Origin: Hydrogenophilales bacterium
GTDB lineage: Bacteria > Pseudomonadota > Gammaproteobacteria > Burkholderiales > Eutrophovitaceae
Reading direction: 5' to 3'
Assembly (NCBI GenBank): GCA_902601765.1
Contig: CACKOO010000001.1
Location: forward strand, 91,839 to 155,838
Length of the DNA: 64,000 nt
In this document: positions 1-64,000 of the stretch, piece by piece
Layout: each line of letters opens with the position of its first letter
Numbering within the stretch: position 1 is the stretch's first letter
Position numbers and translations under genes: made by a program
The notes under the pieces: generated by a model
Databases searched by the model: none
Seen by the model: the letters and a program-made list of their open reading frames with translations, nothing else
Told to the model about the DNA's origin: nothing

Positions 1-1559
1 AAGACAGTCACGATCACGCACCCCCTTCGGGAATTGTGCGTTATCTGACCACGACCAACCATAAAGATATCGGTTCGATGTACCTCTGGTTTAGTTTTAC
101 AATGTTTCTTGTAGGCGGAATAATGGCGCTTACAATTAGATCTGAATTATTTCAACCCGGATTACAGCTCGTTAGGCCTGAGTTTTTCAACACTATGACT
201 ACGCTTCACGGATTAATCATGGTGTTTGGCGCCATAATGCCAGCTTTTGTCGGATTTGCAAATTGGCAAATTCCCTTGATGATTGGAGCTCCAGACATGG
301 CATTTCCCAGAATGAATAATTGGAGTTTTTGGCTTTTACCTCCGGCAGGTATGCTCTTAATTGGATCTTTGTTTGCGCCAGGTGGAGGGCCTGGGGCGGG
401 GTGGACAATGTATGCTCCATTAACCGTTCAGCAAGGGATGGGCATGGACCTAACCATTTTTGCAATTCATATATTAGGCATGTCGTCCATCATGGGTTCG
501 ATAAATATTGTAACTACAATCCTGAATATGAGAGCTCCCGGAATGACGCTGATGAAAATGCCGCTTTTTGTATGGACTTGGCTCATTACGGCTTATCTTC
601 TTATTGCAGTAATGCCGGTTTTGGCTGGAGCTGTCACAATGACATTAACGGATAGGCATTTTGGAACACACTTTTTTAACCCAGCCGGTGGTGGTGACCC
701 GGTTATGTTTCAACATATATTTTGGTTTTTTGGCCACCCAGAAGTCTATATAATCGCGATTCCGGCCTTTGGGGTTGTCTCGCAAGTTTTCCCCGCATTC
801 GCGCGTAAGCCCCTGTTTGGCTATGCATCGATGGTTTATGCGACATCCTCAATCGCAATACTATCGTTTTTGGTTTGGGCTCATCATATGTATACAGTGG
901 GCATGCCTGTTGAGGCTCAACTGTACTATATGTTTGCAACCATGCTCATTGCTGTGCCAACAGGAGTCAAAGTATTTAATTGGGTTGCAACTATATGGAA
1001 GGGGTCACTTACCTTCGAAACCCCAATGTTATTTGCCCTGGGATTCTTATTTTTATTCACCTTGGGTGGTTTCACGGGACTAGTGCTTTCGGTGGTTCCT
1101 ATAGATGTCCAATTGCACGATACTTATTACGTAGTTGCTCATTTCCATTATGTTATGGTGGCGGGTGCTTTGTTTTCGGCTTTTTCCGGCGTTTACTTCT
1201 GGCTACCAAAATGGATTGGAAAGATGTACGATGAAAAATTGGGAAAGATTCATTTCTGGACATCCATCATATTTTTTAATGTTGCATTTTTCCCCCAGCA
1301 TTTTTTAGGGTTAGCGGGAATGCCTCGAAGAATCCCGGACTACTCTTTACAGTTCGCAGATTTTAATATGGTATCCACCATTGGTGCTTTTGGCTTTGGT
1401 ATTTCCCAAGTATTTTTCCTTTATATTTTGCTAAAAGCAATAAAGTCAGGAGAAAAGGCGCCACAAAACCCTTGGGATGGCGCAGATACACTAGAATGGA
1501 CTCATCTCCCTAGCCCGGCTCCTTACCATAGTTTTGAGGAAGCTCCTCAGGTAAAATAA
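1..1559 (+). CDS. ctaD: cytochrome c oxidase (aa3-type) subunit I, 5' end cut by window edge
   Basis: The frame of ORF 36..1559 stays open back to base 3 (DSHDHAPPSGIV-RYLTTTNHKDIGSMY). Heme-copper oxidase motifs WFFGHPEVY, WAHHMYTVG and VAHFHYV are present. Confidence 0.95.
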   Translation, partial: DSHDHAPPSGIVRYLTTTNHKDIGSMYLWFSFTMFLVGGIMALTIRSELFQPGLQLVRPEFFNTMTTLHGLIMVFGAIMPAFVGFANWQIPLMIGAPDMAFPRMNNWSFWLLPPAGMLLIGSLFAPGGGPGAGWTMYAPLTVQQGMGMDLTIFAIHILGMSSIMGSINIVTTILNMRAPGMTLMKMPLFVWTWLITAYLLIAVMPVLAGAVTMTLTDRHFGTHFFNPAGGGDPVMFQHIFWFFGHPEVYIIAIPAFGVVSQVFPAFARKPLFGYASMVYATSSIAILSFLVWAHHMYTVGMPVEAQLYYMFATMLIAVPTGVKVFNWVATIWKGSLTFETPMLFALGFLFLFTLGGFTGLVLSVVPIDVQLHDTYYVVAHFHYVMVAGALFSAFSGVYFWLPKWIGKMYDEKLGKIHFWTSIIFFNVAFFPQHFLGLAGMPRRIPDYSLQFADFNMVSTIGAFGFGISQVFFLYILLKAIKSGEKAPQNPWDGADTLEWTHLPSPAPYHSFEEAPQVK

Positions 1560-1572
1560 TTTTAATTTAAAC

Positions 1573-1606
1573 GCGGGGTGAGGGTAACTATAACCCCAAC
1601 CCCCGC
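1573..1606. other. GC-rich imperfect hairpin just after the ctaD stop
   Basis: GCGGGG-TGA-GGGT aactata ACCC-CAAC-CCCCGC. It is conspicuous in AT-rich DNA and has no T-tract, so it is probably an intra-operon RNA structure rather than a terminator. Confidence 0.3.
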
Positions 1607-1617
1607 ATCAACTTTAC

Positions 1618-1734
1618 ATGCCTACTAATATTTCTAATCGTCGAAAAAAAAACAACATCACTGGATTAATTTTAGCTGCTATCGCGGCTTCGTTTCTTCT
1701 TGCATTCTTGTTTAGAGGGCTATTTATTTTATGA
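1618..1734 (+). CDS. 38-aa single-helix membrane micro-protein (cytochrome oxidase small assembly protein-like)
   Basis: ATG 1618 to TGA 1732-1734 encodes MPTNISNRRKKNNITGLILAAIAASFLLAFLFRGLFIL. Its stop overlaps the ctaG ATG (ATGA). It is below the ORF-track size cutoff. The position between ctaD and ctaG matches small assembly proteins annotated in betaproteobacterial cox clusters. Confidence 0.45.
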   Translation: MPTNISNRRKKNNITGLILAAIAASFLLAFLFRGLFIL

Positions 1735-2276
1735 ATAACGAAACGCGAGCTAATAACCGATTGATGTTAAAGAAGCTTGTGGTTATGTCATTATTAATGT
1801 TTGGATTTGGATATTTGTTAGTTCCTCTTTACGAAAAAATATGTGATGTAACAGGCTTAAATCAAGTTGTGAAGGCTGATGAACTAGTAAATACGCAAGT
1901 CGACAACTCACGCTTAATAACAGTCGAGTTTGATTCAAATTCACGAGGGGGATTATGGCGTCTCAGTGCTTTAGAAAAAAAGAAGAAAGTTCATCCAGGC
2001 GAGTTAATTGAAGTAATGTATGAGATACACAATCCGTCAGATTTTTCTGTCACCGGGCAGGCTATTCCAAGTTATGGACCAACTTACGCGAGCAAGTATA
2101 TTAAGAAACTGGATTGTTTTTGCTTTAAACAACAAGAAATCCTAGCTGGCGAAACCAAGAAGCTCCCAGTGGTTTTTGTCATTGACTCTGATGTTCCATT
2201 AGATGTTCATACCATTACTTTGTCTTTTACTATTTTCGAGGTAGAAGGTGGTCGCACTAGTTCGGCCGAAGGTTAA
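1731..2276 (+). CDS. ctaG: cytochrome c oxidase assembly protein CtaG/Cox11 (CuB insertion)
   Basis: 181 aa with an N-terminal membrane anchor, the Cox11 copper-binding motif CFCF (LDCFCFKQQ) and cox-cluster context. Confidence 0.9.
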   Translation: MNNETRANNRLMLKKLVVMSLLMFGFGYLLVPLYEKICDVTGLNQVVKADELVNTQVDNSRLITVEFDSNSRGGLWRLSALEKKKKVHPGELIEVMYEIHNPSDFSVTGQAIPSYGPTYASKYIKKLDCFCFKQQEILAGETKKLPVVFVIDSDVPLDVHTITLSFTIFEVEGGRTSSAEG

Positions 2277-2297
2277 GGTTTTACGTCTTTTTTTAAA

Positions 2298-2480
2298 TTG
2301 AAAATTTCGCCAAAAGTATTACTCGCAGTGTTTTGGGGGTTTTTAGGAATTAGAAAAAACCAAGATTCTAGGATAGACATGGCAGAAATTAGTCTTTTTC
2401 ATATTATTGTGACGGGATTGTTGGCTGCGCTAATTTTTGTTCTTACGTTGGTTTTCATCGTGGATTCCATTGTTGGCTAG
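2298..2480 (+). CDS. DUF2970-like small membrane protein
   Basis: 60 aa, TTG start. WGFLGIRKNQD followed by one hydrophobic helix. The position between ctaG and coxIII is conserved. Confidence 0.55.
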   Translation: MKISPKVLLAVFWGFLGIRKNQDSRIDMAEISLFHIIVTGLLAALIFVLTLVFIVDSIVG

Positions 2481-2535
2481 GAAATGCCATAATGTTACCT
2501 TTATTCATTTAATACATATGGGAGATGCTCTAGAA

Positions 2536-3390
2536 ATGAGTTCGCAAACTGGAGGATATTATTTGCCTGCTCCGTCCTACTGGCCGATCATTGGCTCAAT
2601 AGGACTGTTCTTTATGGCTTTAGGGGCGGTATTAATGATGAATGATGGAGGTACCACTGCTAACTTGGTGTTAGGGTTAGGATCGATAATAATAATTTAT
2701 ATGATGTTTGGCTGGTTTGGTACAGTTATTCGTGAAAGTGAAAGTGGAAAATATAACCATCAGGTAGATGTTTCTTATCGCTGGGCTATGAGTTGGTTCA
2801 TTTTTTCAGAAGTTATGTTTTTTGCATGCTTCTTCGGAGCCTTATTTTATATGAGAGTGCTATCTTTGCCTTGGTTGGCTGAGGCTGATACCCAAGCACT
2901 TTTGTGGCCAGGTTTTGAAAATACTTGGCCCGTATCGGGGCCAGGGATTGTCGACAAATTTACACCGATGGGAGCCTGGGGAATTCCAGCGCTTAATACG
3001 TTTTTACTACTAAGCTCAGGTGTGACTATTACATGGGCTCATTGGGCATTAAAAGCTGAGAAACGAGCTCAACTAGTTTGGGGGTTATTTGCCACCGTCC
3101 TTTTGGGAATAACGTTTTTAGGTTTTCAGTTTTATGAATATTATCACGCGTACGCTGATCTCAATTTAACTCTCGAGCAGGGCGCTTATGGCGCGACTTT
3201 CTACATGCTAACGGGTTTTCATGGGTTTCACGTAACCGTTGGTACCATTATGCTAATAGTTATTTTACTTAGGTCTATGCGAGGACATTTCACGGCCAAA
3301 AATCACTTTGCTTTTGAAGCGGTGTCTTGGTACTGGCATTTTGTAGATGTAGTGTGGTTGGGTTTATTTGTCGTGGTTTACTGGCTATAA
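2536..3390 (+). CDS. ctaE: cytochrome c oxidase subunit III
   Basis: Multi-pass protein ending SWYWHFVDVVWLGLFVVVYW. ATG 2536 preceded by GGAG (2521-2524) is preferred over the ORF-track start 2437, which overlaps the previous gene. Confidence 0.92.
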   Translation: MSSQTGGYYLPAPSYWPIIGSIGLFFMALGAVLMMNDGGTTANLVLGLGSIIIIYMMFGWFGTVIRESESGKYNHQVDVSYRWAMSWFIFSEVMFFACFFGALFYMRVLSLPWLAEADTQALLWPGFENTWPVSGPGIVDKFTPMGAWGIPALNTFLLLSSGVTITWAHWALKAEKRAQLVWGLFATVLLGITFLGFQFYEYYHAYADLNLTLEQGAYGATFYMLTGFHGFHVTVGTIMLIVILLRSMRGHFTAKNHFAFEAVSWYWHFVDVVWLGLFVVVYWL

Positions 3391-3513
3391 GCAAATGTCG
3401 TTCTATCGTTTCGCATTGGTCTTTATTAAATGCTGTGGGATAGTATTCCATTAATACTTTGAAATTACTCCAATATAAAAAATGAACGTGTAGGCCGGTA
3501 GGGTATTGATTTC

Positions 3514-3551
3514 TTCCGAACTAAAAATGTGAATATGGATTTTAGTCGGAA
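3514..3551. other. inverted repeat between convergent genes (possible weak bidirectional terminator)
   Basis: TTCCGA(A)CTAAAA - 13 nt - TTTTAGTCGGAA. There is no clean U-tract on either strand. Confidence 0.25.
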
Positions 3552-3622
3552 TTCGCTACTTTAAATGCACTAATGGTTTAGATTGTTCTCCGATTACATA
3601 GGTAAATTGATCGGTGAGGCGC

Positions 3623-3820
3623 CTAAAGTTTTTCGCTTGGAAGAATGCCGAAGTAGTATCCACCCATCAACATAAGAAATAATGTCATGGAGAGCGCTAT
3701 TCTAAGAGTTAAGGCTTTTATTGTTCGGTTTGAGTCACCTTTATCTTTAACTAAGTACATTAAAGCTGACGTTAGGCTGCCTATAATTACTATTAAGAAA
3801 ATAATTACCACATATTTCAT
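3623..3820 (-). CDS. twin transmembrane helix small protein (DUF2909-like)
   Basis: 65 aa with two hydrophobic helices separated by KDKGDSNRTIK. It sits next to SURF1 in the cox cluster. Confidence 0.55.
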   Translation of the reverse strand: MKYVVIIFLIVIIGSLTSALMYLVKDKGDSNRTIKALTLRIALSMTLFLMLMGGYYFGILPSEKL

Positions 3821-3878
3821 TTCGTTTGCCTCCTGGCAAAATTTAAAACTAATCCATAATTGACCAATTAAATTCTAT

Positions 3879-4616
3879 ATGGAATCCTTACGTCGCAAAA
3901 GAACCAAGCCTAGTATAATAATTACCTGCTTTGCAATTATAGGGTTGGCGGTTACTCTGGCAGCCGCTTATTGGCAGTTTAAGCGATCAGTTTACAAACA
4001 GGATCTATTATCTACGTATCATTATAAGCAACGTGCACCTATTATAGATCTTAATCACGAAACTAATTTTGTCGGTGATAATCATAGGTATAGAAGTGTA
4101 ACAGTAACTGGAAGGTTTTTATGGGATCAGGCAATATTTTTGGACAATAAAATTGTTAACGGGATAGCGGGTTATAACACAATTGTACCCATAGAATATG
4201 AAAAAAGCAGTATTTCCGAAAGTAATATGGTCCCAGTTAACTTAGGATGGATTGCTTGGGGAGCTGAGCGTGTTCCGAAAAACTTCAAAAAGAAACTTAG
4301 TGACGAGGTTAGGGTAGTAGGGGTGATAGATTTGCCTAAAGAAAGCGTCTTCAGATTAAAAAATAGTTACTCTGAAGACAGAATTTGGTCAGTGCTCAGT
4401 GCTGAGGATTATAGGTCCGTTTTTGGTAAAGATATTGCACGAGTAATAATTTATCAAACGAATTCACAAAGCGGTTTTATATCCTCATTCGAGGAACCGG
4501 ATTTTGGAATAATCACTCACCAAGTTTATATGGGACAGTGGCTTCTTTTCGCAATCCTGATTCTTTTTCTATATTTTTATTTAGGTTTTTTGAAAAGAGA
4601 GAGATTTGAAAAATAA
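3879..4616 (+). CDS. SURF1 family cytochrome oxidase biogenesis protein
   Basis: 245 aa with N- and C-terminal TM helices, AAAYWQFKRSxxK near the N-terminus, and cox context. Confidence 0.85.
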   Translation: MESLRRKRTKPSIIITCFAIIGLAVTLAAAYWQFKRSVYKQDLLSTYHYKQRAPIIDLNHETNFVGDNHRYRSVTVTGRFLWDQAIFLDNKIVNGIAGYNTIVPIEYEKSSISESNMVPVNLGWIAWGAERVPKNFKKKLSDEVRVVGVIDLPKESVFRLKNSYSEDRIWSVLSAEDYRSVFGKDIARVIIYQTNSQSGFISSFEEPDFGIITHQVYMGQWLLFAILILFLYFYLGFLKRERFEK

Positions 4617-5208
4617 TAACAGTAGTAATTTAACTCTTTGGCTAATTTTAGGCATATGCGTTCTACCTTTTCTTCTGGCAACGGGTTTATTTCTATTTTG
4701 GAATCCGACGAGAACGGTAAATTATGGGAATTTACTGGACCCTCAACCTATCGAAAATTTATTTAATAAAGATAGTGAAGCTATCGAGGAATTACTCAGT
4801 CAGACAAGGGGTAAATGGTCACTTCTGACTTTTGACAGCGGCGAATGTAGTGCGAGTTGCCAAAAGAAGCTTTATTGGATGCGTCAGGTACGCCTTACCC
4901 AAGGTCGTGAGATGGATCGAGTGGAGAGGGTCTGGTTTATAAATGATTCTATTTCGCCTGAGGCTAAATTACTAAACCAATTTCCACAAATAATAATGAT
5001 AAATCTCTACGATGAAGAATTGTTTTTCCAATCGTCAACTAATGCTGAAATAGAGGATCACATTTTTGTGATGGACCCACTCGGTAATTTAATGATGAGG
5101 TATCCAGCAAAACTTGATCCAGGAAAGCTAAAAAAAGACTTAAAAAAATTATTGAAGGTTTCTAAGGGAACTAAATATCAGAGTACGGAAAACCAAACTA
5201 TCAGATGA
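4606..5208 (+). CDS. membrane-anchored cox-cluster protein, possible thioredoxin-like fold (CxxxC)
   Basis: 200 aa with an N-terminal TM helix. Contains GKWSLLTFDSGECSASCQKKLYWMRQVRL and DPLGNLMMRY. Overlaps SURF1 by 11 nt and ctaA by ATGA. Confidence 0.4.
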   Translation: MKNNNSSNLTLWLILGICVLPFLLATGLFLFWNPTRTVNYGNLLDPQPIENLFNKDSEAIEELLSQTRGKWSLLTFDSGECSASCQKKLYWMRQVRLTQGREMDRVERVWFINDSISPEAKLLNQFPQIIMINLYDEELFFQSSTNAEIEDHIFVMDPLGNLMMRYPAKLDPGKLKKDLKKLLKVSKGTKYQSTENQTIR

Positions 5209-6293
5209 ATAATATCTCTTGGCAGTTTTTCGTTGAATACCTTCCATTTTTATGTTGGGCTCTTATTCTATTGGGAATATTTTTTTTATTAACTTGGAAA
5301 ATCTCTACCAAAAATTTAGTAGTACTTACCGCTTTGACCACACTTTTTCTTGTGTCTTTGGGAGCTTATGTCAGGTTAGCCGATGCTGGACTGGGTTGCC
5401 CTGATTGGCCTGGTTGTTATGGAAAATCAACTCCTATTGAAGCTCATGATCAAATAGCTAAAGCTGAGTTAGAGCATCCCGATGGCCCTGTAACAATTGA
5501 AAAGGCTTGGACGGAGATGGCCCACCGGTACTTGGCATCTGTAGTTGGAATAATGATATTAGTAATATTAGTAAAGAGTATTGCAGCCTATAGGTCAAAA
5601 AAAGACGACGAAGGTCTACTTGATAGTGTACTTCTTCCATTAATACTTTTCTTATCGGTTCTTATGCAAGGAATATTAGGTAAATGGACTGTAACCATGT
5701 TGCTCAAACCAGCAATTGTAACGCTTCATCTGGCGGGGGGCATCTTTATTTTGGGTTGTCTGGCTTACATGGTAGGTGGATATCTCCCCGTTATTTCCAA
5801 TATTGTCAGACGGGCTTATTTGTCCGGGTTAGTCACTTTATCAATAGTCGTGGTATTTCTGCAAATTTTACTTGGAGGCTGGGTAAGCACAAATTATGCT
5901 GCTCTCATCTGCATTGATTTTCCTCTCTGCCAGGGCAACGCTTGGCCTCAAATGAATTTTTCAGAAGGTTTTAATATATTTCGAGAATTGGGACAAAATT
6001 CAGACGGGTATATTCTATCAGTACCGGCAATAACGTCGATCCAATGGACACATAGGATCGGTGCGTTGATAGTGAGTTTTATATTAATTCATCTTATTTA
6101 TAAGTTATATCAGGATTTTAATCTTAGATTCTATGGATGGATAATATTAATATGTTTAGGGTTGCAGGTATCTCTTGGTATAATCAACGTAATGTTTTTA
6201 TTGCCATTTTTTGCAGCTGTCGCTCATAATACTTTTGCTGGGGTATTGCTATCGGTTTTAGTAATGTTAAAATCGCGTTTATCTCATAGCTAG
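5205..6293 (+). CDS. ctaA: heme A synthase (COX15/CtaA)
   Basis: 362 aa polytopic protein. Contains GAYVRLADAGLGCPDWPGCYG and conserved His residues in the helices. Confidence 0.85.
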   Translation: MNNISWQFFVEYLPFLCWALILLGIFFLLTWKISTKNLVVLTALTTLFLVSLGAYVRLADAGLGCPDWPGCYGKSTPIEAHDQIAKAELEHPDGPVTIEKAWTEMAHRYLASVVGIMILVILVKSIAAYRSKKDDEGLLDSVLLPLILFLSVLMQGILGKWTVTMLLKPAIVTLHLAGGIFILGCLAYMVGGYLPVISNIVRRAYLSGLVTLSIVVVFLQILLGGWVSTNYAALICIDFPLCQGNAWPQMNFSEGFNIFRELGQNSDGYILSVPAITSIQWTHRIGALIVSFILIHLIYKLYQDFNLRFYGWIILICLGLQVSLGIINVMFLLPFFAAVAHNTFAGVLLSVLVMLKSRLSHS

Positions 6294-6302
6294 TGAACCT
6301 GT

Positions 6303-7199
6303 ATGTTTTTATCTTTAAATTTTGAAGGTAGTTTTTTAAGGTTAGGGCGATTAGTACAGTTGACCAAGCCCAGAGTGGTCTCCTTGATAGTTTTCACCGC
6401 TGCTATCGGGATGTTTTTATCTACCACTAAACCAATTCCAGTTAATACTGTTATTTTCGCGCTTGTCGGTATATGGTTGGTGGCTGGTGCAGCGGCGGCT
6501 ATAAACTGCCTTGTTGAACAAAAAATAGACGCTATGATGGCGCGAACTCGTGCTCGACCAAGTGTCACGGGCGATGTTAATCTCATAGAGACAATAGTTT
6601 TTTGTGTGATCGTCGGGGGTATTGGACTAGCAATTTTGTATTCTCTTGTTAATCCCCTTACCATGTGGCTTACCCTAGCTACTTTCGTAGGATACGCTAT
6701 TATCTATACCGTCATACTCAAGCCACTCACTCCGCAAAATATTGTGATAGGAGGTGCCTCGGGTGCCATGCCCCCTGTACTTGGGTGGACGGCAATTACC
6801 GGGGAAATCTCCCATGAAGCGTTACTGTTATTTTTAATAATATTTGCATGGACACCACCCCACTTTTGGTCTTTAGCGCTTTACAGAAAGGAAGAGTATG
6901 CCAAGGCTGGTGTGCCTATGTTGCCAGTCACTCATGGAGATAAGTTCACCCAAATACAAGTACTTCTCTATACTATTATCTTGTTTGCGGTAACCTTACT
7001 ACCTTTCGCCGTTGGTATGAGCGGAATTATCTACCTAGTGGGTGCATTAGCTTTTAATGTTATATTTTTGGGGTATGCGATCAATATTTGCCGAGCATAT
7101 AGTCATGCTTTAGCTCGATCTACTTTCAAGTATTCAATATTTTACTTAGCCGGTTTATTTGCATTTTTATTGATCGATCATTATGTTGGGTTTTCTTGA
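6303..7199 (+). CDS. ctaB: protoheme IX farnesyltransferase (heme O synthase)
   Basis: UbiA-family polytopic protein. Contains [19 protein letters not shown] and [11 protein letters not shown]. Confidence 0.92.
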
Positions 7200-7229
7200 G
7201 GGAGTATTAAAATTAAAAATCTCAAGCTT

Positions 7230-7805
7230 TTGGTCTGTGGTTTTTGGATTCTACTATTATGTGGCTGCTCAGATTCATCGAAACCCTTATTTATAGGGAC
7301 CGATATAACCGGCATAGAAGTAAATGATGATGTAGAATTGATTGACTATAATGGCAACGAAACATACATAAAAGATTTTAAAAATTATGTATTGTTAATG
7401 TTTTTTGGCTTTACAAGTTGTCCTGATATTTGCCCTACTACCTTATCAAAGTTTAGTATTGTTTTGGATGCTTTGGGGGAGAAACAAAACAAGGTTCGAA
7501 CGATATTTATATCTTTAGATCCACAGAGAGATAAGCCGGAAGTTCTGAAAAGCTATGTGCAAAGTTTTAATGCCGATTTTGTAGGTCTCACAGGATCGTC
7601 CATTGCGGTAGCTAAAATAGCCAGAGCCTATAAAATATATTTTGAGAAAAATATTCTATCAGAAGATAGTTATACTATAGACCATTTCGCTGGCGCATAT
7701 TTAATTGATCATTTGGGTCGACCGAGAGTCTTAATAAGCCACAACCAGCCGGTTATGGATATCGTGAAGGATATAATGCAATTGATAGGCGATATAAAGT
7801 CATGA
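7230..7805 (+). CDS. SCO1/SenC family copper chaperone
   Basis: Thioredoxin-fold CPDICP motif, DPQRD and IDHFAGAYLID. Lipoprotein-like N-terminus LLLCGCS. The start (TTG 7230) is uncertain. Confidence 0.88.
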   Translation: MVCGFWILLLCGCSDSSKPLFIGTDITGIEVNDDVELIDYNGNETYIKDFKNYVLLMFFGFTSCPDICPTTLSKFSIVLDALGEKQNKVRTIFISLDPQRDKPEVLKSYVQSFNADFVGLTGSSIAVAKIARAYKIYFEKNILSEDSYTIDHFAGAYLIDHLGRPRVLISHNQPVMDIVKDIMQLIGDIKS

Positions 7806-7811
7806 ATTGTT

Positions 7812-8684
7812 TCAATTAGGCGGCAGCTCAAATTCTATCAAATGGCTTTTCAACTCTTGCATCGCTTTAACTTCAATTTGCCTGACCCTTTCGGCGGTTA
7901 TTCCGAGCTCATTCGATAATTGTTTTAGGGTGGTTGATGTATCTTCTGAAAGCCATCTGGCGGAAATAATCCGCCTGCTCCTGGCTGGGAGTTTACTGAG
8001 AGCTTTTTCCAATAAGTTGTTACGGTTTTCTACCCATTGCTTATTTTCCACAATGTTATGCGGTTCATCACTAGGGTTCGTAATGCAGTACTGTTGTTCT
8101 ATAAAACCATCTTCATCCTCGTTTTTGTGATCATCAACAGAAGCTTCTGCATCATAGAATCTTTTTTCCATATTACTTACATCACTCGCATGTACATCTA
8201 AAGATTTTGCTATTTCTTTGATTTCGTCAGGCCTTAAAGTTTTACCTGTGGTTTTGAGACTGCGTAAATTGAAAAAAAGTTTTCTCTGAGCCTTGGTTGT
8301 CGCTATTTTCACCATTCGCCAATTTTTTATCACATACTCATTAATTTCCGCCTTAATCCAGTGCATTGCAAAAGAGACAAGACGAACACCTTTGTCCGGA
8401 TCAAATCTACGGACAGCTTTCATGAGACCCACGTTTCCTTCTTGAATCAAGTCAGCCATGGGCAATCCGTATCCCAAATGTTTTTTTGCAATTGATACTA
8501 CTAACCTCAGGTGCGATAGAATAAGTTTTCTCGCTGCGTCTAAGTCGTCATTTTCCCTAAATTTAAGAGCAAGATTAGTTTCTTGCTTCTTAGTTAAAAT
8601 AGGATGTCGTTTTATTTCCCGAAGATATCCATCTAACCCCGCTGCCGTCGGAAACGGTGTTGATATAGTCAAAGCATTCACCAT
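7812..8684 (-). CDS. rpoH: RNA polymerase sigma-32 heat-shock factor
   Basis: 290 aa. Region 2 IQEGNVGLMKAVRRFDP, the RpoH box QRKLFFNLR, and a region 4 HTH. Confidence 0.95.
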   Translation of the reverse strand: MVNALTISTPFPTAAGLDGYLREIKRHPILTKKQETNLALKFRENDDLDAARKLILSHLRLVVSIAKKHLGYGLPMADLIQEGNVGLMKAVRRFDPDKGVRLVSFAMHWIKAEINEYVIKNWRMVKIATTKAQRKLFFNLRSLKTTGKTLRPDEIKEIAKSLDVHASDVSNMEKRFYDAEASVDDHKNEDEDGFIEQQYCITNPSDEPHNIVENKQWVENRNNLLEKALSKLPARSRRIISARWLSEDTSTTLKQLSNELGITAERVRQIEVKAMQELKSHLIEFELPPN

Positions 8685-8711
8685 ACGTATCAGTTCTCCT
8701 TATAAGACCTC

Positions 8712-8741
8712 ATTCTAGCACTCTAATATCACGAGTGCCAA
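8712..8741 (-). promoter_or_regulatory. candidate sigma-70 promoter of rpoH
   Basis: On the minus strand, TTGGCA (8741-8736), an 18-nt spacer, then TAGAAT (8717-8712), 27 nt upstream of the ATG. The spacer contains the inverted repeat GCACTC-N9-GAGTGC. Confidence 0.35.
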
Positions 8742-8763
8742 CATTAATTTTAAATAATTGATT

Positions 8764-9669
8764 TTATTGATACTCCAGCTTTTTTAAGTGCCTTGTCGTA
8801 GAGAGCCAAGCCCCTATCCAACCTAAAACAACTGGCAAAAGAACTACCAATATTAATTGGTCCGCATCGAGTGTATTGAGGGATAATTCTGAATCATAAA
8901 AATTAGCAAGTTTTTGAAAACCTTTATTTAACAGCAATATAAAAATAGTGGTTAAAAGAATAGCTCCCTGCGAACCCAAAAATCCTTGAATCGCCCCAAA
9001 ATATAGAAACGGTCGCCTTATGAAAGAGTTGGTCGCCCCAATTAATTTTGAAAATTCAATTTCTTCTTGTTGGGTTAGAATTTGTAGACGAATAGTGTTG
9101 AATGTAATCGTAACTACCGATGCGGCTAACAAGATGGATATTATTGACACAATAATTCCGGATAATTTTAGTATGATATTCAGTTTGCTTATCCACTCCG
9201 AATCGATTCTGACGCTTTCTACGCCCGGTAAGTTTTTAGTTTCTTCATAAATGTGCGAAATAATTTGAGGGTCTGTGCTAGAAGGTGTAACAACGAATGC
9301 GTCGGGTAAAGGGTTACTTTCCATTTCGCTAAGCAATTCGCTTATATCATCCTGAGCTTCTAGTTCAGCTAATGCCTCCGTTTTAGAAATAAACGAATAT
9401 TTAGAAATTTGCGGAGATTTTTCTAGTAATTTGGCGATTTGCGCTATTCTTTTTTGCTGAATATTTTTTTCGAGGAAAATACTTATTTGAGGACTCGCCG
9501 TTAAAGAGCCAGAATACTTAGATATATGTTCAATAAAAACGTAAAAAGTCAAGGGTAAAGTTATCGCCAGACTAAATACGGCAATATTGAACACTCCATG
9601 AACAGGCTGTTTAAAAATTCGTCTTATTGCGAATGTCGCCGCATCTAAATGCCCAAAAATAAGATTCAT
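8764..9669 (-). CDS. ftsX: cell division permease-like protein FtsX
   Basis: 301 aa with 4 TM helices and a large periplasmic loop. ATGA-coupled to ftsE. Confidence 0.88.
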   Translation of the reverse strand: MNLIFGHLDAATFAIRRIFKQPVHGVFNIAVFSLAITLPLTFYVFIEHISKYSGSLTASPQISIFLEKNIQQKRIAQIAKLLEKSPQISKYSFISKTEALAELEAQDDISELLSEMESNPLPDAFVVTPSSTDPQIISHIYEETKNLPGVESVRIDSEWISKLNIILKLSGIIVSIISILLAASVVTITFNTIRLQILTQQEEIEFSKLIGATNSFIRRPFLYFGAIQGFLGSQGAILLTTIFILLLNKGFQKLANFYDSELSLNTLDADQLILVVLLPVVLGWIGAWLSTTRHLKKLEYQ

Positions 9670-10319
9670 TTTAACAACTCCCCATTTTTGAGGGAAATGT
9701 TTTGGAGCTGCATATTTTTGACCATTTTAATATTGTGCGTGGCTATAATTACGGTAACCCCAACCCTATTAAAATCTTTCAGGATTTCTAAAATATCAGC
9801 CTCGTAAGCATCATCTAAATTTGCAGTGGGTTCGTCGGCAAGCAGAATCGCGGGTCTATTAATTATGGCTCGTGCGATACTTAGTCTCTGTTGTTCACCC
9901 CCAGAGAGGGTAATAGGAAGAGATCGTTCTTTGCGCAAAAGCCCTACCTTATCTAATGCTGCTCTTACCCGGCGAGGAATCTGAGCACGTGGAAACCCTG
10001 AAATAAATAGTGGTAAAGCAACATTATCAAAAACATCCCTGTCCATGAGTAACTTGAGGTCTTGGAAGATTAGTCCAAAGTTCCTCCTTAAAAATGGTAG
10101 GGCATCACTGTTAATATTTGTTATGTTCTGTCCTTTGATGAAAATGGCACCTGAGGTTGGCTTCTCAACTACCCCTATCAACTTTAGCAGACTAGTTTTC
10201 CCCGCCCCTGAGTGACCAGTAACAAACACCATTTCTCCCTCCTGAATCGAAAAACTAATATTTTTCAAGATCGGGATATCTTGGTTATAACTTTTGCTAA
10301 CTTGATCAAGCTTTATCAT
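9666..10319 (-). CDS. ftsE: cell division ATP-binding protein FtsE
   Basis: Walker A GHSGAGKTS, ABC signature LSGGEQQR, Walker B ILLADEP. Confidence 0.93.
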   Translation of the reverse strand: MIKLDQVSKSYNQDIPILKNISFSIQEGEMVFVTGHSGAGKTSLLKLIGVVEKPTSGAIFIKGQNITNINSDALPFLRRNFGLIFQDLKLLMDRDVFDNVALPLFISGFPRAQIPRRVRAALDKVGLLRKERSLPITLSGGEQQRLSIARAIINRPAILLADEPTANLDDAYEADILEILKDFNRVGVTVIIATHNIKMVKNMQLQNISLKNGELLK

Positions 10320-10374
10320 TATTGTTATTGATTGAATTACACCTAATAATGGTTAACCGTACTTTAAATATGAC

Positions 10375-11292
10375 TTATCTAAGCAAAGATGCAGTGAACT
10401 CTTTTGCATTAAATTCCTGTAAATCGTTCATGCCCTCACCGGTACCAATGTACCTAATAGGCAGTTTTTTTTCTCCTGCGATAGCTACAACCACGCCGCC
10501 CCTAGCGGTTCCATCCATTTTGGTTAGTACCAGCCCATCAATTCCTATGTTGTTATCAAATATCATAACTTGAGCGACACTATTTTGACCAGTATTAGAA
10601 TCAATTGTTAGTATTGTCTCGAGGTCCACTTGTGGTTCAAATCCACGAATAACTCTTTTTATTTTAACCAACTCCCTAATTAGATTATCTTGGTTTGGTA
10701 GTCTTCCAGATGTATCAATTATCATTATATCTATTTTTTTTTTTAGGCCCGTAGCTACTGTTTCATATGCTATTGCAGCAGGCTCCTTCCCATTTCTGCT
10801 AATAACTTCGACAGAGGTTAACTCTCCCAAACTAATAATTTGTTCAACCGCTGCAGCTCGATAGGTATCAGCAGCCCCAAAAAGGACAGATAGATTGTTT
10901 TTCTTTATATAGTTGGCTAATTTGCCGGCCGTAGTAGTTTTACCAGAGCCGTTGGCTCCAACCAGCAATACTACAAGAGGTTTTTCTCTCTTGATCATTA
11001 ATGATTGCTCCAAAGGTTTGACGATATTGAAAATCTCGTTTGATAATACTTTTTCAATTAGCAAAGTTGATTTGTTAGATTTAAGCTCGAACTCACGCGT
11101 AAAACTTTTCATTATGTGGGAACTCGCTTTTAAACCAATATCCGCCCCAAGTAATATATCTTCTAATTGCTCAACAAAATCCTCGTTTTTCGTTGTGGCT
11201 TGTGAATCAAACAAAGATTTAATCTGTCTCCAAATCTTACCTTGAGTCATTAGAAATTTATTTTTCATCCTATTTAAGAAAGAGTAAATCAA
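10375..11292 (-). CDS. ftsY: signal recognition particle receptor FtsY (short, NG domain only)
   Basis: GANGSGKTTT, DTSGR and TKMDGTARGG. TTG start at 11292; ATG 11268 is the alternative. Confidence 0.93.
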   Translation of the reverse strand: MIYSFLNRMKNKFLMTQGKIWRQIKSLFDSQATTKNEDFVEQLEDILLGADIGLKASSHIMKSFTREFELKSNKSTLLIEKVLSNEIFNIVKPLEQSLMIKREKPLVVLLVGANGSGKTTTAGKLANYIKKNNLSVLFGAADTYRAAAVEQIISLGELTSVEVISRNGKEPAAIAYETVATGLKKKIDIMIIDTSGRLPNQDNLIRELVKIKRVIRGFEPQVDLETILTIDSNTGQNSVAQVMIFDNNIGIDGLVLTKMDGTARGGVVVAIAGEKKLPIRYIGTGEGMNDLQEFNAKEFTASLLR

Positions 11293-11350
11293 TTTGAGTA
11301 AGTTATTAGCTAAGGTGTATTCTACACGCCAACCACGTTAAAATAACAGC

Positions 11351-11902
11351 ATGAAAAACAAGAAAAATAGAATACGTGTTATTGGAGGTCGATGGGGTGG
11401 GAGATATATCACTTTTAAGGAATCGATCGATCTTAGGCCAACTGCTGACCGTGTAAGAGAGACTTTGTTTAATTGGTTAGGTCAACAGATCCAGGGAATG
11501 ATTTGTTTAGATTTGTTTGCGGGTAGTGGATCTCTCGGATTTGAGTCGGCTTCAAGAGGAGCTGAGTTGGTAGTCTTCGTAGAGAAAGAAAATGCCACAT
11601 GTGAAGTGTTAAGGGAAAATGTTGAATCTTTTTCTAATAAGAATCTAGAGGTTTACAATATTGATGCTATTAAATTCTGCTACAAAGAGGTTAGAACATT
11701 TGATCTAGTTTTCCTAGATCCTCCTTTTGGAGAAAGTTTTCATGTTAGTATTTGGAATAACGTAAGCAAATTAGTTCATCCCGGATCGTTAGTGTACATA
11801 GAGGCAAACCACAAAGTTGAATGGCCAGAATGCTATCACCAAAAAAGAAAATCAAAAGCAGGGCAGGTTTTTTATGCTTTGCTTGAATATAGGCCTTCAT
11901 AA
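11351..11902 (+). CDS. rsmD: 16S rRNA (guanine966-N2)-methyltransferase
   Basis: DLFAGSGSLGFESASRGA and FLDPPF motifs. The rsmD-coaD pairing is conserved. Confidence 0.88.
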   Translation: MKNKKNRIRVIGGRWGGRYITFKESIDLRPTADRVRETLFNWLGQQIQGMICLDLFAGSGSLGFESASRGAELVVFVEKENATCEVLRENVESFSNKNLEVYNIDAIKFCYKEVRTFDLVFLDPPFGESFHVSIWNNVSKLVHPGSLVYIEANHKVEWPECYHQKRKSKAGQVFYALLEYRPS

Positions 11903-12379
<477 letters not shown>

Positions 12380-12400
12380 TTTGGCGTAGGTAACAAAAAT

Positions 12401-12655
12401 ATGGCCTTAATAATTACCGATGAATGTATAAACTGTGATGTCTGCGAACCCGTGTGCCCGAATAATGCAATATCTGAAGGTGAGGAAATATACCAAATAG
12501 ATCCGCAAAAATGCACAGAGTGTGTGGGGCACTTTGATATTCCGCAATGCCAAGAATTGTGCCCGGTCGAATGTATACCCGTGGATTCTGCAAATATTGA
12601 ATCCAAAGTTCAACTCGAGGCGAAATACTTGTTCCTTACAAAAACATCGGTTTAA
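12401..12655 (+). CDS. yfhL: YfhL-type 4Fe-4S dicluster ferredoxin
   Basis: CINCDVCEPVCP plus CTECVGHF...CQELCPVEC, 84 aa. Confidence 0.85.
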   Translation: MALIITDECINCDVCEPVCPNNAISEGEEIYQIDPQKCTECVGHFDIPQCQELCPVECIPVDSANIESKVQLEAKYLFLTKTSV

Positions 12656-13476
12656 TTTATCTTCTGGCAATTTTTACAGAAGTAGGTAGCTCTCTGAAAA
12701 TAAGTTTTCTTGATTATATTAGACTCGCATTTTTTGCAAGGTAATTTTTCCCTATTATATACGTTGTAATTTTGTTGGAAGTAGCCTGGGATTCCATCGG
12801 CATTTACGTAGTCTTTTAACGAGCTGCCTCCGCACTTAATTGCGCTTCTAAGCGTTTCTTTGATAGCTTTTACAAGGATTTGGCACCTTTCTTTCGTAAG
12901 TTTTTCCCCAGGCAGTAACGGGTGAATTTTCGCTTTGAATAATGATTCATTGGCATAAATATTACCTACACCAGCTACTATCTCATTGTTCATAATAAGC
13001 GGTTTAATACTTGCTTGTCTGCGTTTTATTTTATTAAATAGCCAATCTCTGTTGAATTGATTGCCGAGAGGTTCCGGTGCGATTAGTTTTATCAGACGAT
13101 GTGCTAGCGGATCCTCAGGTTCCCATAAAACAGCTCCAAACCGTCTGGGATCGTTGAGTCTCAATACTAAGCCACTATCCATAAATAATTCAAAATGGTC
13201 GTGGAGCTTCCGTTTGCTATTCATGGGGACCACCCTTAGACTGCCTGACATTCCAAGATGAATAATTAGCCAACCAACTTCACAATTGAGTAGGAGATAT
13301 TTCCCACGCCGAGAAATCGCGATTATTTTTTTCCCAGGCAAATTATTTTTTATAGTTCCAAATGGAATAGGCCATCTCAAGTCTTGACGCTGGCAGCAAA
13401 CTTTATCGATAGTTTTATGTGTTATATGCCTCTCTATTCCTCTCCGGGTTGTTTCAACCTCAGGTAATTCTGGCAT
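12652..13476 (-). CDS. mutM: formamidopyrimidine-DNA glycosylase
   Basis: N-terminal MPELPEVET and C-terminal zinc finger CKKC...CKNCQ. Confidence 0.95.
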   Translation of the reverse strand: MPELPEVETTRRGIERHITHKTIDKVCCQRQDLRWPIPFGTIKNNLPGKKIIAISRRGKYLLLNCEVGWLIIHLGMSGSLRVVPMNSKRKLHDHFELFMDSGLVLRLNDPRRFGAVLWEPEDPLAHRLIKLIAPEPLGNQFNRDWLFNKIKRRQASIKPLIMNNEIVAGVGNIYANESLFKAKIHPLLPGEKLTKERCQILVKAIKETLRSAIKCGGSSLKDYVNADGIPGYFQQNYNVYNREKLPCKKCESNIIKKTYFQRATYFCKNCQKIN

Positions 13477-13480
13477 GGTG

Positions 13481-14365
13481 TTAAGCTTGCGATGCTACTA
13501 TTTCATAGGGATCCAAAAGCCGTTTACCAGCATCGTTGCCTAATTGATACCCTATCATTTCGTCTAGTCGAACAAACAAATAACCCCTATCGTTTTTAAT
13601 AATATTAAATTCAATGGTTTTACCTGATGATGTTTCTATTATCGCCTTGATACCACTGAGCGCGCCTTGATAGAATTCGGTACTCAGACTAGATGTCATT
13701 TCCCAGCCTTTGACCCAATGGTTAAAAGAGTCTGCAGATATATCCATATTGTGGGTTTTGGGGATTACTCCTTTCACTCGCCACGCTCCTGTATTTTTTT
13801 GTAAAACTTCCCAAGATTTGAAACTTATTACTTGCGGAATTTCATCGGAAGAAAGTAGTTTTCGGCTTAATAATTTCATAGGTTCATCAGGAACGCTGTA
13901 TCCCAGATGAGTAGCGACAAGATATAATTTCCCATCGGTTTCAAGGTATTGCTCATTGGTAACTGTATTTATGTTCCCAAATATAAACTTTTGAGAGTTA
14001 ATTGTAACTATAATCTCAGGTTGATTAAGGCCAAAACTAATACGGTCAAATTGGCTGGTGGAATAATTACTTCTAGCTTCGGCAATTTCAAGGACCCGGT
14101 CTATTTGAAACTCAGAAACTCTAGCTGTTACAGGACTGGTGATATGCCAAGTTTCACCAGACTTGCGCATCTTAATTTCGGCTCGATTTTTTCTCAGCAT
14201 GCCAATGCTCTTGATATTTTTTATTTGCAAATCCGAAATAGGTAAACTTCGATCTACTTTTGGAGTTGGCCAAAATTTAATAAAAAAAATAAGACTTATT
14301 ACAAAGCCGAAAAGAAATAGATTAATATAAAATTTGGATTTCAAGCTCTTCGTCTCCGCCACCAA
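13481..14365 (-). CDS. DUF4340-like membrane-anchored protein, last gene of the ABC/GldG-like operon
   Basis: One N-terminal TM helix followed by a soluble domain. The likelier start is TTG 14344, which forms a TTGA overlap with the upstream stop. Confidence 0.55.
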   Translation of the reverse strand: MVAETKSLKSKFYINLFLFGFVISLIFFIKFWPTPKVDRSLPISDLQIKNIKSIGMLRKNRAEIKMRKSGETWHITSPVTARVSEFQIDRVLEIAEARSNYSTSQFDRISFGLNQPEIIVTINSQKFIFGNINTVTNEQYLETDGKLYLVATHLGYSVPDEPMKLLSRKLLSSDEIPQVISFKSWEVLQKNTGAWRVKGVIPKTHNMDISADSFNHWVKGWEMTSSLSTEFYQGALSGIKAIIETSSGKTIEFNIIKNDRGYLFVRLDEMIGYQLGNDAGKRLLDPYEIVASQA

Positions 14366-15681
14366 ACAATAGCTCCTGTTATCAAAAATACACCAGGAAG
14401 AAAAAGAAAGGTGTTGGCTAGTAAGAAAACTCCCAAATTAAATTCAAGAGTCTGATCGAGCCGAGCCCTTGGCTGTATCCTAATAAGGCTTTCGTCGCCA
14501 GTCAGCCAGTTTACTATATTAACCCCAAAATCAAGATTTCCAAGAAGCCCCAGGTGTTGATTGGAAAATATATTTCCAGTTCCAACTATGATTATTCTTT
14601 GGGTTTTATTCTCTAGTAATCTCTCGAATGCTGCGGCTACTACAATAGGTCCGGCTAAGTCTCTATTAGGGTTGAAGGTGGCATCGCTTAGATTTCCAGT
14701 TTCTAACCATCCTTGGTCCGCAACTTCGACTAAAGGCGTATAAACGAAGTCGGATTTTTCATTTTTTCCCACTGATCGGGTAAAAGGGAATACGCTGGTC
14801 ATACTCGAACCTTGGGTAGCAGGATGTTCGAGATATTTTGACGCTAATGCGAAAGCTGGAGATAGGTTTAGACTAGCCGCCCTGGGATCAAAAACCAGCC
14901 CATCATTGAGGTCAGTGCCAATATAGTCTGCTAACTTGTCCATCCCATTATTGCTACCATGTTCTAAAAGCCAGAGTAAATTACCCCCGGTCTCTAAAAA
15001 TCTTTTTATCCTATTTACCTCTCCCGGAAGCAAGTTAGCTTTCGGACTCGCTACCACCAGTAACGATGCATTATCTCCAACTGACAATTCTTCGGCTAAA
15101 TCGACTTTTGCAAGTTCAAAACCTGTTTTCATTAGTTGTTGACCCAAAAGACCCATATCTCTGGGGGAGTTTCCTTCAAAAGTTCTTTCTTTATGCCCTT
15201 TCAAAGAAAAAATTATTTTATCTGTAGCTCGTGACAATCGAACAAGTAGGTTGGTTAAGTCTTGTTCAGTTAATGTATTTAGGTTTTCTTTTCTTCCTTT
15301 ATATTCGATAACCAGCTCGCCATCAAAGCGAATACCTGCTTCCTCAGCTTTCTGAGGGGCCTCACGAGGATCGATATAGGTGACACTAATATCTGATTTT
15401 GCGCGTCTGTAAGGACTTAGAAAATTGTGAATAGTTGGCTTTAGAGACCCTTCAATATCTGCTTTTGATACAAAAGCTGTTATGTTGATAGGTCCCTTTA
15501 ATTCTGAAACAAAATCTCTAGTTGCATCTGACAGAGAGTGCCTCTTATTACTAGTAACATCCCATTGGTAGTCAATTTCGTTACTCAGATAGCCGATCGT
15601 TATGGTAAGTATAATGAGAAGAATAACAAAAATACTATTTTGTATGCGAAATTGATTTCGTATTTTTTTATTAATTTTCAT
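14341..15681 (-). CDS. GldG-family ABC-transporter auxiliary component
   Basis: N- and C-terminal TM helices flank a large periplasmic domain. ATG 15681 (MKINKKIRNQ...) forms an ATGA overlap with the permease stop. The ORF-track start 15798 lies inside the permease gene. Confidence 0.78.
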   Translation of the reverse strand: MKINKKIRNQFRIQNSIFVILLIILTITIGYLSNEIDYQWDVTSNKRHSLSDATRDFVSELKGPINITAFVSKADIEGSLKPTIHNFLSPYRRAKSDISVTYIDPREAPQKAEEAGIRFDGELVIEYKGRKENLNTLTEQDLTNLLVRLSRATDKIIFSLKGHKERTFEGNSPRDMGLLGQQLMKTGFELAKVDLAEELSVGDNASLLVVASPKANLLPGEVNRIKRFLETGGNLLWLLEHGSNNGMDKLADYIGTDLNDGLVFDPRAASLNLSPAFALASKYLEHPATQGSSMTSVFPFTRSVGKNEKSDFVYTPLVEVADQGWLETGNLSDATFNPNRDLAGPIVVAAAFERLLENKTQRIIIVGTGNIFSNQHLGLLGNLDFGVNIVNWLTGDESLIRIQPRARLDQTLEFNLGVFLLANTFLFLPGVFLITGAIVWWRRRRA

Positions 15682-16421
15682 GCGTGTAGTCGATCTGCAT
15701 CTAATCGGCGAATTGAGAGAATAATGAAAACCGATATTATCAAAATAAAGTAGGTTATATTTTTTACTGCTATTGTTCCCTCTAGAAATGGCTCCCAATG
15801 AGAAAAAATAGATATTAGGTTTAATACACTCTCTGGATCAGGCGCGGTAAGGTTGATAATCCAAAGTCCTAGAGCAATTGCCAAGCTGAGTATCGCCGCG
15901 ACAACCGGATGGTTCGTTAAACATGAGACAAACAACCCAATTGCTGAAAATGTTCCACCCAGCAAGCTGATCCCTAACAAGCACGAAAAAACCAATCCAA
16001 AATCTAAAGTTCCACCTGGCAACACAGAAAAGCACATTAGACATGCGATTACAAAGATTATTTCAAGGAAAATGACCGTGGCAAAAAACTTTCCTAGTAT
16101 TATTTGCGTCATAGAGATGGGGGCAGATATCAAAAAAATCATGGTCTGATTTCTTCTCTCCTCTGCTATAAGTCGCATTGTTAGAAGAGGAACCGAGAAT
16201 AGTATAACCACAGCGGCAACACTAAAGACAGGAGTTATAGCAACTTCGGTAAGTCCCGGGGCATTCGTCGTATTTGCAAGCTGTCCTTGCATGATCGAAA
16301 AGCTTTGCAGTTGACTCATGAATATGAATGCAAAAATTCCTTGTAGAAAAGCCATCAATACCCAAGCGAGGGGTGAAGCAAACATCGATTTTAGTTCTTT
16401 TCCTATAATTGTTAGTATCAC
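15678..16421 (-). CDS. ABC-2 type transporter permease
   Basis: 247 aa with about 6 TM helices. It lies between the ATPase and the GldG-like gene. Confidence 0.85.
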   Translation of the reverse strand: MILTIIGKELKSMFASPLAWVLMAFLQGIFAFIFMSQLQSFSIMQGQLANTTNAPGLTEVAITPVFSVAAVVILFSVPLLTMRLIAEERRNQTMIFLISAPISMTQIILGKFFATVIFLEIIFVIACLMCFSVLPGGTLDFGLVFSCLLGISLLGGTFSAIGLFVSCLTNHPVVAAILSLAIALGLWIINLTAPDPESVLNLISIFSHWEPFLEGTIAVKNITYFILIISVFIILSIRRLDADRLHA

Positions 16422-16473
16422 GTGCCGGGATTCCCTTGAATAAAATTACTTAAATGAATGGTTATTACTATCA

Positions 16474-17403
16474 TTATTGTGTCGTTTTTGTTAGCTGTAC
16501 GAAAACTTCCTCCAAGCTTGCCTGAACTGGATTCAACTTAAATAACCCCCATCCGTATTCCACAGCTGATTTCAGAATAATATCTGTTGGATCTTTGTAG
16601 GGGTGGGTTATTCGAAATTCTTGCCCTTCTTTATTTTCAACCTCTGCATTATCGAGTTTTGCGGAGATTTCTGATTCTGATGGAGGGTTTTGAAGTGCGA
16701 TATCGATTACGTACTCGCTCCTAGCGCTTTGCATCCCCCTGATTGTATCACTGTAGGCGACCTTACCATGGTCCAATATGTGCACTCGATCGCAAACTGC
16801 TTCTACCTCCGGTAGAATATGAGTTGACAGAATAATGCTGTGTCTATCTCCAAGCGAGCGAATTAGAGAACGAATTTCCCTGATCTGATTTGGATCTAGT
16901 CCGACCGTTGGTTCATCTAAAATAATCACGTCTGGTTCATGAATAATAGCTTGAGCGATTCCAACCCTCTGGCGATAACCCTTCGAGAGGGCGCCAATCA
17001 ATCTCCTACCCATATTTTCAAGTCCGCATTTTTGTTTTGCGGCATTTACGGCAGATTTAATATCTCGTCTTTGGATTTTTCTTAACCTACCGGCTAAAGT
17101 TAAAAATTCATCTACCCGTAGTTCTCTGTAAAGAGGAGGTATTTCCGGCAGATATCCTATTCGATTTTTTGCAGCAGTCGGGTTTTCTATCATGTCAACA
17201 CCACAAACATTGATGGCCCCATTGGTTGGCGCCAAGTTCCCGGTGATCATTTGCATTGTAGTTGTTTTACCAGCGCCATTCGGGCCAAGCAACCCTATCA
17301 CTTCGCCCCTTCGCAACTCAATAGTTACGTCTGAAACCGCTAAGTTAATCCCATATAGTCTGGTAAGCCCTTCCGCTGCTAAAGTTATGCCTCTTTCTAC
17401 CAA
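16474..17403 (-). CDS. ABC transporter ATP-binding protein
   Basis: GPNGAGKTT, LSKGYRQRV and ILDEPT, plus a roughly 90-aa C-terminal extension. Confidence 0.93.
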   Translation of the reverse strand: MVERGITLAAEGLTRLYGINLAVSDVTIELRRGEVIGLLGPNGAGKTTTMQMITGNLAPTNGAINVCGVDMIENPTAAKNRIGYLPEIPPLYRELRVDEFLTLAGRLRKIQRRDIKSAVNAAKQKCGLENMGRRLIGALSKGYRQRVGIAQAIIHEPDVIILDEPTVGLDPNQIREIRSLIRSLGDRHSIILSTHILPEVEAVCDRVHILDHGKVAYSDTIRGMQSARSEYVIDIALQNPPSESEISAKLDNAEVENKEGQEFRITHPYKDPTDIILKSAVEYGWGLFKLNPVQASLEEVFVQLTKTTQ

Positions 17404-17504
17404 TTTTCCCCCTACTAAGTTTGTATTTGATTCTCTTTGCTACCCAACTATATACTAAAGCTATAGTTTCCTTGAGGTAAATGCGAATTCCCCATACACT
17501 TGTT

Positions 17505-17525
17505 TTAATATTAAAATTAATATTA
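17505..17525. repeat. two copies of TTAATATTA (each containing the palindrome TAATATTA), 12 bp apart, in a divergent promoter region
   Basis: Read directly: ttaatatta aaa ttaatatta, between the ABC operon and the TPR gene. Confidence 0.3.
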
Positions 17526-17550
17526 CTATTTTAGTAAAATTTTCCATATA

Positions 17551-19314
17551 TTGTACATAGTGTTCATAAAGCTTTTTTTAAAACTTATATTTCTCACCGC
17601 TATTTCGTCCCTCTCACCCGCGGGTTTTTCGGGAGACAACCTCTTGGACCAAGAGAAGAATCCTGGAAAACCAAGAGAAGGGAATCAAATTGTCACTGAT
17701 TCAAAAAAAGCACCTGTCATTGACTCTAGCATTTGGACTAGGTCAGTTTATTTTATTATTTTAGGAGAATTATACGCTCAGCGGGGAGATTTTGAGTCGG
17801 CAGCAATCATGTTTGCAGACGCCGCCCGACTGACACATAACCATACACTCACAAAAAAAGCGCTAGAACTCTCTGTAAAAGCTAAAAATCAGGATTTGGC
17901 AATATCAATGATGGTGTTTTTATTAGCAATAATGCAGGACGACCGGTTAGCTATTAATTTTATTTTTAATGTCCTAGAGAGTGAAAAAGACCTTCAAATT
18001 GTAACGCCGATTCTCGCAGAAATTCTTAGACTCACCCCAAAACCATTAATTAGCGCCATTTTTATTACCATTACTGATTTTTTTGAAAGACACGCTAACA
18101 AAAAAGATTTTTTTGAAGCAATTATCACTTTAGCATCTGCTTTTCCCGATTCTGCGGATGCTATTTATTTGAAGGCTAAAGCGGCAGAGTGGACTCACCA
18201 ATACGAATCTGCTTTGACTTATTGTGAAAATGCCTTAAAAATTTCCCCCAACATGGGACGAGCTGCAGTACTCAAGGCTAACATTTTGGCAAGGGAGGAA
18301 TTAGAAAAAGCAGTTAATGGATTATTAAACTTTGTAGAAAAGTTCCCCTCTCAGGATTATGTGCGATTAGCATTAGCAAGGATGTTATTTTTACAAAATG
18401 AGTTATTACTTTCTCGTGACCAGTTTGCCTTACTAAGCGAAAAAAACCCGCAAAACGCACACTATGCTTATTCTACCGGTATCCTCTCAGCTGAAATTAA
18501 GGAATTAAATATCTCTGATGAATATTTAAAGAGAGCTCTGATACTAGACCACCACCTTAAGGATGTTATTCGTTTCAAACTTGGTTTAATAAACGAAGAA
18601 ATGGGTCGGATTAATGATGCGGGGACTTGGTACTTAGCAGTTGAAACCGGTGCCGACTATATTTTTGCTCGATCACGTTATGCATTGATTTTGAACAATC
18701 AAGGTAAGTTCGAAGAAGCTTGGTCATTGCTAGGGACTTTAATGCCTCAAAACCCCGAGCAAAAAATGCAACTTTTACAGGCCAAGGCAAATTTACAAAA
18801 AATTAATGGTGATTATGAAAAGTCTTACCTGATTTTAAGTGAAGCATACAAAGAGAAACCGGATGACCAAGATTTACTGTACGAAATGGCGTTAGTTTCT
18901 GAAAAAATGGACAGAATTGATTTAGTTGAAAAACACCTCTTGCGCTTATTGAAGCTGAATCCTGAACATGCCCAAGCCTATAATGCCCTTGGCTATACAC
19001 TCGCAGATAAGACCAACAGACACGAAGAGGCCTTATCGTATATCGAATTGGCTCTCGCATTAGAGCCGCAGGATCCATATATCTTGGACAGTATGGGCTG
19101 GATATGCTTCAAGATGGGAAATATGGAGTGTGGGAAAAAATACCTGCAGGCAGCATATAAAATTAGCCCAGATCCTGAAATTGCAGCTCATCTGGGAGAG
19201 TTATTATGGCAAGATGGCTTTCAAGAGGACGCAAAAAAGATCTGGGAAAATTCGTTAAATCTAAACCCCGGCAGTGAACCACTACAAAATATTATTCGGA
19301 AATATATTGATTAA
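17551..19314 (+). CDS. secreted tetratricopeptide-repeat protein (conserved upstream neighbour of lolB)
   Basis: 587 aa, hydrophobic N-terminus, and multiple TPR-like A/Y/L repeats (for example AQAYNALGYTLADKTNRHEEALSYIELALALEPQDP). Confidence 0.75.
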   Translation: MYIVFIKLFLKLIFLTAISSLSPAGFSGDNLLDQEKNPGKPREGNQIVTDSKKAPVIDSSIWTRSVYFIILGELYAQRGDFESAAIMFADAARLTHNHTLTKKALELSVKAKNQDLAISMMVFLLAIMQDDRLAINFIFNVLESEKDLQIVTPILAEILRLTPKPLISAIFITITDFFERHANKKDFFEAIITLASAFPDSADAIYLKAKAAEWTHQYESALTYCENALKISPNMGRAAVLKANILAREELEKAVNGLLNFVEKFPSQDYVRLALARMLFLQNELLLSRDQFALLSEKNPQNAHYAYSTGILSAEIKELNISDEYLKRALILDHHLKDVIRFKLGLINEEMGRINDAGTWYLAVETGADYIFARSRYALILNNQGKFEEAWSLLGTLMPQNPEQKMQLLQAKANLQKINGDYEKSYLILSEAYKEKPDDQDLLYEMALVSEKMDRIDLVEKHLLRLLKLNPEHAQAYNALGYTLADKTNRHEEALSYIELALALEPQDPYILDSMGWICFKMGNMECGKKYLQAAYKISPDPEIAAHLGELLWQDGFQEDAKKIWENSLNLNPGSEPLQNIIRKYID

Positions 19315-19885
19315 ATATACTTTTTTTGAAGCTCTTGTCAAAAGATGTGTAATTTTACTGGTTTGCTGCGTCTGCGGGTGTGCTTACATTCCCTCTAACC
19401 CCACGTCCTATGGTTCAGATTTATCTTACGAGGCGGTGGGACGCGTAGCGGCTCGACTCAAAGAGAAAAATTATACAGCGAGATTTAGATGGAAAAGCTC
19501 GTCCTGGGGAGATGAGTTTTTTGTTTTTACTGCACTCGGTAATAGTTTAGCTAAAATAAAAGTAGAAAACGGCAAGGTTCATCTAATCACTGGTAATGGA
19601 GATGTTTTTGAAGGTGATTCAGCTCCTGAAATCACTAGTGAGGTTTTGGGGTGGCCTCTTCCAGTAGAGGGTCTGAGGTTTTGGTTATCGGGTAATCTTG
19701 ATCCAAACCAACCAATTTTAATGGAGAAGTATGACGACGGTTTACGGTTACTGAAGCTTAGCCAAGGAGGTTGGAATATAGAATATTTGTCCTTGTTAAA
19801 AGACTCCGGATTACCCCAAAAAATGCGTCTTGTTTACGGGGATTTAAAGCTACGCATAATCATTGATAAATGGTTGATCAAGTAA
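19274..19885 (+). CDS. lolB: outer-membrane lipoprotein LolB
   Basis: Lipobox LLVCCVCGC, about 200 aa, upstream of ispE. The true start may be TTG 19307. Confidence 0.8.
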   Translation: MNHYKILFGNILIKYTFFEALVKRCVILLVCCVCGCAYIPSNPTSYGSDLSYEAVGRVAARLKEKNYTARFRWKSSSWGDEFFVFTALGNSLAKIKVENGKVHLITGNGDVFEGDSAPEITSEVLGWPLPVEGLRFWLSGNLDPNQPILMEKYDDGLRLLKLSQGGWNIEYLSLLKDSGLPQKMRLVYGDLKLRIIIDKWLIK

Positions 19886-19899
19886 TTAGGGAGGCGAAG

Positions 19900-20769
19900 A
19901 TGGAGCACAATAACGTATTTTTCGCTCCAGCCAAGCTCAATTTGTTTTTACATATTATTGGTAAGCGCCGCGATGGTTATCATTTAATTCAGACGGTTTT
20001 TAGAATGATTAATCTTTACGATGAAATATCAATTTCCATAAGGACAGATGGCCGAATACAAAGAGGCCAAAGCCCTAGTTTAATTAGTCCCGAAACAGAT
20101 CTAGTTGTTAGGGCTGCGGAGCTACTGAAACAAGAAAGCGGTTGCTCATTAGGAGCAGATATTGAGCTAAAAAAAATAATTCCAATCGGAGCTGGATTGG
20201 GCGGTGGCAGCTCAGATGCTGCGACTACATTGATGGCACTGAATTACCTTTGGGGGGTTAGGTTTTCGAAAAGCCGGTTGCTACAAATAGCACCGAAATT
20301 AGGGGCTGATGTGGCTTTTTTTATTTTTGGCCAATCGGCGTTTGGTGAAGGTATTGGAGAGAAGCTGTCACATATTTCGTTGAAGCCAAAATTTTATTTA
20401 TTAATCCACTCGGATTTGTCAGTTTCAACTGCTGAAATTTTCGGGGAAGTTGAATTGACACCTAAACGTAAAGCTATCACAATACAACGCTTTTTAGCGG
20501 GAGAGGCCACGTCAAATGATTTTGAGTCGCTCGTTTGCTCCAGGCACCTCGAGGTTAAGACACACTTGGCATTACTCCGGAAGTTTGGGGATGCGAAAAT
20601 AACAGGTACCGGAGGGACAGTTTTCTGTGAATTTGACTCGTTAGAAGAAGCAAAGGGAGCTCTCTTAAGACTACCCGATGGAATTTTGGGTTCAGTAGTG
20701 AGAGGTATTGATAAGCACCCGATGTTAGAGCAAAGATATTTTTCTGGGAATAAGGGAATAAGGGAATAA
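19900..20769 (+). CDS. ispE: 4-diphosphocytidyl-2-C-methyl-D-erythritol kinase
   Basis: APAKLNLFLHI and the GHMP motif PIGAGLGGGSSDAA. ATG 19900 follows GGGAGG. The 3' end runs into the octamer repeat. Confidence 0.93.
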   Translation: MEHNNVFFAPAKLNLFLHIIGKRRDGYHLIQTVFRMINLYDEISISIRTDGRIQRGQSPSLISPETDLVVRAAELLKQESGCSLGADIELKKIIPIGAGLGGGSSDAATTLMALNYLWGVRFSKSRLLQIAPKLGADVAFFIFGQSAFGEGIGEKLSHISLKPKFYLLIHSDLSVSTAEIFGEVELTPKRKAITIQRFLAGEATSNDFESLVCSRHLEVKTHLALLRKFGDAKITGTGGTVFCEFDSLEEAKGALLRLPDGILGSVVRGIDKHPMLEQRYFSGNKGIRE

Positions 20770-20781
20770 GGGAATAAGGGA
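20746..20781 (+). repeat. tandem octamer (GGGAATAA) x4.5
   Basis: gggaataa gggaataa gggaataa gggaataa ggga. It covers the last 8 codons of ispE and ends 3 nt before tRNA-Gln. Confidence 0.95.
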
Positions 20782-20784
20782 TTT

Positions 20785-20861
20785 TGGGGAGTCGCCAAGT
20801 CGGTTAAGGCAACGGATTTTGATTCCGTCATGCGTAGGTTCGAATCCTACCTCCCCAGCCA
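20785..20861 (+). tRNA. tRNA-Gln (anticodon UUG)
   Basis: Acceptor stem TGGGGAG/CTCCCCA, anticodon stem ACGGA/TCCGT with loop TTTTGAT, T-arm GTAGG-TTCGAAT-CCTAC, encoded GCCA end, then a T-run. Confidence 0.95.
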
Positions 20862-20955
20862 CGGTTTTTTTGATCTAAACTGATTCAAGGAGGCTGGAAG
20901 CATTTGGCAACCTATTTGTCTTTTGATATTGAAACAGGGCGCTTTGGGAATAGAC

Positions 20956-21906
20956 ATGACTTTTGAAAGTTTGACCGTTTTTACGGGAAATGCAAACCCC
21001 TCCTTGGCAGAAGAAGTTGTTAGGGATCTACACATACCACTTGGTCGATCAACAGTTGGTCGATTTAGTGATGGGGAGGTTATGGTGGAAATTTTGGAGA
21101 ATGTGAGAGGACAAGATACGTTCATACTCCAATCTACATGTACTCCCACCACCGAGAACTTGATGGAAGTAGTGTTGATGGCGGATGCGTTAAAAAGAGC
21201 GTCAGCTGGGAGGATTACAGCGGCAATTCCTTATTTTGGCTACGCACGGCAGGATAGAAGGCCGCAGTCTGCTCGAGTAGCGATAAGCGCCAAAGTGGTT
21301 GCCAATATGTTGCAAAGTGTAGGAGTAAATCGATTATTAACGATGGATTTACACACAGAGCAGATTCAAGGTTTTTTTGATATTCCAGTGGATAATGTTT
21401 ATTCGACCTCGATACTTCTGGGGGATATATGGAAAAGTAACCAAGACAAGGTCGTAGTAGTTTCTCCAGATGTTGGTGGGGTTGTGCGGGCCCGAGCTCT
21501 AGCAAAAAGGTTAGAATGTGACCTTGCTATAATTGACAAAAGAAGGCCAAAGCCAAATGTTGCAACGGTAATGAATATTATAGGTTCGGTGACGGGACGA
21601 ACCTGTATAATAATGGATGATATAGTTGATACTGCAAATACTCTTTGTCAGGGAGCCAGGGCGCTTAAGGATAGCGGAGCTGAAAAAGTTATAGCTTATT
21701 GTACTCATCCGGTTTTATCTGGGCAGGCAGTTTTGAGAATCGAAGAATCCTGCTTAGATGAGATGGTGGTCACAAATACGATTCCGTTGCGAGAGGACGC
21801 GAAAAAAAGCCCAAAGATTCGTCAGTTATCTATAGCTAGTTTGTTAGCAGAGACTATTCGAAGAATAAGCAATGAGATATCTGTAAGTTCATTGTTTATG
21901 GATTAA
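20956..21906 (+). CDS. prs: ribose-phosphate pyrophosphokinase
   Basis: 316 aa from ATG 20956 ([18 protein letters not shown]). Contains [11 protein letters not shown] and [10 protein letters not shown]. Confidence 0.95.
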
Positions 21907-21962
21907 TTTTTTTTATAAATTTGGGTTTTGGTCGCGATTCCCAACAAGATTTGGAGATAGAA

Positions 21963-22634
21963 ATGGCAAATATTAAAATTAGCGCAGTATCAAGGGAAAT
22001 TCAAGGGAGGGGTGCGAGCCGCCGCCTGAGAAAAATCGGATTGATTCCTGGAATTCTATATGGCGGGGTCGAGCCCACCATACAGATTGAACTTGAACAC
22101 AAAATGCTTTTGATGCGACTGGGTAACGAGTCTTTTCAATCCTCAATAATTACTTTAGAGATGGAGGGAAAAGAAGAAGAGGTTTTGTTGAGAGACTACC
22201 AAATGCATCCGTGGAAAAAACAAGTGCTGCATGTGGATTTTCAAAGAGTGTCTGCCGATAAATTGATAAACATGAATGTTCCTTTGCATTTTATTAACGA
22301 AGAGTTGGCTCCCGGGGTAAAAATCGGCGGTGGAATTGTTAATCACGTGTTGACCGAATTAGCTATTCAATGCCTACCCAGTAAATTACCGAAGTACATA
22401 GAAGTTGATTTGTCTGGACTAGAGGTGGGCCAGTCTTTGCATCTTTCAGAGTTGACCCTTCCCGATGGGGTTGAAGCCGTGGTTACGCAAAAAAGTGAGG
22501 ATACAGCTGTTGCAAATGTACAAGTACCTCGAGCTATTGTAGAAGAAGTTGTTTCGGGGGACGAGGCTGAGGCGGTCGTTGATGGGCCAGAAGAAGATTC
22601 GGATTCGGAAAATACCAAGGAAGGGGATAGCTAA
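21963..22634 (+). CDS. rplY: 50S ribosomal protein L25 / general stress protein Ctc (long form)
   Basis: ATG 21963 after GGAG. Begins MANIKISAVSREIQGRGASRRLR and has an acidic C-terminal tail. Confidence 0.9.
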   Translation: MANIKISAVSREIQGRGASRRLRKIGLIPGILYGGVEPTIQIELEHKMLLMRLGNESFQSSIITLEMEGKEEEVLLRDYQMHPWKKQVLHVDFQRVSADKLINMNVPLHFINEELAPGVKIGGGIVNHVLTELAIQCLPSKLPKYIEVDLSGLEVGQSLHLSELTLPDGVEAVVTQKSEDTAVANVQVPRAIVEEVVSGDEAEAVVDGPEEDSDSENTKEGDS

Positions 22635-22688
22635 ATTTTGGCAACCCCGTTAATGTCTTTTTAAAGTTACATAATCAGGGAAAGAAAA

Positions 22689-23252
22689 ATGAAGCTGGTA
22701 GTTGGCCTAGGCAATCCAGAGATAAAATATAAAGATACTCGGCACAACTTAGGTTTCAAATGGATAGATAGTTTGACAAGACAATATGGAACGTCTCTAA
22801 TTCACAATAAAAAATTTTTTGGTCTTACAGGCAAATTATCAATAAACGAAACCGAAGATTTTTGGTTGTTAAAACCATTGACTTACATGAATAAAAGCGG
22901 GCAAGCAGTCGGATCGATAGTGAATTTTTTTGACTTAAATCGTGGTCAAGTTCTTGTGGTGCACGATGATTTAGACCTTCCTCCCGGAGTGGTCAAATTA
23001 AAAAAAGGCGGTGGAGCTGCGGGGCACAATGGAATCAAAGACATAATAAGCCAGCTTGGTGGTAATGATTTTTGGCGTATCCGTTTAGGGATTGGGCGCC
23101 CCGAGTTCAAGGAAGATGTTGTGCATTATGTACTTAATAAACCTACGTACCAAGATAAGGTTCTGATAGGTGAAGCTATAAAAAAAAGTGTCACTACTCT
23201 TCCTAAAATTATACTAGGGGATTTTGAAGATGCCAAAGGGGAGCTTAATTAG
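22689..23252 (+). CDS. pth: peptidyl-tRNA hydrolase
   Basis: VGLGNPEIKYKDTRHNLGF and GHNGIKDI. Confidence 0.95.
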   Translation: MKLVVGLGNPEIKYKDTRHNLGFKWIDSLTRQYGTSLIHNKKFFGLTGKLSINETEDFWLLKPLTYMNKSGQAVGSIVNFFDLNRGQVLVVHDDLDLPPGVVKLKKGGGAAGHNGIKDIISQLGGNDFWRIRLGIGRPEFKEDVVHYVLNKPTYQDKVLIGEAIKKSVTTLPKIILGDFEDAKGELN

Positions 23253-23255
23253 ATT

Positions 23256-24350
23256 GTGTCTCTAAAATGTGGAATTGTTGGCTTACCGAATGTTGGGAAA
23301 TCTACATTATTCAATGCCCTCACCAAGGCAGGTATACAAGCAGAAAACTATCCATTTTGCACTATTGACCCAAATGTGGGGATAGTAACCGTGCCTGACG
23401 AAAGAGTGTCTGCGTTAGCGGCTATTGTTAACCCGAAGAAAACCATCCCAGCTGCGGTTGAGTTTGTAGACATAGCTGGGTTAGTGGCTGGTGCCTCCAA
23501 AGGGGAGGGTCTAGGAAATCAGTTTCTCGCGAATATAAGAGAGACTGATGCTATATCGCATGTAATTCGATGTTTTGACGATGATGATATTGTTCATGTC
23601 GATGGATTTGTTGATCCAATATCAGATATCGAGATTATCGATATGGAGATGGCTTTAGCAGACTTGGCGGCTGTTGAGAAACAACTTGTTAGGGTTACGA
23701 AATTGCTTAAATCAGGCAAAAACGAGACGGCAACATCTTTATTAGAAGTTTTGATTAAAATTGAGGGATTTTTGAAACAAGGGACTGCGGTTAGAAACAT
23801 TGATCTTTCGGAAGATGAAGTTCTAATGTTGAAACCGCTTTTTTTGTTAACCATGAAGCCGATTATGTACGTTGCTAATGTGGGAGAGGACGGTTTTACT
23901 AATAATTCTTATCTAGATAAAGTTAAGATTCGTGCTAAGCGACAAAATATCCCGGTGGTAGTAGTTTGTGCGTCGCTGGAATTTGAAATATCTGATTTGG
24001 AATTAGAAGAACAAAAGTTATTCCTGGAAGATTCAAATTTGCAAGAGCCTGGATTAAACAGATTCATTCGGGTTGCTTATCAGCTGCTTGGATTACAGAC
24101 ATTTTTTACGGCTGGTCCCACGGAGGTGCGAGCTTGGACTATATATATCGGGGAAACCGCATCGGAGGCAGCGGGGGTAATCCACACTGATTTTGAGAAA
24201 GGTTTTATCCGGGCGGAAGTCATATCATATTCCGACTATTTGGATAGTGGCGGCGAGCAAGGGGCAAAAGATTTGGGAAAAATGCGATTGGAAGGAAAAA
24301 ACTATTTAGTACAAGATGGGGATATTATGTACTTTAGGTTCAACTTATAA
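23256..24350 (+). CDS. ychF: redox-regulated ATPase YchF
   Basis: GIVGLPNVGKSTLFNAL and a TGS-like C-terminus. GTG start. Confidence 0.95.
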   Translation: MSLKCGIVGLPNVGKSTLFNALTKAGIQAENYPFCTIDPNVGIVTVPDERVSALAAIVNPKKTIPAAVEFVDIAGLVAGASKGEGLGNQFLANIRETDAISHVIRCFDDDDIVHVDGFVDPISDIEIIDMEMALADLAAVEKQLVRVTKLLKSGKNETATSLLEVLIKIEGFLKQGTAVRNIDLSEDEVLMLKPLFLLTMKPIMYVANVGEDGFTNNSYLDKVKIRAKRQNIPVVVVCASLEFEISDLELEEQKLFLEDSNLQEPGLNRFIRVAYQLLGLQTFFTAGPTEVRAWTIYIGETASEAAGVIHTDFEKGFIRAEVISYSDYLDSGGEQGAKDLGKMRLEGKNYLVQDGDIMYFRFNL

Positions 24351-24428
24351 GGGCTGGATAAGCGCTTGTTACAGACAATTAAATTTTTTATTTTCTTATT
24401 ATAAACTTTAAATTAAAAAACAAATAAT

Positions 24429-25160
24429 ATGGCTGGTCATAGTAAGTGGGCAAACATTAAGCATCGCAAAGCGGCAACAGATGCTAAACGAGGTAAAATT
24501 TTTACCCGCTTGATCAAAGAATTGGCAGTGGCTGCGAGGCTCGGTGGCTCTGACAGAACGGCTAACCCTCGGCTAAGACTCGCGATTGATAAAGCTTTTG
24601 ATAATAATATGCCAAAAGATACTGTTGAGCGTGCGATTAAGCGAGGCAGCGGGGAAGTAGATGGTGCAGTTTACGAGGAGGTTCGTTATGAAGGTTATGG
24701 GGTTTCTGGCGCTGCCGTAATGGTTGATTGTCTTACTGACAATCGTGCTCGGACAGTCGCAGATGTGCGTCATGCTTTTACAAAATACGGCGGTAATCTA
24801 GGAACCGATGGTTCCGTGGCGTTTCTTTTTAAACACTGTGGCCAATTATTGTTAGCGCCTGGAACCGATGAGGAGCAAGTAATGGATATCGTGGTGGAGT
24901 TAGGTGCGGAGGATATTACAGTATTAAAAGATGGCTCGGTAGAGGTGTTGACCAAACCCTACGATTTTCAGGTTATTAAAAATGAATTATTGAAACTGGG
25001 GGTTGAGATTGGCTTTGGCGATGTTATTCATAAGCCCAACACAGAGAATATATTTTTGGGGGATGAAGCAGAAAAAATGCAAAAATTATTAGATGCGCTA
25101 GAAAGTTTGGATGATGTACAGGAGGTTTATACAACAGCATTAATTAATTCGGGAGACTAG
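24429..25160 (+). CDS. yebC: YebC/PmpR family transcriptional regulator
   Basis: [26 protein letters not shown]. Confidence 0.93.
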
Positions 25161-25217
25161 CGTAAAGTCAAAAAACAAGTGGTGGTTTGAAAAATGTCTC
25201 TAAACAAAGGATGAAAA

Positions 25218-25736
25218 TTGCGTATCCTCGGAATTGACCCTGGTCTGCGAGTTACTGGCTTCGGTGTAATCGATTTGAAAAATCATAAATTGGAATACGT
25301 AACTAGTGGTTGTATCAGATCAGGAACAGGGGAACTTAGTCAGCGGTTAAGGATTATTTTTGAAGGGATGTCTGATATTGTTAAGAATCATCGGCTTGAT
25401 CATATGGTCATTGAAAAAGTTTTTCTTAATAAAAACCCTCAAACCAGCTTGTTGCTCGGTCAGGCTCGTGGTGCTGCAATTTGTGCGGTCGTTTCTCGCA
25501 ATATACCCGTGACGGAATATACTGCTCTCCAAGTAAAGAAAGCGGTGGTAGGATACGGTCATGCTCAAAAAAAACAAGTGCAATTAATGGTTAAAAGGCT
25601 CCTTACTCTCTCTCAAGAACCACCATCTGACGCGGCAGACGCATTAGCTTGTGCCATATGTCATGCGACGATACGTAATATGGGTGACGTCTTCGATGGA
25701 ACTAGCTATCGGGTTAAGAAAGGTCGATTAATATGA
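25218..25736 (+). CDS. ruvC: Holliday junction resolvase RuvC
   Basis: ILGIDPGLRVTGFGVI. TTG start. ATGA overlap with ruvA. Confidence 0.93.
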   Translation: MRILGIDPGLRVTGFGVIDLKNHKLEYVTSGCIRSGTGELSQRLRIIFEGMSDIVKNHRLDHMVIEKVFLNKNPQTSLLLGQARGAAICAVVSRNIPVTEYTALQVKKAVVGYGHAQKKQVQLMVKRLLTLSQEPPSDAADALACAICHATIRNMGDVFDGTSYRVKKGRLI

Positions 25737-26314
25737 TTGGCCAGTTGCACGGTACTTTAGTTTACAAAAAGCCACCAATGGTTGCGATTAAGGTTGGCGG
25801 GATCACCTACGAGCTAGACATATCCATGAATACTATTTATCAACTTCCATCGATTGGATCTAAAATCACTCTTTTTACTCATTTTTTGGTACGCGAGGAT
25901 GCGCACTTACTTTATGGATTTTTCTCTGATTCTGAAAGAGAAATGTTCAGATTATTATTGAAAATTAACGGGGTTGGGGCAAGAACGGCGCTTGCCGTTT
26001 TAAGTGGTATGTCGGCGGATGACTTAGCTAAGGTTGTATCTGAAGGCGATACGCATAGACTTGTTATGGTTCCAGGGATCGGGAAAAAAACAGCAGAAAG
26101 AATGCTACTAGAGCTAAAAGATAGAAGTTTACCGTTATCGATAAGTGAGAACAGTGAGAGTGCCAAATCTATTCAAGATGATGTTTTGGCTGCACTATTG
26201 TCCTTAGGCTATGGCGAAAAAGAAATCATCAAAGTTATCAAACGCATTAATTTAGACCAATCATTACCAGCGGCAATAAAGGAAGCTTTGCAGTTTTTTA
26301 CGGGAGCCGTTTAG
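25733..26314 (+). CDS. ruvA: Holliday junction DNA helicase RuvA
   Basis: MIGQLHGTL... and the HhH motifs INGVGARTALAVLS and VPGIGKKTAERM. Confidence 0.93.
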   Translation: MIGQLHGTLVYKKPPMVAIKVGGITYELDISMNTIYQLPSIGSKITLFTHFLVREDAHLLYGFFSDSEREMFRLLLKINGVGARTALAVLSGMSADDLAKVVSEGDTHRLVMVPGIGKKTAERMLLELKDRSLPLSISENSESAKSIQDDVLAALLSLGYGEKEIIKVIKRINLDQSLPAAIKEALQFFTGAV

Positions 26315-26366
26315 AACAAGGAAATCAAGTGCTATTTACTGAATTTTTTGGTATATCTTCAAAACA

Positions 26367-26394
26367 GTGACCTTTTGCAACACCGAGCTATAAT
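26367..26394 (+). promoter_or_regulatory. promoter-like element inside the ruvA-ruvB spacer
   Basis: GTGACC, 16 nt, then a perfect TATAAT (26389-26394). Followed by AAGGAGG (26403-26409) and a weak GCAT-tgg-ATGC hairpin with T7 (26448-26465). Confidence 0.3.
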
Positions 26395-26644
26395 GTTTTG
26401 ATAAGGAGGTTGTTAACTAACAAGGGTGCGATAAATCAGATAAGCCTGCATTGGATGCTTTTTTTAATGCATGCGGTGTTTATTCGTAGATATCATATCG
26501 TAGAGTTATAGCAAAAATATGGACAATACTGTCAATAGCACGGGGATAAGATTCTATGTAAAACCTAAGGTAATAACTATTTAATATGTAAATAACGCAA
26601 GAAACTAAGTTTGTACAATACTTTTAACGATTGGTAGTAGGAAT

Positions 26645-27682
26645 ATGATCGAGATCGACCGCATTACTGATGCGACAATAACTGCCCCTAAAGAGGATAT
26701 CTTTGAGCGAACATTAAGACCTCAAGATTTAAGTGAATACGTAGGACAGGAAAAAATTAGAGAGCAATTATCAATTTTTGTAAAAGCTGCAATCGCGCGT
26801 GAGGAAGCATTAGATCATGTTTTATTGTTCGGACCACCGGGTCTGGGCAAGACCACTTTAGCTCATATTATTGCTAGGGAGATGGGTGTTGGGCTCCGGC
26901 ATACGTCTGGGCCGGTTTTAGAAAAACCCGGGGATTTGGCCGCTTTGTTGACAAATCTGGAGCCAAACGATGTTTTATTCATCGACGAGATACATCGATT
27001 ATCCTCAGTTGTCGAGGAAATTCTATATCCAGCACTTGAGGATTATCAAATTGATATAATGATCGGAGAGGGTGCTGCGGCGCGGTCAGTTAAAATCGAT
27101 CTACAGCCATTTACTCTGATAGGGGCTACGACAAGGGCTGGGATGCTTACGAATCCCCTCAGAGATCGTTTTGGTATTGTGTCAAGACTAGAATTTTATT
27201 CTGCTAATGAGTTGCAGCGAATTGTGCTCAGGTCAGCTGAGCTATTGAGTGTAGAGATGAGCACGGAAGGGGCACAAGAAATTGCGAGCCGCTCAAGAGG
27301 TACTCCCCGGATTGCTAATCGGCTGCTTAGACGAGTTAGAGACTATGCTCAGGTCAAAGAAAGAGGTAAGGTTGATAAAAAAATCGCCGATGACGCACTT
27401 TTAATGCTGGAAGTTGATTCTTTAGGTTTGGATTTAATGGATAGAAAATTATTGTCAGCCATCATAAAGAAATTTGGAGGTGGACCGGTTGGGTTAGATA
27501 CACTTGCGGCAGCAATAGGCGAGACTCGTGACACGATAGAGGATGTTTTAGAACCATTCCTGATCCAGCAGGGTTACTTACAGAGAACATCACGCGGCCG
27601 AATTGCAACGGAAAATGCTTACCAGCACTTTGGACTATCATCATCGGAAGGCGGTGAGATCGGTGAACTTTGGCAAAAATAA
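26645..27682 (+). CDS. ruvB: Holliday junction DNA helicase RuvB
   Basis: Walker [12 protein letters not shown], Walker B LFIDEIHR, 345 aa. Confidence 0.96.
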
Positions 27683-27685
27683 ATA

Positions 27686-28099
27686 ATGAATCAGAGGGAT
27701 ACTTTCGTTAGAGTCTATTTTCAGGATACTGATGCTGGGGGAGTCGTGTTTCACGGCTCATATTTGCATTTCTTTGAGCGCGGAAGGACCGAGTGGCTGC
27801 GCGATTTAGGTATCACGCAATCTAAATTAAAAGATTCACATGAAATGCTAATCGTGGTCCGTAAAATCAAATTGCGTTATATAAAACCAGCTCGCCTTGA
27901 TGATCTTTTATATGTTCGAACTTCGTTATCTAAATTGGGAAGGGCCCAGATGACATTGGTGCAAGAGGTATTTAGGAGTAAAACCCTGCTAGTAATCAGT
28001 AATATAAATTTAGGATTCGTATCAGCCCGTGACATTTCTCCGATGATTATGCCTGATGTTATTAGGGAGAATTTTGCTAAACTGGATGGCTTTCGTTAA
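27686..28099 (+). CDS. ybgC: tol-pal associated acyl-CoA thioesterase YbgC (4HBT fold)
   Basis: VRVYFQDTDAGGVVFHGSYLHFFERGRTEWL. Lies immediately upstream of tolQ. Confidence 0.85.
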   Translation: MNQRDTFVRVYFQDTDAGGVVFHGSYLHFFERGRTEWLRDLGITQSKLKDSHEMLIVVRKIKLRYIKPARLDDLLYVRTSLSKLGRAQMTLVQEVFRSKTLLVISNINLGFVSARDISPMIMPDVIRENFAKLDGFR

Positions 28100-28122
28100 A
28101 GCTTAAAGAGGAAATAAAACTT

Positions 28123-28794
28123 ATGACAGTAACCCACGATATGTCTCTTTTAGCATTACTTACTAATGCTAGTATTTTAGTACAAGGAGTAATGGCTCTA
28201 TTATTGGTTATGTCTATTGTTTCTTGGTGGTTTATGTTTCGGAAAATGTTTTCTTTACGAGTGTTTAAAGAGCAAACTGCAGAATTTGAAAGGTTTTTAA
28301 ATACGTCTGATGGCGCCATGATTATTCAGCGACTGAATAAAGATAACTCCGAATCCGGTAGCCTCGAAAATATTGTCAAGGCAGGATTTAGTGAATGGAG
28401 GAGTCAAAAAGCAAAGACGGAAAGTCCTGAAATTCTGGAGGGTATTCAAAGAACAATGAGGTCCCAATACCAAATAGATATGGATGACCTCGAAGTACAC
28501 TTATCTTTTTTGGCTACTGTTGGTTCTGTGAGTCCATATATAGGCTTGTTTGGAACGGTTTGGGGCATTATGAACTCTTTCAGAGGTCTAGCTATGGCTG
28601 GACAGGCTACGTTAACGCAAGTGGCCCCAGGAATCGCTGAAGCGTTAGTCGCAACGGCAATGGGGCTTTTAGCTGCGATTCCGGCTGTTATGGCATACAA
28701 CTTCTATACGAGAGAAATAGAGAAGTTATCATTAAGGTGCGAGCGTGCCATTGATCAGTTCACCAATATTCTGCAACGAACATTGATTTATTAA
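28123..28794 (+). CDS. tolQ: Tol-Pal system protein TolQ
   Basis: MotA/TolQ/ExbB family with 3 TM helices. Contains GLFGTVWGIMNSF and APGIAEALVATAMGL. Confidence 0.93.
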   Translation: MTVTHDMSLLALLTNASILVQGVMALLLVMSIVSWWFMFRKMFSLRVFKEQTAEFERFLNTSDGAMIIQRLNKDNSESGSLENIVKAGFSEWRSQKAKTESPEILEGIQRTMRSQYQIDMDDLEVHLSFLATVGSVSPYIGLFGTVWGIMNSFRGLAMAGQATLTQVAPGIAEALVATAMGLLAAIPAVMAYNFYTREIEKLSLRCERAIDQFTNILQRTLIY

Positions 28795-28803
28795 TTGGAC
28801 TTT

Positions 28804-29232
28804 ATGAAAACAGGAATTAATACGCGAAAACAACGGCGACTAATGAACGATATTAATGTTGTGCCGTATATCGATGTGATGCTTGTTCTGCTGGTCATTT
28901 TTATGATTACCGCTCCTTTAATGAATCCTGGGGTCATTGATTTGCCTTCTATTACCAGTAGCAGTCTTCCGCCAATTCGACCAATTGAACTAACCATAAA
29001 AAAAAATGGAATGTTGTCAATTGTGGACCGGAATGTATCGAAAGCCGGAAGAACAGTGATCAGGGATGAGTTAATTAAGTATTTAAAGCAGAAACAAAAT
29101 AATAATCCAGTACAGGCAGTCGTTATATCTGCTGACCAAAATGTTCGATATGGAAAAGTTTTAGAGGTAATGGATCTACTGCAGCAAAATCAGGTGCAAC
29201 GGGTAGGTTTATTGGTTGTTCCCAAAGAATAA
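28804..29232 (+). CDS. tolR: Tol-Pal system protein TolR
   Basis: ExbD/TolR family with INVVPYIDVMLVLLVIFM. ATG 28804; the ORF track uses TTG 28795. Confidence 0.9.
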   Translation: MKTGINTRKQRRLMNDINVVPYIDVMLVLLVIFMITAPLMNPGVIDLPSITSSSLPPIRPIELTIKKNGMLSIVDRNVSKAGRTVIRDELIKYLKQKQNNNPVQAVVISADQNVRYGKVLEVMDLLQQNQVQRVGLLVVPKE

Positions 29233-30116
29233 TGCATTTCCTAGCTGATCGAAGGTACTACGCGGGGTTTTTATCGGTTTTAATTCATTTGGTATTTTTT
29301 GGATGTTTATTTTTTGGATTAAAATGGCAAAAAAATCCAGTTGGTCCGGTCTATGTTGAGCTTTGGCAGGAATTACCAGAGGTTTCATTAGAAAAAGAGC
29401 CTAAACCTGAAATTAAAGTGCCACCGAAACCCGAACCTAAACCTAAACCTGAAATTCAAGTGCCACCGAAACCCGAACCTAAACCTAAACCTAAACCTAA
29501 ACCTAAACCTAAACCCCAAGCACCACCACCGCCAGCACCTAGGCCAAATAAAGCGATAATAGAACTGAAAGAAAAGAAACGTAAGCTTTTGGAGAATAGA
29601 AAACGGTTGAAGCGCGAAAAGGAACTTAAGGAGAATGCATACAGAGCTAGAGTCCTAGAGGAGAAGGCACTATTAAAAAAAGAACAAGAAGACCGTAACC
29701 GTTTAGACGAACTTCAAAGGGTTAAAGAGCTAGAGGCTGTACGAAAAAGTAGAGATTTAGAGGCTGATTTAGCCCGTGAAAAAAAACGAATAGCTCAAAA
29801 GAGAACAGTTCAAACAAAGGTAGAGCTGGATTTAGTTGAAAAGTACAAAGCACTAATCGCTGAAAGGGTCAAGGAAAATCTTGTGCTCCCGCCCTCCATA
29901 AAAGGGAATCCAGAGGTGATTTACCGTATTATGCTAAGTAACGAAGGAAACCTTATTTCTGAGCCTATTGTAATTGAAACGAGTGGGGCATATCTTTATG
30001 ATGAGGCGGTTGACAAAGCCATCAGGAAATCTGATCCTTTACCGGTACCAAAGGATAAAAATATCTATTTACAATATTTTCGTGAATTTAAGTTGCGATT
30101 TAGGCCAAAAGAGTAA
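29232..30116 (+). CDS. tolA: Tol-Pal system protein TolA
   Basis: TM anchor, a Pro/Lys/Glu-rich then K/E/R-rich helical domain II, and a small C-terminal domain. TAATG junction with tolR. Confidence 0.8.
   Translation: MHFLADRRYYAGFLSVLIHLVFFGCLFFGLKWQKNPVGPVYVELWQELPEVSLEKEPKPEIKVPPKPEPKPKPEIQVPPKPEPKPKPKPKPKPKPQAPPPPAPRPNKAIIELKEKKRKLLENRKRLKREKELKENAYRARVLEEKALLKKEQEDRNRLDELQRVKELEAVRKSRDLEADLAREKKRIAQKRTVQTKVELDLVEKYKALIAERVKENLVLPPSIKGNPEVIYRIMLSNEGNLISEPIVIETSGAYLYDEAVDKAIRKSDPLPVPKDKNIYLQYFREFKLRFRPKE
29409..29515 (+). repeat. 42-bp tandem duplication followed by a (CCTAAA)6 hexanucleotide run inside tolA
   Basis: 29409-29450 and 29451-29492 differ at 1 base (EIKVPPKPEPKPKP / EIQVPPKPEPKPKP). 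The CCTAAA units at 29478-29513 encode (PK)n. Confidence 0.9.
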
Positions 30117-30122
30117 TTTGTT

Positions 30123-31415
30123 ATGAATTTTTTACCGAGCTTAAGAGTTTTGATTGGGGTATTCGTATTCATAATTTCTTGTTCCGCTTTTGCTCAATTG
30201 ACGATCGATGTGATTGGGGGGGGGCAGGATAGAATACCTATTACCATCGTACCTTTCTCAAAGGAAAAAAATTTTGGGGAGGCCAGTAAAATCATAGCTT
30301 CTGATCTGGAGCTTAGCGGTTTATTTAAGATTAAGAAATTACCAGAAAATAGCTCGTCCCCAGCGCGTTTTCAACAAATAAATTTTCCTTATTGGAGAGA
30401 AGAGGGAGCAGAAAATCTTGTAATTGGTGAAATGAATAACTTGGAAAACGGAAAATACCGGGTACGTTTTAGATTAGTGGATTTGTTAAAGAAAAAGCAA
30501 GTCCTGGGAGCATCTTTTGAATTTAAACCAACGCAGATTCGGCAAGCTGCTCACAGAATTGCAGATCTTATTTATGAAAAATTAACAGGAGATATCGGGG
30601 TTTTTTCCACAAAAATTTGCTACGTTGTAAAAAAGGGAAAGGTTTTTGAAATTCAAGTCGCTGATGCTGATGGATTTAATAATAAGGTTGTGCACAGGTA
30701 TAGCGAACCAGTCATATCACCGCGTTGGTCGCCAGATGGAAAAAAAATTGCTTACGTTTCATTTGAAGAGAAAAAACCAATTGTTTACATACTCGATATT
30801 TACAGGGGAAAGAGAAAAGTACTTGCAAGTTTCGAGGGGTCTAATTCCGCACCTGCCTGGGCGCCAGACAGTAAAAGTTTAGCGATTACCCTTACGAAAG
30901 ATGGGGTTTCGCAAATTTATAGTATTAGGTCAGATGGAAAAGGGCTGCGTCAAATCACAAGAAATCAGTCAATTGACACTGAACCAAACTTTTCCCCGGA
31001 TGGTAAATATATTCTGTTTACATCCGACCGGGCTGGTGGACCTCAAATTTACCAAATGCGATCTGATGGGCGAGGCAAAGCAAAAAGATTAACATTCGAA
31101 GGAAGATATAATGTTAGTCCTCGCTATAGCCCAGATGGAGAATCTTTTGTTTTCATTCACAGAAGTAGTGGACAATTTAATGTTGCTACGCAAGACCTAT
31201 CTTCAGGAGTTGTGCAAATACTGACCAGTGGTGACATGGACCACTCTCCAACTTTTGCTCCAAATGGAAAAATTATATTGTATGCAACAGAGATTGGGAA
31301 AAAAGGTCGTGGTATATTGGCGGCTGTATCCAGCGATGGTCGAATCAAGCGACGGTATTCTATCCGAAAAGGGGATGTCCGAGAGCCTGCTTGGGGGCCA
31401 ATCTTGACCAAATAA
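30123..31415 (+). CDS. tolB: Tol-Pal system beta-propeller protein TolB
   Basis: Signal peptide and repeated SPDGK/APDSK/SPDGE propeller blades, 430 aa. Confidence 0.95.
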   Translation: MNFLPSLRVLIGVFVFIISCSAFAQLTIDVIGGGQDRIPITIVPFSKEKNFGEASKIIASDLELSGLFKIKKLPENSSSPARFQQINFPYWREEGAENLVIGEMNNLENGKYRVRFRLVDLLKKKQVLGASFEFKPTQIRQAAHRIADLIYEKLTGDIGVFSTKICYVVKKGKVFEIQVADADGFNNKVVHRYSEPVISPRWSPDGKKIAYVSFEEKKPIVYILDIYRGKRKVLASFEGSNSAPAWAPDSKSLAITLTKDGVSQIYSIRSDGKGLRQITRNQSIDTEPNFSPDGKYILFTSDRAGGPQIYQMRSDGRGKAKRLTFEGRYNVSPRYSPDGESFVFIHRSSGQFNVATQDLSSGVVQILTSGDMDHSPTFAPNGKIILYATEIGKKGRGILAAVSSDGRIKRRYSIRKGDVREPAWGPILTK

Positions 31416-31432
31416 AAGCAAGGGGTTAGCAA

Positions 31433-32119
31433 ATGAAGCAATTTTTAAATATTTTTTTATTAATCGCAATTTTAGGTGGATGCGCTAGTCAAATGCAAAA
31501 AGAATCTGAAATTGAGCAAAGGGAACTATATGATCAAAGTAAGTTAGCAAAACAATTAGAATTTGAACAGCAAGCAAAAGAGCAAGATGATTTTGCCAGG
31601 CAACAAGACGCTGTTAGAGAGCAACAAGAAAGATTGGCTAAGCAATTAGAGTTGGATGAGAGACAAGCCGAAGAGTTTTCCTCTGCAGAAATTGTTCCGA
31701 TTGAAGAAAATCAACTAGAAGAGGCCGAGATAGATGAGGTCGCTGATGCCCGTTCGCAATTAGACCAAACGTTATTAGCAAAAAGAAGTATATTTTTCGA
31801 ATATGATAGGTTTGACATCGCCAAAGAATTTATACCAATTGTTGAGGCGCATGCTAACCACCTAATACGAAATCCAGAGATGGACATCATAATTAATGGG
31901 CATTGTGATACCAGAGGCAGTCGGGAATACAATCTTGCCTTAGGACAGAGAAGGGCGAATAGCGTTAAACGGGCAATGCTTCTTCTGGGTGTAAATGATG
32001 ATCAAGTTAGAACCGTAAGTTTTGGAGCAGAAAAGCCTGTTGCAAATGGTCAAGATGAGGAAAGTCACGCGAGGAACCGTAGGAGTGATATTATTTATGA
32101 GAGTACAATGTTGCCATGA
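31433..32119 (+). CDS. pal: peptidoglycan-associated lipoprotein Pal with a long Q/E-rich linker
   Basis: Lipobox LGGCAS. OmpA-like C-terminal domain (GHCDTRGSREYNLALGQRRA...NRRSD). About 85 aa of charged helical linker. Confidence 0.92.
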   Translation: MKQFLNIFLLIAILGGCASQMQKESEIEQRELYDQSKLAKQLEFEQQAKEQDDFARQQDAVREQQERLAKQLELDERQAEEFSSAEIVPIEENQLEEAEIDEVADARSQLDQTLLAKRSIFFEYDRFDIAKEFIPIVEAHANHLIRNPEMDIIINGHCDTRGSREYNLALGQRRANSVKRAMLLLGVNDDQVRTVSFGAEKPVANGQDEESHARNRRSDIIYESTMLP

Positions 32120-32196
32120 ATCACAATAAATCTTATCTTTCCCACTAAAATCTCTATAGGTGTTCATATGCCATTGCTTTCAATCTAGGAGCCACA

Positions 32197-33279
32197 ATGA
32201 GATACCGGATGCTACTTACTGTTACGGTGTTGTCTCAGCTATTAGTATATTCACCAATTTCTGCGTTGGATGCATTCGTAATTCAATCAGACAACGGTAC
32301 TTTCAACCAACAATTCGAAAGTACCATGCGTTATGCACAAGTTCAGGATATTCGGTCAGATGAAATTGGTACTTTTGGTTTAGAGGAGCTAACGGAATTA
32401 GAGAAAAATTTCAGAGATATTAATGCTAAATATGAAGATCTAGATAGCCGTTTAATAAATTTGCTATCCCGAATAAAGGCGGTTGGGGTAAAACAAAGTG
32501 ACGGAGCTACAGTAATTAACACTAGAATTAATGTGATAGAGGAAAGGGTAAGGTTACGTGTTAGTAACGCCGCAAAAGTACACCAGCAAAGTTTCGAAAA
32601 TTTGAAGAGCCGAATTTCACTTATCGAGGATGCGTTACTCAAAAATCATGATACAACAGAGGAATCCCGGATTATCAGGTTAGAAAAAAAGCTAATATCT
32701 GTACAAGAAGCCGCATTGAACCAGCCAGAGTTATCTGAACATCTATTAATTAAAGACTTTGATATGCGCCTGGCATTAATTGAGGAGTCTCTCAATACCC
32801 TGTTGGAGGCATTTGAGAAGTCTTCAGCCAATTCTAAAATTTTAGATAATACTGGTCCAAACCCAAAAGGTGCTGTCTTAGTGAATGACGTGGCTAGCCA
32901 GACTACTATACCGGTGGATTTCTATGATTCGGGTATTATTCAATATGAGAAGGGAAATTTCCTCGGGGCAATTCAAATTTTTAAGGAATTTATAGAAAAT
33001 TATCCAGATCATAACTTAGCGTCAAATGCCCAATACTGGATCGGGGATTCATATTTCTCCATTAAGCAATATGAATTCGCAATCACGGCGCAGACAACTT
33101 TATTACTAACCTACCAGGACAGCCCAAAGTTGCCGGATGCGCTATTGGTGATTGGGAGCTCGCACAAAAAATTGGGTGATATAGACAAAGCCAGACAAGC
33201 ATGGCAAACCCTAATGGAGAAATTTCCAGGATCAAGCCCCGCTAATAAAGCAGGTAAACGAATATCTAATCTGCCCTGA
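32197..33279 (+). CDS. cpoB: cell division coordinator CpoB/YbgF (extended coiled-coil form)
   Basis: Signal peptide, a long coiled-coil region, and a C-terminal TPR domain (AQYWIGDSYF...LLVIGSSHKKLGDIDKARQAW). Follows pal. Confidence 0.8.
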   Translation: MRYRMLLTVTVLSQLLVYSPISALDAFVIQSDNGTFNQQFESTMRYAQVQDIRSDEIGTFGLEELTELEKNFRDINAKYEDLDSRLINLLSRIKAVGVKQSDGATVINTRINVIEERVRLRVSNAAKVHQQSFENLKSRISLIEDALLKNHDTTEESRIIRLEKKLISVQEAALNQPELSEHLLIKDFDMRLALIEESLNTLLEAFEKSSANSKILDNTGPNPKGAVLVNDVASQTTIPVDFYDSGIIQYEKGNFLGAIQIFKEFIENYPDHNLASNAQYWIGDSYFSIKQYEFAITAQTTLLLTYQDSPKLPDALLVIGSSHKKLGDIDKARQAWQTLMEKFPGSSPANKAGKRISNLP

Positions 33280-33340
33280 AAGAAAAAATCCAATTTACTG
33301 TATGATTTTTTGTTTATTTTTCTGCTAGCATCAAGTTTGT

Positions 33341-33369
33341 TTGACGTTGTGGCGCAAGGTGGCTACAAT
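33341..33369 (+). promoter_or_regulatory. sigma-70 promoter of tRNA-Lys
   Basis: TTGACG (33341-33346), 17 nt, TACAAT (33364-33369). The mature tRNA 5' end lies 12 nt downstream. Confidence 0.6.
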
Positions 33370-33381
33370 CCATCGCTTGGC

Positions 33382-33457
33382 GGGCGGTTAGCTCAGTTGG
33401 TAGAGCAGTGGACTTTTAATCCATTGGTCCAGGGTTCGAGTCCCTGACCGCCTACCA
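33382..33457 (+). tRNA. tRNA-Lys (anticodon UUU)
   Basis: GGGCGGTTAGCTCAGTTGGTAGAGC..., anticodon loop CTTTTAA, T-arm GGGTTCGAGTCCC, encoded CCA, 76 nt. Confidence 0.95.
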
Positions 33458-33463
33458 TTAATG

Positions 33464-34573
33464 TTAGTTATTAGGAGAAAAAATTAGTGGTTTAATGCCC
33501 TGAATTTTCGGCGAGCCATTCTGGTCGCGAATAGTTAATGTGATTTTTTCTGCTTCCCAATCAATTTCTGCTGTCCCAAAATTTATGTTTGGATAAATTT
33601 TTCCAACTCGCAGAGGATCATCTATCTCTCTACCTCGAAAGCCATTCGTAAGGCTAGAGGCGGTGATTTCGTGTCTTGCACCACCACCGGGTAATTTTTC
33701 CCGATAGATAGCCCCAAAATGCCTATCCCCAGTAATGAAAATTATATTTCTTAGATGTTTTTGATTAAGTAATTGATAAAGTTTTTGCTTTTCATGAGGA
33801 AAATTGCCCCATTTTTCCCATCTATGTTGGTCAGCCATGATTTGTATTGAGGATACTATGAATCGGATTTCTGCTTCCTCACTTAGTTTCTCAGATAGCC
33901 AACTCCATTGTGTTGAGCCTAAGATAGTCGACGTTTTATCAAAATTAGGTAGGTAGGGACCTCTCCCTTTTGTATTGGAATTTCCCACTTTGAGGTCAGA
34001 TCGGAACCATCTGGTATCAAGAACTATTATTTGGACTCTTTTCCCAACAGGACCGAAAATTTGTGAGTAATATATTCCGTCTCTGAGCCATCTCTTATCA
34101 TTCTTTTTGACATTCCAAAATTGCATGAAAAAATCTTTTGAAGTTTCTTTAAAGGGAAGATTAGCTCCCACATCATTTTTCCCGTAATCATGATCATCCC
34201 ATGTAACCATATGGGGGATTAGGCCGCGAAGTCTATTGAATTCCGACTGTTTTTTTTCAGCCAAGTAATAAGAATCCAGCAAAGATTTTTCTAAATATTC
34301 TTCCCGCACCGAAATCCCATGTGTTTTATCTCCATAAACATTATCACCTAAAAATAAAAATAATTGCGGGTTATAGTTAATTATAGAGGGCCATATCGTT
34401 TGTGTTTTTTCTTCATCTGCGCATGATCCAAATGCTATTTTTTGCAAGACTTGATTTACAATTAAGTTCGTATTTGCCCCGTAAACTTGATTTACGATAG
34501 CGTAAACGAGTACAAAAGTACAAACGATATACATTCCACCGTATTTGCTAAAAGTTTTTGTAATTGGACACAT
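33464..34573 (-). CDS. PhoD-family metallophosphoesterase (alkaline phosphatase D-like), exported
   Basis: FGSCADEE, FLFLGDNVYGD, WDDHDYGKND and ITGDRHFGAIY. Hydrophobic Sec-type N-terminus with no twin-arginine. Only 4 bp downstream of the barrel gene. Confidence 0.78.
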   Translation of the reverse strand: MCPITKTFSKYGGMYIVCTFVLVYAIVNQVYGANTNLIVNQVLQKIAFGSCADEEKTQTIWPSIINYNPQLFLFLGDNVYGDKTHGISVREEYLEKSLLDSYYLAEKKQSEFNRLRGLIPHMVTWDDHDYGKNDVGANLPFKETSKDFFMQFWNVKKNDKRWLRDGIYYSQIFGPVGKRVQIIVLDTRWFRSDLKVGNSNTKGRGPYLPNFDKTSTILGSTQWSWLSEKLSEEAEIRFIVSSIQIMADQHRWEKWGNFPHEKQKLYQLLNQKHLRNIIFITGDRHFGAIYREKLPGGGARHEITASSLTNGFRGREIDDPLRVGKIYPNINFGTAEIDWEAEKITLTIRDQNGSPKIQGIKPLIFSPNN

Positions 34574-34577
34574 ACAA

Positions 34578-35774
34578 CTAGAAAAAAGTAATTAGCTCAA
34601 GGTTTATAAAATCATCCTTTCCGATTGAGGACAAAATATTTTTTTCATTAACATTAGAAAAAAATCTACCAGTTAATGCTATCTTGCAATCATCGTAAAG
34701 TCGCGACTCAGCTTCAATAGAATAAATAGCAGTTTGGTCTTGTCTATCAATCAAAGCGCCAACGAGCAGTGCGCTGCTATTCGTGTCGTTCAGAGAGTAT
34801 CTGAGTCCTAGAAATATATCGTTATTAGAAGAGCTTTGAGGTAGATAAGGCATATTCGCGTTATCGTACTGGTATTCTCCTAAAATTCCCAGGTCATGGC
34901 TTTCATAAATTCCGTAAATGGTATGTTCGAAACCAGCTACTGAGGCGAAGAATGTTTTTGACTGTCGTTTTTGAGATAGCACTTCCAGTTTAAGTAACCA
35001 CGATTCTGATGTGTGTTGTAGATCTATACCATTACGTCTAGATATAAAATATTCTGCTTGAAGCCGATCGTTTTCAGCGAATAACAAAGGTTCACGATTA
35101 ATTCCTCGAAAATGTGAAATACCAATATCTAGGTCGCCAAAATAGTTTTGATACCGAAGGGCATAGTCGAGGTGATTTTTACCGTGCGAGTTTTTATAAG
35201 TAGCGTTTTTATTAATCGGCAACCAGTTACTTAACCTCTTTTCTGGCGATGCAAACTCTTTTTGTCTAAAATAAGGCATTAAATATAGCGACACATCACC
35301 CCAATCTCTAAAAAGATTAAGTCGGATCATTGGTTGGCCCAATTTATCTTCACCGTCAGAAGCTTCGAGATTATCAACTTGGTTGATAACATCCACTAAA
35401 TGGAGAGACTCTGCAACCCCCCAGAACTCTCTAGCTAGTCCAATACTTAAATCATAACCTTCCGATATATATTGAAGGTATGCTTCACGAATATCCAAAT
35501 GACTTCTTTCGGCATCTTTTTGACTTTTTCTTGCGAACCCATGTAGAAATATTTTGTAACTGTCTATCCTATAATCTAATTTGGAATTAATTGATAAGGA
35601 TAAATTATTTTCATAATTTTCTTTTACTAAAACTTCCGACTTTTGCATGAACATTGTATGATCAACGCCCAGTTCGTTGGTATACGAAATATTTTTAGCA
35701 AAAGACGCTGTGTTTATTGTAATAAAAAAAAAACACCAAATGATGCAATCAGGCATCTTGATTTTTAGCATCAT
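34578..35774 (-). CDS. predicted outer-membrane beta-barrel protein of unknown family
   Basis: Signal peptide, alternating-pattern strands, aromatic C-terminus ...NLELITFF. ATGA overlap with the upstream LolA-like gene. Confidence 0.5.
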   Translation of the reverse strand: MMLKIKMPDCIIWCFFFITINTASFAKNISYTNELGVDHTMFMQKSEVLVKENYENNLSLSINSKLDYRIDSYKIFLHGFARKSQKDAERSHLDIREAYLQYISEGYDLSIGLAREFWGVAESLHLVDVINQVDNLEASDGEDKLGQPMIRLNLFRDWGDVSLYLMPYFRQKEFASPEKRLSNWLPINKNATYKNSHGKNHLDYALRYQNYFGDLDIGISHFRGINREPLLFAENDRLQAEYFISRRNGIDLQHTSESWLLKLEVLSQKRQSKTFFASVAGFEHTIYGIYESHDLGILGEYQYDNANMPYLPQSSSNNDIFLGLRYSLNDTNSSALLVGALIDRQDQTAIYSIEAESRLYDDCKIALTGRFFSNVNEKNILSSIGKDDFINLELITFF

Positions 35775-36577
35775 CTGATCCGTTTAAGTTTATTAGGTTT
35801 GAAGTTATTTTTGTTTAGTTTGACTTCAAAATCATATTTGCTAAACGTTAGCAGCGTACTTTTCTTTGTTTGATGATTCGTCATTTCGAGGGTTAACGCT
35901 CGCCAATATCTGTTTTTGAATTTTTTGAAATTACTGAAAACAAGAGTTTTTAACAATGCATTTCTTCTATCATAATAATCGACTTTATTCACCCTGTAGT
36001 GGGCGTGGTCTATCCAAACTAATTGTCGAGTGTATCCAGAATTTTCATAAACTGGAATTCTCTCCATTAAAAAGCATTTACTTTTCGCAGTTATGCAAGA
36101 CTCATCCTTTAAGTATTTATATTTATATTTTTCCACCTCGAAGGAAAGCAAATCTTCATATGCAAACTCTGACCCCATAAAAGGACCAGATTTATTTTTC
36201 GAGGATATTCGTTTTACTCTTTTAAGAGCTGGAAGGTAAAGCCATTGATCATCAGGTTTAAAAACTTTTGTATGAGAGAGAAAAGCCGTTCCTTTAACAT
36301 CACCTGGGGTATCAAAAATAGTCAAAGATAGATCTCCTAGTCCTTTCTCTGATCTTTCTAATGACGAGATTCGAATCTGTCTTTCAGATGTTTCCCCATT
36401 CGAATTTCGTAAAAGCATTTTTAAATTTACTGTGCTAGCTCCCCAACCCAGGTCTCGACGGTCAGTTTCTTTCGCAATTGCTATTCCTTTTTCATCGCCT
36501 AACGCCAACGTAGATATCAGAGAAAAGATGGTAAAGACTATAGCTATTAAAGTACTTTGGTTAGTTTTATTTTTCAC
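35771..36577 (-). CDS. LolA-like 'outer-membrane lipoprotein-sorting' fold protein (periplasmic)
   Basis: Signal peptide plus DQWLYLPALKRVKRISSKNKSGPFMGSEFAYEDL, which I recall as typical of the LolA_like family usually paired with COG1033 exporters. Confidence 0.72.
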   Translation of the reverse strand: MKNKTNQSTLIAIVFTIFSLISTLALGDEKGIAIAKETDRRDLGWGASTVNLKMLLRNSNGETSERQIRISSLERSEKGLGDLSLTIFDTPGDVKGTAFLSHTKVFKPDDQWLYLPALKRVKRISSKNKSGPFMGSEFAYEDLLSFEVEKYKYKYLKDESCITAKSKCFLMERIPVYENSGYTRQLVWIDHAHYRVNKVDYYDRRNALLKTLVFSNFKKFKNRYWRALTLEMTNHQTKKSTLLTFSKYDFEVKLNKNNFKPNKLKRIR

Positions 36578-36604
36578 GTATTAAACTCCAATAAGGATAG
36601 TTTA

Positions 36605-38926
36605 TTAATTTGGCTGAGCAATCGGTGTATATTTTCTTTTATCAAGAAGTAATAATAAGGGAGGTAGTAACAAAAAATCCGTTATCAGAGCTAAGCCAAC
36701 GGCTAAGGCTGTCAATTGTCCTTGGACGGCATTTAGTTGGAATGTAGACATTGCTAGGACTGAGAAGCCAGCTACAATTACTAAAGTTGTAACTGATAAT
36801 GCCTTGCCTACAGTGGTAAAAGCATATCTAATGGCATCTTCGGGTGAATGACCGAACTCTTGCCGGCCTCTTTGGTACTTAGATAAAAAGTGTACGGTAT
36901 CATCCACAATTATTCCCAGTGATGTTGCTGTGATAACCGAGGCTGCCAGACCCACTTCACCCACTAAAACGGCCCAAATACCGAAGGCCATTCCAGCTGG
37001 AAGAAGATTGGGCACAAGGCTAATAATACCAAGTCTCCAGTCTTTCAAGGCAAAAACTAGTAACCCGGAAATTAATATAAGGGCCAAAGTCGTGCCTAAA
37101 AGCATAGTGTTAATGTTTCGTTCGGTAATATACGCAAATAATGCGAATGTCCCGGTAGCTTGCTTGTTCTCTACATGAGAAAAATTATCTTCCAGCCACA
37201 CTTTAGCAGCTCTATCTAGTTTTTGTAGTTCGCGTGTAGAAATATTCTCAAGGGTCGCTATTATTCGGGTAGAAGATTTATCCACACTGATTTGATTATT
37301 TAGGTCCAGCCCTTGTGGAAGAGACATTTCGTACAGTAGTAGGTATTGTGCTGCTAAATTTCTCTCATCTGGTAATTTATAGTAATCCTGGTCATCACCG
37401 TGCATATTTTTGTTAAGCCTTTTGAAAGTGTCAGTAATAGATGACACATGAACTACACTTTCTTGTTTGCGCAAAAAGTTCGCAAATTTTTCGAGTTGAG
37501 ATAAATAGTTTGGATCTGCAATTCCTCCCGAAGTTTTTGCCGGAATTGACCACTCTGTTCTGTAGACACCGGTCAAGTTTTCCAACGCAAAATCTGCAGC
37601 TTGTCTAAATGGCATAGATTCATCAAAGTAATTAACGAATTCATCATTCAGTTCAATTCGTGGAATCATGGCAAACAGGGAAATGGCTACAATGCTGCAA
37701 GTTATTAACAGTTTATTTTTGTTTTTGATGACGCTTTCCGCAAGCTTTTCCATAATATTTCCTTCAGATGAATTCGGCTTTGCTTTTATTGGAAAAATAG
37801 CGGCAAGAGCCGGTAGCAGAGTCATCGATAACGCCCAAGCTGCAGTTACCCCAAGTGCACAGATATTGCCCAAATCATTGAAGGGAGGCGCATCAGAAAA
37901 GTTTAATGTCAAAAAGCCTATTACCGTGGTTAGACTTGTTAGGAAAACTGGCCAGCAATTCACTCGGAGTGACTCTTCAATTGCTTTCCATCGACTCTTA
38001 CCACCTCTCATCTCTTTGAACATGGTTGTTAGAATATGAATCGCATCGGCTACGGCTAAGGTCATAATAACTACTGTAGCTCCAGCTGAAGGAGTTGACA
38101 TATCGATTCCTAGAGCTCCTGCTATTCCCCATCCTGTTAACACGGAGAATGCTATTATAAATATAGTAATAATTACGGCTCCTACAGACCTCAGAAGAAT
38201 AGCTAGCGTCACTAAAAGAACGAGGATCATTCCTGGAAATAGCGTTTTTCCGTCGGCTTGACTGGATTCAAAAAAAGCACTGTTAAGTGCTATATTACCT
38301 ACAATCTCCAGTCGGACCCCTGGGTTGCTCTGTTCAAAACGTTTGGCAATTTCGCGTGCTTTTGCCATTGCTAAAGGCACTTCATTGACTGACTTATTTG
38401 GTAAAGTGAGATTGGCACTGACTGCAGTAGTTCGTCCGTCTTTAGAAATTAACAGATCTTTTATCAGAGGCTCATTCAAGGCTATTGTTCTGATATTTTC
38501 GGCTTCTTGAATAGTTACAGGTTTATCAAATTCCACCAAGTCGCGAACTGTTAAATCGTCTCCTTCAGCGTAGCTGTGCTGGAAATTCGCAATAGAACTC
38601 ACCCTAGTAGTGAACGGTATTTGCCAAAATTCTTCGGTGAGTTCTCGTAAGTTATCTAAAAATTGCGGTTGAAATATATCCCCATTATTAGGTTGAAGGA
38701 CAAACTGAAGAACATCGTTACGAGAGTATGTATTTTGTAATTTCTCGTAAGCAGCTAGCTGAGGGTTTTCCTTAGAGAAAAAAATTCGATAATCCGTTTG
38801 AAATTGAATAGATTTCATGCCCGTTGCTATAAATAGAACTATAAGGATGCTAGATATACTTACTACCCAACGCCACCGGATGATGAATTCGGCGAAATTA
38901 CCAACACTACTTTGCATATTTTTCAT
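36605..38926 (-). CDS. RND-superfamily exporter, MMPL/COG1033 (HpnN-like) type
   Basis: 773 aa with two 6-TM bundles, each preceded by a periplasmic domain. Contains SLGIIVDDTVHFLSKY and TLAVADAIHIL. Confidence 0.85.
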   Translation of the reverse strand: MKNMQSSVGNFAEFIIRWRWVVSISSILIVLFIATGMKSIQFQTDYRIFFSKENPQLAAYEKLQNTYSRNDVLQFVLQPNNGDIFQPQFLDNLRELTEEFWQIPFTTRVSSIANFQHSYAEGDDLTVRDLVEFDKPVTIQEAENIRTIALNEPLIKDLLISKDGRTTAVSANLTLPNKSVNEVPLAMAKAREIAKRFEQSNPGVRLEIVGNIALNSAFFESSQADGKTLFPGMILVLLVTLAILLRSVGAVIITIFIIAFSVLTGWGIAGALGIDMSTPSAGATVVIMTLAVADAIHILTTMFKEMRGGKSRWKAIEESLRVNCWPVFLTSLTTVIGFLTLNFSDAPPFNDLGNICALGVTAAWALSMTLLPALAAIFPIKAKPNSSEGNIMEKLAESVIKNKNKLLITCSIVAISLFAMIPRIELNDEFVNYFDESMPFRQAADFALENLTGVYRTEWSIPAKTSGGIADPNYLSQLEKFANFLRKQESVVHVSSITDTFKRLNKNMHGDDQDYYKLPDERNLAAQYLLLYEMSLPQGLDLNNQISVDKSSTRIIATLENISTRELQKLDRAAKVWLEDNFSHVENKQATGTFALFAYITERNINTMLLGTTLALILISGLLVFALKDWRLGIISLVPNLLPAGMAFGIWAVLVGEVGLAASVITATSLGIIVDDTVHFLSKYQRGRQEFGHSPEDAIRYAFTTVGKALSVTTLVIVAGFSVLAMSTFQLNAVQGQLTALAVGLALITDFLLLPPLLLLLDKRKYTPIAQPN

Positions 38927-39100
38927 GGGTGACTTTCTTTTAAAAAATTACTAGATTACTGTTATTAAGTAATTAAGTTTTTGAGGTGCAAAACCTCCTA
39001 CACCCGCGAATTATGGCGTATATCATCTCCATAAGTAAGTGGGAATTTCATTTTATAAGGAGCACACTTATGAGGTAATGGTTTTTTCGTGGATTTAGAT

Positions 39101-39163
39101 GCCCGGATCGACAGTGTAAACAATATTTAGTTTACAGCACTCTAAGGGAAGTACGATCCGGGC
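39101..39163. promoter_or_regulatory. nested inverted repeats: a 10-bp GC-rich outer stem enclosing a 22-bp palindrome (candidate operator or 5'-UTR structure)
   Basis: Outer stem GCCCGGATCG (39101-39110) / CGATCCGGGC (39154-39163). Inner TGTAAAC-aatattta-GTTTACA (39115-39136). Confidence 0.45.
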
Positions 39164-39204
39164 AAAAACTGAGTCGCTTTATTCTACTAGTGTAAAAACG
39201 ATGT

Positions 39205-39223
39205 ATGTTAACACTGTCAACAT
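39205..39223. promoter_or_regulatory. 19-bp imperfect palindrome, candidate TetR operator
   Basis: ATGTTAACACTGTCAACAT, with 16 of 19 positions self-complementary. It overlaps the -10/+1 region of the predicted RND-operon promoter. Confidence 0.4.
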
Positions 39224-39251
39224 TGTAAATGAGAACGGTTATTGTTGTCAA
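39222..39251 (-). promoter_or_regulatory. candidate sigma-70 promoter of the RND operon
   Basis: On the minus strand, TTGACA (39251-39246), 18 nt, TACAAT (39227-39222). This implies a 5' UTR of about 290 nt containing the nested hairpin. Confidence 0.4.
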
Positions 39252-39322
39252 CGTATGAATGGTTATGTAAGGTTTATGTGGGCAGTTGTATAATCAATTT
39301 ATTAAATTAAATTAAAATAAAA

Positions 39323-39979
39323 ATGGAAAAACCGCTGAAGGCTAGGAAAATGAAATACCATCACGGAAATTTGCGGGAGCAGTTATTGGGTGATGCACGA
39401 GACTTGTTGGAGGAGGTAGGTCACAGTAGCATTTGTCTTAGAGAATTAGCGAGAAGGTCGGGTGTATCCCACGCAGCCCCTTATCGGCATTTTAAAGACA
39501 AAAAAGCCCTTTTAAAAGCATTAGTGCTTGAAGGGCACAGCCTAGTTCAAAGGATTTCGGCTAAATCGATAGAATCCCCTGATCCAAAAGAAAAACTCTT
39601 TAGGACCATGACGCGTTACGTTCAATTTGGGCTAGCAAACCCAGAGTTACATCAACTTATTTTTGGCTCTAATTCGTTATCTTACACAGATGCAGATGTT
39701 CGCTTTGAAGCAGATACAAGTCTGAAAAAATTTGTTGTTATTGTGCACGCAGCGCTACCGGAAAAGAAGAAAATCGATGCCAATTTGATTGGTCTGTCGT
39801 TATGGTCACTTGCTCATGGTGTATTGCTGTTAACACCTAATCCTAAAAAAATAGATGGCGGTATTTGTCAAAGATCTGTTACGGATGCTAGCTCTTATAT
39901 GAAATCGCTTCGCCACGGTATGGAAGCGTTAATTTCTGAATCAGTTGGGGAAAAATGGAAAAACCCGTATCTTTTTTAA
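39323..39979 (+). CDS. TetR/AcrR family transcriptional regulator
   Basis: YHHGNLREQLL... and the HTH LRELARRSGVSHAAPYRHF. Divergent from the RND operon. ATG 39350 is an alternative start. TATAAT at 39289-39294. Confidence 0.85.
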   Translation: MEKPLKARKMKYHHGNLREQLLGDARDLLEEVGHSSICLRELARRSGVSHAAPYRHFKDKKALLKALVLEGHSLVQRISAKSIESPDPKEKLFRTMTRYVQFGLANPELHQLIFGSNSLSYTDADVRFEADTSLKKFVVIVHAALPEKKKIDANLIGLSLWSLAHGVLLLTPNPKKIDGGICQRSVTDASSYMKSLRHGMEALISESVGEKWKNPYLF

Positions 39980-39994
39980 CCGAGCAAGATACTC

Positions 39995-41200
39995 TTAAAA
40001 TTTGTAAAGTAGCTTAACACTTAGTTTGTCACTTTCTCTTTCTGGTTCATTTCGTTCATCTGGCTCTGCATCTTCCTTTCTGTCATATTGAAATGTAAAC
40101 CAGCCACTATAGAAATTTAAATCTAAACCTAAAGTATATCGCCAGCTAGATTCTCTAAGATTATGAAGAGATGAGTGATAGAGAGTATTAGGACTATTTC
40201 CATAGAAAGCCATAGGATTGGATGCTGTACTGGAATCTAGAATATATTCTATCCTCGCATAGGGTCGAAATTTTCCATGAGGAGTTAATAAATCATGCGT
40301 CACTAGTATCCCAAAATATGATTTGATAAGTATGAGTTTTTGTTCTGAAAATGATACCCCTAAAGAGGTTCCGCTTTCTTGGTAAGGACGTAAGTTCGTA
40401 AAACCGATATCGATTCGAGAATACGGGTTAATTGAAAAATCACCATATTGTAAATCTTTAATCAAGCTAGCTGACTGGTAGATCTGGTAACTCTGTCGTT
40501 CGCTTTTTAGAAAATTACCTGAGGACTTTCTCTGTGAGTAACTGCTTAGTTTATTTATGCCATAGGTTGTATTCAGATAATAATTGCCCGCTAGCCCTAA
40601 TCTAAAATAGGTCGAAAGTCCTATGTCGTTAGTCGTTAGTCGGGAACCATTAAATCCGGCTTCTGATTTATCTTCACCTGATTCCAATGTAAATCCCCAA
40701 AGAGCATTTTGTCTAAAATATTTTTCCATTCCAATCGTTAATCCATCTGTCTGATACACGATAGATGGTTCGTAAATATTCTTACCTATTTCACCGATTT
40801 CAACGCTAGCTACTGACCAATAGCTCCAGTTATCATGCTTTTCGGAATCTTCTAAACTATTAGCCAAATGGACAGATATTGATGATTTAAATTGGTTTTC
40901 GTATCTTTTAATATCACTAACGGGTTTTGTATCTGCGGTTTCTATTAGGTGACTTGTAGATAAGGTCTTTGCGACGTATAGCCCATCTTTAGCGCTTATC
41001 CTGCGGTTATTCCAAATCTTGTTAAGTCTCAGGATAATCGGGTCAATCGAATTTCCTACTCGGCGATGCATTAATTGAGACTGTGCTTGATAAGCTCCTG
41101 CAATGTCGCTAGTCTGCCAGGGATTAGAGTTAGCATTACCTAGGAATAAAAGCCATAAAAAAAAACTTAAAGTAAAGAAAGAAGCACTTCTTAAAATCAT
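39995..41200 (-). CDS. autotransporter-type outer-membrane beta-barrel protein with almost no passenger
   Basis: Signal peptide MILRSASFFTLSFFLWLLFLGNANS. About 100 aa precede a barrel of roughly 280 aa with W/G/Y-rich alternating strands. C-terminus ...SVKLLYKF. Confidence 0.55.
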   Translation of the reverse strand: MILRSASFFTLSFFLWLLFLGNANSNPWQTSDIAGAYQAQSQLMHRRVGNSIDPIILRLNKIWNNRRISAKDGLYVAKTLSTSHLIETADTKPVSDIKRYENQFKSSISVHLANSLEDSEKHDNWSYWSVASVEIGEIGKNIYEPSIVYQTDGLTIGMEKYFRQNALWGFTLESGEDKSEAGFNGSRLTTNDIGLSTYFRLGLAGNYYLNTTYGINKLSSYSQRKSSGNFLKSERQSYQIYQSASLIKDLQYGDFSINPYSRIDIGFTNLRPYQESGTSLGVSFSEQKLILIKSYFGILVTHDLLTPHGKFRPYARIEYILDSSTASNPMAFYGNSPNTLYHSSLHNLRESSWRYTLGLDLNFYSGWFTFQYDRKEDAEPDERNEPERESDKLSVKLLYKF

Positions 41201-41287
41201 AGTCTCGTGACTTTCTTGGGGATACGCATTAACATCACCAGAAAGTAATCGGCAGATGTGGGCTGTTTTTTAATTGCTTGACGCTAC

Positions 41288-42166
41288 TTAATTATCTTTA
41301 TGCCGAATGCGAATCCACTCAACAAATACCATATGCGGCACGGTGAGAGCCGATAGCCCGATAAAAACCACCTGAATTAAAGATGTTTCTATCGGGCCTT
41401 GGGTAATGTTAGAAAGTAATTTAAAGCTAATAAAACCTAAAACGAGGGTGATTACTGTTATCGGAATTGACCAATAGAAAAGTCTCATTAGACTGGCATG
41501 GTCAAATAAATAAGAAATTTCCGAAAAATGTTTTAAACTGTGGAACAAACAAAAGTACGCTGTGAAATACGCTAAGGGATCGCAAACTTTAGCAAGAAAT
41601 ACTAAAACCAAGAGTTCTAGTATTTGCCTCCCACTTATTCTCCGAAATAACAAAAGACAAGCGAGATATATACCTCCAATCAATGTGACAAATTGAATGG
41701 CTTCCACCAGAATATCGTTTTTTGAGTTTTGATTGAGAATATCAAAGATTACCAATACATCATTTGGAGAAAAAATAGTGGGAAGCCCAAGAATGATGAA
41801 GCCAGAAATTATACGTTGCGAAAAATTAATCGGATAGTCACCACCAAAGTGAAAAGCCGACATTACTAGAAATGTTGCTAACATAATTTGTGGAATTTGC
41901 GTCCAAAAAAATATGGTAAAGATGGTCAGTGTGATATATCCAAACAACACACTAACGACTTGTTTTTCAGGCCATAGAATACGGATCAGCCTAAAGTCTA
42001 ACGCGCCATGTGGAATTCCGAATAATGAAATAAAAATCACGGATATTAAGACCGAAGAGGAGCTAAATGTATGTGGGAAAAAATGTAAACTAATAATAAT
42101 TAAAATACATCCACCGATTGATAAACTTTTTAAGCGATCCCACTCAATTTTACTAGATATATTCAT
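41288..42166 (-). CDS. blh: Brp/Blh family beta-carotene 15,15'-dioxygenase (retinal synthesis)
   Basis: 292 aa polytopic protein with GIPHGALD and further conserved His residues (FHFGGD, FHSLKH). It is the last gene of the crt cluster next to the rhodopsin. Confidence 0.8.
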   Translation of the reverse strand: MNISSKIEWDRLKSLSIGGCILIIISLHFFPHTFSSSSVLISVIFISLFGIPHGALDFRLIRILWPEKQVVSVLFGYITLTIFTIFFWTQIPQIMLATFLVMSAFHFGGDYPINFSQRIISGFIILGLPTIFSPNDVLVIFDILNQNSKNDILVEAIQFVTLIGGIYLACLLLFRRISGRQILELLVLVFLAKVCDPLAYFTAYFCLFHSLKHFSEISYLFDHASLMRLFYWSIPITVITLVLGFISFKLLSNITQGPIETSLIQVVFIGLSALTVPHMVFVEWIRIRHKDN

Positions 42167-42169
42167 ATA

Positions 42170-43363
42170 TTATTTTTTTTCCTTAGTGCAAGAAAGTATA
42201 GCGATTCTCAGGGCAGCTAATACCATTTCTTTTTTTGGACTTGTTAATATAACTTTGAAGAGATCTGTCAGGTTTGCTTTGTCGCCCATAAATCTTGCAA
42301 AGACATTGGGGTGTAGGCTTTTCCCCATATTTAATAATGTTTGTACTATAGATGCAGGAGATTTTTTTAAAACCATTAAGAACACTCTGTCCATAAAATC
42401 TTGAGTAGTTTGAATAATTTTCCATTTGGTAATTGTGTGACATTTTAATATTCGACTAGCTGTTTCCTGGGACCAAATTTCAATTCTTGAGAAAGCGTAA
42501 CCGCTAGCTGGTCTGAGAGCTCCCCAGTTTGACCCTCCTTGAATTGCTCCAGGGATTGGTTCTCGAGGATATGTTCCTGATTGAAGCAATACTCCCTTCT
42601 CGGTTCGTTGAATTTGCCAATTGCGACCCAGAATTTGATTAGCGTTTAGCGTAGCCTCCTCTTTTAGGTGATCTGGAGTAAAATATTTTGTTCCGATATA
42701 TGTTATTTGAAGAAGCATAGAGTTATCTGTTAACGGTAATAGATATTTAAAATAAATCCCAGATTTATCGTGTCTGATATCGTCCATTAATTTGACAGAT
42801 GCAGATTGAAACAAATTACTTTTGAAGGTAATCTCATATCCATAAAAAATTTGCCAAGTCGCATTTTTTACTTTGTCGGGTTTTTTATAACGACAGTCAA
42901 TAATTTGTTTTGAAGAATACAAGCCAGAATCGGTTTTAACGAGAAAACCATCCTGACCTTTATTAATTTTGTTGACTTCAACTCCCAGCTTAATAGAGAT
43001 GTTGGGGCTGTCCTTGATCAAAGATAGAGACCTTTCGTAGAAATCTATCCCTCTGAGACAAAAATATTCATATTGGTGAGACTTATGGGTGAAATGCATC
43101 GAATCGGTACTCGATGAAAATGACCACTGGCGCCAATGATTAGCTGCCCATTCGCAATACCCTGAGGAACCATCATTCCAAAAGCTCCATGTTCTATCGT
43201 TAGTATATGTTTTTCTGGCTTCTAGAATAAGAATTTTCGGATAATTCTTTAAAACAACCCCACCTTTGATTTTCCAAATAAGCTGATTAGAAAGCTGTAA
43301 CCCGGAACACCCTCCTCCGAGTATTAAGATATCGTACTTTTCTGTTATTTTAGTTGTCTGCAC
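42170..43363 (-). CDS. crtY: lycopene beta-cyclase
   Basis: FAD fold YDILILGGGCSGLQL, 397 aa, positioned between crtB and blh. Confidence 0.85.
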   Translation of the reverse strand: MQTTKITEKYDILILGGGCSGLQLSNQLIWKIKGGVVLKNYPKILILEARKTYTNDRTWSFWNDGSSGYCEWAANHWRQWSFSSSTDSMHFTHKSHQYEYFCLRGIDFYERSLSLIKDSPNISIKLGVEVNKINKGQDGFLVKTDSGLYSSKQIIDCRYKKPDKVKNATWQIFYGYEITFKSNLFQSASVKLMDDIRHDKSGIYFKYLLPLTDNSMLLQITYIGTKYFTPDHLKEEATLNANQILGRNWQIQRTEKGVLLQSGTYPREPIPGAIQGGSNWGALRPASGYAFSRIEIWSQETASRILKCHTITKWKIIQTTQDFMDRVFLMVLKKSPASIVQTLLNMGKSLHPNVFARFMGDKANLTDLFKVILTSPKKEMVLAALRIAILSCTKEKK

Positions 43364-44265
43364 TCTTTAATGATTGCTTCATGAAGTTCGGCTTTGTGTG
43401 GTACATTCCTGTATAACTTTATTATCAACACGTTAAAGCTCGCGTTTATTATCAACATTATTTTCCTTAGAATATTAACGTAACTTCGTTTCCTCCAATT
43501 CACGCAATTTGTTTTTAAAATAGACCTTCCAATTTGACGGTATATGACTGCAGCAGAATAAATTGCCATTTTAGTACCCCAAGGAAGGTACTTGAGTCCG
43601 TCTAGTCCACTTTTATAATAATCTTCGGCAAGGCAAATTATTTTTTTAATACTTAACTTTATTACCCTATCATTATCATTTGTTACGGATAATATTTCCT
43701 CCGGAGAAATGTTTCCACAAGTATGACCTGGCAAATATCTACGACCAAGTTCGGCATCCGCATATACATCTCGGCATATATTTGTCAGTTGCATCGCTAT
43801 CCCTAGATCAACAGCATGTTTCCAAGAGGATTCAACGTTTTTTGCTTTGAGTATGGTGCACATCATTAGTCCGACCGTACCAGCTACCCCATAGCAATAT
43901 CGAATTAATTCATCTTGTGTTTTTATCAGCACTTTACCTAAGTCGGACTTAACGGTTTCTATTAATTGCGTTGCCGGTATTATTCCACCGAAACCTTGTT
44001 TGAGTATATTTCGAACCTCGCTTACCAAATCATCGACATGGCTGTCACTGATCAGACCGGAGTTAATTTTTCCAAGCATGTAAAGAGCTCTGTAACTATC
44101 TTCAGCCTCATCAGCGATATCATCAACCCATCGGCAAAAGCTATAAAGCGTGGCAGCTTGATCAAGGGTGTATTTTGGTAGGAGAAGACCTGCGACATAG
44201 AAAGTACTGCTATTTCTTTTTAGAATAGTCCTCCGTTTTCTTTTTTCTTGATCAGATGATGCCAT
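43345..44265 (-). CDS. crtB: phytoene synthase
   Basis: Squalene/phytoene synthase motifs FCRWVDDIADE, YCYGVAGTVGLM and NICRDVYADAELGRRYLP. Confidence 0.9.
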   Translation of the reverse strand: MASSDQEKRKRRTILKRNSSTFYVAGLLLPKYTLDQAATLYSFCRWVDDIADEAEDSYRALYMLGKINSGLISDSHVDDLVSEVRNILKQGFGGIIPATQLIETVKSDLGKVLIKTQDELIRYCYGVAGTVGLMMCTILKAKNVESSWKHAVDLGIAMQLTNICRDVYADAELGRRYLPGHTCGNISPEEILSVTNDNDRVIKLSIKKIICLAEDYYKSGLDGLKYLPWGTKMAIYSAAVIYRQIGRSILKTNCVNWRKRSYVNILRKIMLIINASFNVLIIKLYRNVPHKAELHEAIIKECRQLK

Positions 44266-44278
44266 GATTAGGTTTTAT

Positions 44279-45745
44279 TCAGAGAAATGAATCGACCACT
44301 TTTGCGGAGCACAAAACCCCTGGCAACCCTGCTCCGGGATGTGTTCCAGCTCCTACTAAGTAGAGATTCTCAACTCCCTCACCCTTGTTGTGGTATCGAA
44401 ACCATGCCGATTGATAAAACAGTGGTGAAATAGAAAATCCCGCGCCGTGTTGCGATAGGTAATCGTTTTTAAAATCATCGGGTGTCATGAAAAAACTGTC
44501 GATTATATTTTTATTTAATCCGGGCAACATCGTTTTATTTAACGCCGAAACAATTCTGTCGGCGTAAGCTTGCCCCTCTTCCTTCCAATTTATGTTGGCT
44601 GTTAAATTAGGTACTGGGGATAGTACGTAAAAAGAGTCACAATCAGGAGGAGCAAAAGACGGGTCCGTAGCGGTAGGTCGATGAACATATAAAGAAAAAT
44701 CTGCGGGCAATACTTTACCGTAGAAAATATCATTTAGTAATTCTTTGTAGCGTTTCCCAAGCCATATTGTATGGTGTGCCACTTGTGTATATTTTTTTGT
44801 TGTTCCAAAGAATAGAACAAAAAGCCCCATGGAGTAGCGAGCATATTTCTCACGGATCTTAATTTTCCAGTTTTTTTTGTATTTATAGCCACTGATATTT
44901 TTGTATAAATTTACGGGGTCAACGTTGGATATAACAATATCACAGGCAATAGTTTCCAATTTGTCAGTTTCTAATGCTACAATTTTGTTCGCTACAGTTT
45001 TGATATTTTTGATTTCTCTGTTTAGTTGTACATTTACTCCTTCTTCGATTAATAGTTTTCCTATTGCCGATACCAATGCTCCCGTACCTCCCATCGGATA
45101 GTGTATGCCCCATTTACGTTCTAGATAATGTATCAAACTGTAAATGCTAGTAGTATCAAAAGGATTCCCACCTACCAAAAGAGGCTGAATACTAAAAGCT
45201 TGGCGAATTTTGTCATTTAAAATGTGGCTGGATATAAATTTCCATACTGATCGGTACGCTTTTAATCGAATCATCGCAGGAACTTGTTGCAGCATAAAAA
45301 TAAAATTGTGGAATGGTTTAGCTGAAAGTTGATTAAAACCTATTTCAAATATTTTTTCTGATTCTAGAAGAATTTTTTTATATCCTATCACGTCAGATGG
45401 ATTGAGAGCTTCGATTTGTTTGAGAGTATGGTTAATATCCTTGGTGTAATCAAAATTTGTTCCATCTGGAAAGATAAACCGGTACCATAAATCTAGCTCT
45501 TTAAGATCAACATAATTACGCATATCTTTGTCAAACAATTGAAACAGTTCTTCAAGCAACCATGGCGCCGTGATTACTGTTGGACCAGCATCATGCTTAA
45601 AGCCATTTCTCTCAAAAACTCTTGCGCGCCCACCTAGTTGCCCTCCTTTTTCAAGGAGGGTCACGGTGTAACCTTTGGCTCGCGCCCTTAAAGCGGCTGC
45701 AAGCCCCCCAAATCCGGCTCCTATTACGACAACGTGTTTATCCAC
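44279..45745 (-). CDS. crtI: phytoene desaturase
   Basis: VVVIGAGFGGLAAALR Rossmann fold, 488 aa, C-terminal VGAGTHPGAGLPGV. Confidence 0.93.
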   Translation of the reverse strand: MDKHVVVIGAGFGGLAAALRARAKGYTVTLLEKGGQLGGRARVFERNGFKHDAGPTVITAPWLLEELFQLFDKDMRNYVDLKELDLWYRFIFPDGTNFDYTKDINHTLKQIEALNPSDVIGYKKILLESEKIFEIGFNQLSAKPFHNFIFMLQQVPAMIRLKAYRSVWKFISSHILNDKIRQAFSIQPLLVGGNPFDTTSIYSLIHYLERKWGIHYPMGGTGALVSAIGKLLIEEGVNVQLNREIKNIKTVANKIVALETDKLETIACDIVISNVDPVNLYKNISGYKYKKNWKIKIREKYARYSMGLFVLFFGTTKKYTQVAHHTIWLGKRYKELLNDIFYGKVLPADFSLYVHRPTATDPSFAPPDCDSFYVLSPVPNLTANINWKEEGQAYADRIVSALNKTMLPGLNKNIIDSFFMTPDDFKNDYLSQHGAGFSISPLFYQSAWFRYHNKGEGVENLYLVGAGTHPGAGLPGVLCSAKVVDSFL

Positions 45746-45752
45746 AAGATAT

Positions 45753-46664
45753 TCAATTAATAAAAAGAGTATTTAAATCGTTAGCGATTTCTATTAAGGC
45801 TTTACCAGCACATTTTGGTATCTTCTTGGCATTAATTATCGCATCATTAATTTTTTCCTTGGTTAAAAGTTTTACAGATTCAAAACCTTGAGACCTAAGA
45901 ATATCAGAGGAAACTATCAGGACCGCGTTTAGCTCACGACTTCCATTCTTTTTTATTCTACGTAAATTTTGCCAGTCTTTTAAATCATCAACTAACTGGT
46001 AAGCAACCCCAAGATCTCTCGCAGCTTCCGAGACGACAGTCGATCCGTTATCAAGATTTGCTACTACTAAAGCAAGTTCCACAGGAAGACCAATTAATGG
46101 CCCCGATTTCGCCGCAGCTAATTCGCAATAGTCGAAAAGAGAAATTTTTGAGACATGACTTGCTAAGTCTCCTCCTTGACCATAAATTGTGGTTCGAATA
46201 GAGTCATGCGTTTTATTTAATAGTATTGGCATAGGAGCGAGTTTAAGTAAATCACCAAGAACTCTGTATGCGGCCGAAATCATAAGATCTCCCAAGCAAA
46301 TTGCAACATCTTCTCCGAACTTTAGCCAGACACTTTCAACCCCTCGTCTTTGGGTGTCTTTATCTTGTATATCATCATGGATTAGTGAAGCGTTGTGCAG
46401 TAGTTCGCATATTGATGCTATTAAAACCGCAATTTCGGTCGAAAGCTCTAATGTTTTTGCCGTCTGAATAGCAATTTGGGCGCGTATTCTTTTTCCACCA
46501 CAGCACAAGTGGTAATTTAGGGCTTCGTTTACTTTGGAATATTTGGAAATAGATTTATCGGCTAAGCAATGTTGGAGCATTTTTTTTTCCATCAGTCGGA
46601 GTGGCCCTAGAAACTCCGTTTTTACCAAATGCGATGTGGTCTGACTGGGGAAAACAGGATCCAT
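45753..46664 (-). CDS. crtE: geranylgeranyl diphosphate synthase (polyprenyl synthetase)
   Basis: Asp-rich motifs LIHDDIQDKD and QLVDDLKD. It is the first gene after the rhodopsin terminator. Confidence 0.85.
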   Translation of the reverse strand: MDPVFPSQTTSHLVKTEFLGPLRLMEKKMLQHCLADKSISKYSKVNEALNYHLCCGGKRIRAQIAIQTAKTLELSTEIAVLIASICELLHNASLIHDDIQDKDTQRRGVESVWLKFGEDVAICLGDLMISAAYRVLGDLLKLAPMPILLNKTHDSIRTTIYGQGGDLASHVSKISLFDYCELAAAKSGPLIGLPVELALVVANLDNGSTVVSEAARDLGVAYQLVDDLKDWQNLRRIKKNGSRELNAVLIVSSDILRSQGFESVKLLTKEKINDAIINAKKIPKCAGKALIEIANDLNTLFIN

Positions 46665-46677
46665 ATCTCATTACTCC

Positions 46678-46721
46678 AAAAAAAAATCGCCGACCCAAAA
46701 AGAACCAATTCGGTCGGCGAT
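46678..46721 (-). terminator. rho-independent terminator after the rhodopsin gene
   Basis: On the minus strand, ATCGCCGACC (46721-46712), a 16-nt loop, GGTCGGCGAT (46695-46686), then T9 (46686-46678). The crtE SD GGAG (46677-46674) starts at the very next base. Confidence 0.75.
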
Positions 46722-46744
46722 TTTGTTACGTCAAAAAATTAATT

Positions 46745-47422
46745 TTAGGCATTTTCAGAGTTGGCAGCTGACCAAATCATTAAGCCGAAAGCTATCTTGT
46801 TTACAACATCAGCTAAATTGTAGATTGCATTTAAAGAGGCAGCGTCGACCGTCTCTCCGATATAACCAAAAATATAACCGAGTGGGTAAATCGCCCAACC
46901 AACTAGAACTATTAGTCTCATTGTCCTGAAGGCTGACTGCACTCCTTCTGGAGCCTCACTCAATCTTGACTGTGCATCTCCAGCAAATATTTGGAATATT
47001 ATATAAATCCAGCCAGCCATTCCTATAACGAAGCCTAGCCAAACATTTACGTATCCAGCTTCTCCCAAATACCCGGCAATTAGCATTACAAAAGAGGCTA
47101 CCATGAGTCTCATAAAGACACCGCCAGCTACTGCCCCGACAGCCGCCAAAATCAAGTAAAATTCTATGATTTGAAGGGGAACTGTAATAATCCAATCTAC
47201 GTATCTAAATACGAGAGGGCTCTCACCTGTGTCTACCCAAATTTGTCTCATGTAAAAATAATGTATGGCTGCAACCAGGGTTACTAGGGCTGCAACTGTT
47301 AGGGAAGTTTTCCATTTGGCAGAAGCACGGTTAGCTTCCATAAGGAAGAAAACGGTGGAGGCAACCATTGCAACTGAGATTACCCAAAAGGTGATTCCGA
47401 CAAAATCGTCGATTGGTAGCAT
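46745..47422 (-). CDS. proteorhodopsin (light-driven proton pump), blue-tuned variant
   Basis: SAKWKTSLTV, RYVDWIITVPLQIIEFYLIL (D76, T80, E87 give a DTE motif; Q84 lies at the tuning site equivalent to residue 105 of green PR), and NLADVVNKIAFG (Schiff-base K209). SD AGGAG lies 6 nt upstream. Confidence 0.95.
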   Translation of the reverse strand: MLPIDDFVGITFWVISVAMVASTVFFLMEANRASAKWKTSLTVAALVTLVAAIHYFYMRQIWVDTGESPLVFRYVDWIITVPLQIIEFYLILAAVGAVAGGVFMRLMVASFVMLIAGYLGEAGYVNVWLGFVIGMAGWIYIIFQIFAGDAQSRLSEAPEGVQSAFRTMRLIVLVGWAIYPLGYIFGYIGETVDAASLNAIYNLADVVNKIAFGLMIWSAANSENA

Positions 47423-47594
47423 AATTTCTCCTCTAAGAAAATTAAGAAATTCTATTATTATATGTTTCTAAAGCCCCTGCTAAGAGACTCACGAAATATA
47501 AGCCTAACACTGAATTGGATAATTTGAAATATTACTTAGCATTCGGTCATCGCGAACAACGTTCCAAAAGTTTTAATAAGTTTCGATTTAGAAG

Positions 47595-48248
47595 TTACTC
47601 ATTATTTCTGGACCCTAAAGGTTTTCCACCTAAGGCGTTACCAGCATTTGGCGGTCGTTCCATCGTAAACACTTCTTTTAAAACGGTATATTCATTGTAA
47701 CCACATCTTGCAATAGGACTTAATTTTGTAACGTCTACTCGCCCGTTCGTCAAACATTTTTCGTCAATATAGACTCCTACTACCTGCCCGAATACAACAG
47801 TCGCGCTAGTTTTATTGCCATCGATATCATTCAAATCAACTATCTGGGTAACCTTACATTCCAATGAAGCTGGCGACTCCGCGACTCTTGGACATTTTAC
47901 TTGCTTCCCAGTTTCGGGAGTCAATCCAGCATATTCGAACTCACTCTCCCCCGTTTTGAGTCCTTCGGATGACAAGTTCATTTGCTCTTTTAAACTCCAT
48001 GTCGCCATATTCCAGGTAAATTCTCCAGATTCTTCCGCAAAATTCAGAGAATCTTTTCTGTCTTCCGAAGAAAACCCCAAAATGTTTGGCCAACTGTAAA
48101 CTCCGTTGAAGAAACTATAGGGCGCCAAATTTATTATTCCTTGATTATTCATAGTTGAAATCCACCCAATGGGTCTAGGCACAATTAACCCTTTAAATAC
48201 GTCATGGGGTAATATTTTTTTATTTCTATCTTCAGGTTTAAAATACAT
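47595..48248 (-). CDS. flavin reductase-like (FMN-binding split-barrel) protein
   Basis: VPRPIGWISTMNNQGIINLAPYSFFN, 217 aa. Confidence 0.78.
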   Translation of the reverse strand: MYFKPEDRNKKILPHDVFKGLIVPRPIGWISTMNNQGIINLAPYSFFNGVYSWPNILGFSSEDRKDSLNFAEESGEFTWNMATWSLKEQMNLSSEGLKTGESEFEYAGLTPETGKQVKCPRVAESPASLECKVTQIVDLNDIDGNKTSATVVFGQVVGVYIDEKCLTNGRVDVTKLSPIARCGYNEYTVLKEVFTMERPPNAGNALGGKPLGSRNNE

Positions 48249-48259
48249 GGATTTTAATT

Positions 48260-49051
48260 CTACTTTCCCAAGAATTGTGGCTTACGTTTCTCAGTAAATG
48301 CTTTTACCCCTTCACTACCATCCCGGGATTTCGCCATTTCAGCTATAAACCTAGTCTCACGCTCCATCTGTGATTCTAGGCTATCGTTTGGTGACATCAT
48401 CACTAATTTTTTGATTCCACCAAAAGCTTTTGTAGGACCATTAGCGATCATGGTTGCTAACTTATGGACTTCGCTTGCTAAATTTTCAGAGCTAGTAACT
48501 TGATTGATGATTCCCCAGTCTAGTGCCTCAGCTGCGGAAAGAACTCGGTTTGTAAGATAGAGTTCCAAGACTCTTTTTCGTCCCAGAATTCTAGGTAGGA
48601 AAAAAGTAGAACTTCCATCTGGAGTAAAACCGATTCTAGTGTAGGCACTGGTGAAAGTTGCAGATTCGCTAGCGATCGCCAAGTCACAGCAAGCAACAAA
48701 ACTTAACCCTGCTCCCGCGGCTACCCCATTCACCTCAGCTATGACTGGCGCTTCAAACCAAGCGAGCCTTGATATTGCCACATGCAAATAGCTCGTCATT
48801 TCGCGAACCATACCGTCGACATTATCACCAGCTTCAGCAAATTCGGAAACGTCCCCGCCAGCACAAAAAGCTTTATCCCCGCTCCCTCGTAAAATAACAG
48901 CTCTAATATTTTTATCGAGATATAGTTGATTAACAATTTCATGAAGTTGAGCAACTGCAGACGAATTAATCGCATTAAAAGATTCAGGTCGATTAAACGT
49001 TATTCGAGCTATGGAATCTTGAATATCAAAAGTGAGAGGATCACTGTTCAT
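48260..49051 (-). CDS. enoyl-CoA hydratase/isomerase family protein
   Basis: Crotonase fold with AFCAGGDV and NGVAAGAGLSFVACCDLAIA. Confidence 0.88.
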   Translation of the reverse strand: MNSDPLTFDIQDSIARITFNRPESFNAINSSAVAQLHEIVNQLYLDKNIRAVILRGSGDKAFCAGGDVSEFAEAGDNVDGMVREMTSYLHVAISRLAWFEAPVIAEVNGVAAGAGLSFVACCDLAIASESATFTSAYTRIGFTPDGSSTFFLPRILGRKRVLELYLTNRVLSAAEALDWGIINQVTSSENLASEVHKLATMIANGPTKAFGGIKKLVMMSPNDSLESQMERETRFIAEMAKSRDGSEGVKAFTEKRKPQFLGK

Positions 49052-49246
49052 TTGAGTCCTTAAGTTTTGTAGTTGAATGTAAAATTCATATGCTGCCGAA
49101 TTATGGTTTTAAGCATGGGGTAAATATGTGTCATATGTAATCTGTATAATTATGTAGTATATATAGACTTTAGGTTGAAAATCTTGCTAACTCAAGTGAC
49201 AATTATATTCGTGACACCAATTTGTTGCTAATTTGAGATATAAGTG

Positions 49247-49657
49247 ATGACAAGACTAACTGCATACGATAAAAAAATAGCTGAAATAAAGCGGATTCGA
49301 GAAAAGTCTGATCTGAAAATACAGAAATTGAAGGCTCAGGCGAATGACCTTAGATCGAAAGAGGTAAAGCCAATCATTTTATCTATTCTAGATTCAATGG
49401 CTCAATACGACATCACTTTAGAGGATATCCGAGAAGCAGTTCAAGTTGCTAATTCGTTCAGGAAAAAAAACAAAAGTTTAAAAATTAAGGGGAATGTTGC
49501 GACTAGAAATCGCCCCCGTAAACTAGATCCTAAATATTATAATCATTCCACTGGAGAGGCTTGGTCAGGGCGTGGCAAGCTTCCCAATTGGCTGCGCGAG
49601 GCCGAGAAAAAAGGAATCAATAGGGATAGTTTTTTAGTGAAAAATAAACCGCTTTGA
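49247..49657 (+). CDS. H-NS family nucleoid-associated protein
   Basis: Coiled-coil N-terminus and the C-terminal DNA-binding motif TGEAWSGRGKLPNWL. Very AT-rich upstream region. GTG 49244 is also possible. Confidence 0.75.
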   Translation: MTRLTAYDKKIAEIKRIREKSDLKIQKLKAQANDLRSKEVKPIILSILDSMAQYDITLEDIREAVQVANSFRKKNKSLKIKGNVATRNRPRKLDPKYYNHSTGEAWSGRGKLPNWLREAEKKGINRDSFLVKNKPL

Positions 49658-49742
49658 CACATCGAACTTCATTTACTCTTGAGTCAGTACATATGAGCCT
49701 TGGGAGAATTTTTCACGAGAACTTAAACCTAAAGAGGCCAGC

Positions 49743-50996
49743 ATGATATTTTCAAAGTGGTTGAAGTACTTGTTCACACTTGTGTTTACTCTTGTTCTAA
49801 GTAGTTGTGAAAATCCTCCAGATACTATCATGATAGGTTTTATTGACCCGTTATCCGGCCCTTTTGCCAACGTGGGGCTACACTTTCAGCGGGAGCTTGA
49901 GTTCGTGGTTGAGAGGATAAATGAACGAGGTGGAGTTTTGGAAGGTCAAAAGTTAGAGGTTATCGCCCTAGACGGGAAAGGTAAGCCAGAGGATTCTCTA
50001 ATCGCATTTCAACAAATAGTTGACAAACAAATTCGTTTTTTTGTCCAAGGAGCTTCATCTGCAGTTGCGGGCGTTCTTACGGATAAAGTGAGAAAACATA
50101 ATCAAAGAAACCCTGATTCAGCAATTGTGTATCTTAATTATGCAGCAGTCGATCCCGCACTGACGAATGAGAATTGTAACTTTTGGCATTTTCGCTTTGA
50201 TGCTGATGTTGATATGAAAATGCAAGCTCTAACTAACTTTATGGCGAAGCAAGATAAAGTACAAAAAGTATACTTAATAAATCAAGATTATTCGTTTGGG
50301 CATGCAGTTGCGAAGGCTGCAAAACAGATGCTCAAGGCTAAACGTCCGGATATTGAGATCGTTGGCGATGATTTACACCCAATGGGAAAAGTAAAAGATT
50401 TTATGCCCTATATTGCTAAAATTAAAGCATCCGGTGCGGATGCAGTTATAACTGGGAATTGGGGGACTGATGCTTCCTTACTGGTAAAAGCTAGCGAGGA
50501 GGCTGGATTGCCGGTAGATTTTTATACCTATTATGGTGGTTTTGTAGGTGTTCCATCGTCAATTGGCGAGTCCGGAATCGGTCGATTGAAGCAAGTTACT
50601 GGTTTCCATGCCAACGTTGGTATGGGGGCAGATGATTTAGTGGAGGCTTATAGAGTTAGATATCCGAATGCCAGCGATGATATCTTGTTGCTTACCCTGC
50701 TATATGCTGTAGAAATGTTGGTTCAGGCGATTGAAAAAAATCAATCTACCGACCCTTTTTTAGTGGCTAAGGCTTTAGAGGGTTCCAAATTTAATGGACC
50801 CATTGGCGAGGTTTGGATAAGGGAAGATAATCATCAGTTGTTGCAACCGGTTTATGTATCTACCCTTGGTGGAATAGGTGAGGAGGGCGTGAAGTATGAT
50901 GTCGAAAAGACTGGAATGGGTTTTAAAACAAAAGGACGAATTGAGGCTATTGACACTGTTCTTCCCACCACATGCAAGATGGAGCGGCCCAAATAA
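49743..50996 (+). CDS. ABC-transporter substrate-binding lipoprotein (LivK/type-1 periplasmic binding fold), orphan
   Basis: Lipobox LVLSSC. Contains IGFIDPLSGPFANVG... and YLINQDYSFGH. No permease or ATPase gene is adjacent. Confidence 0.78.
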   Translation: MIFSKWLKYLFTLVFTLVLSSCENPPDTIMIGFIDPLSGPFANVGLHFQRELEFVVERINERGGVLEGQKLEVIALDGKGKPEDSLIAFQQIVDKQIRFFVQGASSAVAGVLTDKVRKHNQRNPDSAIVYLNYAAVDPALTNENCNFWHFRFDADVDMKMQALTNFMAKQDKVQKVYLINQDYSFGHAVAKAAKQMLKAKRPDIEIVGDDLHPMGKVKDFMPYIAKIKASGADAVITGNWGTDASLLVKASEEAGLPVDFYTYYGGFVGVPSSIGESGIGRLKQVTGFHANVGMGADDLVEAYRVRYPNASDDILLLTLLYAVEMLVQAIEKNQSTDPFLVAKALEGSKFNGPIGEVWIREDNHQLLQPVYVSTLGGIGEEGVKYDVEKTGMGFKTKGRIEAIDTVLPTTCKMERPK

Positions 50997-51048
50997 AGCT
51001 ACTCATAGATAAATACTTATCAAAGGTTTTTTGAATACGGCAACACAA

Positions 51049-53238
51049 TCAGTTTGTATCTGCATTTTTTAATCGATTTATGCGAATTACTGCTGGAATT
51101 TTCCGAAGGCCCCGAACTACTTTGGCTAAATGCATGCGGTTTGCTACTTGAATCGTAAAAATAATGGAACTGTATGCAGATGAGTCACCGGGCTCCGCGA
51201 CAGCACTTTTAATGTTCGAATTGGTTCGGGTTATTTCAGAAGCTACCCTAGCGAGAACTCCTTGCTCTTCAGTTACAATTAAACTAATTTTTACTGTAAA
51301 TAATTTATCGGTATTTTTTGACCAAGCCACATCTAGAAGCTTTATATTGTCGTCAATTTTCCCCGTTAGTTTCTTACAGTCGTGAGTGTGGATGATGAGA
51401 CCAGTACCTTTTTTCATATAGCCAATTATTGGGTCACCAGGTATCGGGTTACAGCAACTTCCAAATTCAAGGCTCATCCCTTCAGAACCTCGAATCAAAA
51501 TTTTTTGTCCAGAATCCAGAACGTTACGAGCTATGTTTTCTTCTGTCTGCATGAGTAAGCTTCTTGCAACTACAATGGCTAGAGTTTTTCCTAATCCAAT
51601 ATCAGAAAGTATTTCGTTTTGTTTTTTATCATTAAACTTCTCTTCTATCGCGGCCCAAGGTTGCTTTGATATCTCGTGGTTTTGTGCGTGTAATGCCCGC
51701 AGTGCACCAGAGAGTATTTGCCGCCCTAGATGCACAGCTTCGTCATATTGCATATTTTTCAATCTATGTCGGATACTGTGTCTTGCTTTTGCAGTTACAA
51801 CAAACTCTAACCATGTACTGTTGGGTTTCGCATGGTTGGCAGTTATAATTTCTACTCTATCTCCGGTTTTTATAGGGGTCCGTAGTGAAACCAGTTCGTG
51901 ATTTATTTTAGCGGCTATTGTTTGGTTACCAATATCTGTATGTACCGCGTAGGCAAAATCCACACATGTTGCGTGATAAGGAAGTGACATAATTTCACCT
52001 TTTGGAGTTAGCACATATACCTCGTCAGGAAATAAATCTACTCGTAAATGTTCGAGAAATTCAGTAGAGCTTCCGGTCTCCATATGTATTTCTAAAAGAC
52101 TCTGTAACCATTCATGAGTTTTTGTTTGCAAATCAGTTAGAGAGGCTCCTCTCTCTTTGTACAGCCAATGTGATGCCAGTCCTGCTTCAGCAATCCCGTG
52201 CATTTCATTTGTGCGAATTTGCATTTCTATCGGAGTGCCATATGGCCCAAGCAGAGTAGTATGAAGTGATTGGTAACCGTTATTTTTGGGAATCGCTATA
52301 TAATCTTTGAATTTCCCAGGAATCGGCTTGTACATTTGATGAAGAGTTCCGAGTGCCAGATAACAGCTTGTTATATCATTTACAATCACCCTAAAACCAT
52401 AGATATCATAAACCTCAGCAAAAGAGAGAGCTTTTTCGCGCATCTTTCGATATACACTAAACGTATTTTTCTCTCGTCCCGATACAGAAGAATTAATTTC
52501 CTCCTCCTCAAGCTTTTTCTGTGTCTGAGTTAATATATTTTCAATAAGTTCGCGACGATTACCACGAGCTTTTTTTAAAGCTTTTGTAATAACCTTAAAT
52601 CTGTTTGGATATAAATGACGGAAAGAAAGCTCTTGTAATTCCTCGAATACGTTGTTTAATCCCAGCCGATTGGCAATCGGTGCGTATATTTCAGAAGTTT
52701 CTTGAGCAATGCGGAGTCTTTTTTTTCTATAAATAATGCTCAGTGTGCGCATATTGTGCAAACGATCAGCTAGTTTAATAAGTATTACTCTGACATCACG
52801 CGACATTGCCAGAAGCATTTTTCGAAAATTTTCCGCCTGCCGTTGTGCTTTCGACTCAAATTGTATTTGATCAAGCTTCGAGACACCATCTACAAGCTCT
52901 GCTACCACGTCACCAAATTTACTTTTAATTTCTTTTTTAGTGGTGCTTGTATCTTCCACGACATCGTGTAGCAGAGCAGCTGATAAAGTTTGCGCATCTA
53001 GTCTCCAGTTAGTCAGGATATGAGCCACTGAAGTAGGATGTGAAACATAAGGTTCCCCTGTTTTTCTAAATTGTCCTTTGTGGGCGGACTTGCTGAACTC
53101 ATATGCAGATTCTAGGAGAGCCAGATCGGAGTTGCTGAGATATACAGCAGCTTTTGCGAAAAGCGCTAATTTAGCAGGGGTATCAGAGCTGGCGATTAAT
53201 CTATTCGATATTTCATTGCTATTTGAGGTTTCCATCAA
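51049..53238 (-). CDS. spoT: bifunctional (p)ppGpp synthetase/hydrolase
   Basis: HD domain (HPTSVAHIL...LLHDVVEDT), synthetase domain (YQSLHTTL...IEMQIRT), plus TGS and ACT regions, 729 aa. Confidence 0.93.
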   Translation of the reverse strand: MMETSNSNEISNRLIASSDTPAKLALFAKAAVYLSNSDLALLESAYEFSKSAHKGQFRKTGEPYVSHPTSVAHILTNWRLDAQTLSAALLHDVVEDTSTTKKEIKSKFGDVVAELVDGVSKLDQIQFESKAQRQAENFRKMLLAMSRDVRVILIKLADRLHNMRTLSIIYRKKRLRIAQETSEIYAPIANRLGLNNVFEELQELSFRHLYPNRFKVITKALKKARGNRRELIENILTQTQKKLEEEEINSSVSGREKNTFSVYRKMREKALSFAEVYDIYGFRVIVNDITSCYLALGTLHQMYKPIPGKFKDYIAIPKNNGYQSLHTTLLGPYGTPIEMQIRTNEMHGIAEAGLASHWLYKERGASLTDLQTKTHEWLQSLLEIHMETGSSTEFLEHLRVDLFPDEVYVLTPKGEIMSLPYHATCVDFAYAVHTDIGNQTIAAKINHELVSLRTPIKTGDRVEIITANHAKPNSTWLEFVVTAKARHSIRHRLKNMQYDEAVHLGRQILSGALRALHAQNHEISKQPWAAIEEKFNDKKQNEILSDIGLGKTLAIVVARSLLMQTEENIARNVLDSGQKILIRGSEGMSLEFGSCCNPIPGDPIIGYMKKGTGLIIHTHDCKKLTGKIDDNIKLLDVAWSKNTDKLFTVKISLIVTEEQGVLARVASEITRTNSNIKSAVAEPGDSSAYSSIIFTIQVANRMHLAKVVRGLRKIPAVIRINRLKNADTN

Positions 53239-53274
53239 GTTGTATGCTCCCGATGGTAGATGAATTGAACCGAT

Positions 53275-53484
53275 TTACTCTTGCGTTTTCACCGTTAGAA
53301 TTTCTTCACCCACCTTGCCGGCTGCAATCTCTCTAAGCGCAGTTACCGTTGGTTTATCATTGAAAGACTCTACTTGTTGCTCCGCGCCTGTCGCTAATTG
53401 CCTAGCACGTACTGTGGCTACCAAGGTTAGCTGGAATCGATTTGGTATTCTTTGCAAACAATCATCTACGGTAATCCTAGCCAT
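53275..53484 (-). CDS. rpoZ: RNA polymerase subunit omega
   Basis: [19 protein letters not shown]..., 69 aa. Confidence 0.93.
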
Positions 53485-53492
53485 TTGTTTCC

Positions 53493-54089
53493 TTATTTAA
53501 TCGCTTTGTTTATATTTTCAATTTGCATGGGTGTTTTGAGTCTTTCTGCTTGCAAAATTGAAGTAAATTGCTGGACAGCTTCATCCAACTGATGATTTAT
53601 AATAACATAATCAAATTCACTTATATGAGCTATTTCGTTTTCAATTAGATTAAGTCGTTTTTTGATTACCTCGTCACTATCTTGATCGCGAAATACAAGT
53701 CTTTTTCTGAGTTCCGATTTTGATGGCGGAAGCACAAAAATACTCACAGAATTTTCCAAATTTCTGCGAATTTGCTGCGCTCCTATACAATCTATCTCTA
53801 GAAGGATGTCAGTTCCTTTAGACAACGTATCTTTTACCCATTGTCGAGTTGTACCGTAGTGATTATCGTATACCTTAGCATTTTCTATAAATTTTCGAGA
53901 TTTCGATAAATCGAAAAATTCTTTTTCGTCCACGAAGTAGTAATCAATTCCATCTGTCTCTCCTGGCCTCCGTTGCCTAGTTGTGTGTGAGATTGACAGC
54001 ATAATACCGCTATCACTTTCAATGACCTTCTTTGCGATTGTAGTTTTCCCAGCGCCTGATGGTGCGCATAAAATAAATACTTTAGCCAT
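53493..54089 (-). CDS. gmk: guanylate kinase
   Basis: P-loop [26 protein letters not shown]. Confidence 0.93.
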
Positions 54090-54961
54090 TATTCTATATT
54101 TTGGAACTGCTCTCTCAATTGCTCAATTAATGTTTTAATTTCAATAGCTATTTTGGTAATCTCGACGTCTATCGACTTTGCGCTGAGTGTGTTGGTTTCT
54201 CGGTTTAATTCTTGCGCCAAAAAGTCTAATTTTTTACCACACACTCCGCCTTTTATAAATATATTGCTTACCTCTTTTAGGTGGACTTTAAGCCTTTGAA
54301 GCTCTTCGTCAAGATCCGTTTTAGCCGCAAAAAAAATTAATTCCTGCTGGAGTCTATCTTGATCTGGGTTAACTTTAGCCTCTTCAAATTTTGTTAAAAT
54401 TCTTTTGTGATTTTTAGAAATAAGATTTGGCAAAAGTGGCTCGAGTTGGGCCACAAGTTTATTGATGTTTTCTATACGAAGTTTCAGAATTTGTCCTAAA
54501 GAGTCTCCTTCACGTATTTTTTCTTTCAAAAGGTCACCAAGCGAACTTTTCAAAAGCTCTATGGCAGCTTCACTTAGCTCATCTGATGAAAGGTTATCCT
54601 CTGATAATACGCCGGGCCAGCGAAGTGCTTCGTGTACTGATATCGGTTGTGCGTCTCTTAGAACAGTTTTAATTTGATCGGACAAATTTTTAATTTTGGA
54701 TAGTATTAACTTATTTACTTTCAGATTCTCATTTTCCGATGGAGAGGATTTTAAAGTTAAACGGCAATCAATTTTTCCTCTGGTCAGTTGACTTATGATC
54801 AGTTTCCTAAACGTGGGCTCGAGAAAACGTAGTTCCTCTGATATTCGGAACTGCAAATCTAGATGTCTGTGATTAACCGAGCGAATATCCAAGGCAATAG
54901 ATCCCCCAGGAATGTTCCTTATTCCAGCTGCATAACCAGTCATGCTAAAAATAGTTCCCAT
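54089..54961 (-). CDS. yicC: YicC family stress-induced protein
   Basis: SMTGYA..., RSVNHRHLD, and a conserved C-terminus REQFQNIE. Confidence 0.88.
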   Translation of the reverse strand: MGTIFSMTGYAAGIRNIPGGSIALDIRSVNHRHLDLQFRISEELRFLEPTFRKLIISQLTRGKIDCRLTLKSSPSENENLKVNKLILSKIKNLSDQIKTVLRDAQPISVHEALRWPGVLSEDNLSSDELSEAAIELLKSSLGDLLKEKIREGDSLGQILKLRIENINKLVAQLEPLLPNLISKNHKRILTKFEEAKVNPDQDRLQQELIFFAAKTDLDEELQRLKVHLKEVSNIFIKGGVCGKKLDFLAQELNRETNTLSAKSIDVEITKIAIEIKTLIEQLREQFQNIE

Positions 54962-55115
54962 TAATATTTACACCTTTAGTTAATTTAAGGTTCAAGAAAA
55001 AAATAGTTTTTGACGAAAAAATTTTCCATTTCTTTGGTAGACCTTGATATGCTTTAGACTTAGAATGCAGGTAGAGAGATATTAAGTCAATATATCAGTT
55101 TTTCCTGGAGGTGAA

Positions 55116-55844
55116 ATGCGACTAAGCGGACGCAATAGTGACCAACTGAGAGAAGTAAAATTCCAACGTCATTACACAAAGTATGCCGAGGGATCAGTAT
55201 TAGTAGAGTTTGGCGACACTATCGTGCTTTGTAACGCAAGCGTTGAACGCAAAATTCCAAATTTTTTAAAAGGGAGAGGGCAAGGTTGGCTTACGGCTGA
55301 ATATAGCATGCTTCCCCGCGCGACAAATTCAAGGTCGGCCAGAGAGGTAACCCGAGGAAAGCCGTCAGGAAGAACGATGGAAATCCAACGGCTAATTGGT
55401 CGGAGTTTAAGGGCCATTATTGATTTAGAAAAGCTTGGAGAAAATACAATTCATATAGATTGCGACGTACTTCAAGCTGATGGTGGTACTCGAACAGCCT
55501 CAATATCAGGAGCGTTTGTGGCTCTGTATGATGCTGTAGAGTCACTCTTATCTCAGAAATTAATAATTGTTTCCCCGATAAATCAGTTTGTAGCTGCCAT
55601 CTCCGTCGGGATGTTTAAAGGAAGTGCAATTCTTGATTTAGATTATAGGGAGGATTCAAATTGTGACACCGATATGAATTTAGTAATGACAAGTAGTGGT
55701 CAATTTATAGAAATTCAAGGTACTGCGGAGGGGGCTCCATTTAAAAAAAGCGAATTAGATGAAATGTTGAGAGTAGGAAAAATTGGGGTCGATCAATTGA
55801 TTCAGTATCAGAAAGATGTATTAAAGTTGAATGGAAAAAATTAA
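55116..55844 (+). CDS. rph: ribonuclease PH
   Basis: [12 protein letters not shown]..., [26 protein letters not shown]. Confidence 0.95.
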
Positions 55845-55880
55845 TGAATATCCAAATACGTTAAAAACCCAATTTCTAAT

Positions 55881-56477
55881 ATGTTTTCTCTCAATAAAAT
55901 CTTAGTTGCCTCTAGTAATACGGGAAAAGTAAAAGAGTTTGAACAAATCTTAGGTCTAGCTGGATTAGATGTGATTTCACAAGCCTCACTTCAGGTTCCA
56001 TCTGCTCCAGAGCCTTACGGTACATTTGTTGAAAATGCACTTTCGAAAGCCAGAAACGCTGGGAAATATACCGATTTTCCTGTGATTTCAGATGACTCTG
56101 GTATCTGTGTTAAGAATTTAGACGGAAGACCTGGGGTCAGATCGGCTCGGTATGCCCACAGTAAAGCTTCCGATGAAGAAAACAATTCGTTTTTATTAGA
56201 AAAAATGTCTGGAGAGTCCGACAGGGAAGCATATTTTTATTGTGTAATCGTAATATTAGCTAAGCCCACCGACCCTGCCCCTTTGATCGCATTTGGAAAA
56301 TGGAGCGGAGAAATTTTAAAGGCTCCTCGAGGTAAGGGGGGGTTCGGATATGATTCTATATTTTTTGATCCCAAGCTAGGAAAGTCTGCAGCAGAATTAT
56401 CATCATCAGAAAAAAACACTGTAAGCCACCGAGGATGTGCAATGAAAAACTTGCTGAAGCTAATTAATTCAGAATGA
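55881..56477 (+). CDS. rdgB: dITP/XTP pyrophosphatase (Ham1/RdgB)
   Basis: ASSNTGKVKEF, SDDSGICV, GFGYDSIF, HRG. Confidence 0.9.
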   Translation: MFSLNKILVASSNTGKVKEFEQILGLAGLDVISQASLQVPSAPEPYGTFVENALSKARNAGKYTDFPVISDDSGICVKNLDGRPGVRSARYAHSKASDEENNSFLLEKMSGESDREAYFYCVIVILAKPTDPAPLIAFGKWSGEILKAPRGKGGFGYDSIFFDPKLGKSAAELSSSEKNTVSHRGCAMKNLLKLINSE

Positions 56478-56494
56478 GGAAATTAATTGCTAAC

Positions 56495-57289
56495 CTATAT
56501 ATTCAGATAACCTACCTTTATAGGATTCCCCCAAAAAGTTTCAAACTTCGATGAGTCATTTTTTATACTATTGGTGGTCCAAAATTCTATTTTAGAATTT
56601 TTCTCGTTTGATAAGAGCTTTTGTCGACTGAGTCTATATTTCAGCTCGTCTATTACAGGTTTACTTGTATCAATAAGAGTAACGGAATCTCCTACAATGT
56701 CTCGAATAGCTTTTTTAACGAAAGAATAGTGAGTACACCCTAGGGCTAATACATCCACACCCTGACTGAGCATTGGTTCGACATACATTTTTATTAATTT
56801 GTGAGTCTTGGCTTCGTGATGATTTCCGTTCTCTATCGACTCAACTAATCCTGGACATGGCTGAACTAGTACTTTTATACCCTCACCAAACGTTTGTACC
56901 AATTTATTCAAGCGTAAGCTTTCGGTCGTCGCATCTGTAGCGAGTATTCCAATTACCTTAGTTTTTGTGAGTTTTGCCGCTGGTTTTACGGCAGGCTCTA
57001 CTCCTATAAATATAGTTTCGCGGTACGTCTCTCTCAAAAAATCAATTGCCGTTGCTGTAGCCGTATTACAAGCAATAACAATAGCCTTTACATCACATTT
57101 TATGAAAAACTCAGTTATCATTTTGGCTCTTTCGCGTACTTTCTCGGTAGTTTTGTCACCGTAAGGAAGGTAGGCTTCATCTGCTACGTATAACCAAGCT
57201 TCGTTTGGTAGTTGCCAGTACCCTGCCTTTAAAAGAGAAAGTCCACCAATCCCTGAGTCAAACACACCAATCCGCTTATTCTTTTGCAT
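56495..57289 (-). CDS. murI: glutamate racemase
   Basis: IGVFDSGIGGLS, IACNTATA, LGCTHY. Confidence 0.92.
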   Translation of the reverse strand: MQKNKRIGVFDSGIGGLSLLKAGYWQLPNEAWLYVADEAYLPYGDKTTEKVRERAKMITEFFIKCDVKAIVIACNTATATAIDFLRETYRETIFIGVEPAVKPAAKLTKTKVIGILATDATTESLRLNKLVQTFGEGIKVLVQPCPGLVESIENGNHHEAKTHKLIKMYVEPMLSQGVDVLALGCTHYSFVKKAIRDIVGDSVTLIDTSKPVIDELKYRLSRQKLLSNEKNSKIEFWTTNSIKNDSSKFETFWGNPIKVGYLNI

Positions 57290-57341
57290 CTATGTAAATC
57301 CCCGAGGCCCATTAATTTTTGTATTCAACATACCGTGGGTC

Positions 57342-58406
57342 TTATTTTTGAACCTCCAAAATGGTAAATCCCTCACCAATTATCTTTCGACCGATTTTCT
57401 TTGTAAATCCAGCGGTAAGCAGGAGGTTTTCTTGGATATTTTTCGTGGGAATGATATTTCCCCAAGTGACCTCTTCAAACGCAGTTTGAATAGGAAATTG
57501 ATATTCAGCTTTTCGATAATCTTCGGTTTCGCTGGGATACGTTTCATCCACAATTAAAAGCCATCCCTCTGGCTTTAAGAGCTTAAAGATATCCCCAATA
57601 GTTTCCTGCCTAACCTCGGGTGATATTTCATGTAACACCTCAACCATGAGAATCGCATCAAAAGAGGATTGCTCGCCAGATTCAATAACGTCCCCTTGGA
57701 CTATCCTGACTTGACTTTCAAGTTGTAGTTCATTCAGTTTTTCCCGGGCAATATTTATCCCAGTATTATCAATGTCTACGCCAACTATTGAACTCTTAGG
57801 CCATGCTTTTGCTAGACGAAATACTAGCCTTCCCGTGCCACAACCTATGTCGAGAATATTACAATCGGTTTTTAGTTTCTGCTTCATACCAGGTAAACTC
57901 GGAAGTAACTTATGTGTGGTCAAAACGTGAAGCCCTGAAATTGCGCTTCCAACAGTATCAGCAAAATGATTGCTTCGATTTTGAAAGGGCACTGTAGAGC
58001 CGTCTCTAAATGCGGTAGTACTGAATTCAAAATCTTTGGCGGCAAAATCCGTTCCAAGTTTTATGTACCCTCCTAAAAAACTCGGGTCTTTTTCATCCGC
58101 TAGTATTTTATCAAAATGCTCCGCAAGACGATATTCCACACAATTATCTGTTTCTAAAATTCTTGCTGCGAACGCTGTTTTGCACCAAACCTCTACATAT
58201 GGGATGTGAAGAGACAACGATTCTGAGATTTCTTTGGGGTTACTATTTGGGGCTTTCCTAAGAAACTTAAATAATCCGAGGTCCATCCCAAGGCTGATTA
58301 AATAAATTATATTAAAACCTCTGCGCCATTCGAAGATCTTCGACACTTGTTCGTCAGAACTTAAAGATTTGGACCATGATTTATCGTTCATAGTTTTCCT
58401 GATCAC
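57342..58406 (-). CDS. class I SAM-dependent methyltransferase with an N-terminal winged-helix-like domain, substrate unknown
   Basis: SAM motif I ILDIGCGTGRL, DVIESG..FDAILMVEVLHE, and LKPEGWLLIVD. About 170 aa of helical N-terminal domain. Confidence 0.7.
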   Translation of the reverse strand: MIRKTMNDKSWSKSLSSDEQVSKIFEWRRGFNIIYLISLGMDLGLFKFLRKAPNSNPKEISESLSLHIPYVEVWCKTAFAARILETDNCVEYRLAEHFDKILADEKDPSFLGGYIKLGTDFAAKDFEFSTTAFRDGSTVPFQNRSNHFADTVGSAISGLHVLTTHKLLPSLPGMKQKLKTDCNILDIGCGTGRLVFRLAKAWPKSSIVGVDIDNTGINIAREKLNELQLESQVRIVQGDVIESGEQSSFDAILMVEVLHEISPEVRQETIGDIFKLLKPEGWLLIVDETYPSETEDYRKAEYQFPIQTAFEEVTWGNIIPTKNIQENLLLTAGFTKKIGRKIIGEGFTILEVQK

Positions 58407-58495
58407 TAGAAAAATTTATCGGAACTAATTTCTACCAGACTGTTTATAATGGTACAACTAAAATACTAATCACGTATAAAATTTGGCAAGAAAAG

Positions 58496-59662
58496 ATGGA
58501 ATTGAAAAAAAAAGAAATTTTTATAAGTGAATTGCCCCCAATATCATTGTACGTACATTTTCCATGGTGCATTAAAAAGTGCCCTTATTGTGATTTTAAT
58601 TCCCATCAAGTTTCTCAAGAGAATTTTCCGCATAGGGAATATGCTGAAGCGTTAGTTACGGATTTAAATGATTCAATACCATTAATACAAGATAGAAAAA
58701 TTCAGAATATATTTTTAGGAGGTGGTACTCCTAGCCTGTTACCAGTTAAAACAATTGGCACATTTTTGAAAGAAGTTTATTTGCGAACAAATGTCAGTAA
58801 TGATTGTGAAATTACACTAGAGGTAAACCCTGGCAGTACGGAAATCGCCAAATTTGAGGGATTTCGCTCCGCAGGCGTCAAGCGTTTATCGATTGGTGTC
58901 CAATCTTTTAATGATGTTCAGCTTGGAACACTTGGACGTGTGCATTCGAGTACAGATGCATTGACTGCTATTGAGCAAGCGGCAAAATTTTTTGATTATA
59001 CTAATGTTGATATTATGTACGCGTTACCTAACCAAACATTGCTGGAATTAAAGGAAGATATTGCTACGCTGATTTCTACCGCAGTGAATCACGTTTCCCT
59101 GTATCAATTAACCATTGAGCCAAAAACTTTATTTTTCAGATATCCTCCAAAACTTCCAAGCGATGATTTATCGTGGGAAATGGAGCAATTAATAAAAAAA
59201 ATGATTTTGGAAGCTGGATATAACCAATATGAAATTTCAGCTTATGCTAAAACAGGATATGAGTCTCGGCACAATACAAATTATTGGAAATTTGGGGATT
59301 ACGTAGGTATCGGCGCAGGAGCACACGGTAAAATATCTTTTTTAAATAAAGTTATACGAATTGAAAAAATTAAGTCTCCGATGGCTTATATAAAAGGTTC
59401 CAACAACGATAATATAATTTCTCAAAATTTTTCTATTCCCGTAGAAGATTTACCCGGAGAATTTATGATGAATACCTTAAGACTAAGGAATGGTTTCGAT
59501 TTAAAGTTGTTTCCCGAGAGAACAGGCTTAGCTCTTGAAAACATTATTGACTTAGTCGATAAATTAAGACAGAAAGGATTAGTCGAAATAAATAATAATC
59601 AATTAAAACCAACTGCTACAGGTTTTAGGTTTGTTAATGACCTTATTCAAGATTTTATGTAG
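58496..59662 (+). CDS. hemW: radical SAM heme chaperone HemW (HemN-like, oxygen-independent coproporphyrinogen oxidase family)
   Basis: LYVHFPWCIKKCPYCDFNS (CxxxCxxC), 388 aa. Confidence 0.88.
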   Translation: MELKKKEIFISELPPISLYVHFPWCIKKCPYCDFNSHQVSQENFPHREYAEALVTDLNDSIPLIQDRKIQNIFLGGGTPSLLPVKTIGTFLKEVYLRTNVSNDCEITLEVNPGSTEIAKFEGFRSAGVKRLSIGVQSFNDVQLGTLGRVHSSTDALTAIEQAAKFFDYTNVDIMYALPNQTLLELKEDIATLISTAVNHVSLYQLTIEPKTLFFRYPPKLPSDDLSWEMEQLIKKMILEAGYNQYEISAYAKTGYESRHNTNYWKFGDYVGIGAGAHGKISFLNKVIRIEKIKSPMAYIKGSNNDNIISQNFSIPVEDLPGEFMMNTLRLRNGFDLKLFPERTGLALENIIDLVDKLRQKGLVEINNNQLKPTATGFRFVNDLIQDFM

Positions 59663-59682
59663 CATGTCCTCCCATGAAAAAG

Positions 59683-60384
59683 TTAGGGATTTTTTTTGAA
59701 TACGACAAAGTCTTTAATTAAATGGCCCTTGTCAATCGCTTTTTTCTCAAATTTAGTGCTAGGTCTTTGGTAAATTATGTCCTTTTGTTCAACTCCGTTT
59801 GTAACGAGATCCGAGTTTGTCATAAGACAGTTGTAAATTTCAAATCCATAATCCATCCAGTCTGTGACTATGTGCAAATAACCGCTGGGTTTGAGTTTTC
59901 TGGTAATTGAAAAGAGAAAATCTGGTGAAATAAGTCTTCTTTTATGATGTTTCTTTTTTGGCCAAGGATCAGGGAAAAAAATATGAATCGCCTGTAAGCT
60001 TTCGTTACTAATCATTTCTTTAAATATATCGGTCGCGTCATATTGAATAACCCTAAGGTTTTCAATTCCGCGGTTTTTTATTTCTTTAAGAATATTCCCT
60101 ACACCCGGCGGATATACCTCTATGGCGATATAGTTATTTTGGGGATTATTTTGAGCGATTTGTATAGTTGCGTTACCAGACCCAGCTCCAATTTCAACAA
60201 TCGTGGGCCCAATCCGGTTAAAAATTTTCGTATATTCCAGTTTGTGGTGTTCGAACTTAACGCCGTAAATAGGAAGGTAGTTGTCAATCGCAAATTGCTG
60301 TCCCTTCGTAATTCGCCCTTTACGAAGAACGAAACTTCTAGATTTTCTATGATATTCGCCGATAAAGGATTTGTTTTTATTCAG
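59683..60384 (-). CDS. trmB: tRNA (guanine46-N7)-methyltransferase, with a proposed non-canonical CTG start
   Basis: The ORF track shows only the C-terminal 110 aa ([15 protein letters not shown]). The same frame is open up to 60447 and encodes [15 protein letters not shown] and VEIGAGSGN. It contains no in-frame ATG, GTG or TTG. CTG 60384 follows GAAGGA at 7-nt spacing. Confidence 0.8.
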
Positions 60385-61174
60385 AGATAATTCCTTCGAT
60401 GGGAGAACTTGGAGATCCCGTGTATTTTTTCCTTGGCATTCGGCCTGCTAAAAATGCGTTATGCCCTGATATTACGCCTTGGCTCATTGCAGTTGCCATT
60501 AGAATTGGGTCATTTGCTGCTGCTATAGCTGTATTAACTAGTACTGCATCACTTCCTAATTCCATCGCTATTGCGGCGTCTGAAGCTGTTCCAACTCCAG
60601 CGTCAATAATAACCGGCACTGCTGCCTGCTCAATGATAATTCGCAAGTTTAAAGGATTCAGCAACCCCATTCCAGATCCGATAAGAGAGCCCAAGGGCAT
60701 TATGGCAACACAGCCAATCTTCTCTAGTTCCGTAGCTATTATAGGGTCATCTGATGTGTAAACCATAACTTCAAAATCTTCGGCAACCAATTTTTCCGCG
60801 GCCTTTAAAGTTTCAACCACATTGGGATAAAGAGTATCTTTATTACCTAATACCTCTAATTTTACAAGTCGATGTCCATTTAGTAACTCCCTAGCAAGTC
60901 GAAGCGTTCGCACAGCATCCTCAGCGGTGTAGCACCCCGCTGTATTTGGAAGTAGTGTGTATTTTTCAGGAGGAACAAAGTCAAGTAAATTTAGCTCTTT
61001 AGGGTTTTGTCCAAGGTTAGTCCGTCTAATGGCCAGTGTTACGATTTCGGCACCACTGGCCTCTATACATTTTTTTGTTTCATCAAAATTTTTATATTTC
61101 CCAGTCCCAACTATAAGTCGGGAACTAAATAATCGGTTACCAATTTTGAATTTTTTTTCTTCGTGTGATTTCAT
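60377..61174 (-). CDS. thiG: thiazole synthase
   Basis: 265 aa. Contains [18 protein letters not shown] and [13 protein letters not shown]. Confidence 0.95.
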
Positions 61175-61197
61175 TGTGCCAGATTATCAGTGAACGA

Positions 61198-61401
61198 TTA
61201 ACCCCCGCCCACTGCCGTTATTATTTCGATTTTATCAGCATTTTGAAAAAAAGTTTTTCCAAACTCACTTCTTGGAATTACTAATCCGTTTTTTTCTAGA
61301 GCCACTTTTTTATCAGACAACTCAAAATACTCAAGTAGCTCTGAGGGGGTTATCGTATGCGCGAAGGAGTACGGTTTGCCGTTGACAATTATCGAATGCA
61401 A
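61198..61401 (-). CDS. thiS: sulfur carrier protein ThiS
   Basis: Ends ...ITAVGGG. TTG 61401 gives 67 aa (MHSIIVNGKPY...), the typical ThiS size. The ORF-track start 61437 would add 12 aa. Confidence 0.8.
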   Translation of the reverse strand: MHSIIVNGKPYSFAHTITPSELLEYFELSDKKVALEKNGLVIPRSEFGKTFFQNADKIEIITAVGGG

Positions 61402-61530
61402 TTTATTTCTTACACGGTTGTTTAAATGAAAGGCCAAATTGTAACATGTTGGTCAGGAATAATGGTAGAGAGAAAACTTTCATTATTGGTGGTATGAATT
61501 AAAGAGTTGTAATTTTTTAGAAGCGGTTTT

Positions 61531-62080
61531 GTGATACTTTGCGATTCAAAAGCAGGTGCTAATGCCTGGTGCGTGAGAATATTTCTTGCTGAAAAAGGCA
61601 TTGATATGGAAATGCAACAACTAGACCTCGAAGCCGGAGAGAATAATGCGGTTGATTACTTACGTAGAAACCCAATGGGTAAAATGTCCTTGCTAGAACT
61701 AGATAATGCCACGTATATAGCTGAATCAATTGCTATTTATCGATATCTGGAGGCTTTGTATCCTACCCCTTTATTATTCGCAAATTATGCTAAGCAAAAA
61801 GGTAAAAATGGGATGTGTCTACTTTGCTGGAGCATGAGCTTTATAGGCTAATTAATGATGGTTTCACACATTTATCGCCGTTTTCGTTGAAAAAGAAAAT
61901 GCAATTCTTAGACGACGACTATCATCAAAGAAATTTTGTAATGACTCATTCTAATTAGCTAGACAAAAAATTTATGATGGAGATTTTATTGCCGTTGACG
62001 AGTACACTATTGTTGATATTGTAGCTCAGCCAGCTTTTGTTCATGGTAAATATACTGCCCCCCATTCCTGGAAAATTTAG
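61531..62080 (+). pseudogene. decayed glutathione S-transferase gene (at least 2 frameshifts and an internal stop)
   Basis: Frame 1 holds an intact N-terminal domain (VRIFLAEKGI...MSLLELDN..ESIAIYRYLEALYP). The continuation LLEHELYRLINDGFTHLSP lies in a second frame and ends in TAG. The C-terminal DGDFIAVDEYTIVDIVAQPAFV lies in a third frame. Confidence 0.7.
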
Positions 62081-62115
62081 TAACTTAATAAAACGATTTT
62101 AAGAGGATAATTTAA

Positions 62116-63171
62116 TTGCTAGACTTTTCTGAAAAGATCATAAAATGGCAAGCGACTAATGGTCGTAATCACCTGCCATGGCAAAGTCATCACGACCCGT
62201 ATCGCATATGGGTTTCTGAAATAATGCTTCAGCAAACAGGCGTTAAAACAGTATTGAGATTTTATGCAAATTTTTTGAAGGAGTTTCCCACGATAAAGTC
62301 TCTCGCTGTTGCATCAGAGGACAGTGTTTTACAGAAATGGAGTGGACTGGGTTATTACCGACGGGCGAGATATATGTTGGCTACGGCAAGAATTATTGTT
62401 AAATCTAAGGGAGAATATTTTCCTCAAACGTTAGAGGGGTTAATGGCTTTGCCAGGTATAGGAAGATCGACAGCTGGAGCCATATTAGTTTTTGCGTATG
62501 GAAAAAAATATCCCATCCTAGATGGAAATGTGAAACGCGTTCTTGCTAGATATTTTTGTATTCAAGAACCGCTCTTACAATCCTCCGTGATAAATAAATT
62601 ATGGGGTATTAGTGAAAAACTTGTTCCTGATAAAGGCATACGACCGTATACGCAGGGGTTAATGGATTTAGGTTCGACGGTTTGTTCGCGCGGAAAGCCA
62701 AAATGCTCGCTATGTCCGCTTAGCGATCAATGTAAAGCGCTGACTAATAAAAAAAGCCTTGAAATTCCGACAAAAAGTAAAGCTAAGTTATTGCCTACTA
62801 GAGAAACAATTATGCTACTCCTAACTAACAGGAATAATATTTTGATGCAGAGACGACGGAAAAACGGAGTTTGGGGAGGGTTATTAAGTTTTCCGGAGTT
62901 TGAAAAAAAAGAGAAATTATATATTTCGTTGGAGACACAATTTGGTGTGGATCTAAAATCGATCAAATTTCTATCCCCGCTGAGACATACGTTTTCTCAC
63001 TACAAGTTAGTCATAAATCTAATGAAGGCCAGTACGGTTTTAAAACCAATCCTCTCTCCCGCAAATGGCACTGTTTGGCTTCCGATCGAAGAGATCTCTA
63101 AAGCTGCAATTCCGGCTCCAGTAAGAAAAATCATCAAGATGCACCTAGTTGGGAGGAGTAAGTCCCAATAG
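62116..63171 (+). CDS. mutY: A/G-specific adenine DNA glycosylase
   Basis: HhH-GPD LPGIGRSTAGAI, Fe-S cluster C..GKPKCSLCPLSDQC, and a NUDIX-like C-terminal domain. TTG start after AAGAGGA. Confidence 0.92.
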   Translation: MLDFSEKIIKWQATNGRNHLPWQSHHDPYRIWVSEIMLQQTGVKTVLRFYANFLKEFPTIKSLAVASEDSVLQKWSGLGYYRRARYMLATARIIVKSKGEYFPQTLEGLMALPGIGRSTAGAILVFAYGKKYPILDGNVKRVLARYFCIQEPLLQSSVINKLWGISEKLVPDKGIRPYTQGLMDLGSTVCSRGKPKCSLCPLSDQCKALTNKKSLEIPTKSKAKLLPTRETIMLLLTNRNNILMQRRRKNGVWGGLLSFPEFEKKEKLYISLETQFGVDLKSIKFLSPLRHTFSHYKLVINLMKASTVLKPILSPANGTVWLPIEEISKAAIPAPVRKIIKMHLVGRSKSQ

Positions 63172-63735
63172 TTCTATAATTTTTTTAAGCCGCATAGCGT
63201 CGCTTCTTTCCTCAAGGAGCTCTTGCTTTTGACTTAGATTTGAGGCGAGAAACTCAGTAAGCCTATAGCTTAACCAACGAGGTGATGACTCATAACCCCT
63301 ACCAGAGTGAGGTGGCTCGTTTAGTTTTCCAAATATTTCATCTAAAATCGACTTACATATGTCGATACTATCTTCACTCGGGTTGTCTTCAAAATCACTT
63401 AACCAAGAGACCTCGGCTTGAGTCAGTCCGTTTTTCAAGGTTTCCATCGACTTAATTTTAAACGGTCTTTTACCAATTACATCTATGTGGTACAAACCCA
63501 GTTGAGGCATATCCCAGTTAGTTATGTATGCTGAGCAACCAACATGTTCCAACTCGACACGCTTATCTGTTTCATTTCCATCTAAAATTTGACAAATTCC
63601 GAAAGGTATCTCCTTGCTGATACATGATTTCATTAACTCTATGTATCGCAGTTCAAAGATATTGAGAGGCACATTTTCACCTGGCACTAGAACCAGCCTC
63701 AATGGAAAGATGTACAGTTGTGTTAAATTTTGCAT
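63145..63735 (-). CDS. LON substrate-binding (N-terminal) domain protein
   Basis: YIFPLRLVLVPGENVPLNIFELRYIELM, 196 aa. Its 3' end overlaps the 3' end of mutY by 27 bp. Confidence 0.75.
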   Translation of the reverse strand: MQNLTQLYIFPLRLVLVPGENVPLNIFELRYIELMKSCISKEIPFGICQILDGNETDKRVELEHVGCSAYITNWDMPQLGLYHIDVIGKRPFKIKSMETLKNGLTQAEVSWLSDFEDNPSEDSIDICKSILDEIFGKLNEPPHSGRGYESSPRWLSYRLTEFLASNLSQKQELLEERSDAMRLKKIIELLGLTPPN

Positions 63736-63803
63736 TTAAAAATGTATTCCTCCTGACTAAGAGGAGTTAATGCGCCATAGGGTTCCCAAATTCTATAAAT
63801 AAA

Positions 63804-64000
63804 TCACTCTATTTCTCGATGACGGATTGCTACGGACATTGATTTTTGGAAATGCTGGGATACTTTCTCCGATAAATAAACCGACCGGTGCTTACCTCCC
63901 GTGCAACCAATGCCTATAGTAAGGTAGTTTCTGCTATCACGAATGAAATATGGAATCCAGGATTGTAGGAAATTGATGATATCTAGTGACATTTGCTGAA
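63804..64000 (-). CDS. rapZ: RNase adapter protein RapZ (YhbJ), C-terminal part only; the gene continues past the window edge
   Basis: IGIGCTGGKHRSVYLSEKV... The frame is open to base 64000. Confidence 0.85.
   Translation of the reverse strand, partial: QQMSLDIINFLQSWIPYFIRDSRNYLTIGIGCTGGKHRSVYLSEKVSQHFQKSMSVAIRHREIE

Follow-up and report, generated by a model that had tools for sequence, protein, structure and literature searches.

The locus described here lies in a window of 64,000 nucleotides from a Hydrogenophilales bacterium (contig CACKOO010000001.1, positions 91,839 to 155,838 of the forward strand), and comprises four closely packed genes encoding, in order, a resistance-nodulation-division (RND) pump, a LolA-like carrier, a β-barrel, and a PhoD-like phosphoesterase, with a TetR gene facing away from them across an intergenic region (Table 1). 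According to the coordinates, pump and carrier genes are separated by 27 bp, carrier and barrel genes overlap by 4 nt, and barrel and PhoD genes are separated by 4 bp; since the barrel start codon is ATG, the overlap reads ATGA and the carrier stop is TGA. This layout of four packed minus-strand genes and a divergent regulator, with its open reading frames, sizes, and junctions, is exactly as claimed in the first-pass annotation, and the intergenic region, which it had called palindrome-rich, indeed holds six inverted repeats in 396 bp. Profile matches likewise bear out its labels MMPL, LolA-like, PhoD, and TetR, with the barrel falling into no family.

Table 1. Features of the locus, in coordinates of the window.
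Feature	Position	Strand	Remarks
tRNA-Lys(UUU)	33382..33457	+	convergent; lies 6 bp beyond the PhoD stop and closes the unit
PhoD-like phosphoesterase gene	33464..34573	-	369 aa, ORF call
Barrel gene	34578..35774	-	398 aa, protein ends in ...NLELITFF
LolA-like carrier gene	35771..36577	-	268 aa, ORF call
MMPL/HAE3-like RND pump gene	36605..38926	-	773 aa, ORF call
Divergent regulatory region	38927..39322	.	396 bp, between TetR and pump genes
Structured leader element	39090..39175	-	11-bp outer stem, invariant CUUCCCUUAGAGUGC, inner hairpin UGUAAAC-N8-GUUUACA
Candidate TetR operator	39206..39221	-	GTTGACA-GT-GTTAACA, repeat immediately 3' of the -10 box; read from sequence
σ70-like promoter	39222..39251	-	predicted; TTGACA-N18-TACAAT, faces the pump gene; best consensus match of the region, 11/12
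TetR gene	39323..39979	+	218 aa, divergent from the operon

The pump contains two MMPL-type transmembrane repeats, matched in two stretches by MMPL (PF03176, 1.9e-38), and its hydropathy, assessed by a crude method, peaks at residues 15-33, 234-424, and 609-761, separated by two stretches of roughly 200 aa (34-233 and 425-608), which fits the RND topology of TM1, a large loop, TM2-7, a second large loop, and TM8-12. Among NCBIfam models, HAE3 (TIGR00921) scores best, with 198.6 bits under a cut-off of 351.9, so that the pump is HAE3-like and falls outside the subfamily as delimited by this model. Drug-efflux models of the HAE1 type gave only a partial match to ACR_tran (30.6 bits) and a low score to OqxB (29.2 vs 2200), and we rejected this assignment; the proposal that the pump is a lipid-type rather than a drug-efflux RND protein was therefore upheld, in that it sits on the MMPL/HAE3 side. 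We also rejected the hopanoid transporter HpnN, an HAE3 protein that shares the broad RND subfamily of the pump, as the pump scores far under both HpnN equivalog cut-offs (97.5 vs 751.85 and 43.9 vs 1100). HpnN, moreover, needs no partners of its own in the periplasm or outer membrane (PMC6394551). The carrier matches LolA_like (PF17131, also named TP_0789-like) over its full length (2.1e-58, 197.5 bits vs 30, profile positions 4-184 of 184) and is closely homologous to the solved structure 3BK5 (2.7e-87), in agreement with the secreted LolA-like fold first proposed for it. A partial profile match to DUF1329 was also obtained. The protein has a Sec signal peptide and no lipobox, and a lipobox occurs in just two of 66 homologues.

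The third protein matches no family in Pfam or NCBIfam. Its predicted structure is a large β-barrel (pLDDT 81.7, about 20 strand elements), for which Foldseek returned only a generic likeness to OmpM1, OmpF, and AlgE, with TM values of 0.5-0.56 and a probability of 1.00 for the porin/AlgE matches. The modelled all-β barrel is accompanied by a signal peptide and a C-terminal aromatic residue (F or Y in 85 of 86 homologues), as in outer-membrane β-barrels that are BAM substrates, and we assign the protein, as modelled, to this class and to an unannotated family within it. Neither the barrel nor its homologues matched Porin_1/4, Alginate_exp, Wzi, DUF1302, or FadL at family threshold, the nearest sub-threshold matches in some homologues being to Alginate_exp (E 0.075) and Wzi (E 0.0068), and a profile search of PDB sequences gave no match. 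Thus, by sequence (Pfam, NCBIfam, and PDB), the barrel matches none of the characterised porin families. The unannotated family comprises 3419 clusters at 50% identity, and in some members the N-terminus bears AMIN, SPOR, or OmpA peptidoglycan-binding domains.

The divergent gene encodes a TetR family member with the N-terminal helix-turn-helix (TetR_N, PF00440, 5.6e-09, 36.1 bits vs a threshold of 24; TetR_C_33, 4.6e-06). The 396-bp region is partly kept in two diverged relatives (L083 and L087), and the TTGACA box of the predicted promoter is kept at the equivalent position in relatives. The adjoining repeat has equivalents elsewhere (GTTTACA-GC-GTTTACA in L180 and GTTGACA-AA-GTAAACA in L194), and we infer from these motifs that it may be where TetR binds. 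Its half-site also builds the inner hairpin of a covarying RNA hairpin found in the predicted 5' leader of the operon. This element has a fold z-score of -6.45, and pairing holds in 96.5% of cells across five diverged sequences, with compensatory changes in five pairs and seven G-U cells that would be mismatches if read on the opposite strand. No Rfam family matched it, and the matches to a covariance model built from it are confined to the clade of the window.

Beyond the window, the order MMPL, LolA-like, barrel was found in 51 of the 60 genomes with enough upstream DNA, spanning Pseudomonadota, Acidobacteriota, Verrucomicrobiota, Desulfobacterota, Hydrogenedentes, and Bacteroidota, and such recurrence means that these three genes do not lie together by chance. 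In 35 of 51 related loci, the ORF immediately upstream of the pump encodes a TetR_N protein, so that the initial view of pump, carrier, barrel, and TetR as one linked module held up. Fusions of pump and carrier occur in 8 of 61 loci, and in one locus (L024) the pump before the LolA-like and barrel genes is replaced by an ABC ATPase with two permeases of the FtsX/MacB type. Any other gene family is shared by at most 8 of 82 loci, and there is no fourth conserved partner gene. An isoprenoid cargo, suggested originally by the adjoining carotenoid genes, loses its footing here, as that adjacency is clade-specific. The core cassette is present in at least 589 species-representative genomes, and the window shows its conserved order and tight linkage. 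TetR, MMPL, LolA-like protein, and barrel together form a widespread, uncharacterised envelope-transport cassette.

The first-pass annotation had called the system a candidate undescribed one, and this wording goes too far. A similarly annotated operon is on record in Porphyromonas gingivalis, consisting of TetR PG1181, MMPL PG1180, the "outer membrane lipoprotein-sorting protein" PG1179, and the hypothetical PG1178 (PMC10434189, PMC10470040, PMC11018363), which is documented as stress- and haem-regulated (PMC11018363, PMC10470040). Its annotated content and order are those of the window, with PG1178 likened to the barrel by annotation only, and the P. gingivalis LolA3 structure (PGN0947, 9TP6), which may correspond to PG1179, matches the carrier at 7.2e-30; LolA3 is without the arginine that canonical LolA conserves on its β2-β3 loop and binds LolB very weakly (PMC13103446). 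The P. gingivalis unit differs, however, in its phylum, in the ABC ATPase genes nearby, in having no PhoD gene, and in its induction by haem/iron limitation and link to NO stress. In Thalassolituus oleivorans, TOL_3187 combines MMPL and LolA-like parts and is followed by TOL_3188, a domain-less predicted porin likened to the barrel by annotation (PMC6304351). Unlike in the window, pump and carrier form one polypeptide there, equivalent to the fusions counted above, and the record consists of proteomic induction on n-C28 only. Mechanism and cargo are established for neither system.

Two further systems show partial likeness. AmeABCD of Castellaniella defragrans, which confers tolerance to hydrophobic monoterpenes, consists of an HAE3 RND pump, a DUF1302 outer-membrane protein, a DUF1329 LolA-superfamily protein, and a COG4447 protein (PMC6394551), and thus likewise combines an HAE3-type pump with a periplasmic member of the LolA superfamily and a protein of the outer membrane. 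We rejected the window as a cassette of this type, as its barrel has no DUF1302 match and there is neither a COG4447 partner nor any other fourth conserved one; the AmeABCD carrier is also longer (451 aa vs 268 aa for the PF17131 carrier), and the structural genes number four rather than three. The LolCDE-LolA-LolB pathway follows the same logic, with extraction at the inner membrane, a LolA-fold carrier in the periplasm, and an acceptor at the outer membrane, a likeness that extends to the MacB/FtsX-type ABC engine of L024. Its acceptor, however, is the lipoprotein LolB rather than an integral barrel, and the usual engine of the present cassette is an RND pump.

The fourth gene encodes a protein with a PhoD-like metallophosphatase core (PF09423, 7.2e-22, 78.4 bits vs 27), in which the motifs GDNVYGD, TWDDHD, and GDRH align with those of Bacillus subtilis PhoD (2YEQ). 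We nevertheless rejected it as a PhoD proper, as its N-terminus has no twin-arginine motif, PhoD_N (PF16655) is not matched, and the equivalog score is 42.8 bits against a cut-off of 1000; the similarity to 2YEQ reaches only E 3e-07, and the protein has 369 aa compared to 527 residues in the 2YEQ chain. That this gene belongs with the other three was the main novelty claim, which was to stand or fall with conservation of the linkage, and it fell: none of 78 other genomes has PhoD 3' of the barrel, and the order is confined to the collinear clade of the window itself. All five clade relatives hold it, with a barrel-PhoD junction of 0-8 bp in every clade member examined despite barrels only 44-52% identical to that of the window, which is compatible with real coupling. 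The clade, however, is collinear all the way from ruvCAB/tol-pal to crt, with about 20 kb of flanking order, and shorter collinear stretches were seen in further comparisons; adjacency there therefore holds little functional signal. An unlikely reading is that all four proteins form one system, in which PhoD processes a phosphoester cargo or scavenges phosphate from the moved lipid, for example under phosphate limitation. The signal peptide and intact catalytic motifs of PhoD, the 4-bp spacing with no terminator-like site found in between, and an unrelated locus (L056) in which a canonical long PhoD lies immediately upstream of the TetR gene would all suit it. However, this short PhoD type also stands alone without the cassette (in Microvirga and one ENA contig), no E. 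coli-type Pho box was found within the window, and a single PhoD neighbour in ~160 flanking positions, as at L056, is by a rough estimate close to chance (expectation about 0.1, P about 0.09). The PhoD gene is probably co-transcribed with the cassette in this marine lineage, and given its absence from this position elsewhere, its restriction to a clade with conserved flanks, and the solitary occurrence of its type, it is most likely a co-transcribed, lineage-specific passenger and no defining part of the cassette.

The direction and cargo of transport admit further readings. The cassette might serve the uptake or surface capture of nutrients of high hydrophobicity, for example long-chain alkanes or lipids, with the barrel as entry and the LolA-like protein as inward carrier, and several genomes that have it belong to hydrocarbon-associated genera (Cycloclasticus, Porticoccus). 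RND/MMPL pumps and MacB-type ABC transporters are, as far as characterised, outward-acting, however, and it is a MacB-type engine that replaces the pump in L024; TetR control, moreover, is typical of efflux. TOL_3187 rises 42-fold and TOL_3188 is detected only on n-C28 (PMC6304351), and induction on this alkane could mean uptake rather than export, but the likeness of TOL_3188 to the barrel is one of annotation and no alkane genes lie near the locus in the genome of the window; taken together, we regard uptake as doubtful. Less probable still, the cassette could act like mycobacterial MmpL4/5 and export a specific amphiphile related to iron or haem, for instance a lipidic siderophore or a compound resembling a porphyrin. 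Among solved structures, those of these siderophore exporters are indeed closest to the pump, and the P. gingivalis unit is among the genes most strongly induced under haem/iron limitation (PMC10470040, PMC10434189). The similarity to MmpL4/5 is weak, however (E about 5e-08), the expression data were obtained in a distant phylum, and siderophore biosynthesis genes do not recur beside the cassette.

Taking these points into account, our main reading, which we hold with a probability of roughly 60%, is that the locus is one copy of a self-contained envelope cassette exporting a hydrophobic or amphiphilic molecule from the inner membrane, with PhoD as an accessory. TetR would sit on the repeats around the conserved σ70 promoter and be freed by a ligand. 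The MMPL/HAE3-type pump, from what is known of its family, would then extract the cargo from the inner membrane or periplasm via the proton gradient, and would pass it to the PF17131 LolA-like protein, a partnership supported by the natural pump-carrier fusions. At the outer membrane, the dedicated barrel, whose gene is strictly linked to those of pump and carrier, would take the cargo. That either an RND pump or a MacB-type ABC transporter feeds the same LolA-like and barrel module points to export. In the marine lineage, a short, presumably Sec-exported PhoD-family gene would have joined the 3' end of the cassette. More speculatively, and on balance improbably, pump, carrier, and barrel could constitute a general, unrecognised route by which diderm bacteria bring a lipid from the inner membrane to or through the outer one, separate from Lol, Lpt, Mla, and TolC-type efflux. 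A PhoD recruited in this oligotrophic marine lineage would then act in the periplasm on membrane lipid or on a cargo bearing a phosphoester, with TetR and the new cis-acting leader RNA both exerting control.

The coupling to a phosphodiesterase is local to one marine lineage and gives no basis for generalising. The barrel family, with its more than 3400 clusters, has neither a Pfam model nor a known function, and the cassette extends over at least 589 species-representative genomes. The pump-carrier fusions and the ABC-engine variant provide testable hints of a carrier-mediated, non-TolC export of hydrophobic molecules, and identifying the cargo would inform how lipids cross the Gram-negative envelope.

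The operon in the window is genuine and tightly packed, and the ORF table matches exactly the description in the first-pass annotation of four packed minus-strand genes with a divergent TetR gene, with 27 bp between the genes for the pump and the LolA-like carrier, a 4-nt start/stop overlap between carrier and barrel, and 4 bp between the barrel and the PhoD-family phosphoesterase gene. The family assignments proposed for pump, carrier, phosphoesterase and regulator were all matched in Pfam, and the 396 bp between the TetR and pump genes, described earlier as palindrome-rich, hold six inverted repeats. The NCBIfam model nearest to the pump is the HAE3 subfamily (198.6 bits, under the cut-off), with both HpnN and the HAE1 drug pumps far away, in agreement with the expectation that the pump is not of a drug-efflux clade; its nearest named homologues come from a "Proteobacteria bacterium", or from alphaproteobacteria at about 55% identity. 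Base composition also shifts at 34001–36000, a stretch that takes in the barrel gene with neighboring portions of the PhoD and carrier genes: G+C is 0.348 there, compared to about 0.39 in the flanks.

Features of the cassette and its flanks in the window (window coordinates; Pfam E-values where available)
Feature	Coordinates	Strand	Description
tRNA-Lys(UUU)	33382-33457	+	directly after cpoB; convergent, 6 bp from PhoD stop codon
PhoD gene	34573..33464	-	369 aa; PhoD 7.2e-22
Barrel gene	35774..34578	-	398 aa, C-terminus ...LITFF; no Pfam family
LolA-like carrier gene	36577..35771	-	268 aa; LolA_like PF17131 2.1e-58
Pump gene	38926..36605	-	773 aa; MMPL 1.9e-38
Leader element	39164..39100 (range 39090-39175)	-	65 nt, in predicted 290-nt 5' leader of pump operon
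GTTGACA-GT-GTTAACA repeat	39206-39221	-	directly after -10 box; candidate TetR operator
Predicted promoter TTGACA-N18-TACAAT	39251..39222	-	faces pump; consensus scan
TetR gene	39323..39979	+	218 aa; TetR_N 5.6e-09
Autotransporter beta-domain protein	39995-41200	-	401 aa, essentially that domain (4.1e-20); between blh and TetR gene
Proteorhodopsin module	41288-47422	-	rhodopsin (46745-47422), crtE, crtI, crtB, crtY, blh; complete, standard

In a scan of one genome per species, at least 589 genomes encode a relative of the barrel, and the window proteins were mapped by tblastn onto the 80 best barrel loci. Sixty of these have enough upstream DNA, and the order MMPL pump, LolA-like carrier, barrel on one strand was observed in 51 of them, a count that takes in two loci (L026 and L028) whose genes overlap. 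The organisms involved include Pseudomonadota, Acidobacteriota, Akkermansiaceae, Hydrogenedentes, Desulfobulbaceae and Flavobacteriaceae. Since a TetR-family protein is the ORF immediately upstream of the pump in 35 of the 51 loci, no other ORF family recurs in more than 8 of 82 loci when all locus ORFs are clustered, and the gene 3' of the barrel varies almost everywhere, the conserved unit is TetR, pump, carrier and barrel. The core of the window operon is a member of a widespread, repeatedly observed and functionally uncharacterized envelope cassette.

Pump and carrier are fused in one reading frame of about 1060–1100 codons in 8 of 61 loci, L017 and L073 among them. In a Rhodobacter MAG (L024, 5896–11170), the pump is absent, its place before the LolA-like and barrel genes being taken by two FtsX/MacB permeases and an ABC ATPase, such that two unrelated classes of outward-acting inner-membrane machine stand before the same carrier–barrel pair, which is the strongest available argument for export as the direction of transport. 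The ABC ATPase of this variant cassette carries a YHS domain. The carrier itself bears a Sec-type signal peptide and lacks a lipobox (found in 2 of 66 homologues). Among solved structures, it is closely homologous to 3BK5, a structural-genomics entry from Vibrio parahaemolyticus (2.7e-87), and clearly homologous to Porphyromonas gingivalis LolA3 (9TP6, 7.2e-30).

Neither Pfam nor NCBIfam offers a family for the barrel when the threshold is relaxed to E = 10, scanning 26 of its homologues gave sub-threshold hints alone (to Wzi, PelB-C and Alginate_exp), and the family profile returned only noise against PDB sequences. Its AlphaFold model, built from a 26-sequence alignment (mean pLDDT 81.7, pTM 0.77), contains about 20 strand elements, and the Foldseek matches of this model in the PDB are generic 16–18-stranded barrels (OmpM1, OmpF/OmpC, AlgE; TM 0.5–0.56) at 8–13% identity. 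The earlier prediction of a barrel is thereby supported, and the 398-aa protein is, as modeled and by these sequence searches, a predicted barrel outside the characterized porin families. Of 86 homologues, 85 end in F or Y, and some members (P0388, P0371, P0369, P0417, P0377 and P0401) carry N-terminal extensions of 150–360 aa with AMIN, SPOR or OmpA peptidoglycan-binding domains, both of which are consistent with location in the outer membrane and an N-terminus in the periplasm. Conservation in the family peaks at WGVxESxHLVDVINQ, which the model places after strand element 5 and before 6; there it would be extracellular loop 3 with a short helix and, by analogy with porins, may fold into the lumen.

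Relatives of the barrel number 1585 in a word-indexed search. With an exhaustive profile search, the family comes to 3419 clusters (50% identity), of which 1434 have E ≤ 1e-30. At two loci, L044 and L057 (6400–14000), where neither pump nor carrier is present, genes for a histidine kinase and a sigma-54 response regulator lie upstream of the barrel homologue, in what looks like a different use of the family; a 905-aa TPR protein comes next after the homologue in L044. Within the window's own marine clade, the 7403-bp metagenome contig L194 is 82% identical to the window in the pump, 75% in the carrier, 56% in PhoD and 44% in the barrel, and the far better conservation of the pump than of the barrel suggests fast evolution of the surface-exposed component.

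A functional coupling of the phosphodiesterase to this module had been proposed, and in the window PhoD is very probably co-transcribed with the operon, because the gap is only 4 bp and there is no terminator-like site at the junction, in a scan that is uninformative beyond chance (consensus promoter and terminator scans yield no more sites than in shuffled sequence). However, linkage of PhoD to the other three genes, set as a test beforehand, fails outside the clade, with a PhoD-like gene after the barrel in 0 of 78 loci with downstream DNA. The arrangement was seen solely in clade members (L083, L084–L086, L087 (GCA_902627495.1) and L194), with a gap of 0–8 bp and identities to the window of 44–52% for the barrel and 53–62% for PhoD. 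As far as the contigs reach, the surrounding gene order is also identical: L087, the longest, carries yebC, ruvCAB, ybgC, tolQRAB, pal and cpoB on one side and TetR, the autotransporter-domain protein, blh, crtY, crtB and crtI on the other. With the neighborhood collinear to that extent, the adjacency of barrel and PhoD tells little about function there. The sole other PhoD neighbor among the 80 genome loci is found in a Kiloniellales MAG (L056, 1572–3344), where a canonical long PhoD (PhoD_N plus PhoD, 590 aa) lies directly upstream of TetR–MMPL–LolA-like–barrel; by our own rough estimate, given about 160 flanking positions and a few PhoD genes in each genome, a single neighbor of this kind is near the chance level (expectation ~0.1, P ~0.09). 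Homologues of the short PhoD type abound (more than 6800 matches), and both in Microvirga and in an unrelated 364-kb contig the gene is found without the cassette. Compared to Bacillus subtilis PhoD, the window protein keeps the catalytic motifs but has neither the PhoD_N domain nor, as originally described, the twin-arginine motif. The window contains no Pho box of the E. coli-type consensus, which may not suit this organism. PhoD is most likely a lineage-specific passenger or accessory outside the definition of the system, and the phosphodiesterase coupling is a local variant without independent support.

An isoprenoid cargo, suggested from the neighboring carotenoid and retinal genes, was similarly rejected: the proteorhodopsin module adjoins the cassette, but crt genes are not cassette neighbors outside the clade, and a clade-specific adjacency gives this cargo no support. 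The autotransporter-domain protein is kept at the same place in the clade relatives L083, L087, L180 and L194, and leaves room for at most a very short passenger domain. On the opposite side, the order ruvCAB (taken from the relative L087), tol-pal, cpoB, tRNA-Lys resembles that of Pseudomonas-type gammaproteobacteria, and the tRNA-Lys flank could mark an old insertion point of the cassette.

In the divergent region, the -35 box of the pump-facing promoter is conserved in relatives, and the candidate operator has equivalents in L180 (GTTTACA-GC-GTTTACA) and L194 (GTTGACA-AA-GTAAACA). The leader element comprises an 11-bp outer stem, the invariant 15-mer CTTCCCTTAGAGTGC (= CUUCCCUUAGAGUGC) and an inner hairpin, TGTAAAC-N8-GTTTACA. 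In a comparison of five diverged sequences, pairing holds for 96.5% of cells, with compensatory changes in five pairs. Seven cells are G-U; read from the opposite strand, these would become A-C mismatches, which argues for an RNA transcribed in the same direction as the pump. The element folds with a z-score of -6.45 and forms a separate domain when the whole leader is folded. It has no Rfam match, its covariance model found no copies outside the clade, and a metagenome scan with the 15-mer gave 120 stretches, nearly all by chance, with L180 and L194 as the only true relatives. While the inner hairpin is possibly a palindromic protein-binding site instead, the five sequences provide moderate evidence for the element as a candidate cis-regulatory RNA.

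The closest documented unit is P. gingivalis PG1178-81, a transcriptional unit of a TetR regulator, an MMPL membrane protein, a conserved hypothetical now annotated as "outer membrane lipoprotein-sorting protein", and a hypothetical protein (PMC11018363), which we liken to the cassette by annotation rather than by sequence comparison of PG1178 with the barrel. Their induction when haem or iron is limiting ranks among the strongest of any genes (PMC10470040, PMC10434189), and Prevotella intermedia has several copies of similar composition (PMC10434189). P. gingivalis LolA3 has been crystallized, and its very weak LolB interaction led the authors to conclude a separate function (PMC13103446). 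The fused pump-carrier of Thalassolituus, TOL_3187, published as an MMPL protein that includes a LolA-like domain, is up 42-fold on n-C28, and the next "porin", TOL_3188, was detected on n-C28 alone (PMC6304351); the fusion agrees with the fused loci observed here, and TOL_3188 is likened to the barrel by description only. As the AmeABCD system shows, an HAE3 pump can function together with LolA-superfamily and outer-membrane proteins (PMC6394551); the families in that system are others (DUF1302, DUF1329, COG4447). None of these papers defines a cargo or mechanism, or recognizes the barrel as a family. To call the system undescribed is too strong, as a unit annotated in this way is documented in P. 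gingivalis. The window locus itself is no surprise; for research on lipid transport across the envelope, the cassette makes a target of moderate interest.
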